NCBI GenBank assembly: GCA_002422865.1
Contig: DITN01000036.1
Span: 8,246-72,245 of the forward strand
DNA: 64,000 nucleotides
DNA from: Bacteroidetes bacterium UBA6183
GTDB lineage: Bacteria > Bacteroidota > Bacteroidia > UKL13-3
Direction of reading: 5' to 3'
A model generated the notes under the pieces. That model searched no databases. It had not been told where the DNA came from and was given only the letters and a program-made list of their open reading frames with translations. This document shows, piece by piece, positions 1 through 64,000 of this stretch. How positions within the stretch are numbered: position 1 is the stretch's first letter; every line of letters starts with the position of its first letter. The translations under genes and the position numbers were made by a program.

Positions 1-1147
1 ATTAAGTACTGTTTTACTTTATGTGGTTGGGTTGAGGGTATTAAAAAACAAACTTTATGCATTAGCACTTCCACTTATTTTAGTAAGTTCAACAGGTTTT
101 GTAAGTCAACACATTGCCCGCAGTGGTGATACCGATAGTATTTTGGCGTTTTTTATTTTAGCACAGTCCATTACCTTTTATGGATTTACAACTAAAGCAA
201 ACCAACCCAACGCACAATGGTATTTAGTGGCCACTGCCATATTATTAAGTTTAGGTTGTTTAACTAAAGGTATTGCAGGGCTATTGGTTATGCCGGGATT
301 AATTGCTTGGGCATTTTATTCGCGAACAGTAACTTACATTGTTAAAGGTTGGGGGTTTTATGTTGGTTTAATGGTATTTATGCTTTTAGTTCCCGGATAT
401 TATTGGTACAGAAATTTGCTTACACCCGGTTACATAGATGCCATGATAAAATTTGAATTAGGTGGCAGGTTAGAACAACAAACCTATTTAAATGAAAACA
501 AACTTCCTTTCTACTATTATTATCAAGCCTTCGTAACAGAAAACCGACTTTTAAATTGGATTTATATTTTACCTCTTGCTATCGTATACCTATTTAAAAG
601 CGAAGCAAGTAAAGCCCGAAATTTAGGACTATTTATGGTATTTGCTTTGGCAGGCATAAGCACGTTGTTGGCATTATCATCAACAAAATTATATTGGTAT
701 GATGCTTCGTTATACCCAATCATTGCTTGTATTATTGGTTTAGCTTCGGCTTTGTTCATCACAAACAACAAACCTGCTTTCGGTTTGCTTTTTATTGTGC
801 TGTTTCTAACACCTTACCAATACATCCTTAAAAACAATGTTTATACTAACGTGCACACCTCATTAGGAAAAATACTACATGAAATTAGGCAGGGAGCGCA
901 CAAAAATGACCATGTTTACATCCTTCATTCTGACGTTACTTTTATTGTTAATTGCTACAGTAAAAAAGACCAACTACAGGGATTTAACAATACCGTTACA
1001 AACCATGAAGACACTAATTTAACCGCAGGGAAGTATATTTTAACAACCAAAAAAGAACGTGATGTGGACGTAAATAATTTGTTTATTTTAGAAACCATTG
1101 CACGTAAAGAGGATTGTGCTTACTACAAAATAATTGCTAAAAAATGA
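1..1147 (+). CDS. ArnT/PMT-family (GT83/GT39-like) membrane glycosyltransferase, 5'-truncated by the window edge
   Basis: Multi-TM protein with '[13 protein letters not shown]' and 'GCLTKGIAG' motifs typical of ArnT-like GT-C enzymes; the frame stays open upstream of position 23 to the window start. Confidence 0.75.
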
Positions 1148-1797
1148 TTACTGCCCAAAATATTACCAAAGCCTACAACCAACTTCAGGTTTTAAAAGGA
1201 ACTAACTTAACCATAAACGAAGGGGAAGTGGTGGCCATAGTTGGCGCAAGTGGTGCGGGAAAAACAACATTGCTTCAAATTTTAGGAACTTTAGATAAAC
1301 CCGACAGCGGTAATGTGGTAATTGACGGTATTGATGTAACCAAACTATCGGCAAAAAAAATGGCCGAATTTAGAAACAGTAAAATTGGATTTATTTTCCA
1401 GTTCCATCAGCTGCTACCCGAATTTACTGCTTTAGAAAATGTTTGTTTCCCTGCTTGGATTGGCAACAAAAGTAAAGCAGAGGTTGAAACACGAGCAAAA
1501 GAATTATTGAGCTACTTAAACCTTGGAGATAGGCTACATCATAAACCGGCACAACTCTCTGGCGGAGAGCAACAACGTGTGGCAGTAGCACGTGCTTTAA
1601 TGAATAAACCTGCAGTTGTTTTTGCCGATGAACCTAGTGGTAACCTCGACTCGAAAAATGCAGAAGAACTGCACGACTTGTTTTTTAAACTGAAACAAGA
1701 GTTTAACCAAACCTTTGTTATTGTTACGCACAACGAAACTTTAGCCAACCGTGCCGATAGAAAACTGGTGATGAAAGATGGCGTTATTGAACTTTAA
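1144..1797 (+). CDS. lolD: Lipoprotein-releasing ABC transporter ATP-binding subunit (LolD-like)
   Basis: Walker [53 protein letters not shown]; ATGA overlap with upstream gene. Confidence 0.88.
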
Positions 1798-1823
1798 TAT
1801 TACACAACTAACCTTTAAGCAAC

Positions 1824-2429
1824 ATGAAAAATTTATTGATTTTAATTGCATTATTCTCGCTTACCAGTTGCGCTTTTCATAGCGGAACATTTAACGGAAG
1901 TGCAGCCATTAACAACAACCAATTTAGGATTGCAGGCACAGCACACGGAACTGCACAAACCACACAACTTTTTGGATTAGGTGGTTTAGGTAAAGACGGC
2001 TTGGTGCAGGAAGCCAAGAAAAATATGCAAACCAAATATCCTTTACAAAAAGGAATGGCTTGGGGTAACGTAACTGTAGATTTTAAAACAACCTATGTTT
2101 TGATTGTACGCAAAACCAAGGCAATTGTTTCTGCTGATATTATCGATTTTAATCCTGCTACGATCAATGCAAATTACACAGGATTTTATACAGAAGATTC
2201 AACCTACTTTCCGGCAAGAAATATTACACCAAACATCACCCAAAATTATAATACCGACTTTAATGGAAACAGCATAAAGGTTGATGATGATGTAACTTTT
2301 AAAATAAACGGAACCCTAACTGTTGGGCGAATTATAGCCATCAACTCATACGGCATAAAGTGTAAATATGAAACACCACAAGGCAGCAAAAAAATTTACT
2401 TGTTACCTGAAGATATCAGCTTAAAATAA
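1824..2429 (+). CDS. Lipoprotein, DUF6567-like N-terminal domain plus small C-terminal beta domain
   Basis: Lipobox LTSC at residue 16; 'LFGLGGLGKDGLVQEAKKNM...NVTVD' resembles DUF6567 (recalled, not searched). Confidence 0.6.
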   Translation: MKNLLILIALFSLTSCAFHSGTFNGSAAINNNQFRIAGTAHGTAQTTQLFGLGGLGKDGLVQEAKKNMQTKYPLQKGMAWGNVTVDFKTTYVLIVRKTKAIVSADIIDFNPATINANYTGFYTEDSTYFPARNITPNITQNYNTDFNGNSIKVDDDVTFKINGTLTVGRIIAINSYGIKCKYETPQGSKKIYLLPEDISLK

Positions 2430-2447
2430 TTGTAAGCAAACACGACA

Positions 2448-4358
2448 GTGCAAATTCACGAAATACTAAAACAATATTGGGGCTATGATAACTTCAGGCC
2501 ATTGCAAGAGGACATTATCAACTCTGCACTGGCAGGAAACGACACGCTTGCGTTGTTGCCAACCGGTGGCGGAAAGTCTATTTGCTTTCAAGTACCGGCC
2601 ATGGCAAAAGATGGTTTGTGTTTAGTTATCAGCCCGCTTATTGCATTAATGAAAGACCAAGTGGAGCAATTGCAAAAACGAGATATCCCTGCTGCGGCAT
2701 TGTACAGTGGTATGAGCATTAGAGAGCAATTACTTACCATAGAAAATGCACAAAATGGTGCCTACAAATTTTTATACTTATCACCCGAAAGATTAAAAAC
2801 ACAAGCTTTCAGAGAGCGATTGCCTTATTTAAACTGCTCATTATTGGCTATTGATGAAGCACATTGTATTAGTCAGTGGGGTTATGATTTTAGACCTGAA
2901 TATTTAATGATTGCCGAAGCAAGAGAACTGCTTAAAAATGTTCCTATTTTGGCGTTGACGGCATCCGCAACCGAAAAAGTTATTGTTGATATTCAAGACA
3001 AACTTGCCTTTAAAAAACGGAATGTTTTTGCCAAAAGTTTTACCCGCAGCAATTTAAGTTATGTGGTAAATTACACCGAGCAAAAACTAGAGCGCATGAT
3101 ACATGTTTTAAGCCGCGTGAAAGGAAGTGGGTTGGTGTATGTGCGTAACCGCAGACAAACACAAGAACTGGCCATGTACTTGCGAAAAAACAGAATACCG
3201 GCCGATTATTACCATGCCGGATTACCGCATTTAGTACGTGCAAAAAAACAAGAAGATTGGATTGAAAACCGCACACGCATTATTGTATGTACCAATGCTT
3301 TCGGAATGGGTATTGATAAGCCGGATGTACGTGTAGTGGTGCATTACGAAATGCCCGAATCGTTGGAGAGTTATTACCAAGAAGCCGGTCGTGCAGGGCG
3401 TGATGGCAACAAAGCATATTGTGTGTTGTTACACCACGAAGGCGATGAAGAAACTGCGCAACATAAATTAGCGCTGGCCTTTCCGCCCGAACAAGAAATT
3501 AAACGTGTATATCAAGCCTTGTGTAATTATTACAGCTTACCCGTTGGGGCCATATTGGATAAAAGTTTTGATTTTGATTTAGCCGAATTTGTACAGCGTT
3601 TTAATTTAAATGCGCAAGTAGTTTATCCGGCTTTAAAACTATTGCAACAATGCGATTTAATTGCTTTAAACGAGTCGTTTTTTGAACCCTCTAAGTTTAG
3701 ATTTACAGTTAATCACAGTGAGTTGTATAAATTTCAGGTAGAGAACGAAAAGTATGATGAAATGATTAAAATACTTTTACGCAGCCATGGTGGTATGTTT
3801 GATAATTATGTACAAATAAACGAACAACAACTTGCTAAACGTATTGGTAAGGATGTAAAATTCTTGGTACAGTTTTTAATTCAACTTACCAAACTCGGCT
3901 TGGCCGATTATCAAGCACAAAAAGATAAGCCACAAATAACCTTTACTACCCAACGTATAGCAGCCGAATTAATAGATTTACGTGCGGCACTTATACAGCA
4001 ACGCAAAGAAGTGGCACATGAAAAATTACAGGCCATGATTAACTATGCCAATAACATACATCGCTGCCGCAGTAAATTAATTGTAGAATATTTTAACGAG
4101 TTTGGTTCGGAAGATTGCGGTGTATGTGACGTTTGTTTGAACAGGCAAAAAGGAGATTTGAAAACAAAGGAGAGTGATGCCATACAGCAAAAAATCCAAC
4201 AACTTGTATTGCAAAAACCGTTGCATGTAACTGATGTGGTAAAAGCCGTTCCCGAATATCAACCCGAAAAAGTAACTACCATTATACGTTACTTGCTAGA
4301 TAATGATAAATTGCGCTACAATAACGAACATCAATTGATTTGGAACAGCAGCAAATAA
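2448..4358 (+). CDS. recQ: RecQ-family ATP-dependent DNA helicase (no obvious HRDC)
   Basis: LPTGGGKSICFQ, AIDEAHCISQWGYDFRP, YYQEAGRAGRDG, Zn-binding CR...CGVCDVC. Confidence 0.93.
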   Translation: MQIHEILKQYWGYDNFRPLQEDIINSALAGNDTLALLPTGGGKSICFQVPAMAKDGLCLVISPLIALMKDQVEQLQKRDIPAAALYSGMSIREQLLTIENAQNGAYKFLYLSPERLKTQAFRERLPYLNCSLLAIDEAHCISQWGYDFRPEYLMIAEARELLKNVPILALTASATEKVIVDIQDKLAFKKRNVFAKSFTRSNLSYVVNYTEQKLERMIHVLSRVKGSGLVYVRNRRQTQELAMYLRKNRIPADYYHAGLPHLVRAKKQEDWIENRTRIIVCTNAFGMGIDKPDVRVVVHYEMPESLESYYQEAGRAGRDGNKAYCVLLHHEGDEETAQHKLALAFPPEQEIKRVYQALCNYYSLPVGAILDKSFDFDLAEFVQRFNLNAQVVYPALKLLQQCDLIALNESFFEPSKFRFTVNHSELYKFQVENEKYDEMIKILLRSHGGMFDNYVQINEQQLAKRIGKDVKFLVQFLIQLTKLGLADYQAQKDKPQITFTTQRIAAELIDLRAALIQQRKEVAHEKLQAMINYANNIHRCRSKLIVEYFNEFGSEDCGVCDVCLNRQKGDLKTKESDAIQQKIQQLVLQKPLHVTDVVKAVPEYQPEKVTTIIRYLLDNDKLRYNNEHQLIWNSSK

Positions 4359-5434
4359 TATTCACCGTAACCAACGATTTAACCACCGACCAAAGGATGC
4401 AGCGCATTTGTGCTACACTGCAAAAAGCGGGTTATCAGGTAACTTTGGTTGGCCGGTTACGCTCCCATTCCATTACTTTACATCACTTATCGTTTAACCA
4501 ACACCGCATAACATGCCGGTTTGAACATGGGCCATTGTTTTACCTCGAGTACAATTTAAAACTCTTTATTTTTTTATTGTTTGCTAAATGTACCATCATT
4601 AGTGCTGTTGATGCCGATACCATTTTACCTTGCACTTTAGCTGCAAAAATAAAAGGTAAAAAACTGGTGTTTGATGCCCACGAATATTTTACTGAAGTAC
4701 CGGAATTATACAACCGAAACGCCATTAAAAATATCTGGCAAACACTGCTTAAAACGTGTATACCTATGGTTGATGCTTGTTATACTGTAGGACCAAAACT
4801 TGCCGAAATTTTCACCAACTTATACGGCAAAAACTTTGATGTGATTTACAATATGCCCATCAAAAAAATAGTTGAAACTACAGGTACGAAAAAAGACATT
4901 ATTCTTTACCAAGGCGATTTAAATATTGGTCGTGGTATTGAGCAAACCATTACAGCCATGCAAAACATAAATGCTGAATTATGGATTGTTGGTGATGGAC
5001 TATTAAAAGAGCGCATTATCGCACTAATAACAGAACTCAACTTAAGTGCTAAGGTTAAACTTTTAGGTAAGGTAACACCCGATAAATTGCACGAAATTAC
5101 ACAACAAGCCAAAATTGGCATCAACTTACTTAATGATGTAAGTTTAAGTTACCGATACAGCATTGCCAATAAATTTTTTGATTATGTACAGGCCGGTATT
5201 CCTTCTGTTTGTGCCAATTTTGAGGAATATCAAACCTTGAATAAACAATATGAAGTAGGGGTTTTGTGCGATGACACTGTCGGTAATATACAAGCAGCCA
5301 TTAAACATTTATTAACTGATGTTTTGTATTACCAAAATTTGGTTGATAATTGCAAACAAGCCGCCAAGCATTGGCATTGGGAAACACAAGAAAAACTGCT
5401 CGTATCAATATACAACAATGTAGTGCATGGGTAA
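4340..5434 (+). CDS. Glycosyltransferase family 4 (GT-B)
   Basis: VFDAHEYF, ILYQGDLNIGRGIE, NKFFDYVQAGIP motifs. Confidence 0.85.
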   Translation: MEQQQIIFTVTNDLTTDQRMQRICATLQKAGYQVTLVGRLRSHSITLHHLSFNQHRITCRFEHGPLFYLEYNLKLFIFLLFAKCTIISAVDADTILPCTLAAKIKGKKLVFDAHEYFTEVPELYNRNAIKNIWQTLLKTCIPMVDACYTVGPKLAEIFTNLYGKNFDVIYNMPIKKIVETTGTKKDIILYQGDLNIGRGIEQTITAMQNINAELWIVGDGLLKERIIALITELNLSAKVKLLGKVTPDKLHEITQQAKIGINLLNDVSLSYRYSIANKFFDYVQAGIPSVCANFEEYQTLNKQYEVGVLCDDTVGNIQAAIKHLLTDVLYYQNLVDNCKQAAKHWHWETQEKLLVSIYNNVVHG

Positions 5435-6545
5435 ACAATTGCATGTAATTAGCTTCGATAATCCGTTTCCGCCAAATTATGGTGGCGTAATAGATGTTTA
5501 CTACAAACTTAAAGCCTTATTTGAGGCCGGTATTGAAATCAATTTACATGTTTTTGAATATGGCAGGGAGCGTTCGGTGGAGTTGGAACAAATTTGTAGC
5601 AAAGTAACTTACTATCCCCGCAGAACTTTTGTTAATCCGTTTGTAGGTGCTTTACCCTATATTGTATCAACCAGAAATGATGCTACTCTTTTACAAAATC
5701 TGTTAAAAGATGAGGCCCCTATTTTATTTGAAGGATTGCACTCGTGCTATTTTTTAAGTGAGCCACTTTTGGCCAACAGGATAAAAACAGTGCGCATGCA
5801 TAATATTGAGCACGACTATTACCGCAAATTAGAAGAAGTAGAAAGTAACTTTTTTAAGAAATATTTTTTTGCCAAAGAAGCCGATAGGCTTACCAAATTT
5901 GAAGAAATACTTAAGCATGCCAACCACGTGTTGGCCATTTCGCCAAACGACCAAGTAAACTTAAAAACACGCTTTAACAACATTAAATTACTACCCGCTT
6001 TCCATGCGAATAAAGAAGTGAGTACAAAAACAGGCTCAGGAAAATTTGCATTATATCATGGTAAACTAAGTGTTGGAGAGAATGATGAGGCTGCTCGTTT
6101 TTTAGTAAATGAAGTATTTAACAACATCAATATTCCTTTTATTATAGCCGGAAATAATCCTTCAACAGCGTTAAAAAAAGCAGTAGAAAATCACCCACAC
6201 ATACAATTATTACAACACGCATCAACAGAAGAAATTACCCAACTTACCCAAGATGCACAGGTAAATGTTTTACCCACTTTTCAGAGTACAGGTATAAAGC
6301 TAAAATTAATTAATGTATTGTACCAAGGGCGCTGGGCACTGGTAAACAATTTAATGGTAGAAAATACCGGACTGGCCGATTTATGTACCATTGCCAACAC
6401 AGCTCAAAACATGAAGACGGAGTTAAAAAGACTAATGGATTTACCTTTTGATGAAATGAATTTGGCAAACAGAAAGCAAGTGTTAACCAATGCTTTTTGT
6501 AACCAAAATAATATTAAGATTTTAATTGATTTATTAAACCATTAA
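5427..6545 (+). CDS. Glycosyltransferase (GT4-like)
   Basis: 'SFDNPFPPNYGGVIDVYYKLKAL' and 'TGIKLKLINVL', typical of Bacteroidota GT4-like proteins. Confidence 0.78.
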   Translation: MGKQLHVISFDNPFPPNYGGVIDVYYKLKALFEAGIEINLHVFEYGRERSVELEQICSKVTYYPRRTFVNPFVGALPYIVSTRNDATLLQNLLKDEAPILFEGLHSCYFLSEPLLANRIKTVRMHNIEHDYYRKLEEVESNFFKKYFFAKEADRLTKFEEILKHANHVLAISPNDQVNLKTRFNNIKLLPAFHANKEVSTKTGSGKFALYHGKLSVGENDEAARFLVNEVFNNINIPFIIAGNNPSTALKKAVENHPHIQLLQHASTEEITQLTQDAQVNVLPTFQSTGIKLKLINVLYQGRWALVNNLMVENTGLADLCTIANTAQNMKTELKRLMDLPFDEMNLANRKQVLTNAFCNQNNIKILIDLLNH

Positions 6546-7399
6546 TGTTCATGAAACACCGTTCCCGCCATCAGCATGGCCTGGTTAAAGTGTTTGGTGT
6601 CTAATCCTAAATCAATATTGTTACGATTAAAATATTCCAACATTTTTTCGGTTGGCATGTTACCCGTTAAAGTATCTGCTGCCATTGGGCAACCTCCAAA
6701 ACCTTTCATGGCGCCATCAAAACGGTTACATCCACTGCTGTAAGCCGCGTGTACTTTTTCTTCCCAAGTTTCGGGTGTGGTGTGTAAATGCGCACCAAAC
6801 TCAATGTGTTTAAATGCAGGAATCAAATTGCTAAACATATAGCTTATACTCTCGGGGTTGGCAATGCCAATGGTATCACTTAACGATAAAATTTTTACCC
6901 CAATTTTATCCATTTCGTTTACCCAATGCATGGCAATATCTGCGTTCCAATCATCGCCATATGGGTTACCAAATCCCATAGAAATATACACCACCAATTC
7001 TTTGTTTTTTGATAAACACAATTCTTGCATTTGTTTAACGGTATCTAAAGATTGTGAGATGCTGCTGTTGGTATTACGCTGCTGAAAAGTTTCTGAAATA
7101 GAAAAAGGAAAACCAATATACTTGATGGCATCATGCACAACGGCATCATTTGCTCCACGTACATTAGCCACAATGGCCAGTAATTTTGATTGGGTTTCAC
7201 TCAAATTCAATCCGGCTAAAACTTCTGCTGTATCGCGCAATTGAGGTATAGCTTTGGGCGACACAAAACTTCCAAAATCAATGGTATCAAACCCCACTTT
7301 TAAAAGTGCATTGATGTAATCAATTTTTGTTTGTGTGGGTATAAACTCGTGTATACCTTGCATGGCATCACGCGGACATTCAATAATTTTTACCGGCAT
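6542..7399 (-). CDS. Hydroxymethylglutaryl-CoA lyase
   Basis: ECPRDAMQG, GAHLHT, GFGGCPMA, GNMPTE; start moved to ATG 7399 because the TTG at 7420 overlaps a TAATTTTG -7 box. Confidence 0.9.
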   Translation of the reverse strand: MPVKIIECPRDAMQGIHEFIPTQTKIDYINALLKVGFDTIDFGSFVSPKAIPQLRDTAEVLAGLNLSETQSKLLAIVANVRGANDAVVHDAIKYIGFPFSISETFQQRNTNSSISQSLDTVKQMQELCLSKNKELVVYISMGFGNPYGDDWNADIAMHWVNEMDKIGVKILSLSDTIGIANPESISYMFSNLIPAFKHIEFGAHLHTTPETWEEKVHAAYSSGCNRFDGAMKGFGGCPMAADTLTGNMPTEKMLEYFNRNNIDLGLDTKHFNQAMLMAGTVFHEH

Positions 7400-7623
7400 A
7401 AATAACTTATGAGTCGGCAAAATTACATCATTCTAAATCAATAGTTAAATTTTAAGCATTAAAACCATGTACTGTGTTGTTTAATAGCGTTACTTAAGAA
7501 TTCAAGCAAAGTTAAATACACTAAAAAACAAGCACTTGTAAAAACTTACCGCTTAATGTTAACTTTTTGACGAGTAGCAGGTTTATGTAATTGTAAATGG
7601 TAAAGAATTTAAACTAATTTATT

Positions 7624-7631
7624 TACCTTTG
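7624..7631 (+). promoter_or_regulatory. Bacteroidota sigma-A -7 box (TACCTTTG) for the DUF349 gene
   Basis: Exact TAnnTTTG match 21 nt before ATG 7653. Confidence 0.65.
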
Positions 7632-7652
7632 ACATCCCTTAAAATTAAGGCA

Positions 7653-9566
7653 ATGACAGAAGAAATGAACAACTTGGAACCAACCAATTTGGTTGAAACT
7701 ACCCCGACCACGCCATCAGTGCAGCCAACTGAGGCGGAAATGAATGCATTGGCTGCTGAAAACGTAGACACAGCAGACGTAACACATGGCGACAAAGATT
7801 TGGAAGCTGTTGCAGAAATGCAAGCCGAAGAACAAAACTATGCACAACTCACCAAGCAAGAATTGGTGGATTTGGCGCAAACTATTGTTAAGGAAAAAGA
7901 CTTAACAGAAGCTTCGCACATTTTTAAAGTGATTAAACCCATTTTTGAACAACTGCTCGCTGACGAACGCACATTGGCCTTAAATGCCTTTGTGGAAGCA
8001 GGTGGTAACAAAGATGATTTTAGCTACAAAAGTGATGGAACACGCGAAGCATTTTACCATGCATACAAAGAATTAAAAGATAAACGATCAGCCGAACTTG
8101 CTAAACAAGAAGCTGAACGCCAAAGTAACTTAGGTAAAAAAGAAAACCTGCTTAAAGAGATTCAAAAACTACTTGACGAGGAAGAAACACCCGAAAGTTT
8201 TAAACGTTTAAAAGACTTACAAAGTGAATGGAAGCAAGTAAAAAATGTTCCAAAAGAACATATTGAACGTTTATGGGAAAGCTACCGCTTGTTGCTTGAT
8301 AGATATTACGACAGACTTTCAATTAACAATGAGTTAAAAGAACTGGATCGTAGGAAAAACTTAGACCAAAAAATTGACTTAACCAAACGAGTTACAGAGT
8401 TAGCGCTTGAAACCAACATCAACAAAGCATTGATTATGCTGAAGAAGTTTCAGGAAGAATGGCGTACAATTGGGCCTGTACCTAAAGAAAGTAATGATGA
8501 TATTTGGAACAGGTTTAAAGCCGAGTGTGATAAGATTTTTGAAATGATCAAAGCTTTACAAGCTGATCGTGAGCGTAAGCGTGAAGAAAACTTGGCTGCT
8601 AAAAAAGAGTTATTAGCCAAGGCACTTCAGTTTTCAAACTTTAACAGTACACGCATAAAAGAGTGGATGGAAAACACCACCGTTGTTAACCAATTAATGG
8701 ACGATTGGCGTAAAATTGGTCAGGTGCCATTAAAAGTTAGCGATGAAATTTGGAATGAATTTAGAGCCGCACGTAACCAGTTTTTTAGCAACAAGAATGT
8801 ATTCTTTAAAACCTTACAGGCCGAACGCGATACGAACTTAAAAGCGAAAAACGAACTTTGCGAGAAAGCAGAAGCCATTGCCGAAATGCCATTGGATTGG
8901 AACAAACAAACCGATGAATTAAAACGCATGCAAGAACAATGGAAAAAAATTGGTCCTGTTCCTGAAAAAATTTCTGATGTAATTTGGAAACGATTTAGAA
9001 CAGCATGCGACAGTTTCTTCGAGAAAAAAGCACAACACTATTCTTCACAAATTGAAGAGCAAAAACAAAATTTAGAAACCAAAAAACAATTGGTTGCTAA
9101 GTTAGAAGAATTGCTTAATCGTGAAGAAGGTGCAAATATTTTAGCCGATTTAAAAGCGGTTCAAGATAGCTGGAACAATACCGGATTTGTGCCAATGGGC
9201 GAAAAAGAACGCATAAACAAACAATACCAAGAATTAAACGACAAGGTATTTAATAAGTTCCGCCAAGCCAACCAAGAGCTAAGAGACATGAAAGAGAAAG
9301 GTCATTTAGAAGCTTTGGTGAATGCGCCTAATGGATCACAAAAAATTAAGCGTGAAGAAAAGTTTGTGCTTGATAAAATTAGAGGATTACGCAGTGATAT
9401 TGATACTTGGGAAAACAACCTCGGCTTTTTTGCAAAAGCCAGCAGCGATAACCCGATGGTGGTTCAAATAACCGACAAAATAAAAAGTGCGCAACGCCAA
9501 ATCCAACAGTTGGAAGATAAATTAAAAACCATTCGTGAGTTTTTAAAACAAAATCCACAAAACTAG
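7653..9566 (+). CDS. DUF349 repeat-containing alpha-helical protein
   Basis: Repeated 'LQxEWKxxGxVP...xIWxRF' units; ATG 7653 preferred over TTG 7629, which lies inside the -7 box. Confidence 0.85.
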   Translation: MTEEMNNLEPTNLVETTPTTPSVQPTEAEMNALAAENVDTADVTHGDKDLEAVAEMQAEEQNYAQLTKQELVDLAQTIVKEKDLTEASHIFKVIKPIFEQLLADERTLALNAFVEAGGNKDDFSYKSDGTREAFYHAYKELKDKRSAELAKQEAERQSNLGKKENLLKEIQKLLDEEETPESFKRLKDLQSEWKQVKNVPKEHIERLWESYRLLLDRYYDRLSINNELKELDRRKNLDQKIDLTKRVTELALETNINKALIMLKKFQEEWRTIGPVPKESNDDIWNRFKAECDKIFEMIKALQADRERKREENLAAKKELLAKALQFSNFNSTRIKEWMENTTVVNQLMDDWRKIGQVPLKVSDEIWNEFRAARNQFFSNKNVFFKTLQAERDTNLKAKNELCEKAEAIAEMPLDWNKQTDELKRMQEQWKKIGPVPEKISDVIWKRFRTACDSFFEKKAQHYSSQIEEQKQNLETKKQLVAKLEELLNREEGANILADLKAVQDSWNNTGFVPMGEKERINKQYQELNDKVFNKFRQANQELRDMKEKGHLEALVNAPNGSQKIKREEKFVLDKIRGLRSDIDTWENNLGFFAKASSDNPMVVQITDKIKSAQRQIQQLEDKLKTIREFLKQNPQN

Positions 9567-9569
9567 TTC

Positions 9570-10364
9570 ATGGTGAATTGGCATTTTATTGCAAATTTTA
9601 TTACACATTATTGGAGTGCAACACGTATTGACGTGTTGCACTCTCCTTTTGTATTCGACCTATACAACAGTTGTATAGCGCGGCAAAAAACGCCAACAGC
9701 ACTTTTACCAATAGAGGCATTAAGACAAGAGGCGAAACAAAACAAAACACCAATAACCCAAGATGATTTTGGCGCTTTAAGTCATTTACAAAAAAAACGC
9801 ACCAAAAGTATTTCATATTTTGCGTCAACCCATGCCAAACCATCGCGGTTGGCACATATTATTTACCGCATGGTAAATAAATACCAATACCGTCATTGCA
9901 TTGAACTAGGTACTTCTTTGGGATTTACCAGCATGTGCATTGCAAAAGGTTTATCCAACCAGGCAAAACTTATTACCATAGAAGGTGCAGCGCAAATTGC
10001 ACAAATTGCTCAACAACATTTTACCCAATCAAACACCCAACAAAAAATAGAATTACGTGTAGGTAATTTTGACAAGTTATTACCCGCTGTAATAAATGAA
10101 TTACCTCATGTTGATCTCGCTTTTATCGATGGTAATCATACCTACGAAGCTACCATTGATTATTTTCACCAACTCCTAAATAAGGTGAATAACGATAGTG
10201 TATTAATTTTTGATGACATATATTGGAGTGAAGGAATGACCAAAGCTTGGGAAGAAATTAAAACCCATCCCAAGGTAACTGTAACAGTAGATTTATTTTA
10301 CATCGGGTTGGTTTATTTCAGAACCCAACAAGCGAAAGAACATTTTAAATTGAGGGTATTGTAA
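9570..10364 (+). CDS. Class I SAM-dependent methyltransferase (Methyltransf_24-like)
   Basis: IELGTSLG, AFIDGNHTYEAT, IFDDIYWS. Confidence 0.85.
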   Translation: MVNWHFIANFITHYWSATRIDVLHSPFVFDLYNSCIARQKTPTALLPIEALRQEAKQNKTPITQDDFGALSHLQKKRTKSISYFASTHAKPSRLAHIIYRMVNKYQYRHCIELGTSLGFTSMCIAKGLSNQAKLITIEGAAQIAQIAQQHFTQSNTQQKIELRVGNFDKLLPAVINELPHVDLAFIDGNHTYEATIDYFHQLLNKVNNDSVLIFDDIYWSEGMTKAWEEIKTHPKVTVTVDLFYIGLVYFRTQQAKEHFKLRVL

Positions 10365-10417
10365 CGCAAGATTTGGGATTCATTAACCTTTTGTATATTG
10401 CAGTATAATTTACTTGC

Positions 10418-12271
10418 ATGAAAAAAGTTATTTTAAGTACCCTTGCGTTGTTTAGTTTGTCAGCAGCCAATGCACAAGAACTTACCTATAAAACCATGAA
10501 TCACAATTCTGCTCCGGCTGTTGTGGTTAATATGAGTGATGATGTGGCAGACTATGACCCAAAATTGGTGTTGATTAAGAGTGCTGCTCCAATTCCTGTA
10601 TCATCTACCAAGTACCAGAAATTATTATTGGATGAACAGCGTAAATCATTTACACCAGTTGCAAATAGAAATCATTACAAAGCCGCTGCACCTGCACCAA
10701 CTATGTTAAAAGGTTTTATCGGTAATGGAACAAACGGCACACCTAATGATAATGATGTGTGTATAGGCAATAGTGGCCACATTATTAGTGTGGTAAATAC
10801 CAACTTCGTAATGTACAATGATACCGGGCGCTTTTTATTGAGTAAATCGTTATCAAACTTTGGCAAAGCATTAGGTACATTAAACAGAACATACGATCCG
10901 CGTGCTATTTACGACCCCATTGCCGACCGTTTTATTGTTGTATTTTTACAAGGTACAACATCTGCCGATACGCGCATTATTACCGGATTTAGTCAAACCA
11001 ACGACCCTACCAAAGAGTGGAATTTTTATGCCATTCCGGGTAATACTTTTGGCGATAGCTCTTGGAGTGATTATCCCATTATTTCACTTTCAAACAACGA
11101 ACTTTTTATTACCGTTAATCGTTTGCGCGACAACTCATCATGGCAAGAAGGTTTTATTGAATCGTTGATATGGCAGGGGAATAAAAACGATGGTTATAAT
11201 GGTGACAGCTTACGTAAAAAAATATACTACGATATCAAATACAATGATAAATCAATCTGGAGTATTTGCCCGGTAAAAGGCAGCAACGAGTTTTACGGAC
11301 CTAGCCATTATTTTGTTTCTGTTCGTCCGAGTGCATTACAAAACGACACTGTATTTTTACACGAAATCACCGATAACTTAAATGGCAATCCAACCTTAAC
11401 TTTAAAAGTTTTAAAAACAGATGTGGCTTATGGTTTACAACCAAACGCACCTCAACCAAGCGGACAGTATTTACAAACTAACGATGCTCGTGTGTTAAGC
11501 GCCACTCACCATGGTGGGGTAATTCATTATGTGGGTAATACTATAGACCCTACACTTTTTGCACCATCAGTTTATTATGGTAAAATTGATGTGCAGGATA
11601 AAAACAATCCTACAGTTAAAGGCAGAATAATTAGCTACGACAGCATGGATATAGGGTATCCAAGTATTGCATATGCAGGAGGTGGTTTTGGTGCCGATCA
11701 AAGTATGATGATTACATTTTCGCATGTATCGCGTACAAAGTTTCCCGGTAACAGTGTAATATATGCTGATTGGAATGGTGAATTATCGGCACCTGTACAT
11801 TTACGCAGAGGCGATGGAAGTATTAATGTGTTACAAGATACCATTGAACGTTGGGGCGATTACACCGGTATTCAACCAATTTACAATAAACTTGGTGAGT
11901 GTATCATCACCAACTCATACGGAGTGCCAAATGGAGGACATAATACATGGGTATCACGTGTTAAAAGTAATGATGTAAGATTAGGGGTGAAACAAAACAC
12001 GGCAGAAACCGCTCAACAAATTTCAATTTATCCTGTGCCAACTAAAGATTATGCACAAATAGAATTTGAGTTAAAACAAAGCATGATATTAACCTTTAGT
12101 TTGGTTGATATACAAGGAAAATCAACCATTGAGTTATTAAGAGATAAAGGCAAAGCAGGTATAAATCAATTTACGTTTAGCACCACCGATTTACCTAATG
12201 GGGTATATATTTTAAATGTGAACAACCATGAGAAAAATATCATCAGCAAACGTATTGTGGTTACCCATTAG
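10418..12271 (+). CDS. T9SS-secreted protein (signal peptide, uncharacterised beta-rich body, type A CTD)
   Basis: SpI ending ANA-Q; C-terminal IYPVPT...LPNGVYIL...KRIVV. Confidence 0.85.
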   Translation: MKKVILSTLALFSLSAANAQELTYKTMNHNSAPAVVVNMSDDVADYDPKLVLIKSAAPIPVSSTKYQKLLLDEQRKSFTPVANRNHYKAAAPAPTMLKGFIGNGTNGTPNDNDVCIGNSGHIISVVNTNFVMYNDTGRFLLSKSLSNFGKALGTLNRTYDPRAIYDPIADRFIVVFLQGTTSADTRIITGFSQTNDPTKEWNFYAIPGNTFGDSSWSDYPIISLSNNELFITVNRLRDNSSWQEGFIESLIWQGNKNDGYNGDSLRKKIYYDIKYNDKSIWSICPVKGSNEFYGPSHYFVSVRPSALQNDTVFLHEITDNLNGNPTLTLKVLKTDVAYGLQPNAPQPSGQYLQTNDARVLSATHHGGVIHYVGNTIDPTLFAPSVYYGKIDVQDKNNPTVKGRIISYDSMDIGYPSIAYAGGGFGADQSMMITFSHVSRTKFPGNSVIYADWNGELSAPVHLRRGDGSINVLQDTIERWGDYTGIQPIYNKLGECIITNSYGVPNGGHNTWVSRVKSNDVRLGVKQNTAETAQQISIYPVPTKDYAQIEFELKQSMILTFSLVDIQGKSTIELLRDKGKAGINQFTFSTTDLPNGVYILNVNNHEKNIISKRIVVTH

Positions 12272-12434
12272 CATAGTATTAATTGCAGGCTTAGCTTGTA
12301 AATCGAGCACTAATAAAGGCAAGCATGAGCAGCAAATACAACAAGAAATGCCTAAACCTATTACTGGCAATGAAACAGATTCTTTAAAGAGGATACAACA
12401 ATTAAAACGCGATAGTATACAGAGGAACCGATAA
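12228..12434 (+). CDS. Putative small lipoprotein
   Basis: Hydrophobic stretch ending AGLAC then charged tail; overlaps the upstream gene by 44 nt, start uncertain. Confidence 0.4.
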   Translation: MRKISSANVLWLPISIVLIAGLACKSSTNKGKHEQQIQQEMPKPITGNETDSLKRIQQLKRDSIQRNR

Positions 12435-12453
12435 GATAAGGTTCCTTTGTTTT

Positions 12454-13734
12454 TTACATCATCATACCGGCAATGGTAGCTGATAGATAAGAAGCCAATG
12501 TACCACACATTAAAGCACGGAAACCTAACTTGGCTAAATCACTTCTTCTGCTTGGAGCTAACTCGCCAATACCGCCAACCTGAATGGCGATAGAACTAAA
12601 ATTAGCAAAACCACACAAAGCAAAACTTGCTATTACTACCGATTTAGGATTTAATGTTCCACCACCAATCATGGGTGTAAGTTGAGAGTAAGCAACAAAT
12701 TCGTTAATTACCATTTTGGTTCCCATTAAAGAACCCACTACCTGAGTGTCTTGAGCTGGTACACCCATTACCCAAGCAAAAACAGAAAACACAGCACCAA
12801 AAATTTTATTCAAACTCAATACCTCACTACCAACAATCATAGCCTCTCCTGGGGCTTTAAACAAGTTAGGAATCTCAACAATTTTGGCTAAGATCACATC
12901 GCCCAAAGCAATAAGCGCAATAAACCCAATAAGCATGGCCATTACATTTAGCGATACTTTTAAACCATCGCTTGCACCATGTGAAATAGCATCCAATAAA
13001 TTAGCATGAGATTTTTTCACCTCTAGTTTAACTGAACCTTTTGTTGGAGATTCTTCTGTTTCGGGCCATACAATTTTAGAGATGACCAATGCTGCAGGAG
13101 CGGCCATAATACTTGCGGCCAAAAGGTATGGAGCAGGCACTCCCATGGAGATGTAAACAGCCATTACACCACCCGCAATACAAGCCATACTACCACTCAT
13201 ACTGGCCAAAAGCTCACTCATGGTCATCGTAGCTAAGTATGGTTTAATCATAATTTGTGCTTCTACCTGTCCAACAAATGCACTCGAAATATTACTTAAA
13301 GCCTCACTTCCACTTACGCGCATTAAAGCATGAACAATTCTTGCAAAAAACGAAACAATAATTTGCATCAAACCAATGTGGTAAGCTATGTTAACAAGCA
13401 CTGCCACAAAAATAATGGCAGGCATAATTTTAAAAATAAACACATAGCTGTATGCATCCCCTAATAAAGGTTTTAACAAATCAGGACGAACCAAACCACC
13501 AAAAACAAACTCGCCACCTTTGTCTGCCATTTCTAATAACTTTTTGATGTAGTTACCCAATGAGGCGAACATGTTTTGGCCTATGCTGGTTTTTAGAATA
13601 AATAACGCCAATACCAATTGGATGCCCAAACCACTAAAAACAAGACGATAATTAATTGCTTTACGATTATTTGAAACCAAAAAGGCTAATCCCAATATCA
13701 CTACGATACCTATCAATCCGGTAAATCTTTCCAT
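12454..13734 (-). CDS. nupC: NupC-family concentrative nucleoside transporter (CNT)
   Basis: FVGQVEA, KMVINEFVAY, FALCGFANFSSIAIQVGG. Confidence 0.92.
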   Translation of the reverse strand: MERFTGLIGIVVILGLAFLVSNNRKAINYRLVFSGLGIQLVLALFILKTSIGQNMFASLGNYIKKLLEMADKGGEFVFGGLVRPDLLKPLLGDAYSYVFIFKIMPAIIFVAVLVNIAYHIGLMQIIVSFFARIVHALMRVSGSEALSNISSAFVGQVEAQIMIKPYLATMTMSELLASMSGSMACIAGGVMAVYISMGVPAPYLLAASIMAAPAALVISKIVWPETEESPTKGSVKLEVKKSHANLLDAISHGASDGLKVSLNVMAMLIGFIALIALGDVILAKIVEIPNLFKAPGEAMIVGSEVLSLNKIFGAVFSVFAWVMGVPAQDTQVVGSLMGTKMVINEFVAYSQLTPMIGGGTLNPKSVVIASFALCGFANFSSIAIQVGGIGELAPSRRSDLAKLGFRALMCGTLASYLSATIAGMMM

Positions 13735-13747
13735 TTATTTTCGGGGG

Positions 13748-14332
13748 TTATTTTCGTTTGTTTAGCTCATCTCGCAATATTGCGGCACGCTGATAATCTT
13801 CTACTTGAAGCGCTTCCATCAATTTTTGCTCCAAATCCTCTTTGCTCATTTTAGCTATTTCGCTGCTTCCACTTGTTTGTGCCTGTGCATCATCTGGCTC
13901 CATCATGTCATCCTCGGTCATGTCCTCTGTAAAAATCATTGCAGCTTCAGCCATGATTTGCTCATGCGTATAAATTGGACATTTAAAACGAACGGCCAAT
14001 GCAATCGAATCGCTTGTTCGGGCATCTATCTCACGGATATCACCATCCACTTCACAAATCAATTTAGCATGAAATACGCCATCCACTAAATTATAGATTT
14101 CTACTTCAGTAATCTGAACACCAAAAGTACGCGCGAAACTCATGAATAAATCATGAGTCATAGGCCTAAATGGGACTATTTTTTCTATTTCTATGGCAAT
14201 TGCTTGGGCCTCGAAACTGCCTATAATAATAGGCAACTTACGCCTACCATGTTCCTCTCCCAATATCAATGTATAGGACCCATTGCTTTGTCCTGAACTT
14301 AAACCTACAATATTCAATCTTACTTTACTCAT
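13748..14332 (-). CDS. Bifunctional nuclease family (DUF151) with C-terminal UVR domain
   Basis: LPIIIGSFEAQAIA, RPMTHDL, IDARTSDSIALA; C-terminal EDYQRAAILRDEL. Confidence 0.9.
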   Translation of the reverse strand: MSKVRLNIVGLSSGQSNGSYTLILGEEHGRRKLPIIIGSFEAQAIAIEIEKIVPFRPMTHDLFMSFARTFGVQITEVEIYNLVDGVFHAKLICEVDGDIREIDARTSDSIALAVRFKCPIYTHEQIMAEAAMIFTEDMTEDDMMEPDDAQAQTSGSSEIAKMSKEDLEQKLMEALQVEDYQRAAILRDELNKRK

Positions 14333-14625
14333 GTATCCTTAAAATGAGTTGTTTATTAACTAAGATTTCAAACCTAATGCAAAATCCCTACTTTTCAAAT
14401 ATTTTAGAGGGATATTACACACATCATTTGTACACTTTATACTCCTTAATTGATTAACTGTTTCCGGCAACATTGTTTATTCTGATAACCATATAAGATT
14501 GTTGTTACTTGTAACTACAAATATTTGCTTCAACATTTATGATGGTTTTCACTTTTTTTTATAAAACTATTTGCATTTAACATTTCTTTAGATAAATTGT
14601 GCCTACAAACTATAAAGACATCAAT

Positions 14626-15525
14626 ATGAAAATGAACTATTTAAAATTAGGTTTCGCAATAGCACTTACATCAATAATTGTAACTGGTTGCGATGATGCC
14701 AAGACAGAAGAGGCTAAACCAAACAACACCACAACCGAAGAACCGTTTATGGCTTCTACCGCAGCAACTATGCGTGTAGCGGTTTTAGAAGATTTCACTG
14801 GTGTTAGATGTGGCTTTTGCCCTGATGGACATGTAAGAGCAACTGCTGCACAACAAGAACTAGGGGCAGACAAGTTTATCATTATGGCTGTACATGGTGG
14901 ATCATACGCAACACCTGCAACAGGTTGGGCTAATTTCACTACTGCATTTGGTAGTGCTCTAATTGCACAATCTTCAGTAGCCGGATATCCTGCAGGTACA
15001 ATCAATCGTATAAAAGCGGCCGATTTAGGTGTTGCACCTCAAATTTCAGGCGGTATTGCAATGAGCCGTGGTTCATGGGCAACCGCAGCACAAGCTGTAA
15101 ATGCAATGCCTTCTCCGGTAAACTTAGGTGCAAAAGCGGAATTTAACTCAGCAACCAGGGAACTAACTGTTAAGGTTGATGCTTATTATACTGCGGAAGA
15201 AAGCGCACAAAACAACATTAACGTTGCCTTTATGCAAAGCAAATTAATGTCTAAGCAATCAGGTGCAACTACTAATCCTTATGAGCAAAACCATGTTCTA
15301 CGCCATTTAATTACCGGACAATGGGGTGAAGTAATTACTGACGCTAAAGCTGTTGGCACAAAGGTTCGTAAAACTTATACTTATGCAGTACCTGCTGATT
15401 ACAACGGAACAAACACCGAAGGTGGAGGAGCTGTTGTTATTGAAAATTGTAAAATTGTAGTTTTCATCTCAAGAGATAAAACAGATATTTTAACAGCAGT
15501 TGAAATTCCTATTACTGTAAAATAA
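14626..15525 (+). CDS. Omp28-related lipoprotein with thioredoxin-like CxxC
   Basis: Lipobox VTGC; LEDFTGVRCGFCPDG; 'YEQNHVLRHLITGQWG'; ATG 14626 preferred over GTG 14599. Confidence 0.85.
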   Translation: MKMNYLKLGFAIALTSIIVTGCDDAKTEEAKPNNTTTEEPFMASTAATMRVAVLEDFTGVRCGFCPDGHVRATAAQQELGADKFIIMAVHGGSYATPATGWANFTTAFGSALIAQSSVAGYPAGTINRIKAADLGVAPQISGGIAMSRGSWATAAQAVNAMPSPVNLGAKAEFNSATRELTVKVDAYYTAEESAQNNINVAFMQSKLMSKQSGATTNPYEQNHVLRHLITGQWGEVITDAKAVGTKVRKTYTYAVPADYNGTNTEGGGAVVIENCKIVVFISRDKTDILTAVEIPITVK

Positions 15526-15547
15526 TATCATAAAAAATATCAAATTT

Positions 15548-15581
15548 AAAAAAGGAGAGGCATATTTGTCTCTCCTTTTTT
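15548..15581. terminator. Intrinsic terminator after the Omp28 lipoprotein
   Basis: A-run + GGAGAGGC/GTCTCTCC stem + T-run. Confidence 0.85.
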
Positions 15582-15591
15582 ATTGTAAAAC

Positions 15592-16674
15592 ATGGCCGAA
15601 CCGTTAAAAAATCTTTTTAGCAAAGAACTCATAAACTCGCTTGCTAAACTTATTAAACAACATTATAAAAAATTTAATACCAATACTTTTATTGATGATG
15701 TGTTTGATGATACCTGGAATGAAAAGGAATTAAAACAACGTATGCGACACATCACGATTTGTATGCATAAGCACATTTCGTTACCCTACCCCAAACAAGT
15801 TGAAATTTTAAGTGCTGCTGCTCCTCAATTTAAAGGATTTATTGCCATGTTTTTCCCTGACTTTATTGAAGTATACGGACTAAATGATTTAACCACTTCC
15901 ATAAAAGCACTTGAACTGTTTACCCAGTATAGCAGCAGTGAGTTTGCTGTTAGGCCTTTTATTATCAAATATCCAAAACAAATGGTAAAACAGCACCTGA
16001 AGTGGGCGCAACATAAAAATCACCATGTACGTAGATTGGCCAGTGAGGGCATAAGGCCTCGACTTCCATGGGCAATGGCATTACCCGAATTTAAAAAAGA
16101 CCCCACTCCTATTTTACCTATATTGGAGTTATTGAAAAACGATGAGAGTGAATATGTAAGAAAAAGTGTTGCGAATTGTTTAAACGATATTTCGAAAGAT
16201 CATCCTGATGTTGTTTTACAAATTGTGAATATTTGGAAAGGTAATAACAAAGAAACAGACTGGGTTGTAAAACACGCTAGCAGAGGACTACTTAAACAGG
16301 GTAATGTGCTTGCTCTAAAATCATTCGGATTGAACGACCAGGTAAATGCCAAAGTAGCTAAATTAGAAATATTCAAAAACAAACTAAAAATTGGTGATGA
16401 ATTTAACTTTGAAACCACCATTGAGTTATTGGACAAAACAGCACATAATATTCGGGTGGAATACAATATTTATTTCGTGAAATCAAATGGGAAACACTCC
16501 CCTAAAATATTTCAAATTGGTACTTATAAGGTAAAACCCAAGCAATTTTTAGCCTTAAAACGAAAACACAAATTTTCCGATTTAACTACCCGTAAACATT
16601 ACCCAGGAGAGCACATCTTGGCTGTTGTGGTTAATGGTAAAGAGTTGGCACGACAAACTTTTATGCTTGAATAA
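15592..16674 (+). CDS. alkC: HEAT-like repeat DNA glycosylase AlkC, long form with C-terminal Ig-like domain
   Basis: SSEFAVRPF and RRLASEGIRPRLPW match the AlkC catalytic Glu/Glu/Trp motifs; ~110-aa beta-rich tail. Confidence 0.78.
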   Translation: MAEPLKNLFSKELINSLAKLIKQHYKKFNTNTFIDDVFDDTWNEKELKQRMRHITICMHKHISLPYPKQVEILSAAAPQFKGFIAMFFPDFIEVYGLNDLTTSIKALELFTQYSSSEFAVRPFIIKYPKQMVKQHLKWAQHKNHHVRRLASEGIRPRLPWAMALPEFKKDPTPILPILELLKNDESEYVRKSVANCLNDISKDHPDVVLQIVNIWKGNNKETDWVVKHASRGLLKQGNVLALKSFGLNDQVNAKVAKLEIFKNKLKIGDEFNFETTIELLDKTAHNIRVEYNIYFVKSNGKHSPKIFQIGTYKVKPKQFLALKRKHKFSDLTTRKHYPGEHILAVVVNGKELARQTFMLE

Positions 16675-17085
16675 AAACTCAGTGAACTCACTCTCTATTT
16701 TTTAAACGCAGAGGGCTGTGAAAAATCTTGCAAAGATTTGAGCAGAGTCGATTTCAAATTTTGAGGTACACAACGCAATACCTTCGGCATTGTGGAGGGT
16801 TTAACTTAAAAGATAAATTAATTTTTAAGTGTCAGCCACTTCGAGTTCGGAGTGTAACGGAGAGTATCAAGAAGGGATTGCTGAAGTAATTTTTTATCAT
16901 CTAGTCCTACTCTCGATACGAGCACTCACGCAATATCAACCCAAGGCTCATGCTGACGCAATAGTCATCACTTAGCTCGAGCAGGCTGTAACTTTGCGAA
17001 GCAAACTCCTTTACCTTTAGAACGGAATACTCTAAACCTTATCAACTCATCGAAAACGCTGTGGTAAAATTAAACGAAAAAATAA
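16675..17085. repeat. Composite REP/MITE-like palindromic region between convergent alkC and murF-alr
   Basis: Hairpins AAATCTT-GCA-AAGATTT (16723-16739), CGCAATACC-TTC-GGCATTGTG and CTTAAAA..TTTTAAG; long imperfect inverted repeat CACTTCGAG..GTATCAAGAAG / CTCTCGATAC..CTCGAG (~16837-16981). Confidence 0.55.
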
Positions 17086-19563
17086 CTACTCGTAAAAGTA
17101 CACCCTTTTTACACGTTGCGATACACCTGTTAATACTTCGTATGGAATGGTACCAATTTTTGATGCCACTTCGTTAATGTCAACTTCCTTACCTAATACA
17201 ATTACTTCATCCCCTTCTTTACAGTTAATTCCGGTTACGTCAATCATGGTCATGTCCATACAAATGCTACCCACTATTGGTGCTTTTTGTCCATTAACCA
17301 TCATGTATCCTTTTCCATTGCCCAGCTTACGGTTCAACCCATCAGCATAACCAATGGCAACAACTGCAATTTGCGAATCGCGCTGCACGGTTCCTTTTCG
17401 GCTATAACCAACTGTTTCGTGCGATTTAACTTCACGTATTTGTGAAATAACGGTTTTAAGTGTACCTACAACTTGTAATTGCTTCTGCAGTTTTTCAGCC
17501 GGATCAATTCCATATAAACCAATTCCCAAACGTACCATTTCAAATTGTGCATCCGGGAAACGGGCTATTCCTCCGCTATTTAAAATATGTCTTAAAATGG
17601 GATAGTTAAATGCAGCCTTCAATTTATCGCTAATGCGTTCAAACTTTTGTATTTGTTCGTGGGTAAATAAGTCGTGTTTTTTTTCATCACTCGCGGCCAA
17701 ATGCGAAAATACAGACTTGATACGTAAATTTGGATTTTGTTGGATTTCGTTAATCAGTTCATCCACCTCACCCTCGGCAAAACCCAAACGTTTCATACCG
17801 GTATCAACCTCAATGTGAATGCTCATCTCTTGTCCGTTGCAAGCCTTAATCAATTGCTCCAACATAAAAAAATTATACACTTCAGGTTCTAAGTTATGTT
17901 GTATGATGCTATCAAATGCAACAGGCTCGGGATTCATTACCATAATAGGTGTTTTGATACCCGCCTTACGCAGTGTTACACCTTCATCAGCATAGGCCAC
18001 GGTGAGATAATCAACCCGATTGTACTCCATTATTTTTGCAATCTCATAGCTGCCCGCACCATAACTAAAGGCCTTTACCATCCCCATCATCTTCACCCCT
18101 TTTTTAAGTTTATTTCGATACACATTTAAGTTATGTACCATGGCATTGAGGTTAATTTCAAAAACAGTTTCATGAACCTTCTTCTCAAGCAATGAGGTGA
18201 TGCGTTCGAAAGTAAATTTACGTGCACCTTTAACCAATATAATTTGGTGACTAAAATCTAAACTTCTGAACTTGTTAATAAATGAAGAGGTATCATCAAA
18301 AAACAAACTACCGGCCGGAAACAATGGTTTATATTTTTGCATACAAGCACCAATACCTATAAAACGATTTACATTACGTTGTTTGATTAGCGATGCAATG
18401 TTAGTATACAATTGGTGCTCTGCTAAGCCACTTTGCAACATATCGCTTAATATAACCGTTTTGGTATAGCCGGCACTTTGTTGTTCCATAAAATCCAGAG
18501 CTATTTGCAGTGCATTGATGTCGGCATTATAACTGTCGTTTATAATTACGCAGTTATTAAATCCTTCCTTTAACTGCATGCGCATTTCAATAGGCTGAAG
18601 TTCTTCAAAACGCTTCAACACATCAGTGCTTATTCTGTTTATGGCCATTAAAAATGCAAAACATGAGCAAGCGTTCATAATACTTGCTTCATCAACAAAA
18701 GGAATATTAACACTTAATGTTTGCGATCCCTTACGGGTAGTAATGACGGTATATTGGTAACGGTGTTCCACCTCAAATTTATAGGTTGCATGTTGCGAAC
18801 CTCTGCTCCAACTTACTACATTTAATGATGGATTATGATTTAACAACAAGCGTGTAACCCCTTGAGTCACCTCCGCCTGATCAGCGCAAAAAACCAACAT
18901 TTGAGAAGCATAAAACAACTTCAACTTCTCGTCTAGTTTTTCCGTTTCACTTTTAAAACCCTCGGCATGTGCAGCTCCTAGATAGGTAAAAATACCAATA
19001 TCGGGTTTAACAATTTGCTGCAAATTCCCCATTTCATCTGTCTTGGATATACCTGCCTCAAATAAACCCAATTGATGTTGCTCGCTCATTCCCCAAACAC
19101 TTAGCGGCACACCAACTTGCGAGTTAAAACTTTTAGGATTACGGATAATTGACACATCGTCTTTTAACAAATGAAATAACCATTCTTTTACAATGGTTTT
19201 TCCATTACTACCTGTAATACCAACAACGGGGCATTTAAACTGAGAACGATGAAAAGCGGCCAGTTCTTGTAAAGCAACCACACTATTGCTAACCTGTACA
19301 ACGCTGCAGTCAGCAGGTAAAAATCCAGCAGAAAATTCCTCAACAATAAAATTTCTTACACCTGCTTGGTAGGCGTCTTTTAAGTAATGATGACCATTGT
19401 TACGCTCACCACTTATGGCAATAAATACAGACGATTCAGGATAAATCACCTTACGTGAATCAATCAATAAATGCGCTATTGCAACAGGGTTTACTTCTTC
19501 GTTAAATTGAATAAAGTTACCCGATACAATTTGTGCGATGTCTTTAATGAAATATTGCATCAT
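17086..19563 (-). CDS. murF-alr: Bifunctional UDP-MurNAc-tripeptide:D-Ala-D-Ala ligase / alanine racemase
   Basis: MurF GITGSNGKT and NDSYNAD; Alr VKAFSYG (PLP Lys) and GSICMDM; start at ATG 19563 by ATGA overlap with the MFS stop. Confidence 0.93.
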   Translation of the reverse strand: MMQYFIKDIAQIVSGNFIQFNEEVNPVAIAHLLIDSRKVIYPESSVFIAISGERNNGHHYLKDAYQAGVRNFIVEEFSAGFLPADCSVVQVSNSVVALQELAAFHRSQFKCPVVGITGSNGKTIVKEWLFHLLKDDVSIIRNPKSFNSQVGVPLSVWGMSEQHQLGLFEAGISKTDEMGNLQQIVKPDIGIFTYLGAAHAEGFKSETEKLDEKLKLFYASQMLVFCADQAEVTQGVTRLLLNHNPSLNVVSWSRGSQHATYKFEVEHRYQYTVITTRKGSQTLSVNIPFVDEASIMNACSCFAFLMAINRISTDVLKRFEELQPIEMRMQLKEGFNNCVIINDSYNADINALQIALDFMEQQSAGYTKTVILSDMLQSGLAEHQLYTNIASLIKQRNVNRFIGIGACMQKYKPLFPAGSLFFDDTSSFINKFRSLDFSHQIILVKGARKFTFERITSLLEKKVHETVFEINLNAMVHNLNVYRNKLKKGVKMMGMVKAFSYGAGSYEIAKIMEYNRVDYLTVAYADEGVTLRKAGIKTPIMVMNPEPVAFDSIIQHNLEPEVYNFFMLEQLIKACNGQEMSIHIEVDTGMKRLGFAEGEVDELINEIQQNPNLRIKSVFSHLAASDEKKHDLFTHEQIQKFERISDKLKAAFNYPILRHILNSGGIARFPDAQFEMVRLGIGLYGIDPAEKLQKQLQVVGTLKTVISQIREVKSHETVGYSRKGTVQRDSQIAVVAIGYADGLNRKLGNGKGYMMVNGQKAPIVGSICMDMTMIDVTGINCKEGDEVIVLGKEVDINEVASKIGTIPYEVLTGVSQRVKRVYFYE

Positions 19564-20798
19564 TTTTCGGTGGATTGTTTTGTATTGAACATCATTACCA
19601 AAGCCGATATCGCTAAAAACACAGCCATGATTAAAAATGCCCAAATAATGTTGTTATCAAAATTAAAGAATGGAACAGAAAACAGAAAAATAAATAATGT
19701 GCGTACCAAGATATTGAGCATATTAAAAATACTGTTTACCCTCCCCATTAGGTCATTTGGTATGTGTTTGAACAAATACGTTAAACGCAATACCCTTATG
19801 CCAGCATTAGTAAAACCCAATATTAAACTTACCACATAAATTATAAACACACTTTGTGCGGCAAATGCCCAAATAAAAATAGCAGCAGTAATGGCCGTTA
19901 ACACAATTACAGCCTTTTGTGTTGAGGTTGAGTTGAATACTTTATTTACAAACAGCCCTGCACATAGAGCACCGGCAGCATAAATACCGTCTGCTATAGC
20001 AAACACGCTACCTTCTTTGTGCAAATGTTTATCAACGTATGCTGGTAAAACCGCATGTATTTCAACCAACAACATAGCAAATACACTATAGCTAAACACA
20101 CCAAAAATTAATAATTCAGGATGTTGTTTTAGGTAAGTAAAACCAACTTTTATACGCTCAAGTATTGGTGGCTGATGCGCTGTATGTTGTTTGGGTTGAT
20201 ATTTGATAAAAGAGATCAGCACAGCAGCAATAAAATAAGTTAAAGCATTCAGTAAAAATATCTCCCAAATATGCCATGGCTGTATTACAAATACTTGCTT
20301 AACCAATGGTAACTTAAGCGAAAATCCTTCTAGCATTACTGCCGCAATACCACCCGATAAGACACTGGTGCTTTGCCCTACTATTTCTATATTGGAGTTT
20401 ACCTTGGCATAATCTTCTGCAGTACTAATCTCCTGACCAAAGGCATACAAAGTTGGGTAATGGATATTGTAGTTTAACATGGTAATACCAAACACCGCAA
20501 CCACAAGTGCATCATTTAAGGCATTGTTTGCATAACCAATAATAGCAATTGCTAAAAGCAGGATACCACATATTAAACTATTGCCTAAGAAGTTGGCTTT
20601 TCGGCTGTACTTATCAACCAATGTACCGGCATATAAACCAAAAAACAGCACCGCAATGGTTATCAATCCATAAGCCGTATTAAAATACGTTGTATTATTT
20701 GCAAAATACCATGGAATAGCCAACATACTGATGCCCTGAGCAAAGCCACTAATACCATTTGCGGTAAATAATAAGTTTAATGCTAATTTATTTTTCAC
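19560..20798 (-). CDS. MFS transporter (DHA3/EntS-like)
   Basis: About 12 TM helices, motif A 'GTLVDKYSRK'; GTG 20798 lies 9 nt past a TACATTTG box. Confidence 0.8.
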   Translation of the reverse strand: MKNKLALNLLFTANGISGFAQGISMLAIPWYFANNTTYFNTAYGLITIAVLFFGLYAGTLVDKYSRKANFLGNSLICGILLLAIAIIGYANNALNDALVVAVFGITMLNYNIHYPTLYAFGQEISTAEDYAKVNSNIEIVGQSTSVLSGGIAAVMLEGFSLKLPLVKQVFVIQPWHIWEIFLLNALTYFIAAVLISFIKYQPKQHTAHQPPILERIKVGFTYLKQHPELLIFGVFSYSVFAMLLVEIHAVLPAYVDKHLHKEGSVFAIADGIYAAGALCAGLFVNKVFNSTSTQKAVIVLTAITAAIFIWAFAAQSVFIIYVVSLILGFTNAGIRVLRLTYLFKHIPNDLMGRVNSIFNMLNILVRTLFIFLFSVPFFNFDNNIIWAFLIMAVFLAISALVMMFNTKQSTEK

Positions 20799-20807
20799 TT
20801 GTGCAAG

Positions 20808-20849
20808 CAAATGTAACCTCAAGTATGTTGTATAATATGTTTAATTTTG
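20808..20849. promoter_or_regulatory. Divergent -7 boxes for MFS-murF-alr (TACATTTG, minus, 20808-20815) and recX (TAATTTTG, plus, 20842-20849)
   Basis: Two exact TAnnTTTG matches, each 8-9 nt before a start codon. Confidence 0.6.
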
Positions 20850-20857
20850 AACATTAA

Positions 20858-21337
20858 TTGGAAAAACAAAAACACATAAAGCTCACCCCAAATCAGGCGC
20901 TACTTAAAGCGGCCAATTATTGCGCTTACCAAGAGCGGTGCCACAAAGAAGTGCTAGAAAAATTAGGCGAATGGGGTGTTTGGGGAATTGATGCTCAGGA
21001 GATTTTATTACAGCTGATAGAACAAAATTATTTAAACGAAGAGCGTTTTGCCATAGCATTTGCCGGAGGTAAGTTCAGGGTTAAGCATTGGGGGCGAGTT
21101 AAAATTAAACTCGAACTCAAACAAAAAGATATTTCTGAGTACTGCATCAAAAAAGCGTTAAACGAAATTAGTGATGATGATTACTTCCAAACCCTAAATG
21201 ATCAAATTGAAAAAAAATGGGTCGAAACAAAAGATAAGAACCTGCTGAGCAAACGTGCAAAAGTGGCAAGATATGTTATTGGTAAGGGATTTGAACAAGA
21301 CCTTACATGGAACATACTTCGTAGTAAAAACGACTAA
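20858..21337 (+). CDS. recX: Regulatory protein RecX
   Basis: YCAYQERCHKEV, YLNEERFA, WGRVKI, GKGF. Confidence 0.92.
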   Translation: MEKQKHIKLTPNQALLKAANYCAYQERCHKEVLEKLGEWGVWGIDAQEILLQLIEQNYLNEERFAIAFAGGKFRVKHWGRVKIKLELKQKDISEYCIKKALNEISDDDYFQTLNDQIEKKWVETKDKNLLSKRAKVARYVIGKGFEQDLTWNILRSKND

Positions 21338-21408
21338 CTGCGTTCATAACCAAAAGTAATAGCCACATTTAAAAACTTGGTTACCTTTGCAGCTGTAAAT
21401 AAAAAATT

Positions 21409-21984
21409 ATGACTGATTTAAAAGACTTTTTAGACGTATACAGTGAGGCAACACCTAATCCGGAAACCATGAAATTTGTTTTCAACCGTATGATTTTCCC
21501 GGATCAAACAGCCGATTTCCCAACTGTTGAATCAACCACCTATTCTCCACTTGCAAAAAACCTGTTTGAATTTAGTTTCGTACAAGGTGTATTTATCATG
21601 AATAACTTTATTACCATCACCCGTGTTCCTGGAGTTGAGTGGGAAGAAATTATTCCTATTATGAAAGAGTTTCTAAAATCATACGTAGCAGCCGGTGAAC
21701 CTATTGTTTTGGAGGCACCAAAAGAAACCATCAAGGATTATGGAGATGATAATGTAACAGTTGCTCAGATTAAAGAAATTTTAGACATGTACATTAAACC
21801 CGCTGTAGAGGTTGATGGTGGGCAAATTTCATTTAGAGACTTTGAAAATGGAATTGTTACTGTTGAATTAAGAGGTTCTTGCAGCGGATGTCCTTCATCA
21901 ACTGTTACGTTAAAACGTGGCATAGAAGGTATGTTAACCAGAATGGTACCTTCTGTTAAAGAAGTAGTAGCTCACTCTCTTTAG
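21409..21984 (+). CDS. nfuA: NifU/NfuA-family Fe-S carrier
   Basis: EATPNPETMKF N-domain; DGG...GSCSGCPSS; TACCTTTG box at 21382-21389. Confidence 0.9.
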   Translation: MTDLKDFLDVYSEATPNPETMKFVFNRMIFPDQTADFPTVESTTYSPLAKNLFEFSFVQGVFIMNNFITITRVPGVEWEEIIPIMKEFLKSYVAAGEPIVLEAPKETIKDYGDDNVTVAQIKEILDMYIKPAVEVDGGQISFRDFENGIVTVELRGSCSGCPSSTVTLKRGIEGMLTRMVPSVKEVVAHSL

Positions 21985-22003
21985 TTTTTTGATTTTATTG
22001 CAT

Positions 22004-22035
22004 AAAAAAACGCCTCGCAAATGCGAGGCGTTTTT
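22004..22035. terminator. Bidirectional intrinsic terminator
   Basis: AAAAAAACGCCTCGCA-AA-TGCGAGGCGTTTTT between convergent genes. Confidence 0.9.
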
Positions 22036-22060
22036 ATTTATAAATATTGCTCTCAATTAA

Positions 22061-24160
22061 TTACTTGGCGATAACTAATTTTTGAGTTGAAGTTTGACCG
22101 TCTGTAGTAATCGCTACAAAGTATACACCAGCTTCTAAGTTAGCAACATCAACTTGTGTGTTGTTAAATTCTACCAACTGATTTGCAACTACTTCTTTAC
22201 CGCTTATGTCGAATACGCGAACATAACCGTGACGACCTGCATTTGGAGAGGCAATTGAGAAAGATGTAGAAGCAGGATTTGGATAAACCGCAGCCTTAAC
22301 ACTGTTTTCGTTTTCGCCTAAACCAATAGCATAGTATGCTGTTCTTTCTGCACTAGCAGATTGAATTACATTTTTGGTTACTTTATTTTGTACAAATACA
22401 ATAACTTCTAAATCATCGAACTCTTCAACAGAATGCTCTGTAGCCAAGTTAATTGGACTTTGACCATTAGGTGCTAAACGGTAGTTACCTGGGAACTCGT
22501 ATGCCAAAGTGAATGATTTCTCAACACCTAAAGCTAAACCTCCTGTAAGTACAGTACCATTTTGGCTAGGTACCATCTTTTTCATTACATGAAGAAACTC
22601 TCTTTCGCCATTCGATTTTAGATTATCTGTAGTTTTACCTTCAATAATTGCTACATGTAGCACATTGTTATCACCGGTAATGTTAACTGCTGATTTTAAT
22701 TTAATATCAGCTGTAACTGTTTTTCCAAAAACTTTGTAAGTAGCATCAATTTCAATTTCAGAAGGAACTGCTTGGAACTGGTTAAATATCGCGTTAGTGA
22801 AAGATGATGCATTTTGGTCCCATTTACCATCAACTTCCATTCTAGGAATTGAATTGATTGCATAATAATTTCTTCTAGCTACACTCTCTGTGGTTGAATA
22901 TGGATCACCTGTACCAGGAAAATCTTGTTGATATTTAATAGATGTAAATAAGTTTTTATCTCTAGCTGCAACTACACTTTTGTAATTTGCATTACCTGGA
23001 GCACAAGGACCACAAGTTGAAGATGAGAAAATTTCATGTAGTGATTTACGTAGGTTTTCTGCAATAATGACATATTTGGTCAAAGCATCGTTTGATGTAA
23101 CTTCATCCGCACCACCATTAATATTGGTAGCCCATACTTTTAACATTTTTGAACCATCCGCATTACTCACTAATGGGGTTGGGTGAGTGAATTCATAAGA
23201 ACCTCCACTTGCAGCAATGTTTAATCCTGTTAGATTGGCTGATACTACTGCTTCTGTTTCGAATTGGTAGTTAATTGTTAATGAAGTAACAGTCTCGCTA
23301 CCCAAGTTTCTTAAACTACCATAAATTTTTGTTGGTTTGTTTAAACCAAGTGCTTCGTTATTTACTAGGAAAACTGATAAATCTTTCGCTGGTTGAGCAC
23401 CACTGAAAAACTCATAATATTTGTTATCGGAAGCGTCAAACAAATTGGTTTGGAAATTATTAGCACCCACGTTTGGTGATCCGGCAACATTGTACGCTGT
23501 AGTACTGTTTATCTGCATACCAGCTGATATCTTTACATTATTACCACAAATTCCAGTTGCAGAAGTACAAAGCGTTTTCATGTCAACAATGTAAAATTTA
23601 TTGGAGGTCTCCTCCAGTACAACTGCCCAATATGTCCAACCTGTAGAAATGTTAGGCTCAGAGAACATGTTATATTGAATCCAAAATTGTCTATTTGGTG
23701 ATGTACCTATTGTTTTAGTAATAATTGAACTATTATAAGTTGTAGTACCACTAACCCAACTTGATGGCTTTACACCCAAAACATTTATTGAGTTATCAGG
23801 CACTGCAGCGCTTGGTAATGTTGTATTACCATAAGCAGGAAGTACAGTTGATGCTGTATCAAACGTAACACTACCAGAGTTTGAGGCCTTAAAATGTGTG
23901 TAAGCATTCCCATTGAATGTAAAAGAGAAAGGTAATTGAGTAGATGCAGTGTATGTCGCAGCTGCTGTTCCGTTACCTGTCCAAAGTGATACCCAACCAT
24001 TTGATAATGGTCCACCTGTTGCAGTGGCAGGATTCTCGCCTTCAGCATTTAATCCTTTCGGATTTCCGCCTGCAATACCTAATGCGTAGTATTGAGCATT
24101 GGCATTGTTCGCAAAAAGAAGCAATGCTCCCGTTGCTAATGATAGTAATTGTTTTTTCAT
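22061..24160 (-). CDS. T9SS-secreted protein with Omp28-like CxxC domain
   Basis: SpI ANA-Q; HEIFSSSTCGPC; LHVMKKMVP; CTD VYPNPA...LEAGVYFV...KLVI. Confidence 0.85.
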   Translation of the reverse strand: MKKQLLSLATGALLLFANNANAQYYALGIAGGNPKGLNAEGENPATATGGPLSNGWVSLWTGNGTAAATYTASTQLPFSFTFNGNAYTHFKASNSGSVTFDTASTVLPAYGNTTLPSAAVPDNSINVLGVKPSSWVSGTTTYNSSIITKTIGTSPNRQFWIQYNMFSEPNISTGWTYWAVVLEETSNKFYIVDMKTLCTSATGICGNNVKISAGMQINSTTAYNVAGSPNVGANNFQTNLFDASDNKYYEFFSGAQPAKDLSVFLVNNEALGLNKPTKIYGSLRNLGSETVTSLTINYQFETEAVVSANLTGLNIAASGGSYEFTHPTPLVSNADGSKMLKVWATNINGGADEVTSNDALTKYVIIAENLRKSLHEIFSSSTCGPCAPGNANYKSVVAARDKNLFTSIKYQQDFPGTGDPYSTTESVARRNYYAINSIPRMEVDGKWDQNASSFTNAIFNQFQAVPSEIEIDATYKVFGKTVTADIKLKSAVNITGDNNVLHVAIIEGKTTDNLKSNGEREFLHVMKKMVPSQNGTVLTGGLALGVEKSFTLAYEFPGNYRLAPNGQSPINLATEHSVEEFDDLEVIVFVQNKVTKNVIQSASAERTAYYAIGLGENENSVKAAVYPNPASTSFSIASPNAGRHGYVRVFDISGKEVVANQLVEFNNTQVDVANLEAGVYFVAITTDGQTSTQKLVIAK

Positions 24161-24320
24161 AATATGTGTTTAAATGATTTGATTTCTAGTATGCATATTT
24201 AGTGATTAATTTAGCAAAAGGCAACAAATAATTTACTCAACTAATAAAAAGAGAATATTAAGTTTAAATAGCTTGAATAAGTGGCATTAAAATTGTTATT
24301 TCGTAGTATAAAATTTTACC

Positions 24321-25007
24321 ATGAAAAAACTTGTATACATACTTGGACTAATTTTTACAATAGGTAGTGCTTCTGCCCAAATGTCCTTTAACAACAAAAA
24401 TGTGAGTGTGAGTGGATGGGGGAGCGATTTAGAACCTAAAGACGCACAATGTGTAATGACCAACAATTCATCAACTTCAGCCGACTCTATGATTAATTGG
24501 TCGATTGTAACTTTTGATATTCCAAGTGGATGGCAGTTTGATTTCTGTGACCCATATGATTGCATTGTGAACCTTGGTTTAGGCTTTTCCAGCACTTTTA
24601 AACTTAAAGTTGGTGCGTCAGGGCCGTTAAAGGGACAATTTTACACTAAAGGAAATGCAGGAAACGCAACAATCAAAATCCGTTTAGCTTATGCCAACGG
24701 ATCGCATGATGCAGATACCATTACTTTGATGGCTAAAGGTTGGGCAACCGGTTTAAGCAACCTAAAAAAACAAAGTGAAGTTACTTTCTTCCCTAATCCT
24801 GCAAAAGACTTGATTACTTTAAAATACCCAACAACTAAAGCAATTGATGTAACTGTTTACAACGTTTTAGGTGCAAAAGTAAAATCATTTACACACAGTA
24901 GTAATGAAACATCGCTAAACATTAGTGATTTGGAAAAAGGATTATACTTCATTAGGTTTAATGATAACGGAAACATAGTCTCTAAATCATTCACTAAATC
25001 TGAATAA
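24321..25007 (+). CDS. Small T9SS-secreted protein (Ig-like domain + type A CTD)
   Basis: SpI ASA-Q; CTD FFPNPA...LEKGLYFI...SFTK. Confidence 0.85.
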   Translation: MKKLVYILGLIFTIGSASAQMSFNNKNVSVSGWGSDLEPKDAQCVMTNNSSTSADSMINWSIVTFDIPSGWQFDFCDPYDCIVNLGLGFSSTFKLKVGASGPLKGQFYTKGNAGNATIKIRLAYANGSHDADTITLMAKGWATGLSNLKKQSEVTFFPNPAKDLITLKYPTTKAIDVTVYNVLGAKVKSFTHSSNETSLNISDLEKGLYFIRFNDNGNIVSKSFTKSE

Positions 25008-25025
25008 CTATCTACTAAAAAATAC

Positions 25026-25050
25026 AAAGCCGCTTTGGGCGGCTTTTTTT
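25026..25050 (+). terminator. Intrinsic terminator
   Basis: AAAGCCGC-TTTGG-GCGGCTTTTTTT. Confidence 0.85.
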
Positions 25051-25077
25051 ATGCCCTTAACTTAAATAGCAGGCAAT

Positions 25078-25107
25078 AAAAAAAGCCCTTCCAGATAGAA
25101 GGGCTTT
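25078..25107 (-). terminator. Intrinsic terminator of tRNA-Cys
   Basis: AAAGCCCTT/AAGGGCTTT stem followed by a T-run on the minus strand. Confidence 0.85.
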
Positions 25108-25180
25108 GGAGGTATTGAGCGGATTCGAACCGCTGTAGCAGCTTTTGCAGAGCTGAGCCTAGCCTCTCGGCCACAATACC
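25107..25180 (-). tRNA. tRNA-Cys (GCA), CCA encoded
   Basis: Acceptor GGTATTG/CAATACC, anticodon arm CAGCT-CTGCAAA-AGCTG, T arm AGCGG-TTCGAAT-CCGCT, discriminator U, then CCA. Confidence 0.97.
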
Positions 25181-25192
25181 ATTTACAGTTGG

Positions 25193-25200
25193 CAAATATA
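25193..25200 (-). promoter_or_regulatory. -7 box (TATATTTG) for tRNA-Cys
   Basis: Exact TAnnTTTG 12 nt upstream of the mature tRNA 5' end. Confidence 0.7.
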
Positions 25201-25312
25201 CACATTATTATAACTACACAAATTTAAACTTGAAGAATTTCTCCAATTTTAGTTTAAATTATGAGTATAAACGAATTACTTTGCATCAATCAATCTAATC
25301 ATCATTACAAAA

Positions 25313-25813
25313 ATGAAAAAAGTACTTTATTTAGCGTTAGCCTCTCTTGCATTTGCATGCGGACAAAGCAACAATCAAACAGGCGCTCAAACCGACAGCA
25401 CCGTTACGGAACAAACTGTTGCTAAAACAGAAAATTTTGGTGATCCAATAACTGCTGATAGCGCAATATCTATCGAGGAAATGAAAACTTTAATGGGTGA
25501 CAAAAAAGAATTAGCAGTTAAAGTTACTGCCCCTGTTGATGCCGTTTGCCAGAAAAAAGGTTGCTGGATGGAATTAAAAGCCGCAGACGGAACCACTATG
25601 CGTGTTACCTTTAAAGATTACGGTTTTTTTGTACCCAAAGATTGTAATGGCAAAACTGCTACTGTTTTGGGTGTAGCTAAAGTAGAAGAAACATCAATAG
25701 CCGATTTAAAAGAATATGCTAAAGATGATGGACAAGGTGAAGCAGAGATTGCAGCTATTACTGAGCCTAAAAAAGAGTTAGTATTTGAAGCAAGTGGTGT
25801 AATCTTACAATAA
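25313..25813 (+). CDS. DUF4920 lipoprotein
   Basis: Lipobox AFAC; VCQKKGCWM; FKDYGFFVPKD. Confidence 0.85.
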   Translation: MKKVLYLALASLAFACGQSNNQTGAQTDSTVTEQTVAKTENFGDPITADSAISIEEMKTLMGDKKELAVKVTAPVDAVCQKKGCWMELKAADGTTMRVTFKDYGFFVPKDCNGKTATVLGVAKVEETSIADLKEYAKDDGQGEAEIAAITEPKKELVFEASGVILQ

Positions 25814-26316
25814 TGAATGTTAAAACCACCCTTACAACACTTTGTTTATTGATAGCTTTTGTGGTGGCGTTTGTTGCTTGCAATGAGACCAAAACTTCTC
25901 CAAAACAAGAAGCATCTGTAACAGCAGACTCAGCGTTAAACGATTCTGCAGCATCGTGTGATGCTCCTTCCTCTACCCGTTATCCAAACCAAGACAAGCC
26001 TATGGCTTTGATGATGCGCCAAATGGCAGATAATGCTCAGAAAATGAAAAATAAATTGGAAGCAGGAGAAAAAATTGATGCAGGAACATTTCCATTTATT
26101 CGTTTTCATTTGGTAGAACCAACAGACCCAAATGTGTTGCAACCTCAGTTTTATGAAAATGCACGTGTGTTTCAAGTAGCTCATAAAGCATTGGTAAATG
26201 CACCGTTAGAAAAACAAAAAGAAATGTACACCGCATATATTAATCAGTGCATTAATTGTCACCAAACGTATTGCAGTGGACCATTGAAAAGAATTAGAAA
26301 ATTAGTATTAAACTAA
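25813..26316 (+). CDS. Lipoprotein, monoheme c-type cytochrome-like (C-terminal CxxCH)
   Basis: Lipobox FVAC; helical body; CINCH near the C-terminus; TAATG overlap with the DUF4920 gene. Confidence 0.65.
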   Translation: MNVKTTLTTLCLLIAFVVAFVACNETKTSPKQEASVTADSALNDSAASCDAPSSTRYPNQDKPMALMMRQMADNAQKMKNKLEAGEKIDAGTFPFIRFHLVEPTDPNVLQPQFYENARVFQVAHKALVNAPLEKQKEMYTAYINQCINCHQTYCSGPLKRIRKLVLN

Positions 26317-26336
26317 ACACTAAAACATCAAACAAT

Positions 26337-26374
26337 AAAAAATCCCCACTAACTTAAGTCAGTGGGGATTTTTT
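26337..26374. terminator. Bidirectional intrinsic terminator
   Basis: AAAAAATCCCCACT..AGTGGGGATTTTTT. Confidence 0.9.
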
Positions 26375-26392
26375 GTTTAATATCTACTTCTG

Positions 26393-27370
26393 TTATCTAT
26401 ACATTACGGATTTAACAGCCTTAACCACCTTGTCAACACTAGGTAAAAAAGCCTGCACAAAAGTTGGGGCATAACCTAAAGGTGTATCTTCCGTTGTAAC
26501 ACGTCTGATAGGAGCATCCAAGTAATCAAATGCATTTTTTTGCACCATGTAAGTAATTTCACTGCTAATACTAGCCAATGGCCAAGCCTCTTCAACTATT
26601 ACTAGGCGATTGGTTTTCTTTACCGATTCAACAACGGTATCATAATCTATCGGACGAACAGTACGTAAGTCAATCACCTCAACACTAATTCCATCTTTAG
26701 CTAACTCTTCAGCAGCTTGATAAACAACTTTAATAATTTTACCAAAGCTTACGATTGTTACATCTGTTCCTTCACGTTTTATATCCGCTTTCCCAATTGG
26801 TAAATAATATTCTTCCTCCGGTACTTCTCCTTTATCACCATACATCTGCTCACTTTCCATAAAAATAACAGGGTCGTTATCCAATATGGCCGATTTTAAT
26901 AAACCTTTTGCATCATAAGGATTTGATGGCACAACCACTTTTAAACCCGGGCAGTTTGCGTACCAATTTTCAAAAGCTTGAGAGTGTTGCGCACCTAATT
27001 GGCCCGCTGAGCCTGTTGGACCACGAAAAACCATTGGGATATTAAATTGGCCGCCACTCATTTGGTACATTTTAGCAGCTGCATTAATCACTTGATCTAT
27101 CGCTACCAAACTAAAATTAAAAGTCATGAACTCAACGATCGGCCTCAAGCCATTCATTGCAGCACCAACACCAATACCTGCAAAACCTAATTCTGCTATT
27201 GGTGTATCTATAATTCTTTTCGCACCAAATTCTTCAAGCATACCTTGACTAACTTTATAGGCACCATTGTACTCGGCTACTTCTTCACCCAATAAAAAAA
27301 TATTAGGGTCTTTGCGCATTTCTTCGCTTAATGCTTCGCGCAAAGCTTCTCTAAATTGAATTGATCTCAT
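26393..27370 (-). CDS. pdhB: Pyruvate dehydrogenase E1 beta subunit
   Basis: GEEVAEYNGAYKVSQG, DTPIAE, GAQHSQ, VIDLRTVRP. Confidence 0.93.
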   Translation of the reverse strand: MRSIQFREALREALSEEMRKDPNIFLLGEEVAEYNGAYKVSQGMLEEFGAKRIIDTPIAELGFAGIGVGAAMNGLRPIVEFMTFNFSLVAIDQVINAAAKMYQMSGGQFNIPMVFRGPTGSAGQLGAQHSQAFENWYANCPGLKVVVPSNPYDAKGLLKSAILDNDPVIFMESEQMYGDKGEVPEEEYYLPIGKADIKREGTDVTIVSFGKIIKVVYQAAEELAKDGISVEVIDLRTVRPIDYDTVVESVKKTNRLVIVEEAWPLASISSEITYMVQKNAFDYLDAPIRRVTTEDTPLGYAPTFVQAFLPSVDKVVKAVKSVMYR

Positions 27371-27513
27371 TGCGTTTTATTTCCTGCAAAAATATAAGGT
27401 TTATTAAGCTTTCAAAACGTTTAAATTTTATAATCTTAGGTTTATTTTTTGAGGCCAGTATTACCTGGCGCACAATTAATTACCTAAAAAAAAGTTCCTT
27501 ACCCTTAACTGTT

Positions 27514-28194
27514 TTAAAATGCTATGGATAGTTTAACCTCCAATTGGTTTGATTTTAAGGACATTGATAACGGAATTTCGAGAAAGGTACATAGCGTTTT
27601 TACCGTCCAAAGACCGGGTTGGTCAGGCATGTTATTGATGTTAGGTATATCGGAGTTATTTACAAAATCAATGGTCTCTTCAGATGGAATTTCTGAACAC
27701 ACATTGGTCAAGGTTAACTGAATGGTATTATTAGAACCTTTTGTAAGATTTACGAGCACATACTCACCAACAGGAGTAAATTCTATAATGTTTAATAGCA
27801 GGTTTTTTAAAATGCTTTGTAACATTACTTTATCTGCTTTTACCATAACATTGTCGTTCAGCTCTAACATTAAATCAAGATGTTGTTTTTCAACTTCATT
27901 GCTAAAGTAATTAAGCTCATCTTTTATCAAATCGGCCAAATCTACATTTTGCGGAACAGGGGTAATGTTTTCGGTATAAAACTTAAGCCACCAAGCGAGG
28001 TTCTCGCTGCGCAACAAAGCTTTTTTTGAAAGTTGATGAACGATTTGTATGTAGCTTTTTTTGTCGTCATCTACCAATTTATCAAAATGATTGGCCAATA
28101 GGTCGGAAAACCCAATAATACCATTAAAAGGATTACGCACATGGTGCGTTAACCGTGATAGCAATTGTTTATCTACAGTGGCCATTGAGTTCAT
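27514..28194 (-). CDS. Sensor-less HisKA + degenerate HATPase protein (pseudokinase)
   Basis: H-box THHVRNP and N-box KNLLLNIIEFT present; no DxGxG or GxGLG; no TM or sensor domain. Confidence 0.75.
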   Translation of the reverse strand: MNSMATVDKQLLSRLTHHVRNPFNGIIGFSDLLANHFDKLVDDDKKSYIQIVHQLSKKALLRSENLAWWLKFYTENITPVPQNVDLADLIKDELNYFSNEVEKQHLDLMLELNDNVMVKADKVMLQSILKNLLLNIIEFTPVGEYVLVNLTKGSNNTIQLTLTNVCSEIPSEETIDFVNNSDIPNINNMPDQPGLWTVKTLCTFLEIPLSMSLKSNQLEVKLSIAF

Positions 28195-28962
28195 TTAAAG
28201 CGTTGATGTTAGCTTAAATTTATTTTTGATAATTGAAAAATAGTTTCGGCTAACCTCGAACGGTTGGTCGACTCCCTTTAGATATAAAATGCCCGTGTCA
28301 TAAGTGCCTCTTTCAATTTTTAATACATTATGCAGGTTTACTATGGTTGATCTGTGCACGCGGAAAAAATCATCTTGAGGCAGTTTATCTTCCCAAAGTT
28401 TAATTAATCCATACGTAGTAAAAGAGGTACCATCATTAAGCGCAACATAGGTATAATTTCCCTTTGCCTCTATAAAATTAATATCTTTAATTTTAATGAA
28501 TTTCATCTCGTTATCAATATTCATTAAAACCATGTTATCTATACCAAACTTTGATGAGTGTTTAGCCGGCTTTTCTTCAAAATCAGCATCCTCAGCATCT
28601 TCAAACACATCCAAACGACTAAGCGCCTTTTTCAACCTATCGAAGCTAATTGGCTTAACTATGTAATCTATAGTATTATATTCAAATGCTTTAACGGCAA
28701 AATCAGGAAATGCTGTAATAAATAACACCTTGGTTTTAGGACCAACATATTTGATTAAATCCAATGCATTCGCCCCTTTTAAATCAATATCCATAAATAC
28801 CAAGTCTACCTTGGGATTACTTTTGATTAAAGACTCAGCATCTTTTATGTTAGATGCTTCACCCAGAAGTTCGATGTATGAAAAATCTTTTAAAAACTCT
28901 TTCAGAAGCGTTACCGATGAGGCGTCATCTTCAATGATTAAGGCATTAATAGTAGTTACCAT
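28195..28962 (-). CDS. LytTR-family response regulator (copy 1)
   Basis: Receiver EDD..FMDID..ITA..VKP; LytTR FFRVHRSTIVNL..VSR; ATG 28962 preferred. Confidence 0.92.
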   Translation of the reverse strand: MVTTINALIIEDDASSVTLLKEFLKDFSYIELLGEASNIKDAESLIKSNPKVDLVFMDIDLKGANALDLIKYVGPKTKVLFITAFPDFAVKAFEYNTIDYIVKPISFDRLKKALSRLDVFEDAEDADFEEKPAKHSSKFGIDNMVLMNIDNEMKFIKIKDINFIEAKGNYTYVALNDGTSFTTYGLIKLWEDKLPQDDFFRVHRSTIVNLHNVLKIERGTYDTGILYLKGVDQPFEVSRNYFSIIKNKFKLTSTL

Positions 28963-29106
28963 ATGACAATCACTTTTATAGTCCGTGAAGAAAATGATAT
29001 TTATTGTACTATCAAAACAAAACAATTAAAAATATTAAAATAAACACACATTTATTGCAAATAAATAACACTTTATTCCCTTAAGTTTGCATTTTATATC
29101 TTAAAG

Positions 29107-29985
29107 ATGAACTTGTTTACTGCTGAAAACTGGAATGATTATGAGCTGCTTGATTGTGGCGACTTGGAAAAGTTGGAACGTTTTGGAAATGTTGTTTTAC
29201 GCAGGCCTGAGCCGCAAGCACTTTGGCAAAAACAATACAGTGAACAAGAATGGAATAAACTTGCTGATGTAAAGTTTATACAGAAAGGCAGTCATGCAGG
29301 AGAATGGAAAAAAAACCGCGTTGTTCCGGATAAATGGCAAATAGGCTACAAACATCAAGATTTGGCTATTAAGTTTAACTTATCGTTAACATCATTTAAG
29401 CACGTAGGAATTTTTCCTGAGCAAGCTTTAAACTGGGATTTTATTTTTAGCACCATTAAAAATCTTAAAGTAGAACAACCACGCGTGCTTAATTTATTTG
29501 CCTACACAGGTGGCGCTTCGTTGGCAGCGAAAGCAGCAGGTGCAGATGTAACACATGTTGATAGCATCAAACAAGTTATCAATTGGAGCCGCGAAAACAT
29601 GGAATCATCAAACTTAAAAGATATACGTTGGGTAGTTGAGGATGCATTAAAATTTGTGAAAAGAGAGGTTAAACGCGGAAAAAAATACAATGGTATCATT
29701 TTAGACCCACCTGCCTATGGAATTGGCGCAAATGGTGAGCGTTGGAAACTGGAAGATTCTATTCACGAAATTTTAGCTGATATATCAAACCTGTTGGATG
29801 AAAAACACTTTTTAGTACTTAACGTATACTCTTTGGGATTAAGCCCATTAATATTGGAAAACTTGATTAAAACCAATTTTAAAAATGTAGAAAATCTAGA
29901 TTTAGGAGAAGTGTATTTAAATGCACAAAGCGGTATCAAATTACCTCTTGGCATTTTGGCCCGATTTAACAATATCAATTCATAA
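29107..29985 (+). CDS. Class I SAM-dependent methyltransferase (RlmI/RlmK-like)
   Basis: HVGIFPEQ, LNLFAYTGGAS, IILDPPAYG; TAAGTTTG box at 29082-29089. Confidence 0.82.
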   Translation: MNLFTAENWNDYELLDCGDLEKLERFGNVVLRRPEPQALWQKQYSEQEWNKLADVKFIQKGSHAGEWKKNRVVPDKWQIGYKHQDLAIKFNLSLTSFKHVGIFPEQALNWDFIFSTIKNLKVEQPRVLNLFAYTGGASLAAKAAGADVTHVDSIKQVINWSRENMESSNLKDIRWVVEDALKFVKREVKRGKKYNGIILDPPAYGIGANGERWKLEDSIHEILADISNLLDEKHFLVLNVYSLGLSPLILENLIKTNFKNVENLDLGEVYLNAQSGIKLPLGILARFNNINS

Positions 29986-30011
29986 AAAAATCCTGCTCAC
30001 GCAGGATTTTA
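29984..30011. terminator. Bidirectional intrinsic terminator
   Basis: AAAAAAATCCTGC-TCAC-GCAGGATTTT. Confidence 0.85.
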
Positions 30012-30016
30012 GTTTA

Positions 30017-30754
30017 TTACATTTTGTATTTCTTTTTAATTTGAAAGAAGAAGTTTCGGCTTATTTCAAAAGGCTTGTCGATACCTTTTAAATATAACCT
30101 TCCGGTATCATTTGCCCACTTCTCTATTTTCGTAACATTGTGCAAATTTACAATGGTTGAGCGATGAATTTGTATAAACAAATCTTCAGGCAATTTAGTA
30201 TCCCAATTTTTAATGGAGTTATAGGTTACACTAAGTTTTCCATCAACCAAGTTAACTTTGGTGTAGTTTCCATAAGCCTCAATATAGTTGATGTCCTTTA
30301 TGCGCACAAAACTCATCTTGTTGTCAAAACTTAAAAGTATGATATGATCAGCAGTGAACTTAGCATTATAATCATCCTCAAAAGTAGTATCTTCCCACTT
30401 ATTGGTTACTTTCTCTATGGCTTTGGTTAACCGCTCTAAGCTAATTGGTTTAAGAAGATAATCAACAGCATTTAACTCAAAAGCTTTTATGGCGAAATCG
30501 GTATGAGATGTAATGAAAATAACCATCGGTTGATATCCAATGGTTTTTAGCAAATCTAAAGAGGTTAACCCATTTAAATCAACATCTAAAAACAAAAGAT
30601 CGGGACGCTCTTCACTAATAATGTTTCTTGCTTCCTCAAAATCTGCTGCTTCACCAATTATTTGTATTTTGTCAAAAGTGCCCAATAGTTTCTTTAGGAC
30701 AATACGCATACTGTCTACATCATCAACTATCACTGCTTTTATTATGTCTTTCAT
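30017..30754 (-). CDS. LytTR-family response regulator (copy 2)
   Basis: Receiver VDD..FLDVD..ITS..LKP; FIQIHRSTIVNL..ISR. Confidence 0.92.
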   Translation of the reverse strand: MKDIIKAVIVDDVDSMRIVLKKLLGTFDKIQIIGEAADFEEARNIISEERPDLLFLDVDLNGLTSLDLLKTIGYQPMVIFITSHTDFAIKAFELNAVDYLLKPISLERLTKAIEKVTNKWEDTTFEDDYNAKFTADHIILLSFDNKMSFVRIKDINYIEAYGNYTKVNLVDGKLSVTYNSIKNWDTKLPEDLFIQIHRSTIVNLHNVTKIEKWANDTGRLYLKGIDKPFEISRNFFFQIKKKYKM

Positions 30755-30870
30755 TTAACGTGTTTATTGTTTATGGGGTGGATAAACATCTGTTATTATT
30801 TTTAAGAATTGCTTGCCTTTTTGGGTTAATCGTTATTCTTAATGAGCGCAATATATAATTATTTACAAAC

Positions 30871-30910
30871 AAAAAAACCTGCATGTTTTAACATACAGGT
30901 TTATTTTTTT
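30871..30910 (-). terminator. Intrinsic terminator after lysS
   Basis: AACCTG..ATGTT / AACAT..CAGGTT imperfect stem with A/T runs. Confidence 0.7.
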
Positions 30911-30965
30911 ACCTTACTGAATATTTAATTGAGCAGTTGAATAACCAATTTAAAAGGCAGTTATG

Positions 30966-32504
30966 CTATTCTACCTCATTATTCGTCTCATTTTTTTCGG
31001 GTCTCATTTGAGGGAAGAATAACACATCCTGAATAGACGGATTATTGGTCATAATCATTACCAATCTGTCGATACCTATTCCAATACCAGCCGTTGGAGG
31101 CATACCATATTCCAATGCACGTAGAAAGTCATGATCAATAAACATGGCTTCATCATCTCCCCTTTCCATCAATGCCACTTGCTCTTCAAAGCGTTCACGT
31201 TGGTCGATAGGGTCATTTAATTCTGAGTATGCATTGGCCAACTCTTTACCATTTACCATCAACTCAAAACGCTCTACTAAACCTGGTTGACTTCTATGTT
31301 TTTTAGTAAGCGGACTCATTTCAACGGGGTAATCTGTTATAAACGTTGGTTGAATGTAATTACCTTCACATTTTGCACCGAAGATTTCGTCAATTAATTT
31401 TCCTTTACCAACATTCGGGTCAACTTCTATTTGCAACTGTTTACAAACATCACGCAATTGAGCCTCGCCCATGCCACTAATGTCAATTCCGGTAAATTCC
31501 TTGACAGAGTCGAACATAGTTACACGCCTGAATGGACGTTTAAAATCAATTACTTTGCCGCCAACTTGAACATCGGTTTTACCGTGAAGTTTTAATGCGA
31601 TTTTTTCGATTAACTCTTCCGTTAAATCCATCATCCAGTTATAGTCTTTGTAGGCCACATACAATTCCATCACAGTAAACTCCGGGTTATGCGTTCTATC
31701 CATTCCTTCGTTACGGAAATTACGTGAGAACTCATACACACCATCAAATCCACCTACTATTAATCGTTTTAAATACAACTCGTTTGCAATACGTAAATAC
31801 ATTGGAATATCTAATGTATTATGATGTGTTACAAATGGGCGAGCAGCTGCACCACCTGGTATGGCTTGAAGTACGGGTGTGTCCACCTCTAAGTATCCTT
31901 TTTCATTATAAAAATCGCGGATGGTATTCACCAATTGGGTACGTTTAACAAAAGTGTCTTTTACTAAAGGATTGATAATTAAATCAACATAGCGTTGGCG
32001 ATAACGAAACTCAGGATCAGTAACGGCATCAAATACTTCACCATCTTTTTCTTTAACAATTGGCAATGGTTTTAGTGCTTTGGCCAATAACTTAAATTCT
32101 TGCGCATGGATGGTAGTTTCACCGGTTTTAGTAGTAAATACATAGCCTTTGATACCAATAATATCGCCTATATCAACCAGCTTTTTAAATACAACCGCGT
32201 AAAGCGATTTGTCCTCACCCGGGCAAATATCATCACCCCTTAAGTAAACTTGGATTTTAGTTGATGCATCTTGTATCACTAAAAAGCAGGCCTTGCCCAT
32301 ATCTCTCACGCTCATTAAACGACCGGCAATACTTATATTCTTATACTCAATCTTCTGGTTTTCGTAATTTTCTAATATTTCTTTTGCCGAAACATTCACT
32401 TCAAAAAGTTCTGCCGGATAGGGATTAATGCCCATTTTTTCTAACTCGGCCAATTTGTTTCTACGTAAAATCTCTTGTTCGCTTAAATGCTGTGTATGAC
32501 TCAT
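30966..32504 (-). CDS. lysS: Lysine--tRNA ligase (class II)
   Basis: [51 protein letters not shown]; ATG 32504 follows a TATTTTTG box at 32535-32542. Confidence 0.97.
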
Positions 32505-32608
32505 ATGATATGGAGTAATATTTTTAATGAGGCGCAAAAATAATAAAAGCAACGGCATTAATGCATCCGAAACTTAATAATCTTAATTTATGGTTTATCT
32601 TTGCGCGA

Positions 32609-33679
32609 ATGATGCAAGCACCTCAAAGTAAAACAGATATACGCTCACTTAGTTTAGCCGAATTAAAAGACACCTTTACACAAATGGGTGAAAAGGCTTT
32701 TAGAGGAGGACAAGTGTATGAGTGGTTATGGAAAAAAAGTGCCCATAGCTTTGATGACATGAGCAACTTGAGCAAAGAGTTACGCGAGAAACTAAAGGAA
32801 CATTTTGTAATACATGCCATAACCGTAGTTGATAAACAGGTAAGCAACGACCGAACCATTAAAAGTAGTTTTCGTTTACATGACGGGCACTTAATTGAAG
32901 GTGTATTAATTCCTACTGAAGACAGAATGACCGCTTGTGTATCGAGCCAAGTTGGATGCAGTTTAACTTGTAAGTTTTGTGCTACGGGCAAAATGGAAAG
33001 AATACGTAACCTAACTCCTGCAGAAATATACGACCAAGTTGTGCATATCCGTGATTGGGCTCAAAAACACTATGGTATAACTTTAACCAATATTGTTTTT
33101 ATGGGAATGGGCGAGCCCTTGTTGAATTATAACAATGTGCTTGGTGCTATAGAAAAAATTACTGGAGAAGATGGGCTAAATATGGCCAGCGACCGTATTA
33201 CGGTGAGTACAGCAGGTATTGCTAAAATGATTAAAAAATTAGCTGATGACAAAGTGAAATTTAATTTGGCCCTCTCTTTACATGCAGCTAACGATGCCAA
33301 AAGAAACGTAATTATGCCCATTAACGAAAGCAATAGCTTGGAGAGTGTAATTGATGCTTTGGCATATTTTAAGGCAAACGCGAGAGGGAAACTTACCTTT
33401 GAGTATATTGCGTTTAAAGATTTTAATGAAAGCATTCAGGATGCCAAAGAGTTAATTGCGATTTGTAAAAAAGTGCCAGCAAAAGTAAACATCATTGAGT
33501 ACAACCCAATTGGTGATGGTGCATTTAGCAAAGCCGATTCAACAAAAATTGACCAATTTCAACGTTATTTGGAGAGAAACGGAGTGATTGCAACAGTAAG
33601 AAGAAGTAGAGGAAAAGATATTGATGCAGCATGCGGGCAATTGGCCAATAAAAAGCACGAAAAGGCATTAATGGATTAA
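32609..33679 (+). CDS. rlmN: 23S rRNA/tRNA A2503/A37 C2-methyltransferase (radical SAM)
   Basis: CVSSQVGCSLTCKFC, VFMGMGEP, DIDAACGQL; ATG 32609/32612 follows TATCTTTG at 32596-32603. Confidence 0.95.
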   Translation: MMQAPQSKTDIRSLSLAELKDTFTQMGEKAFRGGQVYEWLWKKSAHSFDDMSNLSKELREKLKEHFVIHAITVVDKQVSNDRTIKSSFRLHDGHLIEGVLIPTEDRMTACVSSQVGCSLTCKFCATGKMERIRNLTPAEIYDQVVHIRDWAQKHYGITLTNIVFMGMGEPLLNYNNVLGAIEKITGEDGLNMASDRITVSTAGIAKMIKKLADDKVKFNLALSLHAANDAKRNVIMPINESNSLESVIDALAYFKANARGKLTFEYIAFKDFNESIQDAKELIAICKKVPAKVNIIEYNPIGDGAFSKADSTKIDQFQRYLERNGVIATVRRSRGKDIDAACGQLANKKHEKALMD

Positions 33680-33757
33680 TTAAATTTACTGATTATTCTC
33701 AATTTAACAATTTCTAAACATTAGAAGACTATTTTTGATTTAATAAATTTCATCACC

Positions 33758-34588
33758 ATGATAAACTCTATTCTACTCCCAACCGATTTTTCAGATGTTG
33801 CAAACAACGCACTAGGATACGCTGTTAAATTGGCCGAAAAATGTGGCGCTGAATTACACATTCTTCATATCAAACAAATTCCGATAGCCGACCCCTCTTT
33901 TCCGGCAGAAACTTATCAAATTTATATTGACGAAATTGAAAAGGTAGAACAAGAGGGCGTGAACAAATTGAAGGCGAGTTTTATAAAAAATAGTGATGTG
34001 GTTTGTCAATTTCATTCAGCCACCGGATTTGTAGCAGATGAAATTATGACTTTCTGCAAATCACATACTGTTGATTTAGTAGTGATGGGAACCACAGGCG
34101 CAAGTGGATTAGCGGAGTTATTGGTTGGAAGCAATGCAGCCTCTGTTATTGGTAAATCAGAAGTACCTGTGCTAGTAATTCCTCCAAACCATACATATAA
34201 AGCAATAAAACACGTTATGTACTCAACAGATTTTAATGAACCAGAGTTACCCGCTGCAACACGTGTATTGTATTTTGCTGAATTGTATGATGCTAAAATT
34301 ACCGTATTACATGTAAAGAATGATTACGACAGGTACTTTAATTCTGACAACAACTACTTTCTTAAAAATAAAGATAGCCTGGCCAAACACGATATTACTT
34401 TAATTAATGAAGAGAGTGATGATGTAATGAGTACTATTGATAAACATATTGATGATTTAAATATTGATTTATTAGTAATGGCCAAACACAAAAGAGGATT
34501 TTTTGATAGATTATTTCATAGAAGTTTGAGCAAAAAAATGGCTTATCATACTAAAACACCTTTATTGGTTTTAAATAAAGGCTTGTAG
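33758..34588 (+). CDS. Universal stress protein (tandem Usp domains)
   Basis: ILLPTDFS; DLVVMGTTGASG..GSNAASVI...PVLVIP. Confidence 0.9.
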   Translation: MINSILLPTDFSDVANNALGYAVKLAEKCGAELHILHIKQIPIADPSFPAETYQIYIDEIEKVEQEGVNKLKASFIKNSDVVCQFHSATGFVADEIMTFCKSHTVDLVVMGTTGASGLAELLVGSNAASVIGKSEVPVLVIPPNHTYKAIKHVMYSTDFNEPELPAATRVLYFAELYDAKITVLHVKNDYDRYFNSDNNYFLKNKDSLAKHDITLINEESDDVMSTIDKHIDDLNIDLLVMAKHKRGFFDRLFHRSLSKKMAYHTKTPLLVLNKGL

Positions 34589-34608
34589 GCTTATCATATT
34601 TTTTTTTT

Positions 34609-34648
34609 AAAAAAGCTGCTCAAATTAAATGCTTTGAGTAGCTTTTTT
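34609..34648. terminator. Bidirectional intrinsic terminator
   Basis: AAAAAAGCTGCTCAAA..TTTGAGTAGCTTTTTT. Confidence 0.8.
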
Positions 34649-34658
34649 CTTTAAGAAC

Positions 34659-35108
34659 TTATTCCAAAAGTATCTTTTCACAAACCAACTTATCAATAGG
34701 AAATGTGAGCATATCCGGGGTTAGCTTTTTTATATCAACCCACTCAAACCTCAAATATTCAGTGCGATTACCTTCATTTATTTTTTGATCATCTAACTTC
34801 ACATTTCTCCAGTCATTGCTTGTATAAACTTTGTAATAAATGGAGATGATTTGATCGTTAGGTTTAAACGCACTCGTTTGAAAAAAATCGGTAGTATAAA
34901 AATGGGTTAACCCTTGTATATCTAGGCCTGTTTCTTCTCTAAACTCTCTGATTATACAATCGGAAATACCTTCTCCAAATTCTAATCCTCCACCCGGAAA
35001 TTTAGTGAATTTAAAATCATTGATTTGTTCATGAACAACCAAAATCTGGTTTATTTCATTTATCAATAGTCCGTAAACTCTTATATTAAAACGGGTAATA
35101 CCAAACAC
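34659..35108 (-). CDS. NUDIX hydrolase
   Basis: Nudix box GGGLEFGEGISDCIIREFREETGL; GTG start overlaps the upstream TAG. Confidence 0.9.
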   Translation of the reverse strand: MFGITRFNIRVYGLLINEINQILVVHEQINDFKFTKFPGGGLEFGEGISDCIIREFREETGLDIQGLTHFYTTDFFQTSAFKPNDQIISIYYKVYTSNDWRNVKLDDQKINEGNRTEYLRFEWVDIKKLTPDMLTFPIDKLVCEKILLE

Positions 35109-35899
35109 TAGTCTTTAAATTTGTTTAAGTCAATTACCAATCCGGCATGTAGCATTATCCCATAAGGGGTCACTTTGATTGGATCGTTTGTAACACTCAT
35201 TGGATGAATGGTGTACATTGGCTGGAGCAAAATGGTAGTTTCTTTATCCAATTTATGAATCACTTTGAAACCTAAATTTACCTGGAAACTAAATGAACGG
35301 GCATCATATCCGGTATTATTAACCTGAAACTTATCCTTATTATCTATGGTAAAATTATCCAATCGAGCAGTAAGCTGATGTTTAAGTAAAACATTCGCTG
35401 CAACTCCTCCGGTAAGTTGATACATGGTTTTATAGTCCTTACTTTTAAATAACTCATAATTGAACCACACTGGAATATCCAAGTAGTGGAATCTATAATC
35501 GTAATTTAAATTTTTTTCTACGTTTGATTTATCCCAAATGCGTCCCTCTCCAACCTCCTTATGAATATAATCTCCATCTTGCAATTTATTTTGTGCTCTC
35601 CTGAAACCCATATCAATATAGCCTAGTCCGGCCTGCATGGTCCAATTAAAACCTAGTGCTTTATTGTACCATGCATGGGCACTAAAGTTTAAACGCATTA
35701 TTTGATTCTTTTGGGCTTGATCATTAAATTGTTCGTAGGTCAAATTCTGACGGTCATCATAAATTACCTTAGAACTGGAAGTAGTTGTTGCACCGGTGAA
35801 TCCACCTCCAACAGTTACACTGTAGTAGGATTCATCCATACTTTGGCCAAATGAAAGACAAGAAAAGGAGATTAGGGCACCAAGTAAAAATTTACGCAT
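35108..35899 (-). CDS. Outer-membrane beta-barrel protein
   Basis: Signal peptide, alternating beta-strand pattern, 'FHYLDIPVWF' typical of Bacteroidota small barrels. Confidence 0.7.
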   Translation of the reverse strand: MRKFLLGALISFSCLSFGQSMDESYYSVTVGGGFTGATTTSSSKVIYDDRQNLTYEQFNDQAQKNQIMRLNFSAHAWYNKALGFNWTMQAGLGYIDMGFRRAQNKLQDGDYIHKEVGEGRIWDKSNVEKNLNYDYRFHYLDIPVWFNYELFKSKDYKTMYQLTGGVAANVLLKHQLTARLDNFTIDNKDKFQVNNTGYDARSFSFQVNLGFKVIHKLDKETTILLQPMYTIHPMSVTNDPIKVTPYGIMLHAGLVIDLNKFKD

Positions 35900-35948
35900 A
35901 TTTATTTATTTGGTAGCGAAAATAACAATTTAGGTTAGTCTGTAGAAT

Positions 35949-37034
35949 TTAATTTTGACGGTTTATACTTAATCTCAAAGAAATGATGTTTGAAAAAGGT
36001 AATGTACCGGATCCTTCACCAACGTCAGCAAGTGCATAGTCAACACTTAAATTACTTAATTTAATACCAATACCAATGGTTGGAACCACCGAGTAACTCT
36101 CGGTTCCATCAATATTTTTTCGGGTCTGAAATTGACTAACACCACCTCTCAAGAAAACGAAATCTTTATATCCGGCTTCAACACCTATTTTTGTATCAAT
36201 ACTGGTAAAATCAGAGCCAATTAGTGTGTTTCTTTTGCCATCAAAAGTCAACTCAGCAGTTAGTTCGGGTTGAACAGAAAACATATTTTTATATACATTA
36301 AACTTTCTTGATACCCCTAATCCTAATTTTGGAACAGTAAGCTCCAAATTATTAGATGGCAATTGGTTGTTTGTAGCCACAAAAACCTGTTTTTCTTGCT
36401 CGCTAAAAGTGTATTGCCAGGCATTAAAGGTTGATGTTGCATCGCGCAATACAGCGCCCATATTCCATTTTTTATACTTATATTTTATGCCTAAATCAAA
36501 ACCAAATCCCCAAGCATTGGCAAAATCTCCTACCACCCTTCTTACTACTTTAACACTGCCTCCAGCAGTTAAACCTTCAATAGGAAGTATCCTTGCATAC
36601 GAACCTATAAATGCATAATCAACTGCTGAAAAATTTACAATGCGTGAATAGTCGGCAACACCATTTTGAAACAAATTTAATGTATTGGGAATATCATCAA
36701 TACCATATCTGATGATACTAAAAGCCATTACGCTTTTATCATTAAGCTTAAATGAACCCGCGCCATAATCATGTTTGGCTATTCCGGCAAACTGTTCGTT
36801 GTGCATAAAGCTTAACTGAATGTTATCCTTTATTTCCACCAACCCGGCTGGATTCCAATATCCAGCGGTAACATCATTAACCGAAGAAACAACTGCGCCT
36901 CCCATACCATAGGCTCTGGCACCAACGCCAAGCGACAAAAATTCGTTGCTGTATTTATACACCTGCGCTTTAAGGGAAGATGTTATGCCAATAAATAATA
37001 CAAATGCTGTAACTACTTTACACAGCTTTATCAT
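35949..37034 (-). CDS. PorV/PorQ-family (FadL-like barrel) T9SS-associated protein
   Basis: EFLSLGVGARAYGMGGAV...YWNPAGL. Confidence 0.82.
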   Translation of the reverse strand: MIKLCKVVTAFVLFIGITSSLKAQVYKYSNEFLSLGVGARAYGMGGAVVSSVNDVTAGYWNPAGLVEIKDNIQLSFMHNEQFAGIAKHDYGAGSFKLNDKSVMAFSIIRYGIDDIPNTLNLFQNGVADYSRIVNFSAVDYAFIGSYARILPIEGLTAGGSVKVVRRVVGDFANAWGFGFDLGIKYKYKKWNMGAVLRDATSTFNAWQYTFSEQEKQVFVATNNQLPSNNLELTVPKLGLGVSRKFNVYKNMFSVQPELTAELTFDGKRNTLIGSDFTSIDTKIGVEAGYKDFVFLRGGVSQFQTRKNIDGTESYSVVPTIGIGIKLSNLSVDYALADVGEGSGTLPFSNIISLRLSINRQN

Positions 37035-37690
37035 TTTATACTTTGTTTTAGTTGTTTAATTAAACCGTCAGTATCTGCTGCAAGTTTTTCCTCCAACAGT
37101 AAAATTGCTTCTTGCAAAACCTGTTGATTGAAATCACTAATAGCCGATACCCCAGCTCTAATCATAATTCTGTTTAACGAATACACAAATTTATTATTAT
37201 CTGTATAATAGTATATGTATTGAACTTTACGAAAATGGTTAAAAAACTTGAAAAAAGTGTCAGTATCTGTCATTCCATAAAGTTTTAGATATATTTCTAA
37301 ATCGCCATCATTGATTGATGTAAGTGAATGATAAAACTTATCCAACATTTCCGGGTGGGTTTTAACCAATATCCTATCCAACATCAACTCTGCTGTGATG
37401 TGTGCCAAAAACCATTTTCTATTTAAATCAGGGCTGAACTTAGATTCGTTAATTATTTGGGTGGCCTCTTGAAGAATATTATTGAAGAAGGATGAAGCAT
37501 GGAATTTTTTGTCTGCTGAATAATGCGCAGAACATCCTTCAAAAAATTGCTGACTTTTACTTGAGGTAAATACTAATTGGTGTCTAAAAGATTTAACCTT
37601 GCCTCTAGTTATATCAGGCAACAATAAACCTGCATTATACTCATGTTGGCTTTCTATACCATCTACAAAAAAATGCGAAAAGTAATTCAA
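37031..37690 (-). CDS. Divergent AcpH (ACP phosphodiesterase)-like HD protein
   Basis: MNYFSH..GLLLPD..G..AHYSAD..FH resembles the AcpH pattern MNFLAH..G..AD..G..LH..ID. Confidence 0.55.
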   Translation of the reverse strand: MNYFSHFFVDGIESQHEYNAGLLLPDITRGKVKSFRHQLVFTSSKSQQFFEGCSAHYSADKKFHASSFFNNILQEATQIINESKFSPDLNRKWFLAHITAELMLDRILVKTHPEMLDKFYHSLTSINDGDLEIYLKLYGMTDTDTFFKFFNHFRKVQYIYYYTDNNKFVYSLNRIMIRAGVSAISDFNQQVLQEAILLLEEKLAADTDGLIKQLKQSIK

Positions 37691-37692
37691 AT

Positions 37693-37845
37693 TTAATTGC
37701 GCTTTCTTACCAAACCGTTCTTTTTATATTCAACACGCTTACCTCCATTTGCACCATCAAAAGTTGGACACTTTTTTGCTTTACATGCAAAAAAAGGTAA
37801 CAAAATAACTATACATAAAAGTATAACAAAATGTTTGATACGCAT
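37693..37845 (-). CDS. Small (50 aa) basic lipoprotein
   Basis: MRIK + hydrophobic core + FFAC-KAKKCP; ATG 37845 preferred over 37893, which lies inside a terminator. Confidence 0.55.
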   Translation of the reverse strand: MRIKHFVILLCIVILLPFFACKAKKCPTFDGANGGKRVEYKKNGLVRKRN

Positions 37846-37877
37846 ATCAAAAAAATTAAGACACATGCAATATAAAT

Positions 37878-37912
37878 AAAAAATCCCGTGCACAAAGCAA
37901 CGGGATTTTTTT
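37878..37912 (-). terminator. Intrinsic terminator after the histone-like gene
   Basis: AAAAAATCCCGT..ACGGGATTTTTTT, 20 nt past the TAG at 37933. Confidence 0.85.
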
Positions 37913-37932
37913 GAAAAGAGTTTTTCCTAAGA

Positions 37933-38052
37933 CTATTTTTTAGGAGCAGCTTTCTTAGCAGCAGCTTTCTTAGGAGCAGCTTTCTTAGCAGCAGCCTTTT
38001 TAGGAGCAGCAGTTTTTGCTGGTGCTGCTTTTTTAGTTTTTTTAGTTGCCAT
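37933..38052 (-). CDS. 39-aa Lys/Ala/Pro histone-H1-like protein (absent from ORF track)
   Basis: Manual translation MATKKTKKAAPAKTAAPKKAAAKKAAPKKAAAKKAAPKK*; own -7 box and terminator. Confidence 0.85.
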   Translation of the reverse strand: MATKKTKKAAPAKTAAPKKAAAKKAAPKKAAAKKAAPKK

Positions 38053-38085
38053 GTTTTAAAATATTTATTTGATTGATTACATGAA

Positions 38086-38093
38086 CAAATTTA
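38086..38093 (-). promoter_or_regulatory. -7 box (TAAATTTG) for the histone-like gene
   Basis: Exact TAnnTTTG 33 nt upstream of ATG 38052. Confidence 0.65.
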
Positions 38094-38099
38094 TACGAG

Positions 38100-38689
38100 T
38101 GTTTATATATTTCAAATACCTACTCACAATCAGTTACTAAAAATAGCCACGTTGTTTTGTTGATAACCATAATTATATTCATCAAAGCATTGATTTATCA
38201 AGCACTTTAGCACATTATTAGTTGCATTAATCACGCACAAAATTGTTAGTCACAACATATTCACACACACATTCAATCATCGAAACAACAAACAAAAAAC
38301 GAAAACAAATTTACTTATCAATCCTTGTCAATACCTGATAATTCAAGTATCTTCATCTATTATTAAGAGCCCATGCTATAACATCATACAAATAACATTG
38401 CTTACAACACAACACCTATCTCATCATCATAAAAATACTTTTCGTGTATATTTTTTTTTACACTTGATTCAGATTGTTTATATATCGACTATAAAAACAC
38501 AACGTTTAAAAGACTTGGATTTTTCAATACATACAAAGCATTTTATAATTACCTCGTTATTGAAAAAATATACAAAATATTTAATGTAGTTATTCACATC
38601 TTTTTTTTCATTTATTAAAAAAAATAAAATATCAATCAACGAAAAAACATAAACAGTAACTATTATTGAAAGACTAATTGAAAAATATT
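38100..38689. other. Long AT-rich, G-poor non-coding region with DnaA-box-like and IHF-like motifs (possible oriC)
   Basis: TTATTCACA 38590-38598; 1-mismatch boxes at 38158, 38206, 38246, 38257; IHF consensus on the minus strand at 38183-38195. Confidence 0.35.
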
Positions 38690-39934
38690 ATGCATGCAGA
38701 AATCATCACAATTGGAGATGAAATTTTAATAGGACAAATTATAGATACGAACTCTAGTTGGCTTGGACAAGAGCTCAGCAAAATGGGTATTCAAGTTGTG
38801 CATCGCACTTCTGTTTCCGATAATGCGCAAGCCATTGTTAATGCATTAAACAGTGCCAAACAAAGAGCAGATATTATTATCACCACCGGGGGTTTAGGAC
38901 CTACTAAGGATGATATTACCAAACATACTTTTGCTAATTACTTTAATACAGAACTTATTTTAAACCAAGAAGTATTAACATGGGTAAGAGATATTTTTAA
39001 ACGCAGAAATTTACCTATGGTTGATAGCAATAATGCACAAGCACTGGTACCTGCAAATTGTGAAGTATTATTTAACCGAAGTGGAACAGCACCCGGAATG
39101 TGGTTTGATGAAGACGGGAAAATTTTCATCAGCATGCCTGGTGTTCCGTTTGAAATGAAAGTGATTTTTGAAGAGCAATGTATCCCACGTTTACACAAAC
39201 GTTTCTCGTTACCTGTAATTATTCATCGTACCATTTTAACATGTAACATAGGAGAGAGTTTTTTAGCACTAAAGTTAGAAACCATTGAAAACAATTTACC
39301 ACCACATATTAAGTTAGCCTACTTACCTGCAGTGGGTATGGTAAGGTTACGCTTAAGTGGTACACATCAACATTATGCTACGCTAAAAGAAGAAATAGAT
39401 GAAATTGTTGCTGAATTATACAACACTATTGGAGATCATATTTATGGTGAAGAAAACGACTCGTTAGAACATGTTGTTGGGGTACTTTTAAAATCATCTA
39501 ACAAAACTTTATCAACTGCAGAAAGTTGCACAGGTGGGTATATATCTCATCTCATTACTTCCATTCCCGGAAGTTCATCATATTACATGGGAAGTATCAT
39601 CAGTTACTCAAACGATGTGAAAACACATGAACTTGGTGTATCAAAACAAATATTAGAAACCAACGGTGCAGTTAGCGAAGGTTGTGTTACACAAATGGCC
39701 GAAGGAGTGCGTAAAAAACTAAAGACAGATTACGCCATTGCAACAAGTGGCATTGCCGGACCTGACGGAGGAACACCTGAAAAACCGGTAGGAACAGTTT
39801 GGATAGCAGTAAGCGGACCGAACGGAACTACTGCCAAACAATTTAACATGGGAGATAATCGTGAAAGAACTATACACAGAACTGCCATACAAGGTTTAGA
39901 CATGCTGCGTAAAATGTTACTTGAAGCTATTTAA
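38690..39934 (+). CDS. cinA: Competence/damage-inducible protein CinA (NMN deamidase C-domain)
   Basis: ITIGDEILIGQIIDTN, TGGLGPTKDD, STAESCTGG, SGIAGPDGG. Confidence 0.93.
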   Translation: MHAEIITIGDEILIGQIIDTNSSWLGQELSKMGIQVVHRTSVSDNAQAIVNALNSAKQRADIIITTGGLGPTKDDITKHTFANYFNTELILNQEVLTWVRDIFKRRNLPMVDSNNAQALVPANCEVLFNRSGTAPGMWFDEDGKIFISMPGVPFEMKVIFEEQCIPRLHKRFSLPVIIHRTILTCNIGESFLALKLETIENNLPPHIKLAYLPAVGMVRLRLSGTHQHYATLKEEIDEIVAELYNTIGDHIYGEENDSLEHVVGVLLKSSNKTLSTAESCTGGYISHLITSIPGSSSYYMGSIISYSNDVKTHELGVSKQILETNGAVSEGCVTQMAEGVRKKLKTDYAIATSGIAGPDGGTPEKPVGTVWIAVSGPNGTTAKQFNMGDNRERTIHRTAIQGLDMLRKMLLEAI

Positions 39935-40038
39935 TGTTTCAAACAAAAAAGCATCAAATAGAATATAATAAGGTATTCCGCTAATTAGACTTACCTTTGT
40001 GTTAAGTACGCTTATACTTTTATAGTACTTTATACAAC

Positions 40039-41364
40039 ATGACATTTGACGAATTAAATTTAATTGATCCCATTTTAAAAGCACTTAAAGAAGAAGGTTA
40101 TACCCATCCAACTCCTATACAAGCGCAAGCCATTCCATCATTATTACAAGGAAAAGATTTATTAGGTTGTGCCCAAACAGGTACAGGTAAAACAGCAGCA
40201 TTTGCAATTCCTATTATACAATTATTGTACAACGAACGCGAACAAGAACGTAAACGCAAACTGACATCAACTTTAATACTTACCCCAACCAGAGAGCTGG
40301 CCATACAAATTGGTGATAGTTTTGAAGCCTATGGAAGATACACCGGATTAAAACATACCGTTGTATTTGGTGGCGTTTCTCAACACGGCCAAACCAACGC
40401 CTTAAAACATGGTATCGATATTTTAATTGCTACTCCCGGTAGGTTATTGGATTTGATGCAACAAGGTTTTGTAGACCTAAACCATATTAAGTTATTTGTA
40501 TTAGATGAAGCAGATCGTATGCTTGATATGGGTTTTGTGCATGATGTAAAAAGAGTACTTGCCAAACTACCCAAACAAAAGCAATCATTGTTTTTTTCGG
40601 CAACTATGCCACCCGAAATTGTAAAGTTGGCTAACACCATTTTACACAACCCGGTAAAAGTTGAAGTAACCCCTGTTTCATCAACAGCAGAAAAAGTAGC
40701 ACAACAATTGTACTATGTAGACAAGACCAATAAAAAATCTTTGCTTATTGATTTACTCAAGAAAAAAGACATGCATAGTGTTTTGATTTTTGCACGTACC
40801 AAACATGGGGCAGATAGAATTGCAAAAGATTTAACCAAACAAGGATTTAAAACAGCCGCCATACACGGAGATAAATCTCAAAATGCACGTCAAAATGCAT
40901 TGAGTGATTTTAAAAATGGAGTAATCAGAAGTTTGGTTGCAACAGATATAGCTGCTCGTGGTATTGATATAGACAAATTAAGCCATGTAATTAATTACGA
41001 GGTACCCAATCAACCAGAAACTTATGTACACCGTATTGGACGTACCGGACGAGCTGCTGCTAGCGGAATTGCCATTAGTTTTTGCGATGCCGAAGAACGC
41101 GAATACATCCGTGATATCGAAAAACTGATTGGACAAAAAATACCTGTAATTGAAAATCATCCATACCCGATGCAGGATTTTAATCCCGCACCAAAAAGTG
41201 CCAACGACAGAAGACATCAAAAAAGGGGTGAACCTCGTACCCCATCAAAATCTAATAACGATAGCGGACGAAAATTTAAGGGCACAGGAACGAGAAGCGA
41301 AAATAAACCCCAGGGCGATAAAAAATTTAGTGGTAAACCGAAGTTTAATGGTAACAAATATTAA
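40039..41364 (+). CDS. rhlE: DEAD-box RNA helicase (RhlE-like)
   Basis: [37 protein letters not shown]; TACCTTTG at 39992-39999. Confidence 0.88.
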
Positions 41365-41586
41365 ACAAACACACTCCTATAAAGGCAGGCTGTAGTTCGC
41401 ACCTAAAATGTTGTACAATAAACTGCTTCTGAAAATATATGAGTTAAGTTTAATAATCATTGGCATAAGTCGGGCAAAAAATTAAATTTGCCCAAACATT
41501 TACAAGTGTAAAATTAGCAAACAGCACATTTTCAAAGAAATATAACTGGGCTAGTTTTCCCCTAATGCATAAATTGACTAAATATT

Positions 41587-42921
41587 ATGTCTGAATTTCA
41601 ATTGGTGATGCCCAAAATGGGCGAAAGTATTGCGGAAGCAACCATTATCCGCTGGGTTAAAAACGAAGGCGACATGATCGCTGCCGATGAAACCGTATTA
41701 GAAATTGCTACCGATAAAGTAGATTCTGAAGTACCATCTCCTAAAGGCGGTAAGCTTATAAAACGTTTATTTAATGAAGGTGATGTGGTACCTGTAGGTG
41801 CTGCCATTGCCATTATAGCATTAGAAGGTGGTGCAACAGCAACTCCATCAGCCCCAGCACCCGAGGTAAAAACAGCAGTAGCAGAAGTTGAAAAAACTGT
41901 TGTTGCTGCCATTAACACCACAAGTGCACCAAAACCAAGTAATGCCGGTGGCGCCCGCTTTTACAGTCCTTTAGTTTTAAACATAGCTAAGGAAGAAAAT
42001 GTAAGTATGGCCGAATTGGAAAACATTGAAGGCTCAGGAAACGAAGGTCGTGTTACCAAGCGTGATATTTTAGCATTTGTGCAAAACCGCAGCAGTGCTC
42101 CTGCACCAGCTCAAGTAACAACTGCCCCAGTAGCTTCTGCTCCTATCTCTCAGCCGGCTGCACAAACAGCTCAGGTACCTGCATTTAAAGCACCAAAAGT
42201 AACTTTGATGCCGGGTGATGAAATTATTGAGATGGATCGCATGCGTAAAATCATTGCCGAAAACATGGTTATGAGTAAGCATGTTTCTCCACACGTAACT
42301 TCATTTGTTGAGGCCGATGTAACCAACATGGTTAAATGGAGAGATAAAGCCAAAAAAGTATACGAAAAAAGAGAAGGCGAAAAAATCACTTTTACACCCA
42401 TGTTTATTGAGTGTGTGGTTAAAGCTATCAAAGATTACCCAATGATTAACATTGCTGTTGACGGTACAAACATCGTTAAACGCAAATCAATTAACGTGGG
42501 TATGGCAGCGGCACTGCCAAGTGGTAACCTAATTGTACCTGTGCTTAAAAATGCAGATAACATGAACCTAATTGGATTAACCAAAATGGTGAATGATTTG
42601 GCTAATCGTGCTCGCGCAAATAAATTATCACCGGATGAAATATCAGGTGGTACATTTACTTTAACCAATGTAGGTGGATTTGGTAATGTGATGGGTACTC
42701 CAATTATCAGCCAACCTCAGGTAGCTATTATGGCAACAGGTACTATTAAAAAGAAACCGGCTGTGATGGAAACTGAAATGGGTGATGTTATTGCCATTCG
42801 TCATATCATGTTCCTTTCATTAAGTTATGATCACCGTGTGGTTGATGGTTCGTTAGGTGGTTCTTTCTTGCGTAGAGTAGCAGACTACATGGAACAATGG
42901 GATATCAATCGTGAGATTTAA
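41587..42921 (+). CDS. 2-oxoacid dehydrogenase E2 (dihydrolipoamide acyltransferase), probably branched-chain type
   Basis: Lipoyl domain IATDKVDSE, E3-binding GSGNEGRVTKRD, catalytic DHRVVDG; TAAATTTG at 41483-41490. Confidence 0.9.
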   Translation: MSEFQLVMPKMGESIAEATIIRWVKNEGDMIAADETVLEIATDKVDSEVPSPKGGKLIKRLFNEGDVVPVGAAIAIIALEGGATATPSAPAPEVKTAVAEVEKTVVAAINTTSAPKPSNAGGARFYSPLVLNIAKEENVSMAELENIEGSGNEGRVTKRDILAFVQNRSSAPAPAQVTTAPVASAPISQPAAQTAQVPAFKAPKVTLMPGDEIIEMDRMRKIIAENMVMSKHVSPHVTSFVEADVTNMVKWRDKAKKVYEKREGEKITFTPMFIECVVKAIKDYPMINIAVDGTNIVKRKSINVGMAAALPSGNLIVPVLKNADNMNLIGLTKMVNDLANRARANKLSPDEISGGTFTLTNVGGFGNVMGTPIISQPQVAIMATGTIKKKPAVMETEMGDVIAIRHIMFLSLSYDHRVVDGSLGGSFLRRVADYMEQWDINREI

Positions 42922-42952
42922 ATCATGAGATCTATCTATTTATAAATTATAC

Positions 42953-42984
42953 AAGGCCACTTACAGAAAGTAAGTGGCCTTTTG
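42953..42984 (+). terminator. Intrinsic terminator
   Basis: AAGGCCACTTAC-AGAAA-GTAAGTGGCCTTTT. Confidence 0.88.
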
Positions 42985-43115
42985 TTTATAGAGATATGCT
43001 GATTAAAGTTATTTGTTAACCTGATTATATTCAGTTTCAACCTTATAATTTTAACTTAACTTGCGGTATAAGTGCTTATTTGATTGCAAATAAGTATCGA
43101 ATTGAAATACCCCTA

Positions 43116-46100
43116 ATGAAAACACTTAAAACGAACTTTTACGAATTGCTGAAAAGCGATGAAACAATTTTTGACTTTTTCCTGCAATATGCGCTTGATG
43201 GCCTGATTTATTATGATTTAAAAAGTCCTGGAAATTCATGGATTAACGATAAACTGTTAAATGTTCTGGGGTTTGATGATGAATATAACATATCAAATCA
43301 TGACCAAATTTTAACTTCACAAATAAATGACTCTATTAATCTGCTAAGATTAAAAAAACACAATACAACTGAACTTCATTTCAAACATAAAAGTGGCAAG
43401 TCTGTTTGGATGGAAACCCGAAGTATTTTTTATGAGCCAAACAAATTAATACTTGCCCTAAGAAACATAACTCAAAGCAAAGAACGTGAACTTATTTTAG
43501 ATAGCTGTAATCAACAAGCGCATATTGGATACTGGGAAATTGACGTATTAGCTGGCACTAAGCCAGTTTGGAGTAGCGTAACTAGAGAAATACATGAGGT
43601 AGATGCTAATTATGAACCATTATTAGAAAATGCCATCTTGTTTTATAGAGAAGGCAGTTGTCGAGAGCTAATTTCAGAACTATACAATCGCGCAGTTAGT
43701 GAAGGTACACCATATTTAGTAGAACTTGAAATAGTAACCGCCAAAGGCAATATAAAATGGGTTAAAACAACATGTGTTCCAGAATTTATTGACGGTAAAT
43801 GTATAAGAACTTATGGAACATTTCAGGATATTACCAATGAAAAAAACTTGACCCGACAACTAGAGGAAGAAAAAGTTAAGTTGAGTAATGCTATTGATGG
43901 TGCCAGAATTGCAACTTGGGAATGGAATGTACAAACAGGCACAACTGTTTTTAACAAGCGATGGGCAGAAATGTTAGGATACACCCTTGATGAGCTTGCT
44001 CCTGTTAGTATTAATACATGGCTTAATTTAGCCCATCCTGATGATTTAAAAAAATCTGAAAAACTTTTGAACGACTGTTTCAGTAAAAAATCAGCCTATT
44101 ATGAAGGTGAGTTTCGTATGAAACATAAAAATGGAGATTGGATTTGGGTGTATGATAAAGGAAAAGTATTCAGTTGGACTGATGATGGAAAACCGTTAAT
44201 GATGTATGGTATCCACCTTGATATTACAGAAAAGATTAATGAAATTGACCAATACATAGGTTTTATAAAACACGCTCCATCGGCAATTGCAATGTTTGAT
44301 ATTGATATGAGATATATGGCGGTATCAGAGCAGTGGGTTAAAGACTATGGATTAAAAGACGTATCTGAAGTAATTGGTAAAACTCATTATGAATTATTAC
44401 CTGAAATTGGTGATGATTGGAAAGCGATACACCAAAAGTGTTTAACCGGAGAAAAAGCGTCAAGAGACGAAGATAAATTTACACGAATAAATGGGGACAT
44501 TCAACGGCTAAAATGGGCCATTAAACCTTGGTATAACGCAAATGCACAAGTAGGCGGTTTGATCATGATGACAGAAGACATCACCGAAGCCATTAACAAT
44601 AAAGAGTTACTTCATATTAGCGAAGAAACTTTTAGAGGAAACTTTGAATATGCATCAATTGGCATGGCCATTTCTGATAATACCGGAAAAGGAATAAAAG
44701 TAAACAAAACACTCTGCGATATGCTGGGATATTCTGCCCCGGAATTACTCGATATATCATTTGTAGAAATTACTCACCCAGATGATTTAGAAAAAGATTT
44801 AGCCTTATTAAAAAAGGTATCTGATGGAGAAATAAACAGCTACCAAATTGAAAAAAGGTGTTTTCATAAAAATGGAAAACTAGTTTATATCATACTTGCG
44901 TTATCAGTAGTTAAGAATGAGGATGGAAGCATCCTATACTACATCACACAAATGGTTGATATTTCTCAACTGAAGGATACTGAAAAAAAACTAGAACAAG
45001 CGCTATTACATAACCAATCTATTTTAGATGCGAGTACACAAATTTCTATCATAGGAACTGATGAAAATGGGATAGTGACTACTTTCAACGTTGGAGCCGA
45101 AAACTTGCTGGGATACTCAGCAGATGAGGTGCTGAATAAAAAACTTGTAACAGATTTTCATTTATCTGAGGAACTAATTACGAAGGCAACAAAAATACAA
45201 GAAGAAACAGGCAAAGACATTTCAAATTTTGATGTATTGATTCATTTAATTGAAAATGAAAAAGCACTTGTAAGCGAGTGGACATACGTAAATAAAAATC
45301 ATGAACAATTCCCAATTTTACTCTCGTTAAACAGCGTTAAGCAACATAACAAAACTATTGGATATTTAGGTATTGGAATTAATATCACCGAGATTAAGAA
45401 AGCAGAAAAAGATATTGAAAGTTTGCTTAATGCCACTCAAGATCAAAACTTACGTTTACGAAATTTTGCCCATATTGTATCACATAACCTACGTTCGCAT
45501 TCCGGAAACATAAGCGCCCTTATTGATATTTTACAAGTAGAACAAAAAGTACTTGAAGAGAATGTAGTGTTTAGTTATTTAAAGGCTGCTTCAACCAATT
45601 TGAAAGAAACCATTGACCACCTGAACACTGTAGCGGCACTTAATGCATCTGGCACGCAAAAATCAGAAAAAATAAACATCAAACCACTTATTGAAGCGGC
45701 CATTAGCAATGTTACAGGATTGGCTTACGATGCTAAAGTTGCTATACAAAACTTAGTAAATGAAGACATTTTTATATCCGGAGATTTGGCTTATTTAGAT
45801 AGTATTTTTCTTAACCTATTAACCAATGGCATAAAATACCGCTCAACAGAGCGTAACAGTTATATTATTGTTTCTGCAAAACAAACAGATGAATACATTG
45901 CCATAAGTTTTAAAGACAATGGACTTGGAATTGATTTACAGAAAAATGGAAGTAAACTTTTTGGAATGTATAAAACCTTTCATAAAAATCCTGATGCAAG
46001 AGGTGTTGGCTTATTTATTACTAAGAACCAAATTGAAGCCATGGGTGGTAAAATTAAAGTAGAAAGTACTGTTAATGTTGGATCAATATTTACTGTTTAT

Positions 46101-46118
46101 CTAAAATTGGCACAATAG
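43116..46118 (+). CDS. Cytoplasmic multi-PAS sensor histidine kinase (orphan)
   Basis: About six PAS/PAC repeats (e.g. HPDD..FRMKHKNGDWIW); SHNLRSH, NLLTNGIKY, DNGLG, RGVGL; no TM; ATG 43116 preferred. Confidence 0.9.
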   Translation: MKTLKTNFYELLKSDETIFDFFLQYALDGLIYYDLKSPGNSWINDKLLNVLGFDDEYNISNHDQILTSQINDSINLLRLKKHNTTELHFKHKSGKSVWMETRSIFYEPNKLILALRNITQSKERELILDSCNQQAHIGYWEIDVLAGTKPVWSSVTREIHEVDANYEPLLENAILFYREGSCRELISELYNRAVSEGTPYLVELEIVTAKGNIKWVKTTCVPEFIDGKCIRTYGTFQDITNEKNLTRQLEEEKVKLSNAIDGARIATWEWNVQTGTTVFNKRWAEMLGYTLDELAPVSINTWLNLAHPDDLKKSEKLLNDCFSKKSAYYEGEFRMKHKNGDWIWVYDKGKVFSWTDDGKPLMMYGIHLDITEKINEIDQYIGFIKHAPSAIAMFDIDMRYMAVSEQWVKDYGLKDVSEVIGKTHYELLPEIGDDWKAIHQKCLTGEKASRDEDKFTRINGDIQRLKWAIKPWYNANAQVGGLIMMTEDITEAINNKELLHISEETFRGNFEYASIGMAISDNTGKGIKVNKTLCDMLGYSAPELLDISFVEITHPDDLEKDLALLKKVSDGEINSYQIEKRCFHKNGKLVYIILALSVVKNEDGSILYYITQMVDISQLKDTEKKLEQALLHNQSILDASTQISIIGTDENGIVTTFNVGAENLLGYSADEVLNKKLVTDFHLSEELITKATKIQEETGKDISNFDVLIHLIENEKALVSEWTYVNKNHEQFPILLSLNSVKQHNKTIGYLGIGINITEIKKAEKDIESLLNATQDQNLRLRNFAHIVSHNLRSHSGNISALIDILQVEQKVLEENVVFSYLKAASTNLKETIDHLNTVAALNASGTQKSEKINIKPLIEAAISNVTGLAYDAKVAIQNLVNEDIFISGDLAYLDSIFLNLLTNGIKYRSTERNSYIIVSAKQTDEYIAISFKDNGLGIDLQKNGSKLFGMYKTFHKNPDARGVGLFITKNQIEAMGGKIKVESTVNVGSIFTVYLKLAQ

Positions 46119-46211
46119 CTATTAAAAAACGAAAGTTTCTTCAGACATCAAACAAAGAATTTCTTTTACAAAACTTTAACGCAAAAGTAGCGTTAATTGT
46201 CTTATTAGCCG

Positions 46212-46219
46212 TAGATTTG
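46212..46219 (+). promoter_or_regulatory. -7 box (TAGATTTG) of the leader ORF / czc operon
   Basis: Exact TAnnTTTG 23 nt before TTG 46243. Confidence 0.6.
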
Positions 46220-46242
46220 CGACCTCATTAAAAGCCCCAAAA

Positions 46243-46539
46243 TTGGATAAAAGAATTAAATACCTATACCTTGTTGTTGTTACCCTATTGGCACTCAGCT
46301 ATTTGCTGCCAACCATGGTGAGCACTACACTTGTATTTGATAATTTAATTGAACAAACCACGTCTGAATCTTCAGACATGAAATTACAGAAAGAAGACCT
46401 AACCGATTCGGAAATAACAGCACCTGAGGAATGTTTGGTATGTGTTTACCCTCATCGTTGCATTACGCTAGATTACTTGATTAATCAAGCACCAAAAGAG
46501 CCTGTAATACAACAAAACACGCCTCCACCACAGGGATAA
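46243..46539 (+). CDS. Small membrane-anchored CxxC/PPP protein, putative regulatory leader ORF
   Basis: N-terminal TM, acidic linker, C64-x-x-C67..C73, TPPPQG* end; first ORF after the promoter. Confidence 0.6.
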   Translation: MDKRIKYLYLVVVTLLALSYLLPTMVSTTLVFDNLIEQTTSESSDMKLQKEDLTDSEITAPEECLVCVYPHRCITLDYLINQAPKEPVIQQNTPPPQG

Positions 46540-46608
46540 TAAACCCCTGCACTATTTTCTCTTGCGCGTAAATCCGTGCTTTCTATTTTATTAAACTAAT
46601 CAAACTAA

Positions 46609-49600
46609 ATGATTGATAAATTAATTACGTATAGTACACGTAGTCCTTGGACTATTGGCTTTTTGATACTAATACTTACTGTTTGGGGTGGATACTCCTT
46701 ACAAAAATTACCCATTGATGCAGTGCCTGATGTAACCACCAATCAGGTTGATGTAATCACCAATTCGCCTAATCTTTCTTCGCTAGAAATAGAACGTTTT
46801 ATTACCACGCCAATAGAAATGGCTATGGCCAATATTCCGGGTTTAATTGAAGTTCGTTCTAACTCAAAATTTGGAAGCAGCGTTGTAAAACTCATTTTTA
46901 AAGATGAGGTTGATATTTACTGGGCCCGTCAACAAGTTTTTGAACGCTTAGAATATGTTAAAAGTGAAATTCCAGAAGGAGCAGGCACGCCTATTTTAGG
47001 GCCGGCATCAACAGGATTAGGAGAAATTTACCAATATGTAATTCGACCTACTGATATAAAAAACAGCAAATACACCACCACCGAAATTCGTACCATACAA
47101 GATTGGGTAGTGCGTAGAAAATTACTTGGACTAAACGGTGTTGCTGATGTGAGTGGTTATGGTGGATTCACCAAAGAATATCAAGCCAAAATTAAACCGG
47201 AGCGGTTAAAATCTTTAGGCATTACGGTTGATGAATTGTATGAAGCTTTGGCTAAAGGAAACAGCAATACCGGAGGTGCATACATTGAAAAAGATAACAA
47301 AGCATACACCATCAGAGGAATTGGTTTAGCCAAAAACCTGGAAGACATAGCCAATACAGTTATTGAAACCAGAAACGGGGTACCTATTTTAGTTAAGGAA
47401 GTTGCTGATGTGGAGTTCGGACATGCCCTAAGATATGGAGCTTTAACCATGAATGGTGAAGGTGATGTGGTTGGTGGCTCAATACTAATGATGAAAGGTG
47501 CCAATGGTAACCAAGTAATTCTGGATGTAAAAAAACGTATGGCCGAAATTCAGGAAATGTTACCCGAAGGATTAACCATTGAGCCATTTGTAGACCGTTC
47601 TAAGTTAGTAAATGCAGCCATTAAAACAGTGGCAACCAACCTCATTGAAGGAGCAATTATTGTGTTTGTGGTTATTCTACTATTGTTAGGAAACTTACGT
47701 GCAGGTTTGTTAGCGGCATCTGTCATTCCACTTTCCATGTTGTTTGCTTTTATCATGATGAATTACACCGGTGTTGTTGGTAACATTATGAGTTTAGGAG
47801 CCATTGATTTTGGCTTGTTGGTTGACCCGGCCATTATAGTAGTAGAAAGTGTGGTACTGTTTTTAGCAGTGGCCATGAGTAAACGACTAAGAGAAAATCC
47901 GCATGCAAAAATTACGTATAAAGACAGACAAGATATTGTAATCGAATCAACCATAACCATTAAAAAATCGGTTGTGTTTGGTGGGTTGATTATTCTGATT
48001 GTGTACTTCCCTATTTTAACCTTACAAGGTGTAGAAGGAAAAATGTTCAGCCCAATGGCTAAAACTGTTGGTTACGCCATTATAGGTGCCTTAATACTGG
48101 CATTAACCTATGTACCCATGATGAGTGCCTTGATTTTACGTCCGGCAAAATCATTACATCATGATGATATCGGAGCTAAAATTGTAAACTTCTTTTTAAA
48201 AGGAATTAACCCACTTTTTAACACTTGTTTAAAATACAAAAAAGCAGTTGTAGCATTTGCGGGTGTGGTCATATTTGCGGGCTACATTGGTTTTTCAAAT
48301 ATTGGTGGCGAGTTTATTCCAAAGTTACAAGAAGGTGATATTTTAATTGATATGAATTTACCAATCGGAACACCTCTTACCGAGTCAATATCACAAAGTA
48401 ACAATATTCAAAAATTCTTGATGAAAGAATACCCTGATGAGATAGAAAGAATCGTATCTAAAATTGGTACATCAGAGGTAAAGGTTGATCCGCTTCCTTT
48501 AGAATCTCAGGAAATATCAGTGGTACTAAAAGACAAAAAGCATTGGACCAAAACAAAACAACAAGAAGAATTAGCCGCAATGTTTAACGAATCAATGAAA
48601 CAATTTCCGGGAATTATTTTATCCATTCAACAACCTATTGAAAGTAGGGTAAATGATATGATGAGTGGCGCAAGGACGGATGTTGTAGTGCAATTATACG
48701 GACCCGATTTAGATACATTGGTTAAAAAAGGAAATGAAATTATTCAATTGGTAAAAACTGTTCCCGGTGCTGTTGATGTGCAGGAGAATAAAGTATTTGG
48801 CTTGCCGCAAATTAACATTGAGTACGACAGAAAAGCCATGGCCTTGTATGGTGTAAAAGTTGAACAAGTAAACCGTGCAATTCAAACTGCATTTGGTGGC
48901 GCTACTGCCGGGGTTATATACGAAAACGACAAACGTTTTGATTTAACATTAAGGTTGGTTGGAGAAGAACGTGTGAAACGTGAAAACATAGACAACTTAA
49001 TGATAGAGGCCGACAACGGACAACCTGTACCATTAAAAGAATTGGCTACCATACAAGAAGATGTTGGACCATCAGAAATTGGACACGAAGGCCTACAACG
49101 TAGGGTTAATCTAGGTTTTAATGTACGTGGACGTGATTTGGAAAGTGTGGTAAACGATGTAATGAAATTAGTGGATAGCAAAGTTCAATTACCGGAAAAT
49201 TACCGCGTAACTTATGGTGGTGAGTTCGAAAACTTTAGTCGTGCCAAAGGCACATTAGCCATCGTTGTTCCAATTTCGTTGCTCATTATTTTAGGATTAT
49301 TGTATCTAACATTTGGCAACTTTAAAGACAGTTTGCTCATTTATTCTGTAGTTCCTTTATCGGCAGTTGGTGGTGTTTTATCTTTACTTATACGTGATAT
49401 GAATTTTAGTATATCTGCAGGTGTTGGATTTATTGCCTTGTTTGGTGTGGCCGTGTTAAACGGAATTTTATTGGTGAGCCATTTTAACCATTTGGGTACA
49501 CTGGGCATTAACGATTTAGACCAACGCGTAAAACAAGGATTACAAGAACGCATCAGGCCGGTGTTGATGACATCATTAGTAGCCGCATTAGGGTTTATGC

Positions 49601-49761
49601 CTATGGCATTATCTAACAGTGTAGGGGCCGAAGTACAAAAGCCGCTGGCAACAGTTGTTATTGGTGGATTAATTATTTCTACAGCATTAACCTTATTTGT
49701 GCTTCCTGTACTTTATACCCTATTTACCAAAAAAGTAACCATCACTAATCCTGAGAAATAA
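46609..49761 (+). CDS. czcA: CzcA/CusA-family heavy-metal efflux RND transporter (CzcA type)
   Basis: PIDAVPD, GAIDFGLLVD, EGKMFSPMA, RIRPVLMTSLVAALGFMPMA, EVQKPLATVVIGG. Confidence 0.9.
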   Translation: MIDKLITYSTRSPWTIGFLILILTVWGGYSLQKLPIDAVPDVTTNQVDVITNSPNLSSLEIERFITTPIEMAMANIPGLIEVRSNSKFGSSVVKLIFKDEVDIYWARQQVFERLEYVKSEIPEGAGTPILGPASTGLGEIYQYVIRPTDIKNSKYTTTEIRTIQDWVVRRKLLGLNGVADVSGYGGFTKEYQAKIKPERLKSLGITVDELYEALAKGNSNTGGAYIEKDNKAYTIRGIGLAKNLEDIANTVIETRNGVPILVKEVADVEFGHALRYGALTMNGEGDVVGGSILMMKGANGNQVILDVKKRMAEIQEMLPEGLTIEPFVDRSKLVNAAIKTVATNLIEGAIIVFVVILLLLGNLRAGLLAASVIPLSMLFAFIMMNYTGVVGNIMSLGAIDFGLLVDPAIIVVESVVLFLAVAMSKRLRENPHAKITYKDRQDIVIESTITIKKSVVFGGLIILIVYFPILTLQGVEGKMFSPMAKTVGYAIIGALILALTYVPMMSALILRPAKSLHHDDIGAKIVNFFLKGINPLFNTCLKYKKAVVAFAGVVIFAGYIGFSNIGGEFIPKLQEGDILIDMNLPIGTPLTESISQSNNIQKFLMKEYPDEIERIVSKIGTSEVKVDPLPLESQEISVVLKDKKHWTKTKQQEELAAMFNESMKQFPGIILSIQQPIESRVNDMMSGARTDVVVQLYGPDLDTLVKKGNEIIQLVKTVPGAVDVQENKVFGLPQINIEYDRKAMALYGVKVEQVNRAIQTAFGGATAGVIYENDKRFDLTLRLVGEERVKRENIDNLMIEADNGQPVPLKELATIQEDVGPSEIGHEGLQRRVNLGFNVRGRDLESVVNDVMKLVDSKVQLPENYRVTYGGEFENFSRAKGTLAIVVPISLLIILGLLYLTFGNFKDSLLIYSVVPLSAVGGVLSLLIRDMNFSISAGVGFIALFGVAVLNGILLVSHFNHLGTLGINDLDQRVKQGLQERIRPVLMTSLVAALGFMPMALSNSVGAEVQKPLATVVIGGLIISTALTLFVLPVLYTLFTKKVTITNPEK

Positions 49762-49766
49762 ACAGC

Positions 49767-50960
49767 ATGAGAGTTTTAATGATTACCCTATTAACCTGGG
49801 CTGGTTTTGCGGCATTTGCACAACAAAACAACAGCAGTTTAAGTAGACCCAAAGCATTGCAGCTTGCACAAGAAAAAAATCCGCAAGTAAAATTAGCCAA
49901 CCTAAAAAAAGAAAAGCAACAGGCACTTAAAGCCTTTTCGCTAACTGTAGCCTCACCAGAAATTATTTTTGAGGCACCAACTTCAACCGAATTACGTCCG
50001 GGTATTCTACAATCATTTGATTTTCCAACTACCTACATCAGAAAGTATCAGTCGCAAAGCCAACAGATATTGATGGCCGAAACTGAGAAACAAATTACAC
50101 TTAACCAACTGCGTTATCAGGTAAACACAACCTACAACGAGATGCAATATTTGCGTGAGGTATTTGCATCATACCAACAACAAGATTCGTTATTGGAAGA
50201 TGTGGTTGAAGTGACCAATGTGAGATTAGAAGTAGGACAAATTTCTAACCTGGAGAAACTAAATGCCGAATCGCAATACCGAGAGGTTAAATACCAACTC
50301 GACCAAGTAAAATCAAAACTGCGCACAGCTCGGGTTCACATGAGTTTACTTACCGGTAACCCATCAGACACAAGCTTAACTGCTGCCGATGAGTTTGTTA
50401 AACTTGCCATACCAAACGGTGTTGCCAATACCGATGATGCGTTTAACAGCAATCCTCTAACCGCATATTACGAGCAAAACAAAAAGCTGCAACATTTACA
50501 GCTTAAGCAAAATCAAAGTTATTGGTTTCCGAGTTTAATTGTGGGCTACTTAAACCAAGGTGCATCAAACTCACCCATGCAATACCGCATGCGTTATGGC
50601 TTTACGTTTCCATTGTGGTTTTGGAGCAATACATCACAAGTTAAAGCCGCACGCAAAAATGTAAGTATTGCCGATCAGCAATCGGTATTAAACCAATACG
50701 ATTTAAAAGGCAACTACGCACAAGCATTATCGGAGTTAAGGCAATTTACCGAAGCGCTAAACTATTTTGAACAAACAGCACTTCCGCAAGCACAAGAAAT
50801 ATCAATAACGGCTAAAGAAGGATACCGACTTGGTAGTATTGGTTATTACAATTACTTGTTAAACCTTCAACAAGTAATTAAGATTAGACTTGGATATTTA
50901 GAGGCATTAAAAAATTACAACCAAGCCATTTTCACCATTCAATATTTAAGAGGAGAATAA
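49767..50960 (+). CDS. TolC/CzcC-family outer-membrane efflux protein
   Basis: Signal peptide, helical repeats, C-terminal 'YRLGSIGYYNYL..Q' pattern; position in the operon. Confidence 0.85.
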   Translation: MRVLMITLLTWAGFAAFAQQNNSSLSRPKALQLAQEKNPQVKLANLKKEKQQALKAFSLTVASPEIIFEAPTSTELRPGILQSFDFPTTYIRKYQSQSQQILMAETEKQITLNQLRYQVNTTYNEMQYLREVFASYQQQDSLLEDVVEVTNVRLEVGQISNLEKLNAESQYREVKYQLDQVKSKLRTARVHMSLLTGNPSDTSLTAADEFVKLAIPNGVANTDDAFNSNPLTAYYEQNKKLQHLQLKQNQSYWFPSLIVGYLNQGASNSPMQYRMRYGFTFPLWFWSNTSQVKAARKNVSIADQQSVLNQYDLKGNYAQALSELRQFTEALNYFEQTALPQAQEISITAKEGYRLGSIGYYNYLLNLQQVIKIRLGYLEALKNYNQAIFTIQYLRGE

Positions 50961-50965
50961 CAACA

Positions 50966-52129
50966 ATGAGAAATATATTTATAGCATATAGCCTAGTGAT
51001 GATTTTAGCAGCATGTGGCAACAGCCCAAAAACTGAAACAACTGCAGAAATAACTGCAATAGACAGCGACTCGATAACACTTACCCAACAACAACTTAAT
51101 GGTGTAAATGTGAAGTTCGCACAATTTACACCACGCTTAATTAAACCCGTTATACATGCCAACGGGGCAATTAAATTATTACCCGAAAGCAAGGCAGAAG
51201 TGAGTTCTCACATTAGTGGTAAAGTTGAGCGTATTTATGTGCGCGAAGGGATGTATGTAAAAAAAGATCAAGTACTCATCAGCATAAGTAGTTTTGATGT
51301 GCTTGAATTACAAAACGAATATGTATCAGCCAAAAACGAAACCGAATTTCAGCTTATCGAATTTGAACGCCAATCGGCTTTAAAAAAACGTAACATGGGT
51401 GTACTAGCCGATTTTCAAGCAACAAAATCAAAATACCAATCGGCTGTAATTAAAGAAAAAACCCTTAAACAAAAGTTGGAAATTATCGGTATTGACACCC
51501 GTTTGTTTAACGATTTAACGAATCCGAACATTCAAAAAACATTAGACATCAAAGCCCCATTTAGTGGTTACATCAATAAGCTTAATGTGCACGCAGGTTC
51601 GTTGGTACAAACCGAAACCATTTTGGCTGAAATAATTGACCCAACACAACTACAAGCCGAGGTTTATGTATACGAAAAAGATGCTGAATTGATGCAAGAA
51701 GGCTTACCCGTTACCCTAAATTTTGTACAAAAAGGTATTGCACCACTAAGCGGAAAAGTATTGTTTGTATCAAGGGCATTAGACCCGGTAAATAAAACCA
51801 TCACCTTACATGTTCAGTTTACACAGCCAAACAATAAAGAAATACATGCAGACATGAATATAAAGGCCGTGATAACCGGTATTTCAAATAGCAAACCATT
51901 ACTTGCCATTCCATCAACTACCATTTATGATGATGGTGATAACAAATATATTTTTGTGACAATGGATCCCTCAAAAAACCAAGTAGGCATGAAAAAATTT
52001 AGAATTGAAATTTTAAATGAAGACGAAGGGTACGCAGTTATAAAATCAATTCAACAGCTTCCTGAAAATTGTTGGGTTGCCGATAACAATGTGTTGGCCA
52101 TTGAAGCTGAAAGGAAGAAAAACGAATAA
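50966..52129 (+). CDS. RND periplasmic adaptor subunit (CzcB-like lipoprotein)
   Basis: Lipobox LAAC; SHISGKVERIYVREG; IKAPFSG. Confidence 0.88.
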   Translation: MRNIFIAYSLVMILAACGNSPKTETTAEITAIDSDSITLTQQQLNGVNVKFAQFTPRLIKPVIHANGAIKLLPESKAEVSSHISGKVERIYVREGMYVKKDQVLISISSFDVLELQNEYVSAKNETEFQLIEFERQSALKKRNMGVLADFQATKSKYQSAVIKEKTLKQKLEIIGIDTRLFNDLTNPNIQKTLDIKAPFSGYINKLNVHAGSLVQTETILAEIIDPTQLQAEVYVYEKDAELMQEGLPVTLNFVQKGIAPLSGKVLFVSRALDPVNKTITLHVQFTQPNNKEIHADMNIKAVITGISNSKPLLAIPSTTIYDDGDNKYIFVTMDPSKNQVGMKKFRIEILNEDEGYAVIKSIQQLPENCWVADNNVLAIEAERKKNE

Positions 52130-52130
52130 C

Positions 52131-52682
52131 TTATTTGGCAGTTGGATATTTACGGTGTTTGGTAATGTTATTAAAAAACATGGCTACTAAAAACAAAATA
52201 AGTACACCAACCAATACCGGATTAATCAAATAAAAATATCCTAATCCACGAATTTTTTCGCTGCCAATAATGGCTATTAAAGCAGTAGCTCCACCGGGAG
52301 GATGAAGTGTTTTGGTGATTTGCATAGCCACAATACTTAATGATACCGAAAGTGCTGCTGCTAACCAAATTTCGTTGGGTAAAAGCATACAAACTGTAAC
52401 ACCGATAAATGCACTGATGAGGTGACCGCCAATTAAATTTCGGGGTTGAGCCAACGGACTATTAATAACACCATATACCAAAACAGATGATGCACCAAAA
52501 GAACCAATTAAAAATAAATTATCATTTAAAATGAAATATTTACTGTTGATGAAACCAATGATACCAATACCGAAAAATGCCCCCAAAAAAGTTAACAGGT
52601 GTTCTTTGGTATCAATCAATGTTTCCTTGTATAAAACGTATTTTGCCTTACGGTAATTACGCTTAATTTTTTTCATTGCCAT
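52131..52682 (-). CDS. HPP-family membrane protein
   Basis: SFGASSVL..SPLAQPRNLIGGH..TLHPPGGATAL. Confidence 0.92.
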   Translation of the reverse strand: MAMKKIKRNYRKAKYVLYKETLIDTKEHLLTFLGAFFGIGIIGFINSKYFILNDNLFLIGSFGASSVLVYGVINSPLAQPRNLIGGHLISAFIGVTVCMLLPNEIWLAAALSVSLSIVAMQITKTLHPPGGATALIAIIGSEKIRGLGYFYLINPVLVGVLILFLVAMFFNNITKHRKYPTAK

Positions 52683-52929
52683 ATTTAATATAAGTTTGCA
52701 ACAGTAATAACATGCAATTATTTAAGCACATATCACTCATCAAAACCAAAGGCACAAATATAACATTTAGCCAAAAGGTATTCGTGTGCAATAGTAATTT
52801 CAAAGTTTGTGGGCTTAATTTTTATCCGGCCAACAAAGACTTTCATTCATAACCCGAAACAACAAACTATTATCTAATAGTTGTTTCGGGACACTTTCTC
52901 AATAAACTTTCTTTTAATCATTTAAAATT

Positions 52930-54492
52930 ATGAAGTGGCTTTTTAGCGTAAGAACCATTATTGGTATGGTTTTACTTTTTTGTTTGACCATTGCTGCCGA
53001 CATGCTTGAAAAACATTTGTACAGTGGCATTGTATTTAGTTTACTATTAACCTTTTTTATCGGGTTATATTTGTACAACATCATTCAAGCTCAGCATTCG
53101 ATTTTGCGTAATTACCCCATTGTGGGTTACCTGCGTTACTTTTTCGAGAGTTTTAGACCCGAATTACGTCAGTACTTTTTCGAGAGTGATTTGGATGGAA
53201 AACCATTTAATAGAAGACAACGCTCCATTGTTTATCAGCGTGCAAAAAACGTAAGGCAAACTGTACCTTTTGGTATGCAGGTAAACAGTTTGGAGGAAGG
53301 TTATGAGTGGATTGCACACACCATGTTTCCGGCACATATTAACAGCAGCGATTTACGTGTAACTGTTGGTGGTAAAAATTGTAATCAACCTTATTCAGCA
53401 AGCATATTAAACATATCGGCCATGAGTTACGGATCGTTGAGTAAAACTGCCATACAATCGCTTAACGAAGGGGCTAAGTTGGGTAAGTTTGCGCACAACA
53501 CAGGTGAAGGCGGAATCAGCCCTTACCACTTAGCCGGTGGTGGTGATTTAATTTGGCAAATTGGTACCGGATATTTTGGTTGCCGCAATCAGGATGGCAC
53601 GTTTAGTGGCGAATTGTTTAAGGAACAAGTTGCACATCCACATATAAAAATGGTGGAAATAAAACTGTCACAAGGTGCAAAACCTGGCCACGGTGGTATT
53701 TTACCGGCCGCTAAAAACACACCTGAGATTGCAGCCATTCGTAAGGTTGAACCATACACCACAGTTGCTTCTCCTCCCGGGCATAGTGCCTTTAGTAACA
53801 TGTTTGGGTTGATACAATTTATTAAACAATTACGTGTATTAAGCAATGGTAAACCCATTGGTATAAAACTTTGCGTGGGTAGTAAATTAGAGTTTACCGA
53901 AATGGTTGAAACCATGAAAGCCGAGCAAATTTTCCCCGACTTTATTACCATTGATGGTGCCGAAGGCGGAACGGGTGCTGCACCACTAGAGTTTTCGGAT
54001 AGTTTGGGTATGCCTTTATATGATGCACTTTCTTTTGCGCACGATACTTTACAAAAATTAGGCATACGTAACGAAGTGAAAATATTTGCTGCCGGAAAAA
54101 TTATTACCGGGGTTGATATTATTAAAGCATTGGCACTTGGAGCAAATGCATGTTACAGTGCACGTGGAATGATGTTTTCTTTAGGCTGTATACAAGCCTT
54201 AAAGTGCGATTCGGGTAAGTGCCCTGTAGGTATTGCTACACAAGAAAAACAATTGTACCAAGGCGTAGACATTACCGATAAAAGAGTACGTGTAAAAAAC
54301 TTCCATAACAATACCTTAAAATCGACAGTTGAGGTAATGGAAGCATGCGGTTTTAGTGATGTAAGTGACATTAAACCAGAAAAAATATTTAGAAGAATTG
54401 GTGATGGACATGTAGCTACATTTAAAGAAATTTATTTTGATAGAATAGCTCCTACTCAAACAAAAATTAAACAAGTATCAACCCTTAACTAA
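52930..54492 (+). CDS. FMN-binding glutamate synthase family protein (stand-alone GltB FMN domain)
   Basis: NISAMSYGSLS, NTGEGG, EIKLSQGAKPGHGG, DGAEGGTGAAP, GCIQALKCDSGKCPVG. Confidence 0.9.
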   Translation: MKWLFSVRTIIGMVLLFCLTIAADMLEKHLYSGIVFSLLLTFFIGLYLYNIIQAQHSILRNYPIVGYLRYFFESFRPELRQYFFESDLDGKPFNRRQRSIVYQRAKNVRQTVPFGMQVNSLEEGYEWIAHTMFPAHINSSDLRVTVGGKNCNQPYSASILNISAMSYGSLSKTAIQSLNEGAKLGKFAHNTGEGGISPYHLAGGGDLIWQIGTGYFGCRNQDGTFSGELFKEQVAHPHIKMVEIKLSQGAKPGHGGILPAAKNTPEIAAIRKVEPYTTVASPPGHSAFSNMFGLIQFIKQLRVLSNGKPIGIKLCVGSKLEFTEMVETMKAEQIFPDFITIDGAEGGTGAAPLEFSDSLGMPLYDALSFAHDTLQKLGIRNEVKIFAAGKIITGVDIIKALALGANACYSARGMMFSLGCIQALKCDSGKCPVGIATQEKQLYQGVDITDKRVRVKNFHNNTLKSTVEVMEACGFSDVSDIKPEKIFRRIGDGHVATFKEIYFDRIAPTQTKIKQVSTLN

Positions 54493-54500
54493 TATTTAAG

Positions 54501-54902
54501 ATGATGACATTAAATGAAAAAGACTACAACCGTTTAATAGCTGCGATTAAACAATTACGCATGAGTGCGGTTGGTAACAGCAACATAAAAAGTTTAGCAG
54601 AGAACTTAAAAGATGCGCAGGTCATTCCATCGGATAAAACACCTGAAGATTTAATTACCATGAACTCAAAAGTGTTATTAAAACGAATGGACAATAACCA
54701 AGATATGGAAGTATCAGTCGTTTATCACGATGATGCTGACATCAAATCGAAAAAGGTATCTGTTTTTGCACCAATGGGTATTGCCCTATTGGGCAAACGC
54801 GAGCAACAAGTAATTAACTGTAACCTACCTAACGGCAATATTTCTTACATGGTAAGTAAGCTACTCTATCAACCCGAAGCTGCAGGTGATTTGAATTTGT
54901 AA
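54501..54902 (+). CDS. rnk: Rnk / GreA-GreB-family regulator
   Basis: DLITMNSKV, VSVFAPMGIALLG, YQPEAAGD. Confidence 0.88.
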   Translation: MMTLNEKDYNRLIAAIKQLRMSAVGNSNIKSLAENLKDAQVIPSDKTPEDLITMNSKVLLKRMDNNQDMEVSVVYHDDADIKSKKVSVFAPMGIALLGKREQQVINCNLPNGNISYMVSKLLYQPEAAGDLNL

Positions 54903-54920
54903 ACAACAAAGTTCATGCAT

Positions 54921-54952
54921 AAAAAAAGTCTCGCCAATGGCGAGACTTTTTT
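54921..54952. terminator. Bidirectional intrinsic terminator
   Basis: AAAAAAAGTCTCGCCA-A-TGGCGAGACTTTTTT. Confidence 0.9.
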
Positions 54953-54972
54953 GTTTATAGCTTGATAACTAA

Positions 54973-56568
54973 CTAAGCGTTTTGTGTTGCCTTAGGTGCT
55001 GCATTTAAAATTTCTGCATCAACACCGGCAGCATATTGTTCGAAGTTTTTAACGAACATGTTTGCTAATTTATTTGCTTGTGCATCGTAAGCTGCTTTAT
55101 CAGCCCAAGTATTGCGTGGGTTTAATAACTCAGCAGGTACATTAGGACAAGCAGTTGGCATGGCATAACCAAATACTGCGTGGTTTTCATATGCAACGTT
55201 GTTTAATTCACCATTTAAAGCAGCAGTAATCATAGCACGGGTGTATGATAATTTCATACGAGAGCCTGTGCCATAAGCACCACCAGTCCAACCGGTGTTA
55301 ATTAACCACACATTAATGTTTGGGTTAACTTTTAATTTTTCGCCTAACATTTTAGCGTATTTACCGGGATGTAATGGTAAAAACACACGACCAAAACAAG
55401 CAGAGAAGGTAGCTTGTGGCTCGGTAACACCGGCCTCTGTACCTGCAACTTTAGCAGTATAACCACTAATAAAGCTATACATCGCTTGTCCGGCATTTAG
55501 TTTAGATATTGGAGGTAATACACCAAAAGCATCAGCTGTTAAGAAGAAAATATTTTCAGGTGTTTTTCCTACCGATGGTACTGCGATGTTATCAATTAAG
55601 TTTATTGGATAAGCAGCACGGGTATTCTCTGTAACAGAGATGTTGGTATAATCAACCGTAGTAGTACCCGGATAAAAACGGGTATTTTCTAACAATGAAC
55701 CAAACTGAATGGCATCAAAAATTTGAGGCTCTTTTTCTTTGGTTAAATCGACACATTTAGCATAGCAACCTCCTTCAAAGTTAAATACACTATTGTCAGC
55801 CCAACCATGTTCATCATCACCAATTAATTTACGCTCTGGATCGGCAGATAAAGTTGTTTTACCTGTTCCTGATAAACCAAAAAATACGGCAGTATCTCCG
55901 TTTTTACCAATGTTAGCTGAACAATGCATTGATAACACACCTTTTTCTTCAGGTAAAATATAGTTCAACACGGTGAAGATACCTTTCTTCATTTCGCCTG
56001 TGTATGCACTACCACCAATTAAAATAATTTTACGGGTAAAATCAATCATGGTAAAGTTGTGCTGACGTGTTCCGTCTTCAGCGGCAACAGCTTTAAAGCT
56101 AGGAGCGTTGATGATTAACCACTCAGGAGCAAAATCTTTTAACTCTTCCGCTGTTGGGCGTAAAAACAAGTTGTTGCAAAACAAGTTGTGGTATGCAGTT
56201 TCGTTAAACACACGAATGTTTAAACGGTAGGCAGGATCAGCGCATGCATAAGCATCACGGGTGTAAATGTTTTTGCCTTCAAAGTGTTTGATTACTTTGT
56301 TTAATAAAGCATCAAATTTTGCAGGTTCAAACTTTTGGTTTACATCTCCCCACCAAACTGTGTTTTCTGTCTTAGCATCAGCCACACAAAATTTATCTTT
56401 TGGTGAGCGTCCTGTAAATTCACCGGTGTCGGCCATTAATGCACCAGAATCAGTTAATACACCTTCTCCGTTTTTAATGGCGTGTTGCACCAATTGTGCT
56501 GGTGTTAAATTTTGGAAAGTTTGGCCTGCGTTGGCCATAATCTTTTCAACTATTGAATTGGTTGTCAT
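54973..56568 (-). CDS. pckA: Phosphoenolpyruvate carboxykinase (ATP)
   Basis: GRSPKDK, FFGLSGTGKTTLS, IGDDEHGW, NFEGGCYAK. Confidence 0.97.
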   Translation of the reverse strand: MTTNSIVEKIMANAGQTFQNLTPAQLVQHAIKNGEGVLTDSGALMADTGEFTGRSPKDKFCVADAKTENTVWWGDVNQKFEPAKFDALLNKVIKHFEGKNIYTRDAYACADPAYRLNIRVFNETAYHNLFCNNLFLRPTAEELKDFAPEWLIINAPSFKAVAAEDGTRQHNFTMIDFTRKIILIGGSAYTGEMKKGIFTVLNYILPEEKGVLSMHCSANIGKNGDTAVFFGLSGTGKTTLSADPERKLIGDDEHGWADNSVFNFEGGCYAKCVDLTKEKEPQIFDAIQFGSLLENTRFYPGTTTVDYTNISVTENTRAAYPINLIDNIAVPSVGKTPENIFFLTADAFGVLPPISKLNAGQAMYSFISGYTAKVAGTEAGVTEPQATFSACFGRVFLPLHPGKYAKMLGEKLKVNPNINVWLINTGWTGGAYGTGSRMKLSYTRAMITAALNGELNNVAYENHAVFGYAMPTACPNVPAELLNPRNTWADKAAYDAQANKLANMFVKNFEQYAAGVDAEILNAAPKATQNA

Positions 56569-56788
56569 ATTTAAGGTTGTTCAATTGCGAAGTGGGAGCA
56601 AAAATAATGATTCCGATAACAGGAAAAAATATAAATTTAATCTGCTGTTATTCAGGGGCTAATTTCCTTAAAACACCTCAATTAATTGATTAAAATCATG
56701 TGGCAAAAATCAAAACCATATTTTAACGGGTATTGTTGTAAATACAAGTATACCCATAGCTTATCATTTGTTTAGATGTAATATCAAT

Positions 56789-57652
56789 TTAAATGATCTC
56801 TAACACCCTTTTTATTGCACTCTCCACAATTAAACCCGGGTTACTGCTAAAGGTATGATTGATTCTGTTGGCTAAAATTGCATTAACTGACACTGCCTCA
56901 TGGCCTAATAAAGTAGCCATACCATATATGGCAGCTGTTTCCATTTCAAAATTGGTTATACGCAATCCGTTTACCTCAATATTTGATAATCGCTTAATTA
57001 AATCTTCATATTTAGCCTCAGCCCTAAGCATGCGCCCTTGAGGTGCGTAAAATCCACAACAAGTGGCCGTTATACCAAAATTAAAATGCTTACTAAACTT
57101 TGTAAACAAATCACCGGGAGCTTTAAATAGATATGGATTAACAAACAGCAACTCCAACTGTTCATCAATGGCATTTAACATGTTTGATATTTCATCGTTT
57201 TCCTCATAATCATAAAACTGCATTAAGCTATCAAGTCCTAAGCCGTATGATGAAACAAGGATATCATTTACTTGCAAATTATCTTGTAAAGAACCACTGG
57301 TACCAATACGTATAAACTTTAATGAAGTTGGTGTTGTTTTCACCTCACGTGTTTTGAGGTTAATATTAGCCAAAGCATCCAATTCGTTCATTACAATATC
57401 AATATTATCTGTACCTATTCCTGTTGATACTACAGATATACGTTTATTGCCAACGTAACCGGTATGGGTTATAAACTCTCGCTTGCTTTTTTTAACTTCA
57501 ATTTTGTCAAAGTGTTTCGATACTTCAGCAACACGATTTTGGTCACCCACCAAAATAACTGTTTCTGCCAACTCTTCAGGCAGAAGGTGTAAATGGTAGA
57601 TACTACCATCATTATTTAATACCAATTCACTTTCCGGGATAATTGTGCTCAT
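56789..57652 (-). CDS. Nucleoside phosphorylase (uridine phosphorylase family)
   Basis: VGDQNRV, STGIGTDNIDI, RIGTSG, FYAPQGR, NFEMET. Confidence 0.9.
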   Translation of the reverse strand: MSTIIPESELVLNNDGSIYHLHLLPEELAETVILVGDQNRVAEVSKHFDKIEVKKSKREFITHTGYVGNKRISVVSTGIGTDNIDIVMNELDALANINLKTREVKTTPTSLKFIRIGTSGSLQDNLQVNDILVSSYGLGLDSLMQFYDYEENDEISNMLNAIDEQLELLFVNPYLFKAPGDLFTKFSKHFNFGITATCCGFYAPQGRMLRAEAKYEDLIKRLSNIEVNGLRITNFEMETAAIYGMATLLGHEAVSVNAILANRINHTFSSNPGLIVESAIKRVLEII

Positions 57653-57742
57653 GTATATATGTCATTTATTGTTTTGACCAATATCATTATGTAAATTCAA
57701 ATACTCGTATATATTTGTAGGGCAATTTACACTTTAAACATT

Positions 57743-58621
57743 ATGCAAACAACTCAGAAAAACACCATCCTTATTCCAGTAGACTTTAGTGATATCGCTA
57801 TGCACGCATTAGACCATGCGATTAATGTTGCCAAACATTTTAACAACAACTTGGCTTTACTGTATGTAGTTGAGGAAGGTATACTTAGTGGATTGTTGGG
57901 CAAAAACGAAAAACAAGAACAATTGATTAAAGAGGCTGCGACAACACGCATGGAAAGATTATCAATCGATATCAAAACCCAACATGGTATTGACTGCAGC
58001 ATATATGTCCGTTCGGGTAAAATTTATAAGTTGATTACAGAGGTAGTGGAAGAATTAAAATGCGATAGCGTAATTATGGGATCGCACGGTGCTTCAGGCT
58101 TAGGTCAATTAATAGGAAGTAACTCTTCACGCACCATCATGCACAGCAAGGTGCCAGTAATTGTTGTAAAATCAGCACAAACTTCAAACATTTATAAAAG
58201 TATTGTTTTCCCTGTTGATTTAACCATTGAATCACGCCAAAAAGTTAAATGGGCTATACACTTAGGTAAATCTTATGGTTCAACCATTCGTTTGTTTAGT
58301 TTTAAAACCAATGACGAATTATTGGATGCTAAAATTGAAGGTGCGTTGCACCAAGTAGAAAACATGCTGAAAGAAAATGGAGTAAACTACACTACCTTTA
58401 TCAAAGAAAAGTTAGAAGGTAATTTTGCTGACGAAACCATTAAATACGCAGAAAGCATAGATGCCGACTTATTAATGATTATGACCCAAACAGAAGATAA
58501 AGACTTTAAAGAGTTGGTGTTTGGAACATACGCGCAACAAATTGTAAATACCTCACAACGTATTCCGGTTATGTGTCTCAATCCTACTAAAACCGGTATG
58601 ATATCGGGATGGGGATATTAA
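57743..58621 (+). CDS. Universal stress protein (tandem Usp domains)
   Basis: ILIPVDFS; VIMGSHGASG..GSN...VPVIVV; TATATTTG at 57710-57717. Confidence 0.9.
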   Translation: MQTTQKNTILIPVDFSDIAMHALDHAINVAKHFNNNLALLYVVEEGILSGLLGKNEKQEQLIKEAATTRMERLSIDIKTQHGIDCSIYVRSGKIYKLITEVVEELKCDSVIMGSHGASGLGQLIGSNSSRTIMHSKVPVIVVKSAQTSNIYKSIVFPVDLTIESRQKVKWAIHLGKSYGSTIRLFSFKTNDELLDAKIEGALHQVENMLKENGVNYTTFIKEKLEGNFADETIKYAESIDADLLMIMTQTEDKDFKELVFGTYAQQIVNTSQRIPVMCLNPTKTGMISGWGY

Positions 58622-58640
58622 TTGTAAATAAACTTAATTT

Positions 58641-58670
58641 AAAAAGAGGCTTCAACAAGCCTCTTTTTTT
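58641..58670. terminator. Bidirectional intrinsic terminator
   Basis: AAAAAGAGGCTT-CAAC-AAGCCTCTTTTTTT. Confidence 0.9.
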
Positions 58671-58673
58671 ATG

Positions 58674-59264
58674 TCATTTTCTTTTCTCGAGTTTTAACAA
58701 TTCATCTATTTTAGTGTGTAATTCTCTGATCTCCTGCTCGGCTTTTAAATTAATGTTGTAATCATTTTTAGCCCTTAACCTGTCTTTGGATTCTTGTCTA
58801 TTTTGGCTCATCATAATAATGGGTGCTTGCACTGCCGCAATACAACTCAATATCAAGTTTAAAAGAATAAACGGATATTCATCAAACCGTGAACTGGTGT
58901 AGGCAAAAGTATTTAATACCACCCAAGCCAAAATAAATCCAAAAAAGGAAATAATAAACGTCCAACTTCCACCAAATTCAGCTATTTTATCTGCAATACG
59001 CTCACCAAAAGTTAAACTACTTTGGTAATTATCCTCCAACTCATCAGCCGATAATTCTAACAAATGCTCCGACTCTTGAGGTGGTTCTAATTGAAGTAAA
59101 TGGTTAATGGCCTCCGCGTCAACAAAACCCTTTTTGTCCCATTTGTGGCCGTACTTTTTAATAATTTTAACCACCTGAGGACTAATGGCTTTGGCTGGCA
59201 ACATATTTTGTGCATTACCCGACCGACCGCTTATTTGGCATACATATTCGTGATGAGTATTCAT
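58674..59264 (-). CDS. DUF1003 membrane protein
   Basis: RIADKIAEFGGSWTFI, FDEYPFILLNL, QAPIIMMSQNRQ. Confidence 0.92.
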   Translation of the reverse strand: MNTHHEYVCQISGRSGNAQNMLPAKAISPQVVKIIKKYGHKWDKKGFVDAEAINHLLQLEPPQESEHLLELSADELEDNYQSSLTFGERIADKIAEFGGSWTFIISFFGFILAWVVLNTFAYTSSRFDEYPFILLNLILSCIAAVQAPIIMMSQNRQESKDRLRAKNDYNINLKAEQEIRELHTKIDELLKLEKRK

Positions 59265-59348
59265 CGGTATTTTAAATTATCATTCTAAAATAAACTTTAT
59301 TTCAACTAAATACATCATTAGTTTTAAATTCGCGCACTTATTAAGATT

Positions 59349-61031
59349 ATGACAGACCACAAAATTATATTTTCGATGGCAGGGGTTAGCAAAACTTTCC
59401 CTCCTCAAAAACAAGTATTAAAAAACATTTACCTATCTTTTTTTTATGGTGCTAAAATTGGTGTTTTAGGTTTAAACGGTTCGGGTAAATCAAGCCTTTT
59501 AAAAATCATTGCAGGTATTGATAAAAACTTCCAGGGTGAGGTTGTATTTGATAGCAAAAACTATAAAATAGGTTTTTTAGAGCAAGAGCCAAATCTTGAC
59601 GAAACGAAAACTGTTATTGAAGTAGTAAAAGAAGGTGTGGCTGAAACAATGGCTTTGCTTGATGAGTACAATGCGGTGAATGAAGCCATGGGTGAACCCG
59701 AGAATTATGAAGACGGGGACAAAATGGAAAAGTTAATGAACCGTTCGGCTGAGTTGCAAGATAAAATTGACGCAGCTAACGCCTGGGAAATTGATACTAC
59801 ATTGGAAAAAGCCATGGATGCTTTGCGCTGCCCTGATCCTGAAACACCTATTAGTGTGTTAAGTGGTGGTGAGCGCAGACGTGTTGCCTTATGCCGTTTA
59901 ATTTTAAGTAACCCTGATATTTTATTATTAGATGAGCCTACCAATCACTTGGATGCAGAATCGGTTGATTGGTTAGAGCAATTCTTGAAAAACTTCCCGG
60001 GTACTGTTATTGCAGTAACCCATGATCGTTATTTCTTGGATAATGTTGCCGGTTGGATTCTTGAACTTGACCGTGGAGAAGGTATTCCGTGGAAAGGAAA
60101 TTACAGCAGCTGGTTAGAGCAAAAAGCCAACCGATTAAAAGCCGAAGAAAAAGCTGAAGGCAAACGTGCAAAAGCGTTGGAACGTGAGTTAGATTGGGTA
60201 CGCCAAGGTGCCAAAGGAAGACAAGCCAAACAAAAAGCCAGGTTAGGTGCTTACGATAAATTATTGAATGAGGAAACAAAGGAAAAAGAACAACAATTAG
60301 AGTTGTTTATTCCGGCAGGACCTCGTTTGGGTGATGTGGTAATTGAAGCCAAAAATGTAAGCAAAGCATATGGTGATAAATTGTTATACGAAAACCTAAA
60401 CTTTAATTTACCACGTGGTGGTATAGTTGGGGTGATAGGGCCAAATGGTGCGGGTAAAACCACATTGTTTAAATTAATGATGGGTCTTGAAGAACCAACC
60501 AGTGGCGATTTTAAAGTAGGTGAAACAGTAAAAGTTGCCTATGTAGATCAGAGTCATAAAGATTTATTACCCGAGAAAAGTGTATTTGACGTAATTAGTG
60601 GTGGAACCGAAACCATGATAGTTGGCGGTAAACAAGTAAACGCAAGAGCATACATCAGTAAATTTAATTTTGGTGGTAACGATCAAAGTAAAAAAGTGGG
60701 TGTGTTAAGTGGTGGTGAACGCAACCGTGTGCATTTGGCCATGACCTTAAAAGAAGGTGGGAATGTGTTGTTATTAGATGAACCTACCAATGATATTGAC
60801 GTAAATACTTTACGTGCTTTGGAGGAAGCCATTGAAAATTTCGCAGGTTGTGTGGTAGTGATATCCCACGACAGGTGGTTTATTGATAGAATTGCCACCC
60901 ACATTTTGGCATTTGAAGGCGACTCTCAAGTGGTATTTTTTGAAGGAGCTTACAGCGATTACGAAGAAAACAAACGTCAACGTCTGGGAAATGTGCAACC
61001 AACACGTGTTCGTTATAAAAAGATTATCTAA
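59349..61031 (+). CDS. ettA: ABC-F translational throttle protein EttA
   Basis: LSFFYGAKIGVLG, two ABC cassettes, ELDRGEGIPWKGNYSSWL, KGRQAKQKAR. Confidence 0.96.
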   Translation: MTDHKIIFSMAGVSKTFPPQKQVLKNIYLSFFYGAKIGVLGLNGSGKSSLLKIIAGIDKNFQGEVVFDSKNYKIGFLEQEPNLDETKTVIEVVKEGVAETMALLDEYNAVNEAMGEPENYEDGDKMEKLMNRSAELQDKIDAANAWEIDTTLEKAMDALRCPDPETPISVLSGGERRRVALCRLILSNPDILLLDEPTNHLDAESVDWLEQFLKNFPGTVIAVTHDRYFLDNVAGWILELDRGEGIPWKGNYSSWLEQKANRLKAEEKAEGKRAKALERELDWVRQGAKGRQAKQKARLGAYDKLLNEETKEKEQQLELFIPAGPRLGDVVIEAKNVSKAYGDKLLYENLNFNLPRGGIVGVIGPNGAGKTTLFKLMMGLEEPTSGDFKVGETVKVAYVDQSHKDLLPEKSVFDVISGGTETMIVGGKQVNARAYISKFNFGGNDQSKKVGVLSGGERNRVHLAMTLKEGGNVLLLDEPTNDIDVNTLRALEEAIENFAGCVVVISHDRWFIDRIATHILAFEGDSQVVFFEGAYSDYEENKRQRLGNVQPTRVRYKKII

Positions 61032-61056
61032 ACCTAAAGAATTATACTTTAAAATT

Positions 61057-61091
61057 ATGCCGCCTAACGCTACAGTTGGGCGGCATTTTTT
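61057..61091 (+). terminator. Intrinsic terminator after ettA
   Basis: ATGCCGCCTAAC..GTTGGGCGGCAT + T-run. Confidence 0.85.
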
Positions 61092-61148
61092 ATGCTATTT
61101 TTTTATTTGAAAACAATACATATATTGGTGTAATAATAGGCCAAACTT

Positions 61149-62276
61149 ATGTTAAGTTTCTGGGAGTCAAATTCGCTCGTAAACTACCAATATATTATTG
61201 TAGGAGCCGGTATTACCGGGTTAAGTACCGCTTGTGCCATCAAAGAAAAAAATCCCAAAGCATCTGTACTTGTTGTTGAAAAAGGAATTTTACCTACGGG
61301 TGCAAGCACTAAAAATGCCGGATTTGCTTGCATCGGATCTTATACCGAAAAATGGGCCGATTATGAACGTTTGGGTGAAGAGCAATTTTTACAATTGATA
61401 GAAGACCGATGGATTGGTTTGTACTTGTTGCGTAAGCGTTTGGGTGATGACCACATTGATTATATAAACCACGGGGGCTTCGAATTAATGATTAACGAAA
61501 CCGGAGCCGAGGGAGATAAAGTAGCTAAACTTAACGAACTGCTTGCACCTATGTTTAAAAAGCAGGTGTTTTATATCGTACCACAATTTATCAACCAGTT
61601 TGGGTTTAATGCTGATATTGTAAGCGACATGGTATTTAACCCATTTGAAGGACAAATTGATACCGGTAAAATGATGAATACGTTGCTGAATTATGCCGGT
61701 ATTTTACAGATAAGGGTAATTACAGGAACAGATGTAAAACACATTGAAGATACACCCACCGGAGCGAAAGTATATTGCCAAAATAATGGACAGCTAATTA
61801 CTTTTAATGCCGAACAGGTGGCTATTTGCACCAATGCATTTACCAAACATTTTTTACCTGATGAAGAAATAACCCCGGGACGTGGTCAGGTTTTATGCAC
61901 TGCACCAATTGATGATTTAAAGTTTACCGGCATTTTTCATTTTGATGAAGGTTATTATTATTTTAGAAACTATGGTAAACGTATAATTTTTGGTGGTGGA
62001 AGAAACATTGATTTTGAGACAGAAACTACTACACAATTTGAGTTAAACCCACGTATACAAAACCAATTAAACTATTTTTTAGACGAAGTAATTTTACCCA
62101 ATACTCCTTACACCGTAGAACACCAATGGAGTGGGATCATGGCTTTTAACGAACAAAAAACGCCATTGGTAAAACGCGTGAATCAACACGTGGTGGTAGG
62201 CGCAAGGTTAAACGGCATGGGTGTAGCACTTGCCAGTAAAATTGCTGATACGCTTGCAACATTAATGATGAAATAA
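61149..62276 (+). CDS. FAD-dependent oxidoreductase (DAO/PuuB-like)
   Basis: IVGAGITG, GASTKNAG, PGRGQV, WSGIM. Confidence 0.88.
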   Translation: MLSFWESNSLVNYQYIIVGAGITGLSTACAIKEKNPKASVLVVEKGILPTGASTKNAGFACIGSYTEKWADYERLGEEQFLQLIEDRWIGLYLLRKRLGDDHIDYINHGGFELMINETGAEGDKVAKLNELLAPMFKKQVFYIVPQFINQFGFNADIVSDMVFNPFEGQIDTGKMMNTLLNYAGILQIRVITGTDVKHIEDTPTGAKVYCQNNGQLITFNAEQVAICTNAFTKHFLPDEEITPGRGQVLCTAPIDDLKFTGIFHFDEGYYYFRNYGKRIIFGGGRNIDFETETTTQFELNPRIQNQLNYFLDEVILPNTPYTVEHQWSGIMAFNEQKTPLVKRVNQHVVVGARLNGMGVALASKIADTLATLMMK

Positions 62277-62286
62277 CAACCTGATT

Positions 62287-62793
62287 ATGATAAAAAAAAC
62301 AATCATTTTATTTACCCTGCAATTTACATTTGGACTTGCCCTTATGGCGCAAACCGTGGTTTATAAAGCCGATTTAAAACTACATCCCGACAGTAAAAAC
62401 CAAAACGGATGCGTATTGTCTATTTATGAAATGAACCAAAGCTTCGACTTTAATAATAACATAAAATGGGAGTTTAACATACAAGAGTTCACCCCCACCC
62501 TTGAGGCGGAACAGTACCTTGCCACTGTTGTAAAAAAAGAATGGTCGATTACCTTTTTACATAAACAAACCAACGAAAAGTTACAGGCAGAAAGTTTACC
62601 TAAAGAAGAATCGCTGATTAATGCGGAATGTGTGTTTAATGGAATAATCATGCCGATTGATATCAACATACATAAGAAAAAAAGTAAAGATAAATCTGTT
62701 TACAACGAACTTTCATTTTCGTTAACAGGTCATCAGGTAGGTGCAAATTCTGACGAAATATTTTTATTTAAAATGATACTTACTCCGCAATAA
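62287..62793 (+). CDS. Hypothetical secreted protein
   Basis: Signal peptide ending LMA-Q; beta-rich; no family recognised. Confidence 0.55.
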   Translation: MIKKTIILFTLQFTFGLALMAQTVVYKADLKLHPDSKNQNGCVLSIYEMNQSFDFNNNIKWEFNIQEFTPTLEAEQYLATVVKKEWSITFLHKQTNEKLQAESLPKEESLINAECVFNGIIMPIDINIHKKKSKDKSVYNELSFSLTGHQVGANSDEIFLFKMILTPQ

Positions 62794-62815
62794 CTTTTTA
62801 CAATTTTACACCAAC

Positions 62816-62849
62816 AAAAAAGCCATCAGGTATACCCGATGGCTTTTTT
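62816..62849. terminator. Bidirectional intrinsic terminator
   Basis: AAAAAAGCCATC..GATGGCTTTTTT. Confidence 0.88.
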
Positions 62850-62868
62850 CATATCATAATAAATACAG

Positions 62869-64000
62869 CTATTTCTCTTGGTTATTTTTGTGCAATTTAC
62901 TGTTACGTTTACCGTAACTAAAGTATACCAGCAACCCAAATACCATCCAGACAATTGCTACCTTAAGTGTTTGTGCATCCAAGGCTATAATCATACCGGT
63001 ACAAACCAATATACCCAAAATAGGAATTAAAGGTACCAATGGGGTTTTAAATGGTCGTTCAATCGCTGGTGATTTAACACGCATAATCCATACACCTGCA
63101 CTTACCAAAACAAAGGCGAACAACGTACCAAAACTTGTTAAATCTCCTGCCACACTGCCCGGTACAAACGCGGCAAAAAGTCCAACAAAAACAAACAAAA
63201 TAATATTGGCTTTGTATGGTGTTTTGTATTTAGGATGTAACTCGCTGAACGCTTTTGGCATCAATCCATCATTACTCATACTGAAAAATACACGGCTTTG
63301 CCCCATTAACATCACCAATATTACCGAACTGAAACCGGCTAAAATGGCAACGGTTACACTTGTACCTAACCACTCATAACCCACCATGTAATTTTGAATG
63401 GCATAAGCAACAGATGCTTCTTTTCCTGTTGTTTTAAACTCTTGCCAATTGGCAACACCCGTTAACACGTGGCCAAACAAAATGTATAAAATGGTACAAA
63501 TAACCAATGAACCTAAAATACCAATGGGCATATCACGCTTCGGATTTTTAGCTTCTTGAGCTGCTGTACTAACGGCATCAAAACCAATAAAAGCAAAAAA
63601 TACAATGGCGGCACCGCCAAGTACGCCACCCCAACCCCATTTAAAGAAACCTTCATGGCCCGGTGTACCTTCAGGAACAAGGTAAGGCATGTGGTTTTCA
63701 GGTTTAATGTATTGCCAACCTATTGCTATAAACAATAATACTATTGCAACTTTTATAAATACGATGATGGCGTTAAGCATTGCACTTTCTTGCGTACCTT
63801 TAATTAATACTAGGGTAATTAAAAATAAAATAACCAAAGCCGGTAGGTTTACAAAACCATTGGTTATTGATACAAATCCAATGAGGTTTTGTGGTAACAT
63901 GGCAAACTGCTCTTCACTTAAAATGAGCTCACCATTTTTTACCATGGTTGCCCACTCAGGTTTGTAAGCTACAATTTGCGCAATGTTATCGAAAGTTACT
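62869..64000 (-). CDS. APC-family amino acid permease, 5'-truncated by the window edge
   Basis: FFAFIGFDAVSTAAQEAKNP, GQSRVFFSMSNDG; the frame stays open from 63945 to the window end. Confidence 0.92.
   Translation of the reverse strand, partial: VTFDNIAQIVAYKPEWATMVKNGELILSEEQFAMLPQNLIGFVSITNGFVNLPALVILFLITLVLIKGTQESAMLNAIIVFIKVAIVLLFIAIGWQYIKPENHMPYLVPEGTPGHEGFFKWGWGGVLGGAAIVFFAFIGFDAVSTAAQEAKNPKRDMPIGILGSLVICTILYILFGHVLTGVANWQEFKTTGKEASVAYAIQNYMVGYEWLGTSVTVAILAGFSSVILVMLMGQSRVFFSMSNDGLMPKAFSELHPKYKTPYKANIILFVFVGLFAAFVPGSVAGDLTSFGTLFAFVLVSAGVWIMRVKSPAIERPFKTPLVPLIPILGILVCTGMIIALDAQTLKVAIVWMVFGLLVYFSYGKRNSKLHKNNQEK

Follow-up and report, generated by a model that had tools for sequence, protein, structure and literature searches.

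The gene at positions 27514 to 28194 of the window (the whole 64,000-nucleotide stretch of DNA analysed here) encodes a small protein, designated mini-HK, that resembles the core of a histidine kinase. Comparison at the sequence level supports the view that the determinants of ATP binding and the acidic residue following the phospho-acceptor histidine were lost in this protein while the histidine itself stayed invariant. Our preferred, tentative reading (probability ca. 0.4) is that mini-HK may be an accessory, kinase-dead modulator of the adjacent LytTR response regulator (LytTR-B), acting as a phosphatase or as a phosphoryl sink. It probably removes or passes on phosphate rather than making it.

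mini-HK is coupled to a LytTR response regulator gene

The genes considered here are as follows.
27514..28194, minus strand: mini-HK gene in the list of open reading frames, 226 aa from the first ATG, TAA stop at 27514-27516
28195..28962, minus strand: LytTR response regulator B (LytTR-B), 255 aa from M22, receiver and LytTR domain
29107..29985, plus strand: SAM-dependent (rRNA-type) methyltransferase (Pfam Methyltrans_SAM, Cons_hypoth95)
30017..30754, minus strand: LytTR response regulator A (LytTR-A), 245 aa (Pfam), no adjoining kinase

The sequence-only reading had placed the mini-HK start codon directly at the stop codon of the regulator gene, with a gap of 0 nt. The LytTR-B TAA (28195-28197) does abut the first ATG of mini-HK, but the probable conserved start is the second ATG (M4, at 28185), 9 nt past the LytTR-B stop. 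This start gives a protein of 223 aa beginning with MATVDKQ, in which H17 becomes H14, and it is used by most orthologues and in the gene prediction for the assembly to which the window belongs. In all of the 25 genomes checked, the mini-HK start lay between -1 and +9 nt from the LytTR-B stop, and tight coupling to a LytTR regulator was seen in every genome carrying mini-HK. With the stop codon of LytTR-B adjoining the start of mini-HK, both belong to a single operon, which mini-HK shares with LytTR-B only. No hydrophobic or membrane segment and no N-terminal extension was found in mini-HK (translation of the open reading frame; helix 1 of the AlphaFold model begins at residue 9), and the earlier description of a protein lacking a sensor and transmembrane region holds: mini-HK consists only of a DHp hairpin and a CA-like domain. 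Its homologues are named 'HAMP domain-containing histidine kinase' or 'signal transduction histidine kinase' in the databases, names implying an activity that is very probably absent.

LytTR-B matched Response_reg (58.4 bits) and LytTR (77.4 bits) in Pfam. Its conserved start is M22 at 28962, and the TTG start at 29025 is an artefact of the open reading frame finder. The E-D-D residues, D58, T83 and K103 of LytTR-B are all present and are conserved in 29 orthologues, including those from genomes without mini-HK. LytTR-A is a paralogue, about 50% identical to LytTR-B, and occurs in nearly all genera of the family. When 119 genomes of the order were searched, A-type matches (about 45-52% identity to LytTR-B) were found in 86, while B-type matches (at least 60% identity) were confined to six genera. 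Conserved proximity is the sole ground on which we infer a link between LytTR-A and mini-HK. The gene order lysS, LytTR-A, methyltransferase, LytTR-B, mini-HK, pdhB is restricted to a single family of uncultured Bacteroidia. The methyltransferase gene is divergent and lies between both LytTR genes, a position shared by loci L001, L002, L024, L025 and L094; it is conserved as a neighbour and is probably a bystander. The promoter regions of LytTR-A and LytTR-B contained no LytTR-type direct repeats, only AT-rich inverted repeats, and the promoter matches in a promoter/terminator scan were at or near the number expected from shuffled sequence.

Elsewhere in the genome, four PF06580 kinases were each found beside another LytTR regulator as ordinary LytS-type pairs. 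The genome also encodes five hybrid kinases and five single-domain regulators. Five Hpt matches were obtained, three of them stand-alone and two within hybrid kinases, leaving three hybrids without an Hpt of their own. The idea that a relay is called for by a missing Hpt was rejected, the three stand-alone Hpt proteins balancing the three Hpt-less hybrids.

The HisKA-type hairpin retains the phospho-acceptor histidine

27976..28170, minus strand: DHp helical hairpin, residues 9-73, helices 9-39 and 42-73 (AlphaFold secondary structure)
28141..28146, minus strand: H17 (CAC, 28144-28146) and H18 (CAT, 28141-28143), read from the sequence

The alignment to a HisKA and HATPase core, originally made by eye, was borne out by profile alignment for the first domain. 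At residues 10-57, HisKA (PF00512) scored 28.2 bits, above its cut-off of 26.9, and it was matched by 22/22 members of the mini-HK family. HATPase_c remained below its cut-off (18.6 against 26.4 bits) and its match was limited to positions 2-55 of the 111 in the profile, which span the N-box to G1. At E values up to 1, these two were the only Pfam domains matched, and PF06580 was not among them.

The DHp hairpin was the best-conserved part of the protein. Invariant residues are L12, S13, T16, H17, H18, R20, P22-G25, I27-F29, D31 and L32 and, further along the hairpin, S56, A59, L61, R62, E64, N65, W68 and L70; the stretch NG(I/L)(I/L)GF(S)(D/E)LL is invariant as well. Motifs were compared with those of the 150 nearest representative histidine kinases, and were also tallied in a close family of 86 members and a wider clade of 17. 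H17, the predicted phospho-acceptor, occupies the HisKA position at which 149/150 of the neighbouring kinases have His, and it was invariant in 101/101 full-length clade members. The next position (H+1) is D or E in 145/150 neighbouring kinases and is occupied by His (H18) in place of the catalytic acid in mini-HK and in all 84 of the close members, as had been noted from the sequence.

R20 (H+3) and N21 or S21 (H+4) were fully conserved across the 86 close members, with Asn in 78 and Ser in eight at H+4. In the wider clade, H+4 was Gly in 13, Ser in two, Asn in one and Cys in one. Of the two residues whose conservation had been set as a condition, H17 is conserved throughout and N21 only in the close family (Asn or Ser), with mostly Gly, also Cys, beyond it. 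Since Gly or Cys is found at H+4 in sister lineages, and Gly or Ser is also common there among the 150 ordinary neighbouring kinases, the H+4 Asn is a weak argument for phosphatase activity. The roles that had been assigned to H+1 (kinase) and H+4 (phosphatase) agree with the published ones: in four HisKA kinases, the H+1 acid was required for autokinase but not for phosphatase activity, and Asn or Thr at H+4 of the H-x-x-R/K-N/T-P motif is needed for HisKA phosphatase activity (PMC3510030).

The ATP-binding motifs of the CA-like domain are degenerate

27517..27957, minus strand: CA-like alpha/beta domain, residues 80-226, GHKL fold with degenerate ATP-binding motifs (AlphaFold, Foldseek, Pfam)
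27772..27804, minus strand: N-box remnant, N131-LLL-N135-IIE138-FTP141, both Asn kept, Lys replaced by Glu
27691..27705, minus strand: degenerate G1 box, N164-V-C-S-E168 instead of D-x-G-x-G
27604..27630, minus strand: degenerate G2 and end of the ATP lid, M189-P-D-Q-P-G194-L-W196-T

In histidine kinases, the N-box Asn is a Mg2+ ligand and the N-box Lys binds phosphate. The N-box had been called retained, which is true of its Asn residues, N131 and N135 being invariant in the 86 close members. Position 138, K or R in 147/150 neighbouring kinases, is E or D in 86/86 family members. The replacement of G1 by NVCSE was confirmed: the neighbours carry D (141/150), G (140/150) and G (139/150) at the D-x-G-x-G positions, whereas N164 is found in 85/86 family members and positions 165-167 vary. 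G2 is likewise reduced, with Q192 where 141/150 neighbours have Gly and with G194 kept; P190 stands at the first G2 Gly position in an alignment read by eye, outside the tally. Here a family-specific motif, MPxxPGLW, was recognised: at least 82 of the 86 members share M189, P190, P193, G194 and W196, and W196 also occurs in 16/17 of the wider clade. Given the invariant N-box Asn residues, N164 and the lid motif, the pocket could still bind something, possibly a nucleotide.

Predicted structure and nearest matches of mini-HK

The AlphaFold model of mini-HK (mean pLDDT 84.9) has a standard DHp-CA fold. The best Foldseek matches were the DHp-CA structures of HK853, DivL and RetS (TM 0.6-0.79), with HK853 in its complexes with RR468 at the top; DivL and RetS are repurposed kinases. 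RetS (6dk7/6dk8) and DivL (4q20) were among the best matches by both sequence and structure, and the family profile matched the RetS DHp-CA sequence with an E value of about 3e-10. The closest relatives by sequence are ordinary Bacteroidota HisKA kinases. Within its own genome, mini-HK had no close DHp paralogue, the best other kinase being 27% identical. In the close family, the former ATP pocket is now acidic, with N131, N135, E138, N164, E168 and MPxxPGLW invariant.

Since mini-HK begins in the reading frame in which LytTR-B ends, both proteins can be translated as a single chain for folding. Docking was attempted with this chain, in which the stop was replaced by Gly, using a paired alignment of nine rows. 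No usable docking was obtained from the fused model (pLDDT 64.7, pTM 0.45), in which the linker and the H-box region scored below 50. Another protein, P0107 (234 aa, boxes intact), was considered as a functional sensor-less mini-kinase and ruled out, its gene being cut by the end of the contig.

Distribution, selection and loss of mini-HK

Close homologues numbered 77, all of 223-231 aa and of identical layout, a pattern far beyond chance. Across homologues at 48-100% identity, 33 columns remained invariant. In the closest genome pair, the overall dN of mini-HK was 0.096 and dS about 1.9; dN was about five times lower in the DHp (0.026) than in the CA part (0.137), and for the CA domain alone dS was about 2.1. 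Since synonymous sites are saturated even in this pair, these values give only a bound on omega, of about 0.15 or less. The dN far below dS indicates purifying selection, and mini-HK is not a pseudogene, although the protein evolves about eight times faster than LytTR-B.

Of the 15 genus genomes, 13 have an intact reading frame, as do three other genera. Decay, which had been named as a sign against a functional protein, was found in some relatives but not here: the copy is broken or deleted in 2/15 genus genomes and the gene is absent from two sister genera, while the frame in the window is intact. At least three losses could be distinguished, namely in the ancestor of the g9 and g13 genera, by internal deletion in genome G099 and by stop codons in genome G108. 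The g9+g13 lineage, without mini-HK, is nested inside the LytTR-B tree.

The wider clade showed different combinations of the same changes. Relative P0075 retains an intact G1 and passes the HATPase_c threshold, but its H+1 is His. In the g12 sister lineage, H+1 is His and G1 lacks the final Gly; in the g17 sister lineage, E or D is retained at H+1 and the N-box, G1 and G2 are gone. Every mini-HK sub-lineage is thus without at least one kinase requirement, and the tree of these sequences shows that the ATP-binding motifs decayed in parallel among the sub-lineages.

Proposed role of mini-HK and alternative explanations

We hypothesised that mini-HK functions as described below. mini-HK would be a pseudo histidine kinase, composed of a HisKA-type hairpin and a CA-like domain that has presumably lost ATP binding. 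Through translational coupling, it would be made in a fixed proportion with LytTR-B, which would be phosphorylated by another donor, either the kinase of LytTR-A or acetyl phosphate. The conserved DHp surface is predicted to dock on the LytTR-B receiver, and the docked protein would lower or buffer phosphorylated LytTR-B (B~P) by dephosphorylation through the H-x-x-R-N motif. Alternatively, H17 may take the phosphoryl group back from B~P and serve as a phosphoryl sink, with the presumed flow running from the regulator to mini-HK. Negative feedback would be built into the system if the operon is activated by B~P. Since the phospho-site of LytTR-B stayed intact after at least three losses of mini-HK, LytTR-B appears to have another phosphodonor, with mini-HK as an accessory. 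As for the two activities, a phosphatase mechanism dependent on Thr or Asn cannot be the function of the whole clade, since H+4 is Gly or Cys in g12 and g17. HisKA phosphatases can often do without the His, and its absolute conservation in mini-HK therefore fits phosphotransfer better than simple phosphatase catalysis.

Ranked second, and regarded as possible but unlikely, is a relay histidine phosphotransferase like ChpT, Spo0B or PhyT, in which phosphate would pass from another receiver to H17 and on to LytTR-B as the output of a multi-step phosphorelay. The absolute conservation of H17, where the rest of the catalytic machinery has changed, agrees with such a step, and so does the degenerate CA domain, which like those of ChpT and Spo0B is still folded. 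Two receiver proteins are conserved at the locus, and LytTR-A, one of the five single-domain regulators or one of the five hybrid kinases could be the donor. Precedent exists in PhyT, a degenerate kinase adjoining its regulator (PMC5898713). However, an obligate relay step should be indispensable, and it counts against this reading that at least three lineages without mini-HK still have LytTR-B, its phospho-site intact. Moreover, no phosphotransferase is obviously missing from this genome, given three stand-alone Hpt proteins for three Hpt-less hybrids, and LytTR-A, a full transcription factor, would be unusual as a relay intermediate.

It is doubtful that mini-HK works independently of phosphorylation, either by sequestering LytTR-B in its phosphorylated or unphosphorylated form, as in PhyT-PhyR or DivL-DivK~P, or by inhibiting a kinase via DHp heterodimers, as in RetS-GacS, with the CA-like pocket perhaps as the input site. 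The RetS profile match, the DivL and RetS structures matched by the model, the dispensability of mini-HK in some lineages and the invariant family motifs in the former ATP pocket, which suggest a repurposed surface, are all consistent with this explanation. Nevertheless, pure binding would not need an invariant His and H-box (H-x-x-R-x-P), DivL having lost its His, and the genome offers no close DHp paralogue for heterodimers.

That mini-HK still functions as an autokinase, constitutively active and with an unusual ATP site, and is the cognate kinase of LytTR-B, seems improbable. In its favour are the classic operon layout of regulator plus kinase, the preserved N-box Asn residues and single G2 Gly, the capacity of an Asn to form hydrogen bonds where G1 normally has Asp, and the relative P0075, whose G1 is intact and whose HATPase_c match exceeds the threshold. 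Against this, six independent determinants have changed, among them the phosphate-binding Lys, where the charge is reversed, and the G1 glycines, whose places are taken by bulky or acidic residues, and the three positions following the first residue of G1 vary freely in the family. Sister lineages keep the gene yet have lost even the N-box, and LytTR-B persists without mini-HK. Furthermore, the H+1 acid, required for autophosphorylation in the tested HisKA kinases (PMC3510030), is missing.

We also hold it improbable that mini-HK is a shuttle between the two LytTR regulators, in which a kinase-dead dimer would move the phosphoryl group via H17 between LytTR-A, an ancient orphan regulator, and LytTR-B, a paralogue particular to this lineage. 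One kinase would then drive two transcription factors in a tunable ratio, and the former ATP pocket would be the input that sets the direction of flow. If true, this would be a histidine phosphotransferase independent of ChpT, Spo0B and PhyT that links two full-length DNA-binding regulators; we know of no such phosphotransferase in Bacteroidota.

A functionless, decaying remnant of a former kinase, suggested by the stop codons and the internal deletion in one genus genome each, the two sister genera without the gene and the eightfold faster evolution, is largely refuted and is rejected for this genome because of the intact frames (13/15 genus genomes and three genera), the constant length of 77 homologues, the 33 invariant columns, the low dN relative to dS and the conserved coupled start.

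Comparison with known systems

The precedent that had been cited for a degenerate kinase acting as a phosphotransferase is real, and is provided by ChpT, Spo0B and PhyT (PMC5898713). PhyT (formerly PhyP), from Sphingomonas melonis and other alphaproteobacteria related to it, was initially described as a phosphatase, but subsequent work showed a relay phosphotransferase without detectable phosphatase activity (PMC5898713). Like mini-HK, it is derived from a histidine kinase, has a conserved His and a degenerate ATPase domain, and is encoded beside its regulator; it is a negative regulator that transfers phosphoryl groups between receivers (PMC5898713). Unlike mini-HK, PhyT is anchored in the membrane and possesses a periplasmic domain, its DHp is of the HisKA_2 type (HRxxN), and its target is the anti-anti-sigma regulator PhyR, whereas mini-HK is soluble and sensor-less, belongs to HisKA (PF00512), has a LytTR partner and is of independent origin within Bacteroidia.

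ChpT (Caulobacter, Brucella) and Spo0B (Bacillus subtilis) resemble mini-HK in their DHp-like hairpin with a phosphorylatable His, the absence of a sensor, the CA-like domain without ATP-binding motifs (for mini-HK, from AlphaFold and the motif comparison) and their size of about 200-230 aa. No specific sequence relationship with mini-HK was detected (Pfam, E up to 1), their partners are CtrA/CpdR or Spo0F/Spo0A and not LytTR regulators, and mini-HK, in contrast, is dispensable in some lineages. ChpT retains the acid after its His. In RetS (Pseudomonas aeruginosa) and DivL (Caulobacter), too, a kinase core takes part in signalling although its autokinase activity is not normal, but both are large proteins with several domains, of the membrane or PAS type; the His is missing from DivL, and the target of RetS is the kinase GacS and not an operon-encoded regulator.

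mini-HK carries, with Asn at H+4, the H-x-x-R/K-N/T-P motif of bifunctional HisKA kinases in their phosphatase state, such as HK853 (with RR468), EnvZ and CrdS, but those kinases also autophosphorylate, with the H+1 acid, N-box, G1 and G2 intact, and have sensor input. A LytTR-type response regulator is also the partner in the LytSR, BtsSR and AlgZ/FimS-AlgR systems, where LytS-type kinases have a PF06580 His_kinase DHp and membrane sensors. A HisKA-type DHp with a LytTR regulator is thus an atypical pairing.

Degenerate histidine kinases that retain the His without the ATP site are rare, and ChpT, Spo0B, PhyT, RetS and DivL each revealed non-canonical two-component wiring. To our knowledge, none of these is from Bacteroidota, and the mini-HK family arose independently of the known degenerate kinases. 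The concept of a pseudo-histidine kinase is itself already established. The family also flags an annotation problem, in that kinase names are carried by proteins very probably without kinase activity. Since mini-HK is very small and soluble, its biochemistry and structure should be easy to study. The members of the clade form a natural series that begins with an intact G1 and ends with proteins from which the N, G1 and G2 boxes have all disappeared. Together with natural knock-outs in which the regulator survives, this series shows a path from kinase to pseudokinase.

Gene organisation around the mini-HK

The gene of the mini-HK, a sensor-less histidine kinase-like protein, adjoins that of regulator B, one of the two LytTR response regulators of the locus.

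26393-27370: pdhB, downstream of the mini-HK (Pfam)
27514-28194, minus strand: mini-HK, 226 aa from the first ATG
28195-28962, minus strand: regulator B, LytTR response regulator, 255 aa from M22, upstream of the mini-HK on the same strand (Pfam)
29107-29985, plus strand: SAM-dependent methyltransferase, divergent, upstream of B (Pfam)
30017-30754, minus strand: regulator A, second LytTR regulator, beyond the methyltransferase and followed by lysS (Pfam)

The TAA of B directly abuts the first ATG of the mini-HK; a second ATG, 9 nt downstream ('MATVDKQ', 223 aa), is the start in most orthologues and in the assembly's own gene call. A TTG start of B (ORF 28195-29025, 21 additional residues, 28963-29025) was ruled out by the orthologues, the ATG at 28962 (MVTTINAL...) being conserved. 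The order lysS, A, methyltransferase, B, mini-HK and pdhB was found in every mini-HK-bearing genome, even for the most divergent members (30-35% identity). The distance from the B stop to the mini-HK start was -1 nt (stop/start overlap) to +9 nt in 25 of 25 genomes examined, a spacing that would be compatible with translational coupling.

The convergent genes of the methyltransferase and regulator A are 31 nt apart, and a hairpin with a 10-bp stem (AAAATCCTGC...GCAGGATTTT; 29987-30010, plus strand) between them is a likely bidirectional terminator. Behind lysS lies another strong hairpin, with a T-run (30875-30902, minus strand), and regulator A therefore forms a separate transcription unit. 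Near pdhB, two abutting small genes (25813-26316 and 25313-25813, both plus strand) are kept beside it in related genomes. One is DUF4920-like, and the homologous neighbour in locus L094 has PF16267; the other encodes 167 aa, whose N-terminus resembles a signal anchor and whose only CxxCH (CINCHQ) points to a small c-type cytochrome. The secreted proteins encoded at 22061-24160 (minus) and 24321-25007 (plus) carry C-terminal stretches (…VYPNPA… and …FFPNPAKD…) that look like a type-IX secretion sorting domain.

The mini-HK retains the phospho-acceptor His and has degenerate ATP-binding motifs

Pfam assigned HisKA to residues 10-57 (28.2 bits, cut-off 26.9), while HATPase_c, at 18.6 bits (cut-off 26.4), fell short and matched only in the first half of the profile. 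Among the matches listed, all NCBIfam kinase models scored far under their cut-offs, and the best-scoring stretches mostly stopped at residues 145-175, with one of 25 reaching 201. The confident AlphaFold model (pLDDT 84.9, pTM 0.81) consists solely of an alpha/beta sandwich preceded by two long helices (9-39 and 42-73), and the protein thus has neither a sensor nor a membrane segment.

Catalytic positions were tallied over the best 150 representatives from 1.84 billion proteins searched exhaustively, aligned to the clade profile. H17, the predicted phospho-acceptor, falls in a column that is His in 149 of 150, and the N-box residues N131 and N135 are matched in 148 and 145. The next position, H18, is Asp or Glu in 145 representatives and His in only 3, all from the mini-HK clade. 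The N-box Lys/Arg (147/150) is replaced by E138, the Asp, Gly and Gly of G1 (141, 140 and 139) by N164, C166 and E168, and a G2 Gly (141) by Q192; G194 is retained (142). The first G2 Gly corresponds to P190 in an alignment read by eye, outside this tally. The sequence-only reading of a sensor-less ORF made of a His hairpin (DHp) and an ATP-binding-type (CA) domain with degenerate motifs was thus borne out by Pfam, tally and model. What the sequence shows is a DHp-CA protein, produced with regulator B, from which the determinants for binding ATP and for catalysis are gone, while the phospho-acceptor His and the receiver-binding helix are retained under strong constraint.

In CrdS, two paralogues and HK853, the acid at H+1 is required for kinase and dispensable for phosphatase activity, and the Thr/Asn at H+4 is required for phosphatase and dispensable for kinase activity (PMC3510030). 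These published mutants agree with the roles initially ascribed to the two positions. Of the initial interpretation, the pseudokinase part finds good support in sequence and evolution.

Conservation, selection and parallel loss of kinase motifs

A search of 5.8 billion proteins yielded 77 homologues, 73 of which have 208-231 aa and 48-100% identity; every record comes from a metagenome-assembled genome with the label Bacteroidota or Bacteroidia or, in some cases, mislabelled as Chitinophaga. Source annotations read 'signal transduction histidine kinase', 'HAMP domain-containing histidine kinase' or 'hypothetical protein'. Among 22 spread-out members, 33 columns were invariant, mostly in the DHp (L12, S13, T16, H17, H18, R20, P22-G25, I27-F29, D31, L32, S56, A59, L61, R62, E64, N65, W68 and L70), with D121, N131, N135, G194, W196 and L201 in the CA-like half. 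Conservation of H17, on which the pseudokinase proposal depended, held in 101 of 101 sequences covering the site (86 close and 17 more distant members).

Nei-Gojobori distances were calculated for 12 orthologues of the same genus. In the closest pair, dN was 0.096 (0.026 in DHp vs 0.137 in CA) with dS about 1.9, indicating purifying selection; omega does not exceed about 0.15, a value that is too high since dS is saturated. With a dN of 0.012 for regulator B in this pair, the mini-HK evolves ca. 8 times faster than B, and within the mini-HK the CA-like half outpaces the DHp half about fivefold.

The wider clade comprises three groups: the window's type with one relative, P0075; the types of genera g12 and g5; and the g17 type. 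P0075 combines H-H with an intact G1 (D-S-G-H-G), and its HATPase_c match clears the cut-off. The g12 type has H-H, retains the N-box and Lys and reads D-N-G-K-A at G1, the g5 type has H-H and has lost all ATP motifs, and the g17 type has H-E/D at the H-box and has lost N-box, G1 and G2. By these sequences, the ATP motifs were lost independently at least three times. What persists is the His, the Trp after G2 (W196; 16/17 in the wider clade) and NG(I/L)(I/L)GFS(D/E)LL, the receiver-contacting face of helix 1.

Regulator B outlives the mini-HK

A and B are paralogues of about 50% identity, 1 kb apart. In the GTDB order searched (119 species genomes, a single family), A has matches in 86 and is nearly universal in the family, with no adjoining kinase; B (at least 60% identity to the window's B) is confined to six genera. 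Between genera the LytTR half of B hardly varies, with an identical C-terminus (FEVSRNYFSIIKNKFKLTSTL) in distant genomes, which implies a strongly conserved DNA target.

The mini-HK occurs only together with B, and B also occurs without it. In genera g9 and g13, pdhB directly follows B; in a B tree rooted with A, these genera are nested and sister to g17, so the absence is a loss. Within the window's genus, G099 (99% complete; G099:C18 downstream of 9929, locus L047 2278-2603) has an internal deletion, after which only residues 1-69 and 188-223 are left, no longer sharing a frame, and G108 (G108:C10:11622-12216, locus L040) has several stop codons; B is intact in both. B keeps the acidic pocket, D58, T83 and K103 in all these genomes. 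That B has kept a complete phospho-site although the mini-HK was lost three times independently implies another phosphodonor for B.

Proposed function of the mini-HK

From these sequences, we infer that the mini-HK would not autophosphorylate and would bind the receiver of B. Our preferred mechanism, given a probability of roughly 40%, is a dedicated phosphatase or phosphoryl sink. B would be phosphorylated by a kinase of the A/B pair or by acetyl phosphate, and B~P would be discharged on the mini-HK dimer, the phosphoryl group being either returned to H17 or hydrolysed with the help of H-x-x-R-N. Should B~P switch on the operon in which B lies, the loop would be self-limiting.

The main rival, though an unlikely one, is a forward relay of the ChpT, Spo0B or PhyT kind. 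In its favour is the strict invariance of the His, a residue whose loss the phosphatase activity of HisKA kinases often survives. PhyT is a precedent: this degenerate kinase, whose gene adjoins that of its regulator and which was presumed to be a phosphatase, proved to relay from a single-domain regulator, and it also sequesters its partner (PMC5898713). However, an accessory negative role is preferred over an obligatory relay step because B keeps its phospho-site where the mini-HK was lost, and because the genome is not short of phosphotransfer proteins, its three stand-alone Hpt proteins equalling its three hybrid kinases without their own Hpt.

Foldseek matched the model to HK853 in its RR468 complexes and also to DivL, RetS and other DHp-CA cores (TM 0.6-0.79), and a profile search matched the PDB sequences of ThkA, RetS and HK853. 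That the mini-HK acts like DivL or RetS, as a phosphorylation-independent binder or kinase inhibitor, seems improbable. A still-active atypical kinase is slightly more doubtful still; judged by motifs, at least one feature that autophosphorylation requires is missing in every lineage of the clade. A dying gene is very improbable: the decay that would have undermined the sequence-only reading is seen in G099 (deletion, shifted frames) and G108 (stops), but purifying selection elsewhere speaks against a relaxed-selection pseudogene, and by its sequence evolution the mini-HK is a conserved family, not debris.

Kinase-dead His-phosphotransfer proteins are an established idea, and by analogy the mini-HK may resemble the pseudo-histidine kinases, a small class, in the way it works. 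It does not belong to the ChpT, Spo0B or PhyT sequence families, Pfam giving HisKA and HATPase_c alone, and its nearest relatives are ordinary Bacteroidota HisKA kinases (30-38% identity). LytTR regulators are not usually paired with a HisKA DHp. The genome encodes four kinases of the LytS type (PF06580), each beside other LytTR regulators, whereas the mini-HK is not LytS-type. Contig C20 (70070-87707) carries three LytTR regulators in 18 kb; those at C20:70070 and C20:80314 are further orphans, since only the third adjoins a LytS-type kinase. Our literature search found no description of such a protein in Bacteroidota, which is no proof of absence.

G099 and G108 are natural knock-outs of the mini-HK inside the window's own genus. 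Together with the natural series from intact to obliterated ATP site, such knock-outs with a surviving regulator make the mini-HK an attractive and easy biochemical target.

Follow-up and report, generated by a model that had tools for sequence, protein, structure and literature searches.

A predicted free-standing lysine/alanine/proline-repeat protein of the histone H1-tail type, conserved across the Bacteroidia order NS11-12g

The window analysed here is a stretch of 64,000 nucleotides from the genome of Bacteroidetes bacterium UBA6183. The locus of interest is a short reading frame on its minus strand at 37933-38052 (stop included), which runs from an ATG start to a TAG stop codon and in this assembly encodes a protein of 39 amino acids (MATKKTKKAAPAKTAAPKKAAAKKAAPKKAAAKKAAPKK). 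The protein, referred to here as the KAP-repeat protein, is made up of 16 Ala, 15 Lys, 4 Pro, 3 Thr and 1 Met and has no acidic residue. A fixed head of 11 residues, MATKKTKKAAP, is followed by pentamers (AAPKK, AAAKK and variants) with two lysines each, and the C-terminus is itself a repeat unit (...AAPKK) that ends directly at the stop, without a distinct non-repeat C-terminal part. At the DNA level the array (37936-38010, minus strand) has a period of 15 nt, equivalent to one pentamer, nested in a period of 30 nt; Tandem Repeats Finder gives 2.5 copies with 93% matches for period 30 and 5 copies for period 15. Compared codon by codon, the repeat units differ by synonymous changes only (AAA/AAG, GCT/GCA). 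A preliminary description of this DNA had already listed the frame, its composition with no acidic residue, and a tandem repeat of about 30 nt whose synonymous variation keeps the peptide; all coordinates and counts hold, and Tandem Repeats Finder and the codon comparison agree on the repeat.

The net charge amounts to +15 for the 39-aa form and to +39 for a 99-aa form described below, i.e. about +0.4 per residue, and the family as a whole consists of 41% A, 39% K, 9% P and 6% T, again with no acidic residue. Such a product would leave no room for any folded domain, in line with its earlier characterization as nothing but a Lys/Ala/Pro repeat of the histone-H1-tail/Hc2 type. That the gene is missing from the original track of open reading frames, as had also been pointed out, fits a length cut-off: a default list starting at 60 aa would omit a frame of 39 aa. 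The longer allele is annotated as a gene in other, independent assemblies (ENA, JGI). Two other identities of the locus were discarded. A secreted or antimicrobial peptide is ruled out by the lack of a hydrophobic signal segment, and an antisense frame by the plus strand, which has no ORF of 25 aa or more across the gene.

Primary-sigma promoters of the Bacteroidota, according to the Bacteroides/Flavobacterium promoter literature, combine a -33 TTTG with a -7 TAnnTTTG element about 19 nt apart. Set against this consensus, the gene has both boxes at the right spacing on the minus strand: the -7 element TAAATTTG at 38086-38093, matching TAnnTTTG, and, 19 nt further upstream, a TTTG at 38113-38116. 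In the 3.26-Mb genome the complete pattern TTTG-N19-TAnnTTTG occurs only 68 times without mismatch, this promoter included. The 5' leader (38053-38080, minus strand) is A-rich, lacks a Shine-Dalgarno sequence and starts with the conserved word GTAATCAATCAAAT (38067-38080), which occurs only once in the genome. In loci found by protein similarity alone, the 90 nt upstream of the gene are nearly invariant (TTTG, 19 nt, TAAATTTG, leader with GTAATCAATCAAAT). The -7 box and the leader also formed the DNA pattern with which further loci were retrieved, so that their conservation in those loci is by construction; the -33 TTG, which lies outside this pattern, reaches a conservation of at least 90% across 46 species.

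Likewise outside the retrieval pattern and at least 90% conserved in the 46 species is a box further upstream, GTTATCAACA (38158-38167, minus strand), which precedes the -7 element by about 65 nt. The genome contains 8 copies of it, roughly the number expected by chance, and we consider it a possible regulator site. The box is one mismatch away from the DnaA box TTATCCACA, of which the genome contains four perfect copies, all on other contigs (C12, C37, C60 and C101). A gap of about 590 nt (38094-38677) separates the gene from the divergent cinA, and within the 200 nt of it that were aligned, conservation outside the promoter block and the GTTATCAACA box is only moderate.

Downstream of the stop codon lies an intrinsic terminator (37878-37912, minus strand) composed of an A-tract, a GC-rich hairpin (AAAAAAATCCCGT...ACGGGATTTTTT) and a T-tract. 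The hairpin folds with -19.2 kcal/mol (z = -4.6), and none of 200 shuffled sequences folds equally well. A simple terminator scanner, whose rules are narrower, overlooked this strong hairpin. In 45 of the 46 complete orthologues a hairpin of at most -7 kcal/mol with a T-run follows within 75 nt of the stop, in 40 distinct hairpin sequences. The GC-rich hairpin, the T run and the pairing kept despite sequence change are those of a Rho-independent terminator, which is conserved in function while its stem sequences differ between species. No Rfam family came near its threshold at the locus, the best match (24 bits, cut-off 43 bits) falling on the terminator. Both the -7 box and the terminator thus lie where the preliminary description had placed them, and its notion of a free-standing gene that has a promoter and a terminator to itself is borne out by two elements that are present here and conserved in the orthologues. 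Directly past the terminator, at 37693-37845 (minus strand), a 50-aa ORF (MRIKHFVILLCIVILLPFFACKAKKCPTFDGANGGKRVEYKKNGLVRKRN) with a lipoprotein-like signal and cysteine is found; most of the related assemblies inspected have it annotated as a gene in a syntenic position.

When 40 relatives were searched in six frames, matches beginning at residue 1 came from all genomes of the genus and from the majority of the family. The orthologous frames share the MATKKTKKAAP head, followed by AAPKK/AAAKK-type pentamers that are always in frame. With the DNA pattern from promoter and leader, 54 further species-level genomes were retrieved. For the order as a whole (GTDB NS11-12g, represented in the collection by the single family UKL13-3), 109 of 119 genomes have a match, among them 76 of the 80 high-quality genomes, and 16 of 17 genera are covered; with few exceptions the matches are short, free-standing frames. 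GTDB Bacteroidia; NS11-12g; UKL13-3 is the published classification of two of the matched MAGs (PMC11080526, PMC13460031), and the one complete genome in the order is that of Bacteroidetes bacterium UKL13-3. Start, frame and stop context are common to about 50 species, every indel preserves the frame, and the stop codon always sits just before the terminator. This recurrence shows the repeat to be more than a product of chance; loss of the reading frame in relatives, named in the preliminary description as an outcome that would speak against a gene, is not what we see.

The selection acting on this frame can be judged from a longer version of the protein. At least nine contigs, taken from independent assemblies in ENA, JGI and NCBI, encode exactly the 99-aa protein of one ENA contig (L075); their flanks are 79-100% identical to the window, with some lineages reaching only 79-94%. 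Compared with L075, five coding sequences of this identical protein show 8-11 synonymous and no non-synonymous differences. This pattern shows purifying selection on the protein and is specific to the Lys/Ala/Pro frame. Codon choice in the gene is strongly skewed (GCT accounting for 0.74-0.87 of Ala, CCT for about 0.8 of Pro and ACT for 0.63-1.0 of Thr codons). In a 29-gene ribosomal-protein/EF-G cluster GCT reaches 0.39 versus 0.28 for the genome average, CCT 0.44 versus 0.36 and ACT 0.34 versus 0.23. The skew of the gene runs in the same direction as that of the ribosomal-protein cluster, and homogenization of the repeat could contribute to it.

The contrary proposal, an untranslated frame in which the repeat is a non-coding DNA or RNA element that happens to be open, can draw on the +1 frame of the repeat (LLLRK...), which is stop-free as well (L039, P0037); because of this, openness of the frame alone is weak evidence for a gene. 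A non-coding element would, however, have to account for a conserved ATG, for indels that are all frame-preserving among about 50 species, for a stop that invariably precedes the terminator, for the 8-11 synonymous against zero non-synonymous changes in five diverged coding sequences, for codon usage biased in the direction of highly expressed genes and for the distance to any Rfam family. We find it hardly credible. From these comparisons we regard the KAP-repeat locus as a genuine monocistronic protein-coding gene, the representative of a family that extends across the whole NS11-12g order.

An exact look-up in a collection of 15 billion proteins found neither the 39-aa protein nor 12 of its orthologues nor the 99-aa protein, which is nevertheless called elsewhere; because a called gene is absent too, this absence is uninformative on gene calling. 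A word-index homology search returned 3 matches and an exhaustive phmmer search 557, the best 150 of which were KAP arrays inside proteins of 148-4503 aa. The KAP-repeat family itself was absent from the phmmer library, and the one related match (P0037) turned out to be a frameshifted mis-assembly. A scan of metagenome DNA with the shared N-terminal DNA gave no match in a scanned set that may leave out close records.

The preliminary description had framed the product as a minimal micro-protein of 39 aa, and this framing does not stand. The 46 complete orthologues range from 39 to 125 aa with a median of 94.5, and only the window copy (39 aa) and that on another MAG contig (L034, 41 aa) are shorter than 63 aa. 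The copy in the closed genome UKL13-3, which was obtained from 112x PacBio reads (PMC5248499), comprises 92 aa. The most telling comparison is that with the 100-kb ENA contig L075. To one side of the array, blastn aligns 2,792 nt of it to the window with 100.000% identity, and to the opposite side 8,429 nt with 99.93%. Despite these near-identical flanks L075 encodes 99 aa, and only the array differs. The coding sequence in the window is that of L075 shortened by 180 nt; the six 30-nt units concerned were removed between two GCTGCTCCTAAAAA words within the array at 37936-38010. The 39-aa form is accordingly either derived by a 180-nt in-frame deletion from a protein of about 100 aa or an artefact of such a protein, and under either origin of the short allele the protein characteristic of the lineage measures about 100 rather than 39 aa.

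Whether the deletion happened by slippage in the cell or during library preparation or assembly is a question on which we see the two sides as roughly balanced. A purely artefactual 39-aa length, in an organism whose true allele is the 99-aa one or a close variant and whose array was shortened in library amplification, assembly or contig merging, has in our estimation slightly less than an even chance. The locus is error-prone in short-read data, with 10 of 56 contigs ending inside the repeat, one N gap and two frameshifts, including that of P0037. In run SRR5323112 the Logan contigs (k=31) match the window with 100% identity and break off at positions 38091 and 37965. Position 37965 coincides exactly with a 30-mer of which the 39-aa allele contains a single copy and the 99-aa allele two, followed by different bases; no 31-mer is repeated in the 39-aa allele, so that its assembly should have continued past this point. 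Because the contigs break at 37965, the sample must hold a longer allele or a sister species. On the other side, the breaks could come from co-occurring sister species that share the 30-mer, of which there are 11. Also in favour of an artefact, the exact 99-aa protein is constant across diverged lineages, the only other copy below 63 aa (L034) likewise comes from a MAG contig, and the 39-aa junction was not found in the JGI metagenome contigs, a scanned set that may leave out close records.

Against an assembly error of the usual kind stands the junction itself. The sequence ...ACT GCT GCT CCT AAA AAG GCT GCT GCT AAG... in the window is common to its parent sites over only 14 nt, so that a de Bruijn collapse at any usual k would be unable to create it, whereas a single slippage deletion between 14-nt direct repeats explains the 39-aa allele fully. 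A collapse from a longer allele with the same initial junction was considered as well and rejected: all sister alleles begin with ...AAA AAA GCC and none with ...AAA AAG GCT. Since the 14-nt overlap excludes a de Bruijn collapse and no sister allele begins in this way, reads carrying the junction must exist.

A third possibility is that the 39-aa and 99-aa alleles are both real in one near-clonal population, the gene acting as a slippage-driven "valency dial" and its product as a minimal, domain-less analogue of linker histones. We consider this quite unlikely. If both alleles were real, repeat number would tune nucleoid compaction or condensate formation in NS11-12g bacteria, and no natural chromatin protein shorter than the 39-aa allele would be known from bacteria. 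For practical purposes, annotated lengths of the KAP-repeat gene in short-read assemblies and MAGs are unreliable, and trypsin-based proteomics will miss the protein, which trypsin would reduce to fragments of 1-5 residues. Public MAGs often fail to assemble correctly at the repeat, with an N gap or frameshifts reading through the terminator in L039, L041 and P0037 and contig ends within the repeat in L028, L030, L040, L054, L056, L063, L064 and L067.

KAP-type sequences occur in further proteins of this genome and its relatives, all encoded outside the window. On contig C100 (41823-43058, minus strand) a protein of 411 aa contains about 270 aa of (AKPAPKKVVAKKVA)n repeats and ends in a DksA/TraR C4 zinc finger (PF01258, E 1.5e-7), which amounts to a DdbA architecture in a Bacteroidia genome. 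Topoisomerase I (C95:40711-43266, plus strand) has a C-terminal KKAPKKTAAKKTAAKKTAAKKIAKK tail, and the ribosomal silencing factor RsfS (C41:43350-43937, minus strand) an N-terminal KAP-rich segment of about 60 aa; because both carry such segments, the lineage can be said to attach KAP tails to DNA and ribosome factors. About 4 kb before the start of the window, an ORF of 87 aa (C61:4182-4445, plus strand) combines a basic, KAP-like N-terminal half (MTTPKKSTPAKSTPAKKGAKTAAKSAPKKIAPKK) with an extremely acidic C-terminal half (DDEDEDEDDE...DDDEDDDDDF) and has no Pfam match. Its product might serve as a counter-ion or chaperone for polycations, as prothymosin-alpha does for H1. In another genus of the family (genome G021, L016:952-1683, minus strand), KAP-rich tails flank a non-repeat core of about 80 aa (...RVTFADKMLAAIKKEGRMMTSHEIATKMV...KFHYGIKG) in a protein of 243 aa, an H1-like three-part layout for which Pfam gives only HC2 (E 0.006). 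Frames of 239-267 aa recur in that genus.

As to the function of the KAP-repeat protein, we favour an abundant, non-specific binder of polyanions whose main ligand would be chromosomal DNA and which would act by charge neutralization, bridging and compaction. We give this proposal about an even chance or slightly better. The consensus promoter would yield an abundant, intrinsically disordered polycation, which would bind polyanions without sequence specificity, with chromosomal DNA as the likeliest ligand. Binding would then neutralize the backbone charge and bridge or compact the DNA, much as Chlamydia Hc2, Bordetella BpH1 and the H1 tail do, and the valency of the interaction would be set by the number of repeats. 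Beyond the gene, its conservation, the purifying selection, the promoter and the terminator described above, it is the abundance of the protein, its ligand and its effect that we infer. [quoted passage not shown] Nucleoid condensation, as put forward in the preliminary description, would be one possible effect; beside DNA, repeats with this chemistry have documented ligands in RNA (PhaF, Hc2) and polyphosphate granules (AlgP). The genome retains two to three HU genes (on C95, C15 and C6) as well as Ppk1, and with these HU genes the nucleoid does not have to rely on the KAP-repeat protein alone.

RNA or ribosomes as the main ligand, with the protein working as a modulator of translation, an RNA chaperone or a hibernation or condensate factor, would be rather unlikely in our view, for all that several known cases lean in this direction. 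The disordered KPAA region of PhaF binds specific mRNAs directly and activates their translation (PMC12818456), the affinity of Hc2 for RNA exceeds that of Hc1, with Hc2 repressing translation (PMC2848022), and in the genome studied here a KAP segment is fused to the N-terminus of RsfS. On the other hand, KAP tails in this genome are also found on topoisomerase I and the DksA-like protein, i.e. in DNA and RNA-polymerase contexts, and the gene shows no linkage to translation genes, its neighbours being cinA, the small lipoprotein gene and a 219-aa gene. A range of 63-125 aa between species is, moreover, unexpected for a structural ribosomal protein, and this twofold variation in length rules out that particular role. 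Another polyanion to be considered is polyphosphate, whose granules the protein might organize or tether to the nucleoid in the manner of AlgP. [quoted passage not shown] AlgP and PhaF, however, have a folded N-terminal domain that the KAP-repeat protein lacks, the gene is not linked to ppk, and its promoter has a constitutive-looking consensus with no obvious starvation signal, which makes a polyphosphate role very unlikely to our mind.

Bacterial proteins resembling the H1 tail have been studied in few organisms, namely as Chlamydia Hc2, Bordetella BpH1, Pseudomonas AlgP/PhaF and the tails of actinobacterial HU proteins, and their true ligand (DNA, RNA or polyphosphate) is still debated. With a conserved 11-residue head, pentamers and no folded domain, the KAP-repeat protein is the barest version found so far. 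It is encoded by a near-universal and strongly constrained gene, probably highly expressed, in an order of abundant uncultured freshwater Bacteroidia. The natural series of 39 to 125 residues invites the question how valency alone sets polyanion binding and compaction.

Among the known systems, eukaryotic linker histones provide the reference point for composition: the C-terminal domain of H1 contains (S/T/A)PKK-type motifs and about 40% Lys. The KAP-repeat protein resembles this tail in length (about 100 aa, the normal product having 63-125 aa) and in its Lys/Ala/Pro-rich, disordered composition, but lacks the globular winged-helix domain and the N-terminal tail of H1, and there is no nucleosome to bind. 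No match to Pfam Linker_histone was obtained at E values up to 10, the whole sequence being repeat. The H1 C-terminal domain is encoded by indel-prone, low-complexity DNA (PMC5400378).

A close likeness is that to Hc2, which is built of consecutive pentamers of two basic and three Ala/Val/Thr/Pro residues with evenly spread charge, varies in length between strains by in-frame loss or gain of repeat blocks, and binds both DNA and RNA (PMC2848022). Both proteins are free-standing and consist almost wholly of pentamers with two basic residues, and both vary in repeat number in frame. Hc2, in contrast, has 165-237 aa, uses Arg and Lys, shows a higher-order element of 36 aa and a distinct C-terminal part, and is encoded by a late developmental gene, whereas the KAP-repeat protein has 39-125 aa, uses Lys only, has a higher-order unit of 10 aa and no non-repeat tail. 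The Pfam model PF07382 (HC2) scores 9.8 bits (E 1.1) with the 39-aa protein and 23.4 bits (E 7.5e-5) with a 99-aa orthologue, both below the gathering threshold of 40. BpH1 is length-polymorphic too, with 182-206 aa in B. pertussis (PMC2848022). It shares Lys/Ala-rich repeats with the KAP-repeat protein, as do H1-like proteins of the Burkholderiales, but at about 195 aa and in another phylum; NCBIfam NF038053 (hist_H1_lk_Burk) gives 10.9 bits (E 0.4) against a curated cut-off of 80.

For the repeat domain of AlgP, DNA binding has been shown in vitro, and without polyphosphate AlgP covers the nucleoid (PMC9239181). Like our family, AlgP and PhaF contain disordered Lys/Pro/Ala tandem repeats, with large differences in copy number from species to species (PMC9239181, PMC12818456). 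Their unit, however, is the four-residue KPAA with one Lys, preceded by a folded N-terminal domain that confers the specific function, as opposed to a five-residue period with two Lys and no other domain in the KAP-repeat protein. An HU protein with a Lys-rich tail (HupB/HupS type) does not come into question either, as no match to PF00216 (Bac_DNA_binding) was found in the protein. Streptomyces DdbA, which joins an H1-like to a DksA-like part, shows H1-like arrays in use as modules for DNA binding in bacteria (PMC3643593); the KAP-repeat protein has neither a DksA nor any other domain.

In the library searched, there was no paper on H1-tail-like proteins in Bacteroidota. Homology to the characterized H1-like proteins is unproven and, for sequence of such low complexity, may be unprovable; convergence and descent would be inseparable in a sequence this simple. 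The KAP-repeat protein belongs to a known kind of bacterial polycationic nucleic-acid-binding protein rather than to a new class of micro-proteins.

Follow-up and report, generated by a model that had tools for sequence, protein, structure and literature searches.

The locus described here raises the question of whether a small open reading frame (ORF) lying directly in front of a heavy-metal efflux operon of a Bacteroidota bacterium is a regulatory leader, the translation of which would control the pump genes behind it. The window (the whole stretch of 64,000 nucleotides that was analyzed) derives from Bacteroidetes bacterium UBA6183, and a first-pass annotation had proposed that this ORF encodes a metal-sensing stalling peptide, with a CxxC motif as its sensor and a C-terminal polyproline as its arrest site. 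The arrest-leader principle itself is already known. In the published model of CutF, the nascent chain is exported during its translation and the ribosome stalls at a C-terminal PPP once copper has bound to the exported part; the stall opens a stem-loop, and both EF-P and export counteract the stall (PMC9973294; bioRxiv 10.1101/2025.02.05.636593). In CruR of Bordetella pertussis, arrest at an RAPP motif controls Rho-dependent termination (PMC9426467). Such "transmembrane" metal sensing by a nascent chain has been shown experimentally for two proteobacterial DUF2946 proteins only, both of them concerned with copper. By bioinformatics, Ozturk et al. had listed Bacteroidota ORFs that resemble CutF and adjoin ACR_tran genes, and a search of the literature found no Bacteroidota experiments on such leaders.

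The efflux operon is encoded on the forward strand and has three genes: (i) czcA, for a heavy-metal RND permease of the CusA/CzcA family (46609..49761); (ii) a gene for an outer-membrane factor (OEP; 49767..50960); and (iii) a gene for a periplasmic adaptor (RND_mfp/CzcB-like; 50966..52129). The CzcA-type RND pump named in the first-pass annotation was borne out, as the czcA product reaches 1037.8 bits with TIGR00914 (cut-off 701) and contains the TM4 motif D400FGLLVD406PAIIVVE413, which is of the DFGxxxD...E type. Read against the HME-RND classes, this DFG...D...E motif, which is the only basis of the assignment, suggests a pump for the divalent cations Zn/Co/Cd/Ni. Behind the operon, and convergent with it, is a gene for an HPP-family membrane protein (52131-52682, reverse strand), and further downstream, at 54501-54902 (forward strand), is a gene of the GreA/Rnk-like type (nucleoside diphosphate kinase regulator); no link of either gene to the leader was seen.

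The leader ORF (46243..46539, forward strand) has 98 codons, begins with TTG, ends in TPPPQG-TAA and is separated from the czcA start by a gap of 69 nt. Its peptide reads L/M-DKRIKYLYLVVVTLLALSYLLPTMV...EEC64LVC67VYPH71RC73...QQNTP94P95P96QG and is followed by tandem stop codons (TAA TAA, 46537..46542), of which the closest relative uses the second. A basic N-terminus (DKRIK) precedes a hydrophobic stretch and then a net-acidic middle (12 D+E vs. 4 K+R). The best 17-residue hydrophobic window, with a mean Kyte-Doolittle value of 2.25, covers codons 10-26 (46270..46320) and is predicted to form a signal-anchor or transmembrane helix. Further on are C64-L-V-C67...H71-R-C73 (46432..46461) and the P94-P95-P96 triplet (codons CCT CCA CCA, 46522..46530), the putative site of ribosome pausing or arrest. 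Re-reading of the sequence thus agreed with the first-pass annotation on the ORF, its N-terminal helix, its Cys and His residues, its TPPPQG ending and the 27 residues that separate C67 from P94. An ending of PPP plus 1-3 amino acids occurs in only 4 of the 5338 open frames of at least 80 aa in the source genome and is found again in about 35 divergent homologues of the leader; the ending is therefore not a product of chance.

The family to which this peptide belongs is small and unannotated. Against Pfam, the window ORF matches no family at E<=1, and Pfam and NCBIfam scans with the window ORF and 18 family members returned no meaningful match. Whole-genome searches recovered full-length homologues, likewise positioned, in four relatives at the level of genera, 21 leader homologues were found among 5.8 billion proteins searched, and only 10 clusters came out of a profile search run exhaustively against 1.84 billion representatives, which indicates the limited size of the family. 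The first-pass annotation had made its proposal depend on translation of the ORF, and the pattern of substitution argues that the ORF is translated. In eight pairs of leader ORFs dN/dS is 0.11-0.40 at dS of 0.5-1.0. Codons 1-24, which lie upstream of any in-frame ATG in most loci, have a pN/pS of ~0.3 and are as constrained as the remainder of the ORF, so that translation would begin at the TTG. All 12 loci with available DNA have a TTG at the corresponding position, at protein identities down to ~20%. Gene callers disagree on the start of the leader and often choose internal ATGs, by which the transmembrane helix is lost.

The leader is inherited together with the pump. All 10 czcA orthologues from the GTDB family (>=84% identity) are preceded by an ORF that ends in PPP[KQR]x and a stop codon; in seven of these genomes the leader was already known, and the other three were recovered from the upstream DNA. 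These three ORFs are ~95-100 aa long, have a hydrophobic N-terminus and end in NAPPPKV, NAPPPKA and ATPPPKA, their other residues being too diverged for profile detection. The gene on the far side of the leader differs between loci (a histidine kinase, a 2-oxoacid dehydrogenase E2 or another), whereas leader and czcA stay paired, and no regulator is consistently linked among the leader-czcA loci that were compared. Two loci from Spirosoma/Spirosomataceae (L037 and L038), with czcA products 82-83% identical to that of the window, have no ORF of at least 40 aa ending within 250 nt upstream and constitute natural "leaderless" comparators for regulation.

Comparison within the family shows which features of the peptide are held constant. 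Across 18 aligned members the only invariant columns are E57 and P94-P96, with P23, Q38 and T93 nearly invariant, and the alignment has no conserved stretch of 7-10 columns. The proline codons differ from locus to locus (CCT, CCA, CCG, CCC), and the PPP peptide is constant. Between the PPP and the stop there are two residues in most of the ~35 homologues, three in a few and six in one. The ORFs are 95-100 aa long, and the distance from the end of the helix to the PPP is 65-74 residues in 14/14 loci; every member has a hydrophobic 17-mer with a Kyte-Doolittle value of 1.8-2.7. AlphaFold2, run with the family alignment, gives pLDDT values of 87-91 for residues 1-20 and of 42-63 elsewhere, and is thus confident for the N-terminal helix alone. 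All members carry [TI]-P-P-P, and the R-A-P-P motif of the CruR or ApdA/ApdP type is absent from them.

The Cys and His residues behave differently from the prolines. After the helix, family members have 0-4 Cys and 0-2 His, which are scattered and share no column, and CxxC is confined to the window ORF and its 87%-identical relative (P0004). The C64-L-V-C67...H71-R-C73 segment is consequently a lineage-specific element, and the CxxC was rejected as a sensor common to the family. Of the two motifs that the first-pass annotation had expected to be conserved in ORFs preceding czcA, the terminal PPP is invariant, but the CxxC fails outside this one pair of relatives.

The promoter region is consistent with an independent transcription unit. 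A -7 box of the Bacteroidota type (TAGATTTG, consensus TAnnTTTG) is located at 46212..46219 on the forward strand, 23 nt before the TTG, and such a box occurs 12-23 nt upstream of the leader start codon in 12/12 loci with DNA, which implies a very short 5' untranslated region (UTR). The leader mRNA is therefore predicted to be transcribed from a Bacteroidota promoter placed just before a weak TTG start. The gene upstream, for a PAS-rich histidine kinase, ends at 46118, and between its stop codon and the leader promoter is a palindromic hairpin (TTAACGC...GCGTTAA, perfect over 7 bp, 46176..46196) that is terminator-like on both strands. This hairpin probably terminates the histidine-kinase gene, in which case the leader-czcA unit would own its promoter.

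Between leader and czcA, the spacer is 66-80 nt long in 12/12 loci and contains, in each of them, one dominant hairpin that starts 16-29 nt past the stop codon and is followed by a U-rich stretch and then by an A/U-rich run to the AUG. In the window this hairpin is GCGCG-TAAATC-CGTGC (one G.U pair), which together with its U-rich tail occupies 46564..46592 of the forward strand: the stem-loop itself extends over 46564-46579 and is followed by TTTCTATTTTATT (46580-92). A terminator scan flags 46564-46579 with the tail TTTCTATTTT (4 sites vs. 0.6 expected in shuffles). The arrangement resembles that of an intrinsic terminator or attenuator, with a G+C-containing hairpin, a U-run next to it and no promoter before czcA. 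As no TAnnTTTG box is present within 46540-46608, czcA must be transcribed through the hairpin.

The conservation of this element was judged from per-locus folds with shuffles, from stems compared by eye and from covariation by inspection. Compared with dinucleotide shuffles, the spacers fold with a mean z of -2.3; all 12 values are negative, and 8/12 are in the lowest 5%. At least five distinct stem sequences are represented, which differ by subgroup (GCRCG; CATGCR; GCxGCAAC or GCxGGCTA; TCCTC; CAGTGTAG), and several changes keep the pairing. For instance, the G.U pair of the window is A-U in L034, an A-U pair of L022 is G-C in L118, and four positions are changed on both sides between the stems of L023 and L026. 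RNAalifold, applied to the 12 spacers as aligned by MAFFT, predicted no pairs, because the stems were misaligned. The hairpins are of low stability (-6.5 to -12.9 kcal/mol), in some loci (e.g., L022) the U-run is set apart from the stem, and the conserved hairpin ends 30-45 nt before the czcA AUG.

The first-pass annotation had pointed to this second hairpin and its T-rich tract, which hold up at the level of structure in 12/12 loci, as well as to a CAGGG...CCCTG hairpin overlapping the stop. The latter exists, but spans 46531..46549 (forward strand) rather than ~46531-46557, and it was rejected as a conserved element, since it shrinks to 3 bp in the closest relative. A further weak hairpin (TAATCA/TGATTG, 46597..46615, forward strand) encloses the czcA AUG; its AATCA half is kept in 10/12 loci, the remaining spacer having diverged. 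A NiCo/czcD-type riboswitch was excluded by an Rfam search of 46050-46750, which gave no match at E<=1.

The window family resembles the DUF2946 leaders in architecture, but not in sequence. None of 18 family members matches DUF2946 at E<=10, and the membership in that family considered in the first-pass annotation was accordingly dropped. Like CutF of Rhodobacter capsulatus, the window ORF is small (98 aa, below 150 aa) and stands first in a metal operon. It has a hydrophobic export signal at its N-terminus, a PPP near the stop (2-6 residues before it across the family) and a spacer of less than 100 nt with a stem-loop, the same-strand czcA following 66-80 nt on in 12/12 loci. What the window family lacks is the conserved Cys/His metal-binding motif (CxxxC in CutF). 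In addition, CutF is followed by a multicopper oxidase gene and the window leader by an RND pump gene; the CutF stem-loop shields the downstream ribosome-binding site, whereas the conserved hairpin of the window family looks terminator-like and does not cover the start region, over which only the weak TAATCA/TGATTG hairpin lies; and the window leader begins with TTG in a phylum without Shine-Dalgarno (SD) use, its N-terminal segment being perhaps an uncleaved anchor. CruR likewise is an upstream ORF with a C-terminal proline-containing arrest motif, arrest at which controls termination between gene 1 and gene 2. It differs in having RAPP, a CXXC sensor, dependence on Rho, a 162-nt spacer and an action independent of its signal sequence, whereas the window family has TPPP, no conserved CXXC, a spacer of 66-80 nt and a hairpin resembling an intrinsic terminator. 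The idea of an analogous Bacteroidota system therefore survives for the architecture, but not for membership in DUF2946 or DUF6660 or for a CxxC/H/C sensor.

Two other kinds of system bear comparison. CzcI of Cupriavidus metallidurans is small and exported, its gene immediately precedes a czc RND operon, and it has been proposed to regulate in response to metal (as cited in PMC9973294). According to PMC9973294, CzcI has no C-terminal proline motif; it would act as a protein rather than as a nascent chain. Pausing within a leader ORF before a terminator or rut site also alters read-through at pyrBI and tnaC and in E. coli reporters, in which a polyproline stall before an intrinsic terminator or rut site led to premature termination (PMC5021804). 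Those leaders are short and cytoplasmic, whereas the window peptide is predicted to be membrane-targeted, and the pyrBI ORF enters its terminator, whereas the stop codons of the window family precede the hairpin by 16-29 nt.

The closest parallel within the phylum is DUF6660 (PF20365). ORFs of this family lie directly upstream of czcA paralogues in the source genome and its relatives and end in IWQPPKLS, IWQPPKTA and similar sequences. One is found at contig C49:13672-13980 (1495-1818 of L027) and another just upstream of 35985 on C20; these end in SIWQPPKLS or SIWQPPKLA, each before a czcA paralogue. With two DUF6660 leaders and one of the window family, all three HME-RND operons have a leader with PP near its stop. 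The two families share their position and phylum, a hydrophobic N-terminal stretch that includes a conserved Pro, a structured spacer and the PP-[KRQ]-x-x-stop ending; when the first two prolines of the window family are taken as its PP, the register is PP + 3 + stop in both. However, DUF6660 is marked by an invariant core rich in Cys (C-x-P-F-x-x-C-x-x-C) and by W/F-Q before the PP, and neither this core nor the W-[QR]-P-P-[KRQ] C-terminus is present in the window family. Homology was not detected either by hmmscan, which gave no match, or by hhalign (probability 0.3%, E=0.19), so that the DUF6660 membership raised in the first-pass annotation was not upheld. A literature search found no paper naming DUF6660.

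To gauge the extent of the layout, 80 Bacteroidota czcA loci (L035-L114) were gathered by a search with the CzcA N-terminus. In 65 of them (~80%), czcA is preceded by a small ORF in which 2-5 residues lie between a PP and the stop, the usual form being [WF]QPP[KR]xx. Three residues separate the PP from the stop in 45 loci and two in 14, and in 54 the residue after the PP is K or R. The spacers, with a median length of 90 nt, are more stably folded than their shuffles (mean z -2.25).

Taken together, sequence comparison and analogy make it somewhat probable that the leader ORF is a cis-acting, CutF/CruR-like arrest leader for the czcA-OMF-MFP operon, which forms a sequence family of its own. 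The N-terminal helix would bring the translating ribosome to the membrane, and the ribosome would pause at the PPP, some 65-74 residues after the helix. The length of the pause would be set by EF-P, which is encoded in the source genome, and by the exported EQT-Q-E/D acidic stretch, which might sense metal binding or a pulling force. Whether transcription or translation goes on beyond the attenuator-like hairpin and into czcA would then depend on the pause beside the stop codon.

With a ribosome stalled at the PPP, residues up to ~45 would be beyond its tunnel and the translocon, and the conserved EQT-Q-E/D segment would therefore be exposed. The Cys region, at 22-32 residues from the peptidyl-transferase center, would still be in the tunnel, which argues against the CxxC as a periplasmic sensor even in the source genome. 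The first-pass annotation had placed the CxxC near the tunnel exit during the stall; the motif would then still be inside the tunnel or at its exit and would not reach the periplasm. That a ribosome stalled at the PPP or terminating melts the hairpin directly was considered and rejected, as the hairpin is 16-29 nt past the stop and the ribosome covers ~10 nt; the coupling step would therefore be indirect. Candidate output routes are (i) uncoupling of ribosome and RNA polymerase, leading to attenuation; (ii) access of Rho to the pyrimidine-rich stretch after the stop; and (iii) hand-over of the ribosome to the SD-less czcA start.

The evidence for an arrest leader is not all of one kind. In its favor, a non-homologous family, DUF6660, shares the position, the PP-near-stop ending and the structured spacers. 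Against it, the aligned sequences offer no conserved Cys/His metal site, the uniform purifying selection along the ORF would also fit a functional protein, the predicted hairpins are weak with a U-tract that is non-adjacent in some loci, and a PPP in the presence of EF-P may cause only a mild pause.

The main alternative is that the ORF encodes an accessory protein for efflux, small, periplasmic and anchored in the membrane, like CzcI or a CusF-like helper, with PPPxx as a structural or interaction motif and a hairpin that merely sets operon stoichiometry or mRNA stability. Selection at dN/dS of 0.1-0.4 over the full length, strict co-inheritance of the ORF with the pump and the conservation of the helix and of residues Y20, P23, Q38 and E57 would all be expected of such a protein. 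What makes this alternative unlikely in our judgment is that little structure is predicted outside the helix, and that sequence similarity has decayed to a level that profiles no longer detect, whereas ORF length and the PPP-x-x-stop ending have not changed. A protein fold would give no reason to expect the PP-near-stop ending again in a non-homologous family that occupies this position, and the weak TTG start with its very short 5' UTR is also at odds with an accessory protein.

An upstream ORF without a sensing function is the next explanation, and we regard it as rather improbable. Its translation would keep the mRNA open or feed ribosomes to the SD-less czcA start by coupling or re-initiation, the PPP would be a constitutive timing pause, and control by metal would lie elsewhere (e.g., in a distant transcription factor). 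The missing set of conserved Cys/His ligands, the short conserved spacer with its A/U-rich region and weak hairpin over the czcA AUG, and the fact that Bacteroidota are not known to use SD-led initiation agree with this explanation. It leaves unexplained, however, the membrane-targeting helix at a fixed 65-74 aa from the PPP and the conserved acidic exported segment, and no regulator that could supply the control is consistently linked to the locus. That the ORF is a chance or mis-called frame in a 5' UTR of which the RNA alone matters is scarcely credible, as the lack of any database annotation or family and the disagreement of gene callers on the start are outweighed by a dN/dS far below 1, a PPP that is invariant under synonymous codon change, a frame open for 95-100 codons in every locus and the absence of an Rfam match.

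If the arrest-leader reading is extended to the 80-locus set, a broader proposal can be put forward, though only tentatively: Bacteroidota may control most of their heavy-metal RND pumps by membrane-targeted arrest peptides whose pause site, a PP(P), lies three residues ahead of the stop. The window family would be the Cys/His-free version of these peptides, sensing divalent cations through exported carboxylates or through a mechanical or insertion signal, and its pause would be converted into read-through of the attenuator.

With respect to what was known before, the window family is unannotated and falls outside the known families both by sequence and by its lack of their Cys/His motifs. The distinct features that it adds are the conserved TTG start, the fixed spacing from helix to PPP and the terminator-like hairpin. 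The window locus is thus a compact and strongly constrained candidate in another phylum, in front of a divalent-cation pump and with no Cys/His site. Should sensing without Cys/His be confirmed, the leader would be a metal sensor with neither a classical ligand site nor a protein regulator; it would explain how efflux operons are controlled without a linked regulator, and it would show post-transcriptional control in bacteria that do not use the Shine-Dalgarno sequence. Annotation would gain as well, as such ORFs are currently truncated or missed by gene callers.

One locus of the 80-locus set is that of Siphonobacter sp. SORGH_AS_0500 (L036). In this locus, the CzcA of which is 81% identical to that of the window, a 124-aa ORF ends 111 nt before czcA; it encodes a signal peptide, an acidic run with HHTHH and the ending NTPPPQL, and may by its sequence link the window family to leaders with His-containing sensors.
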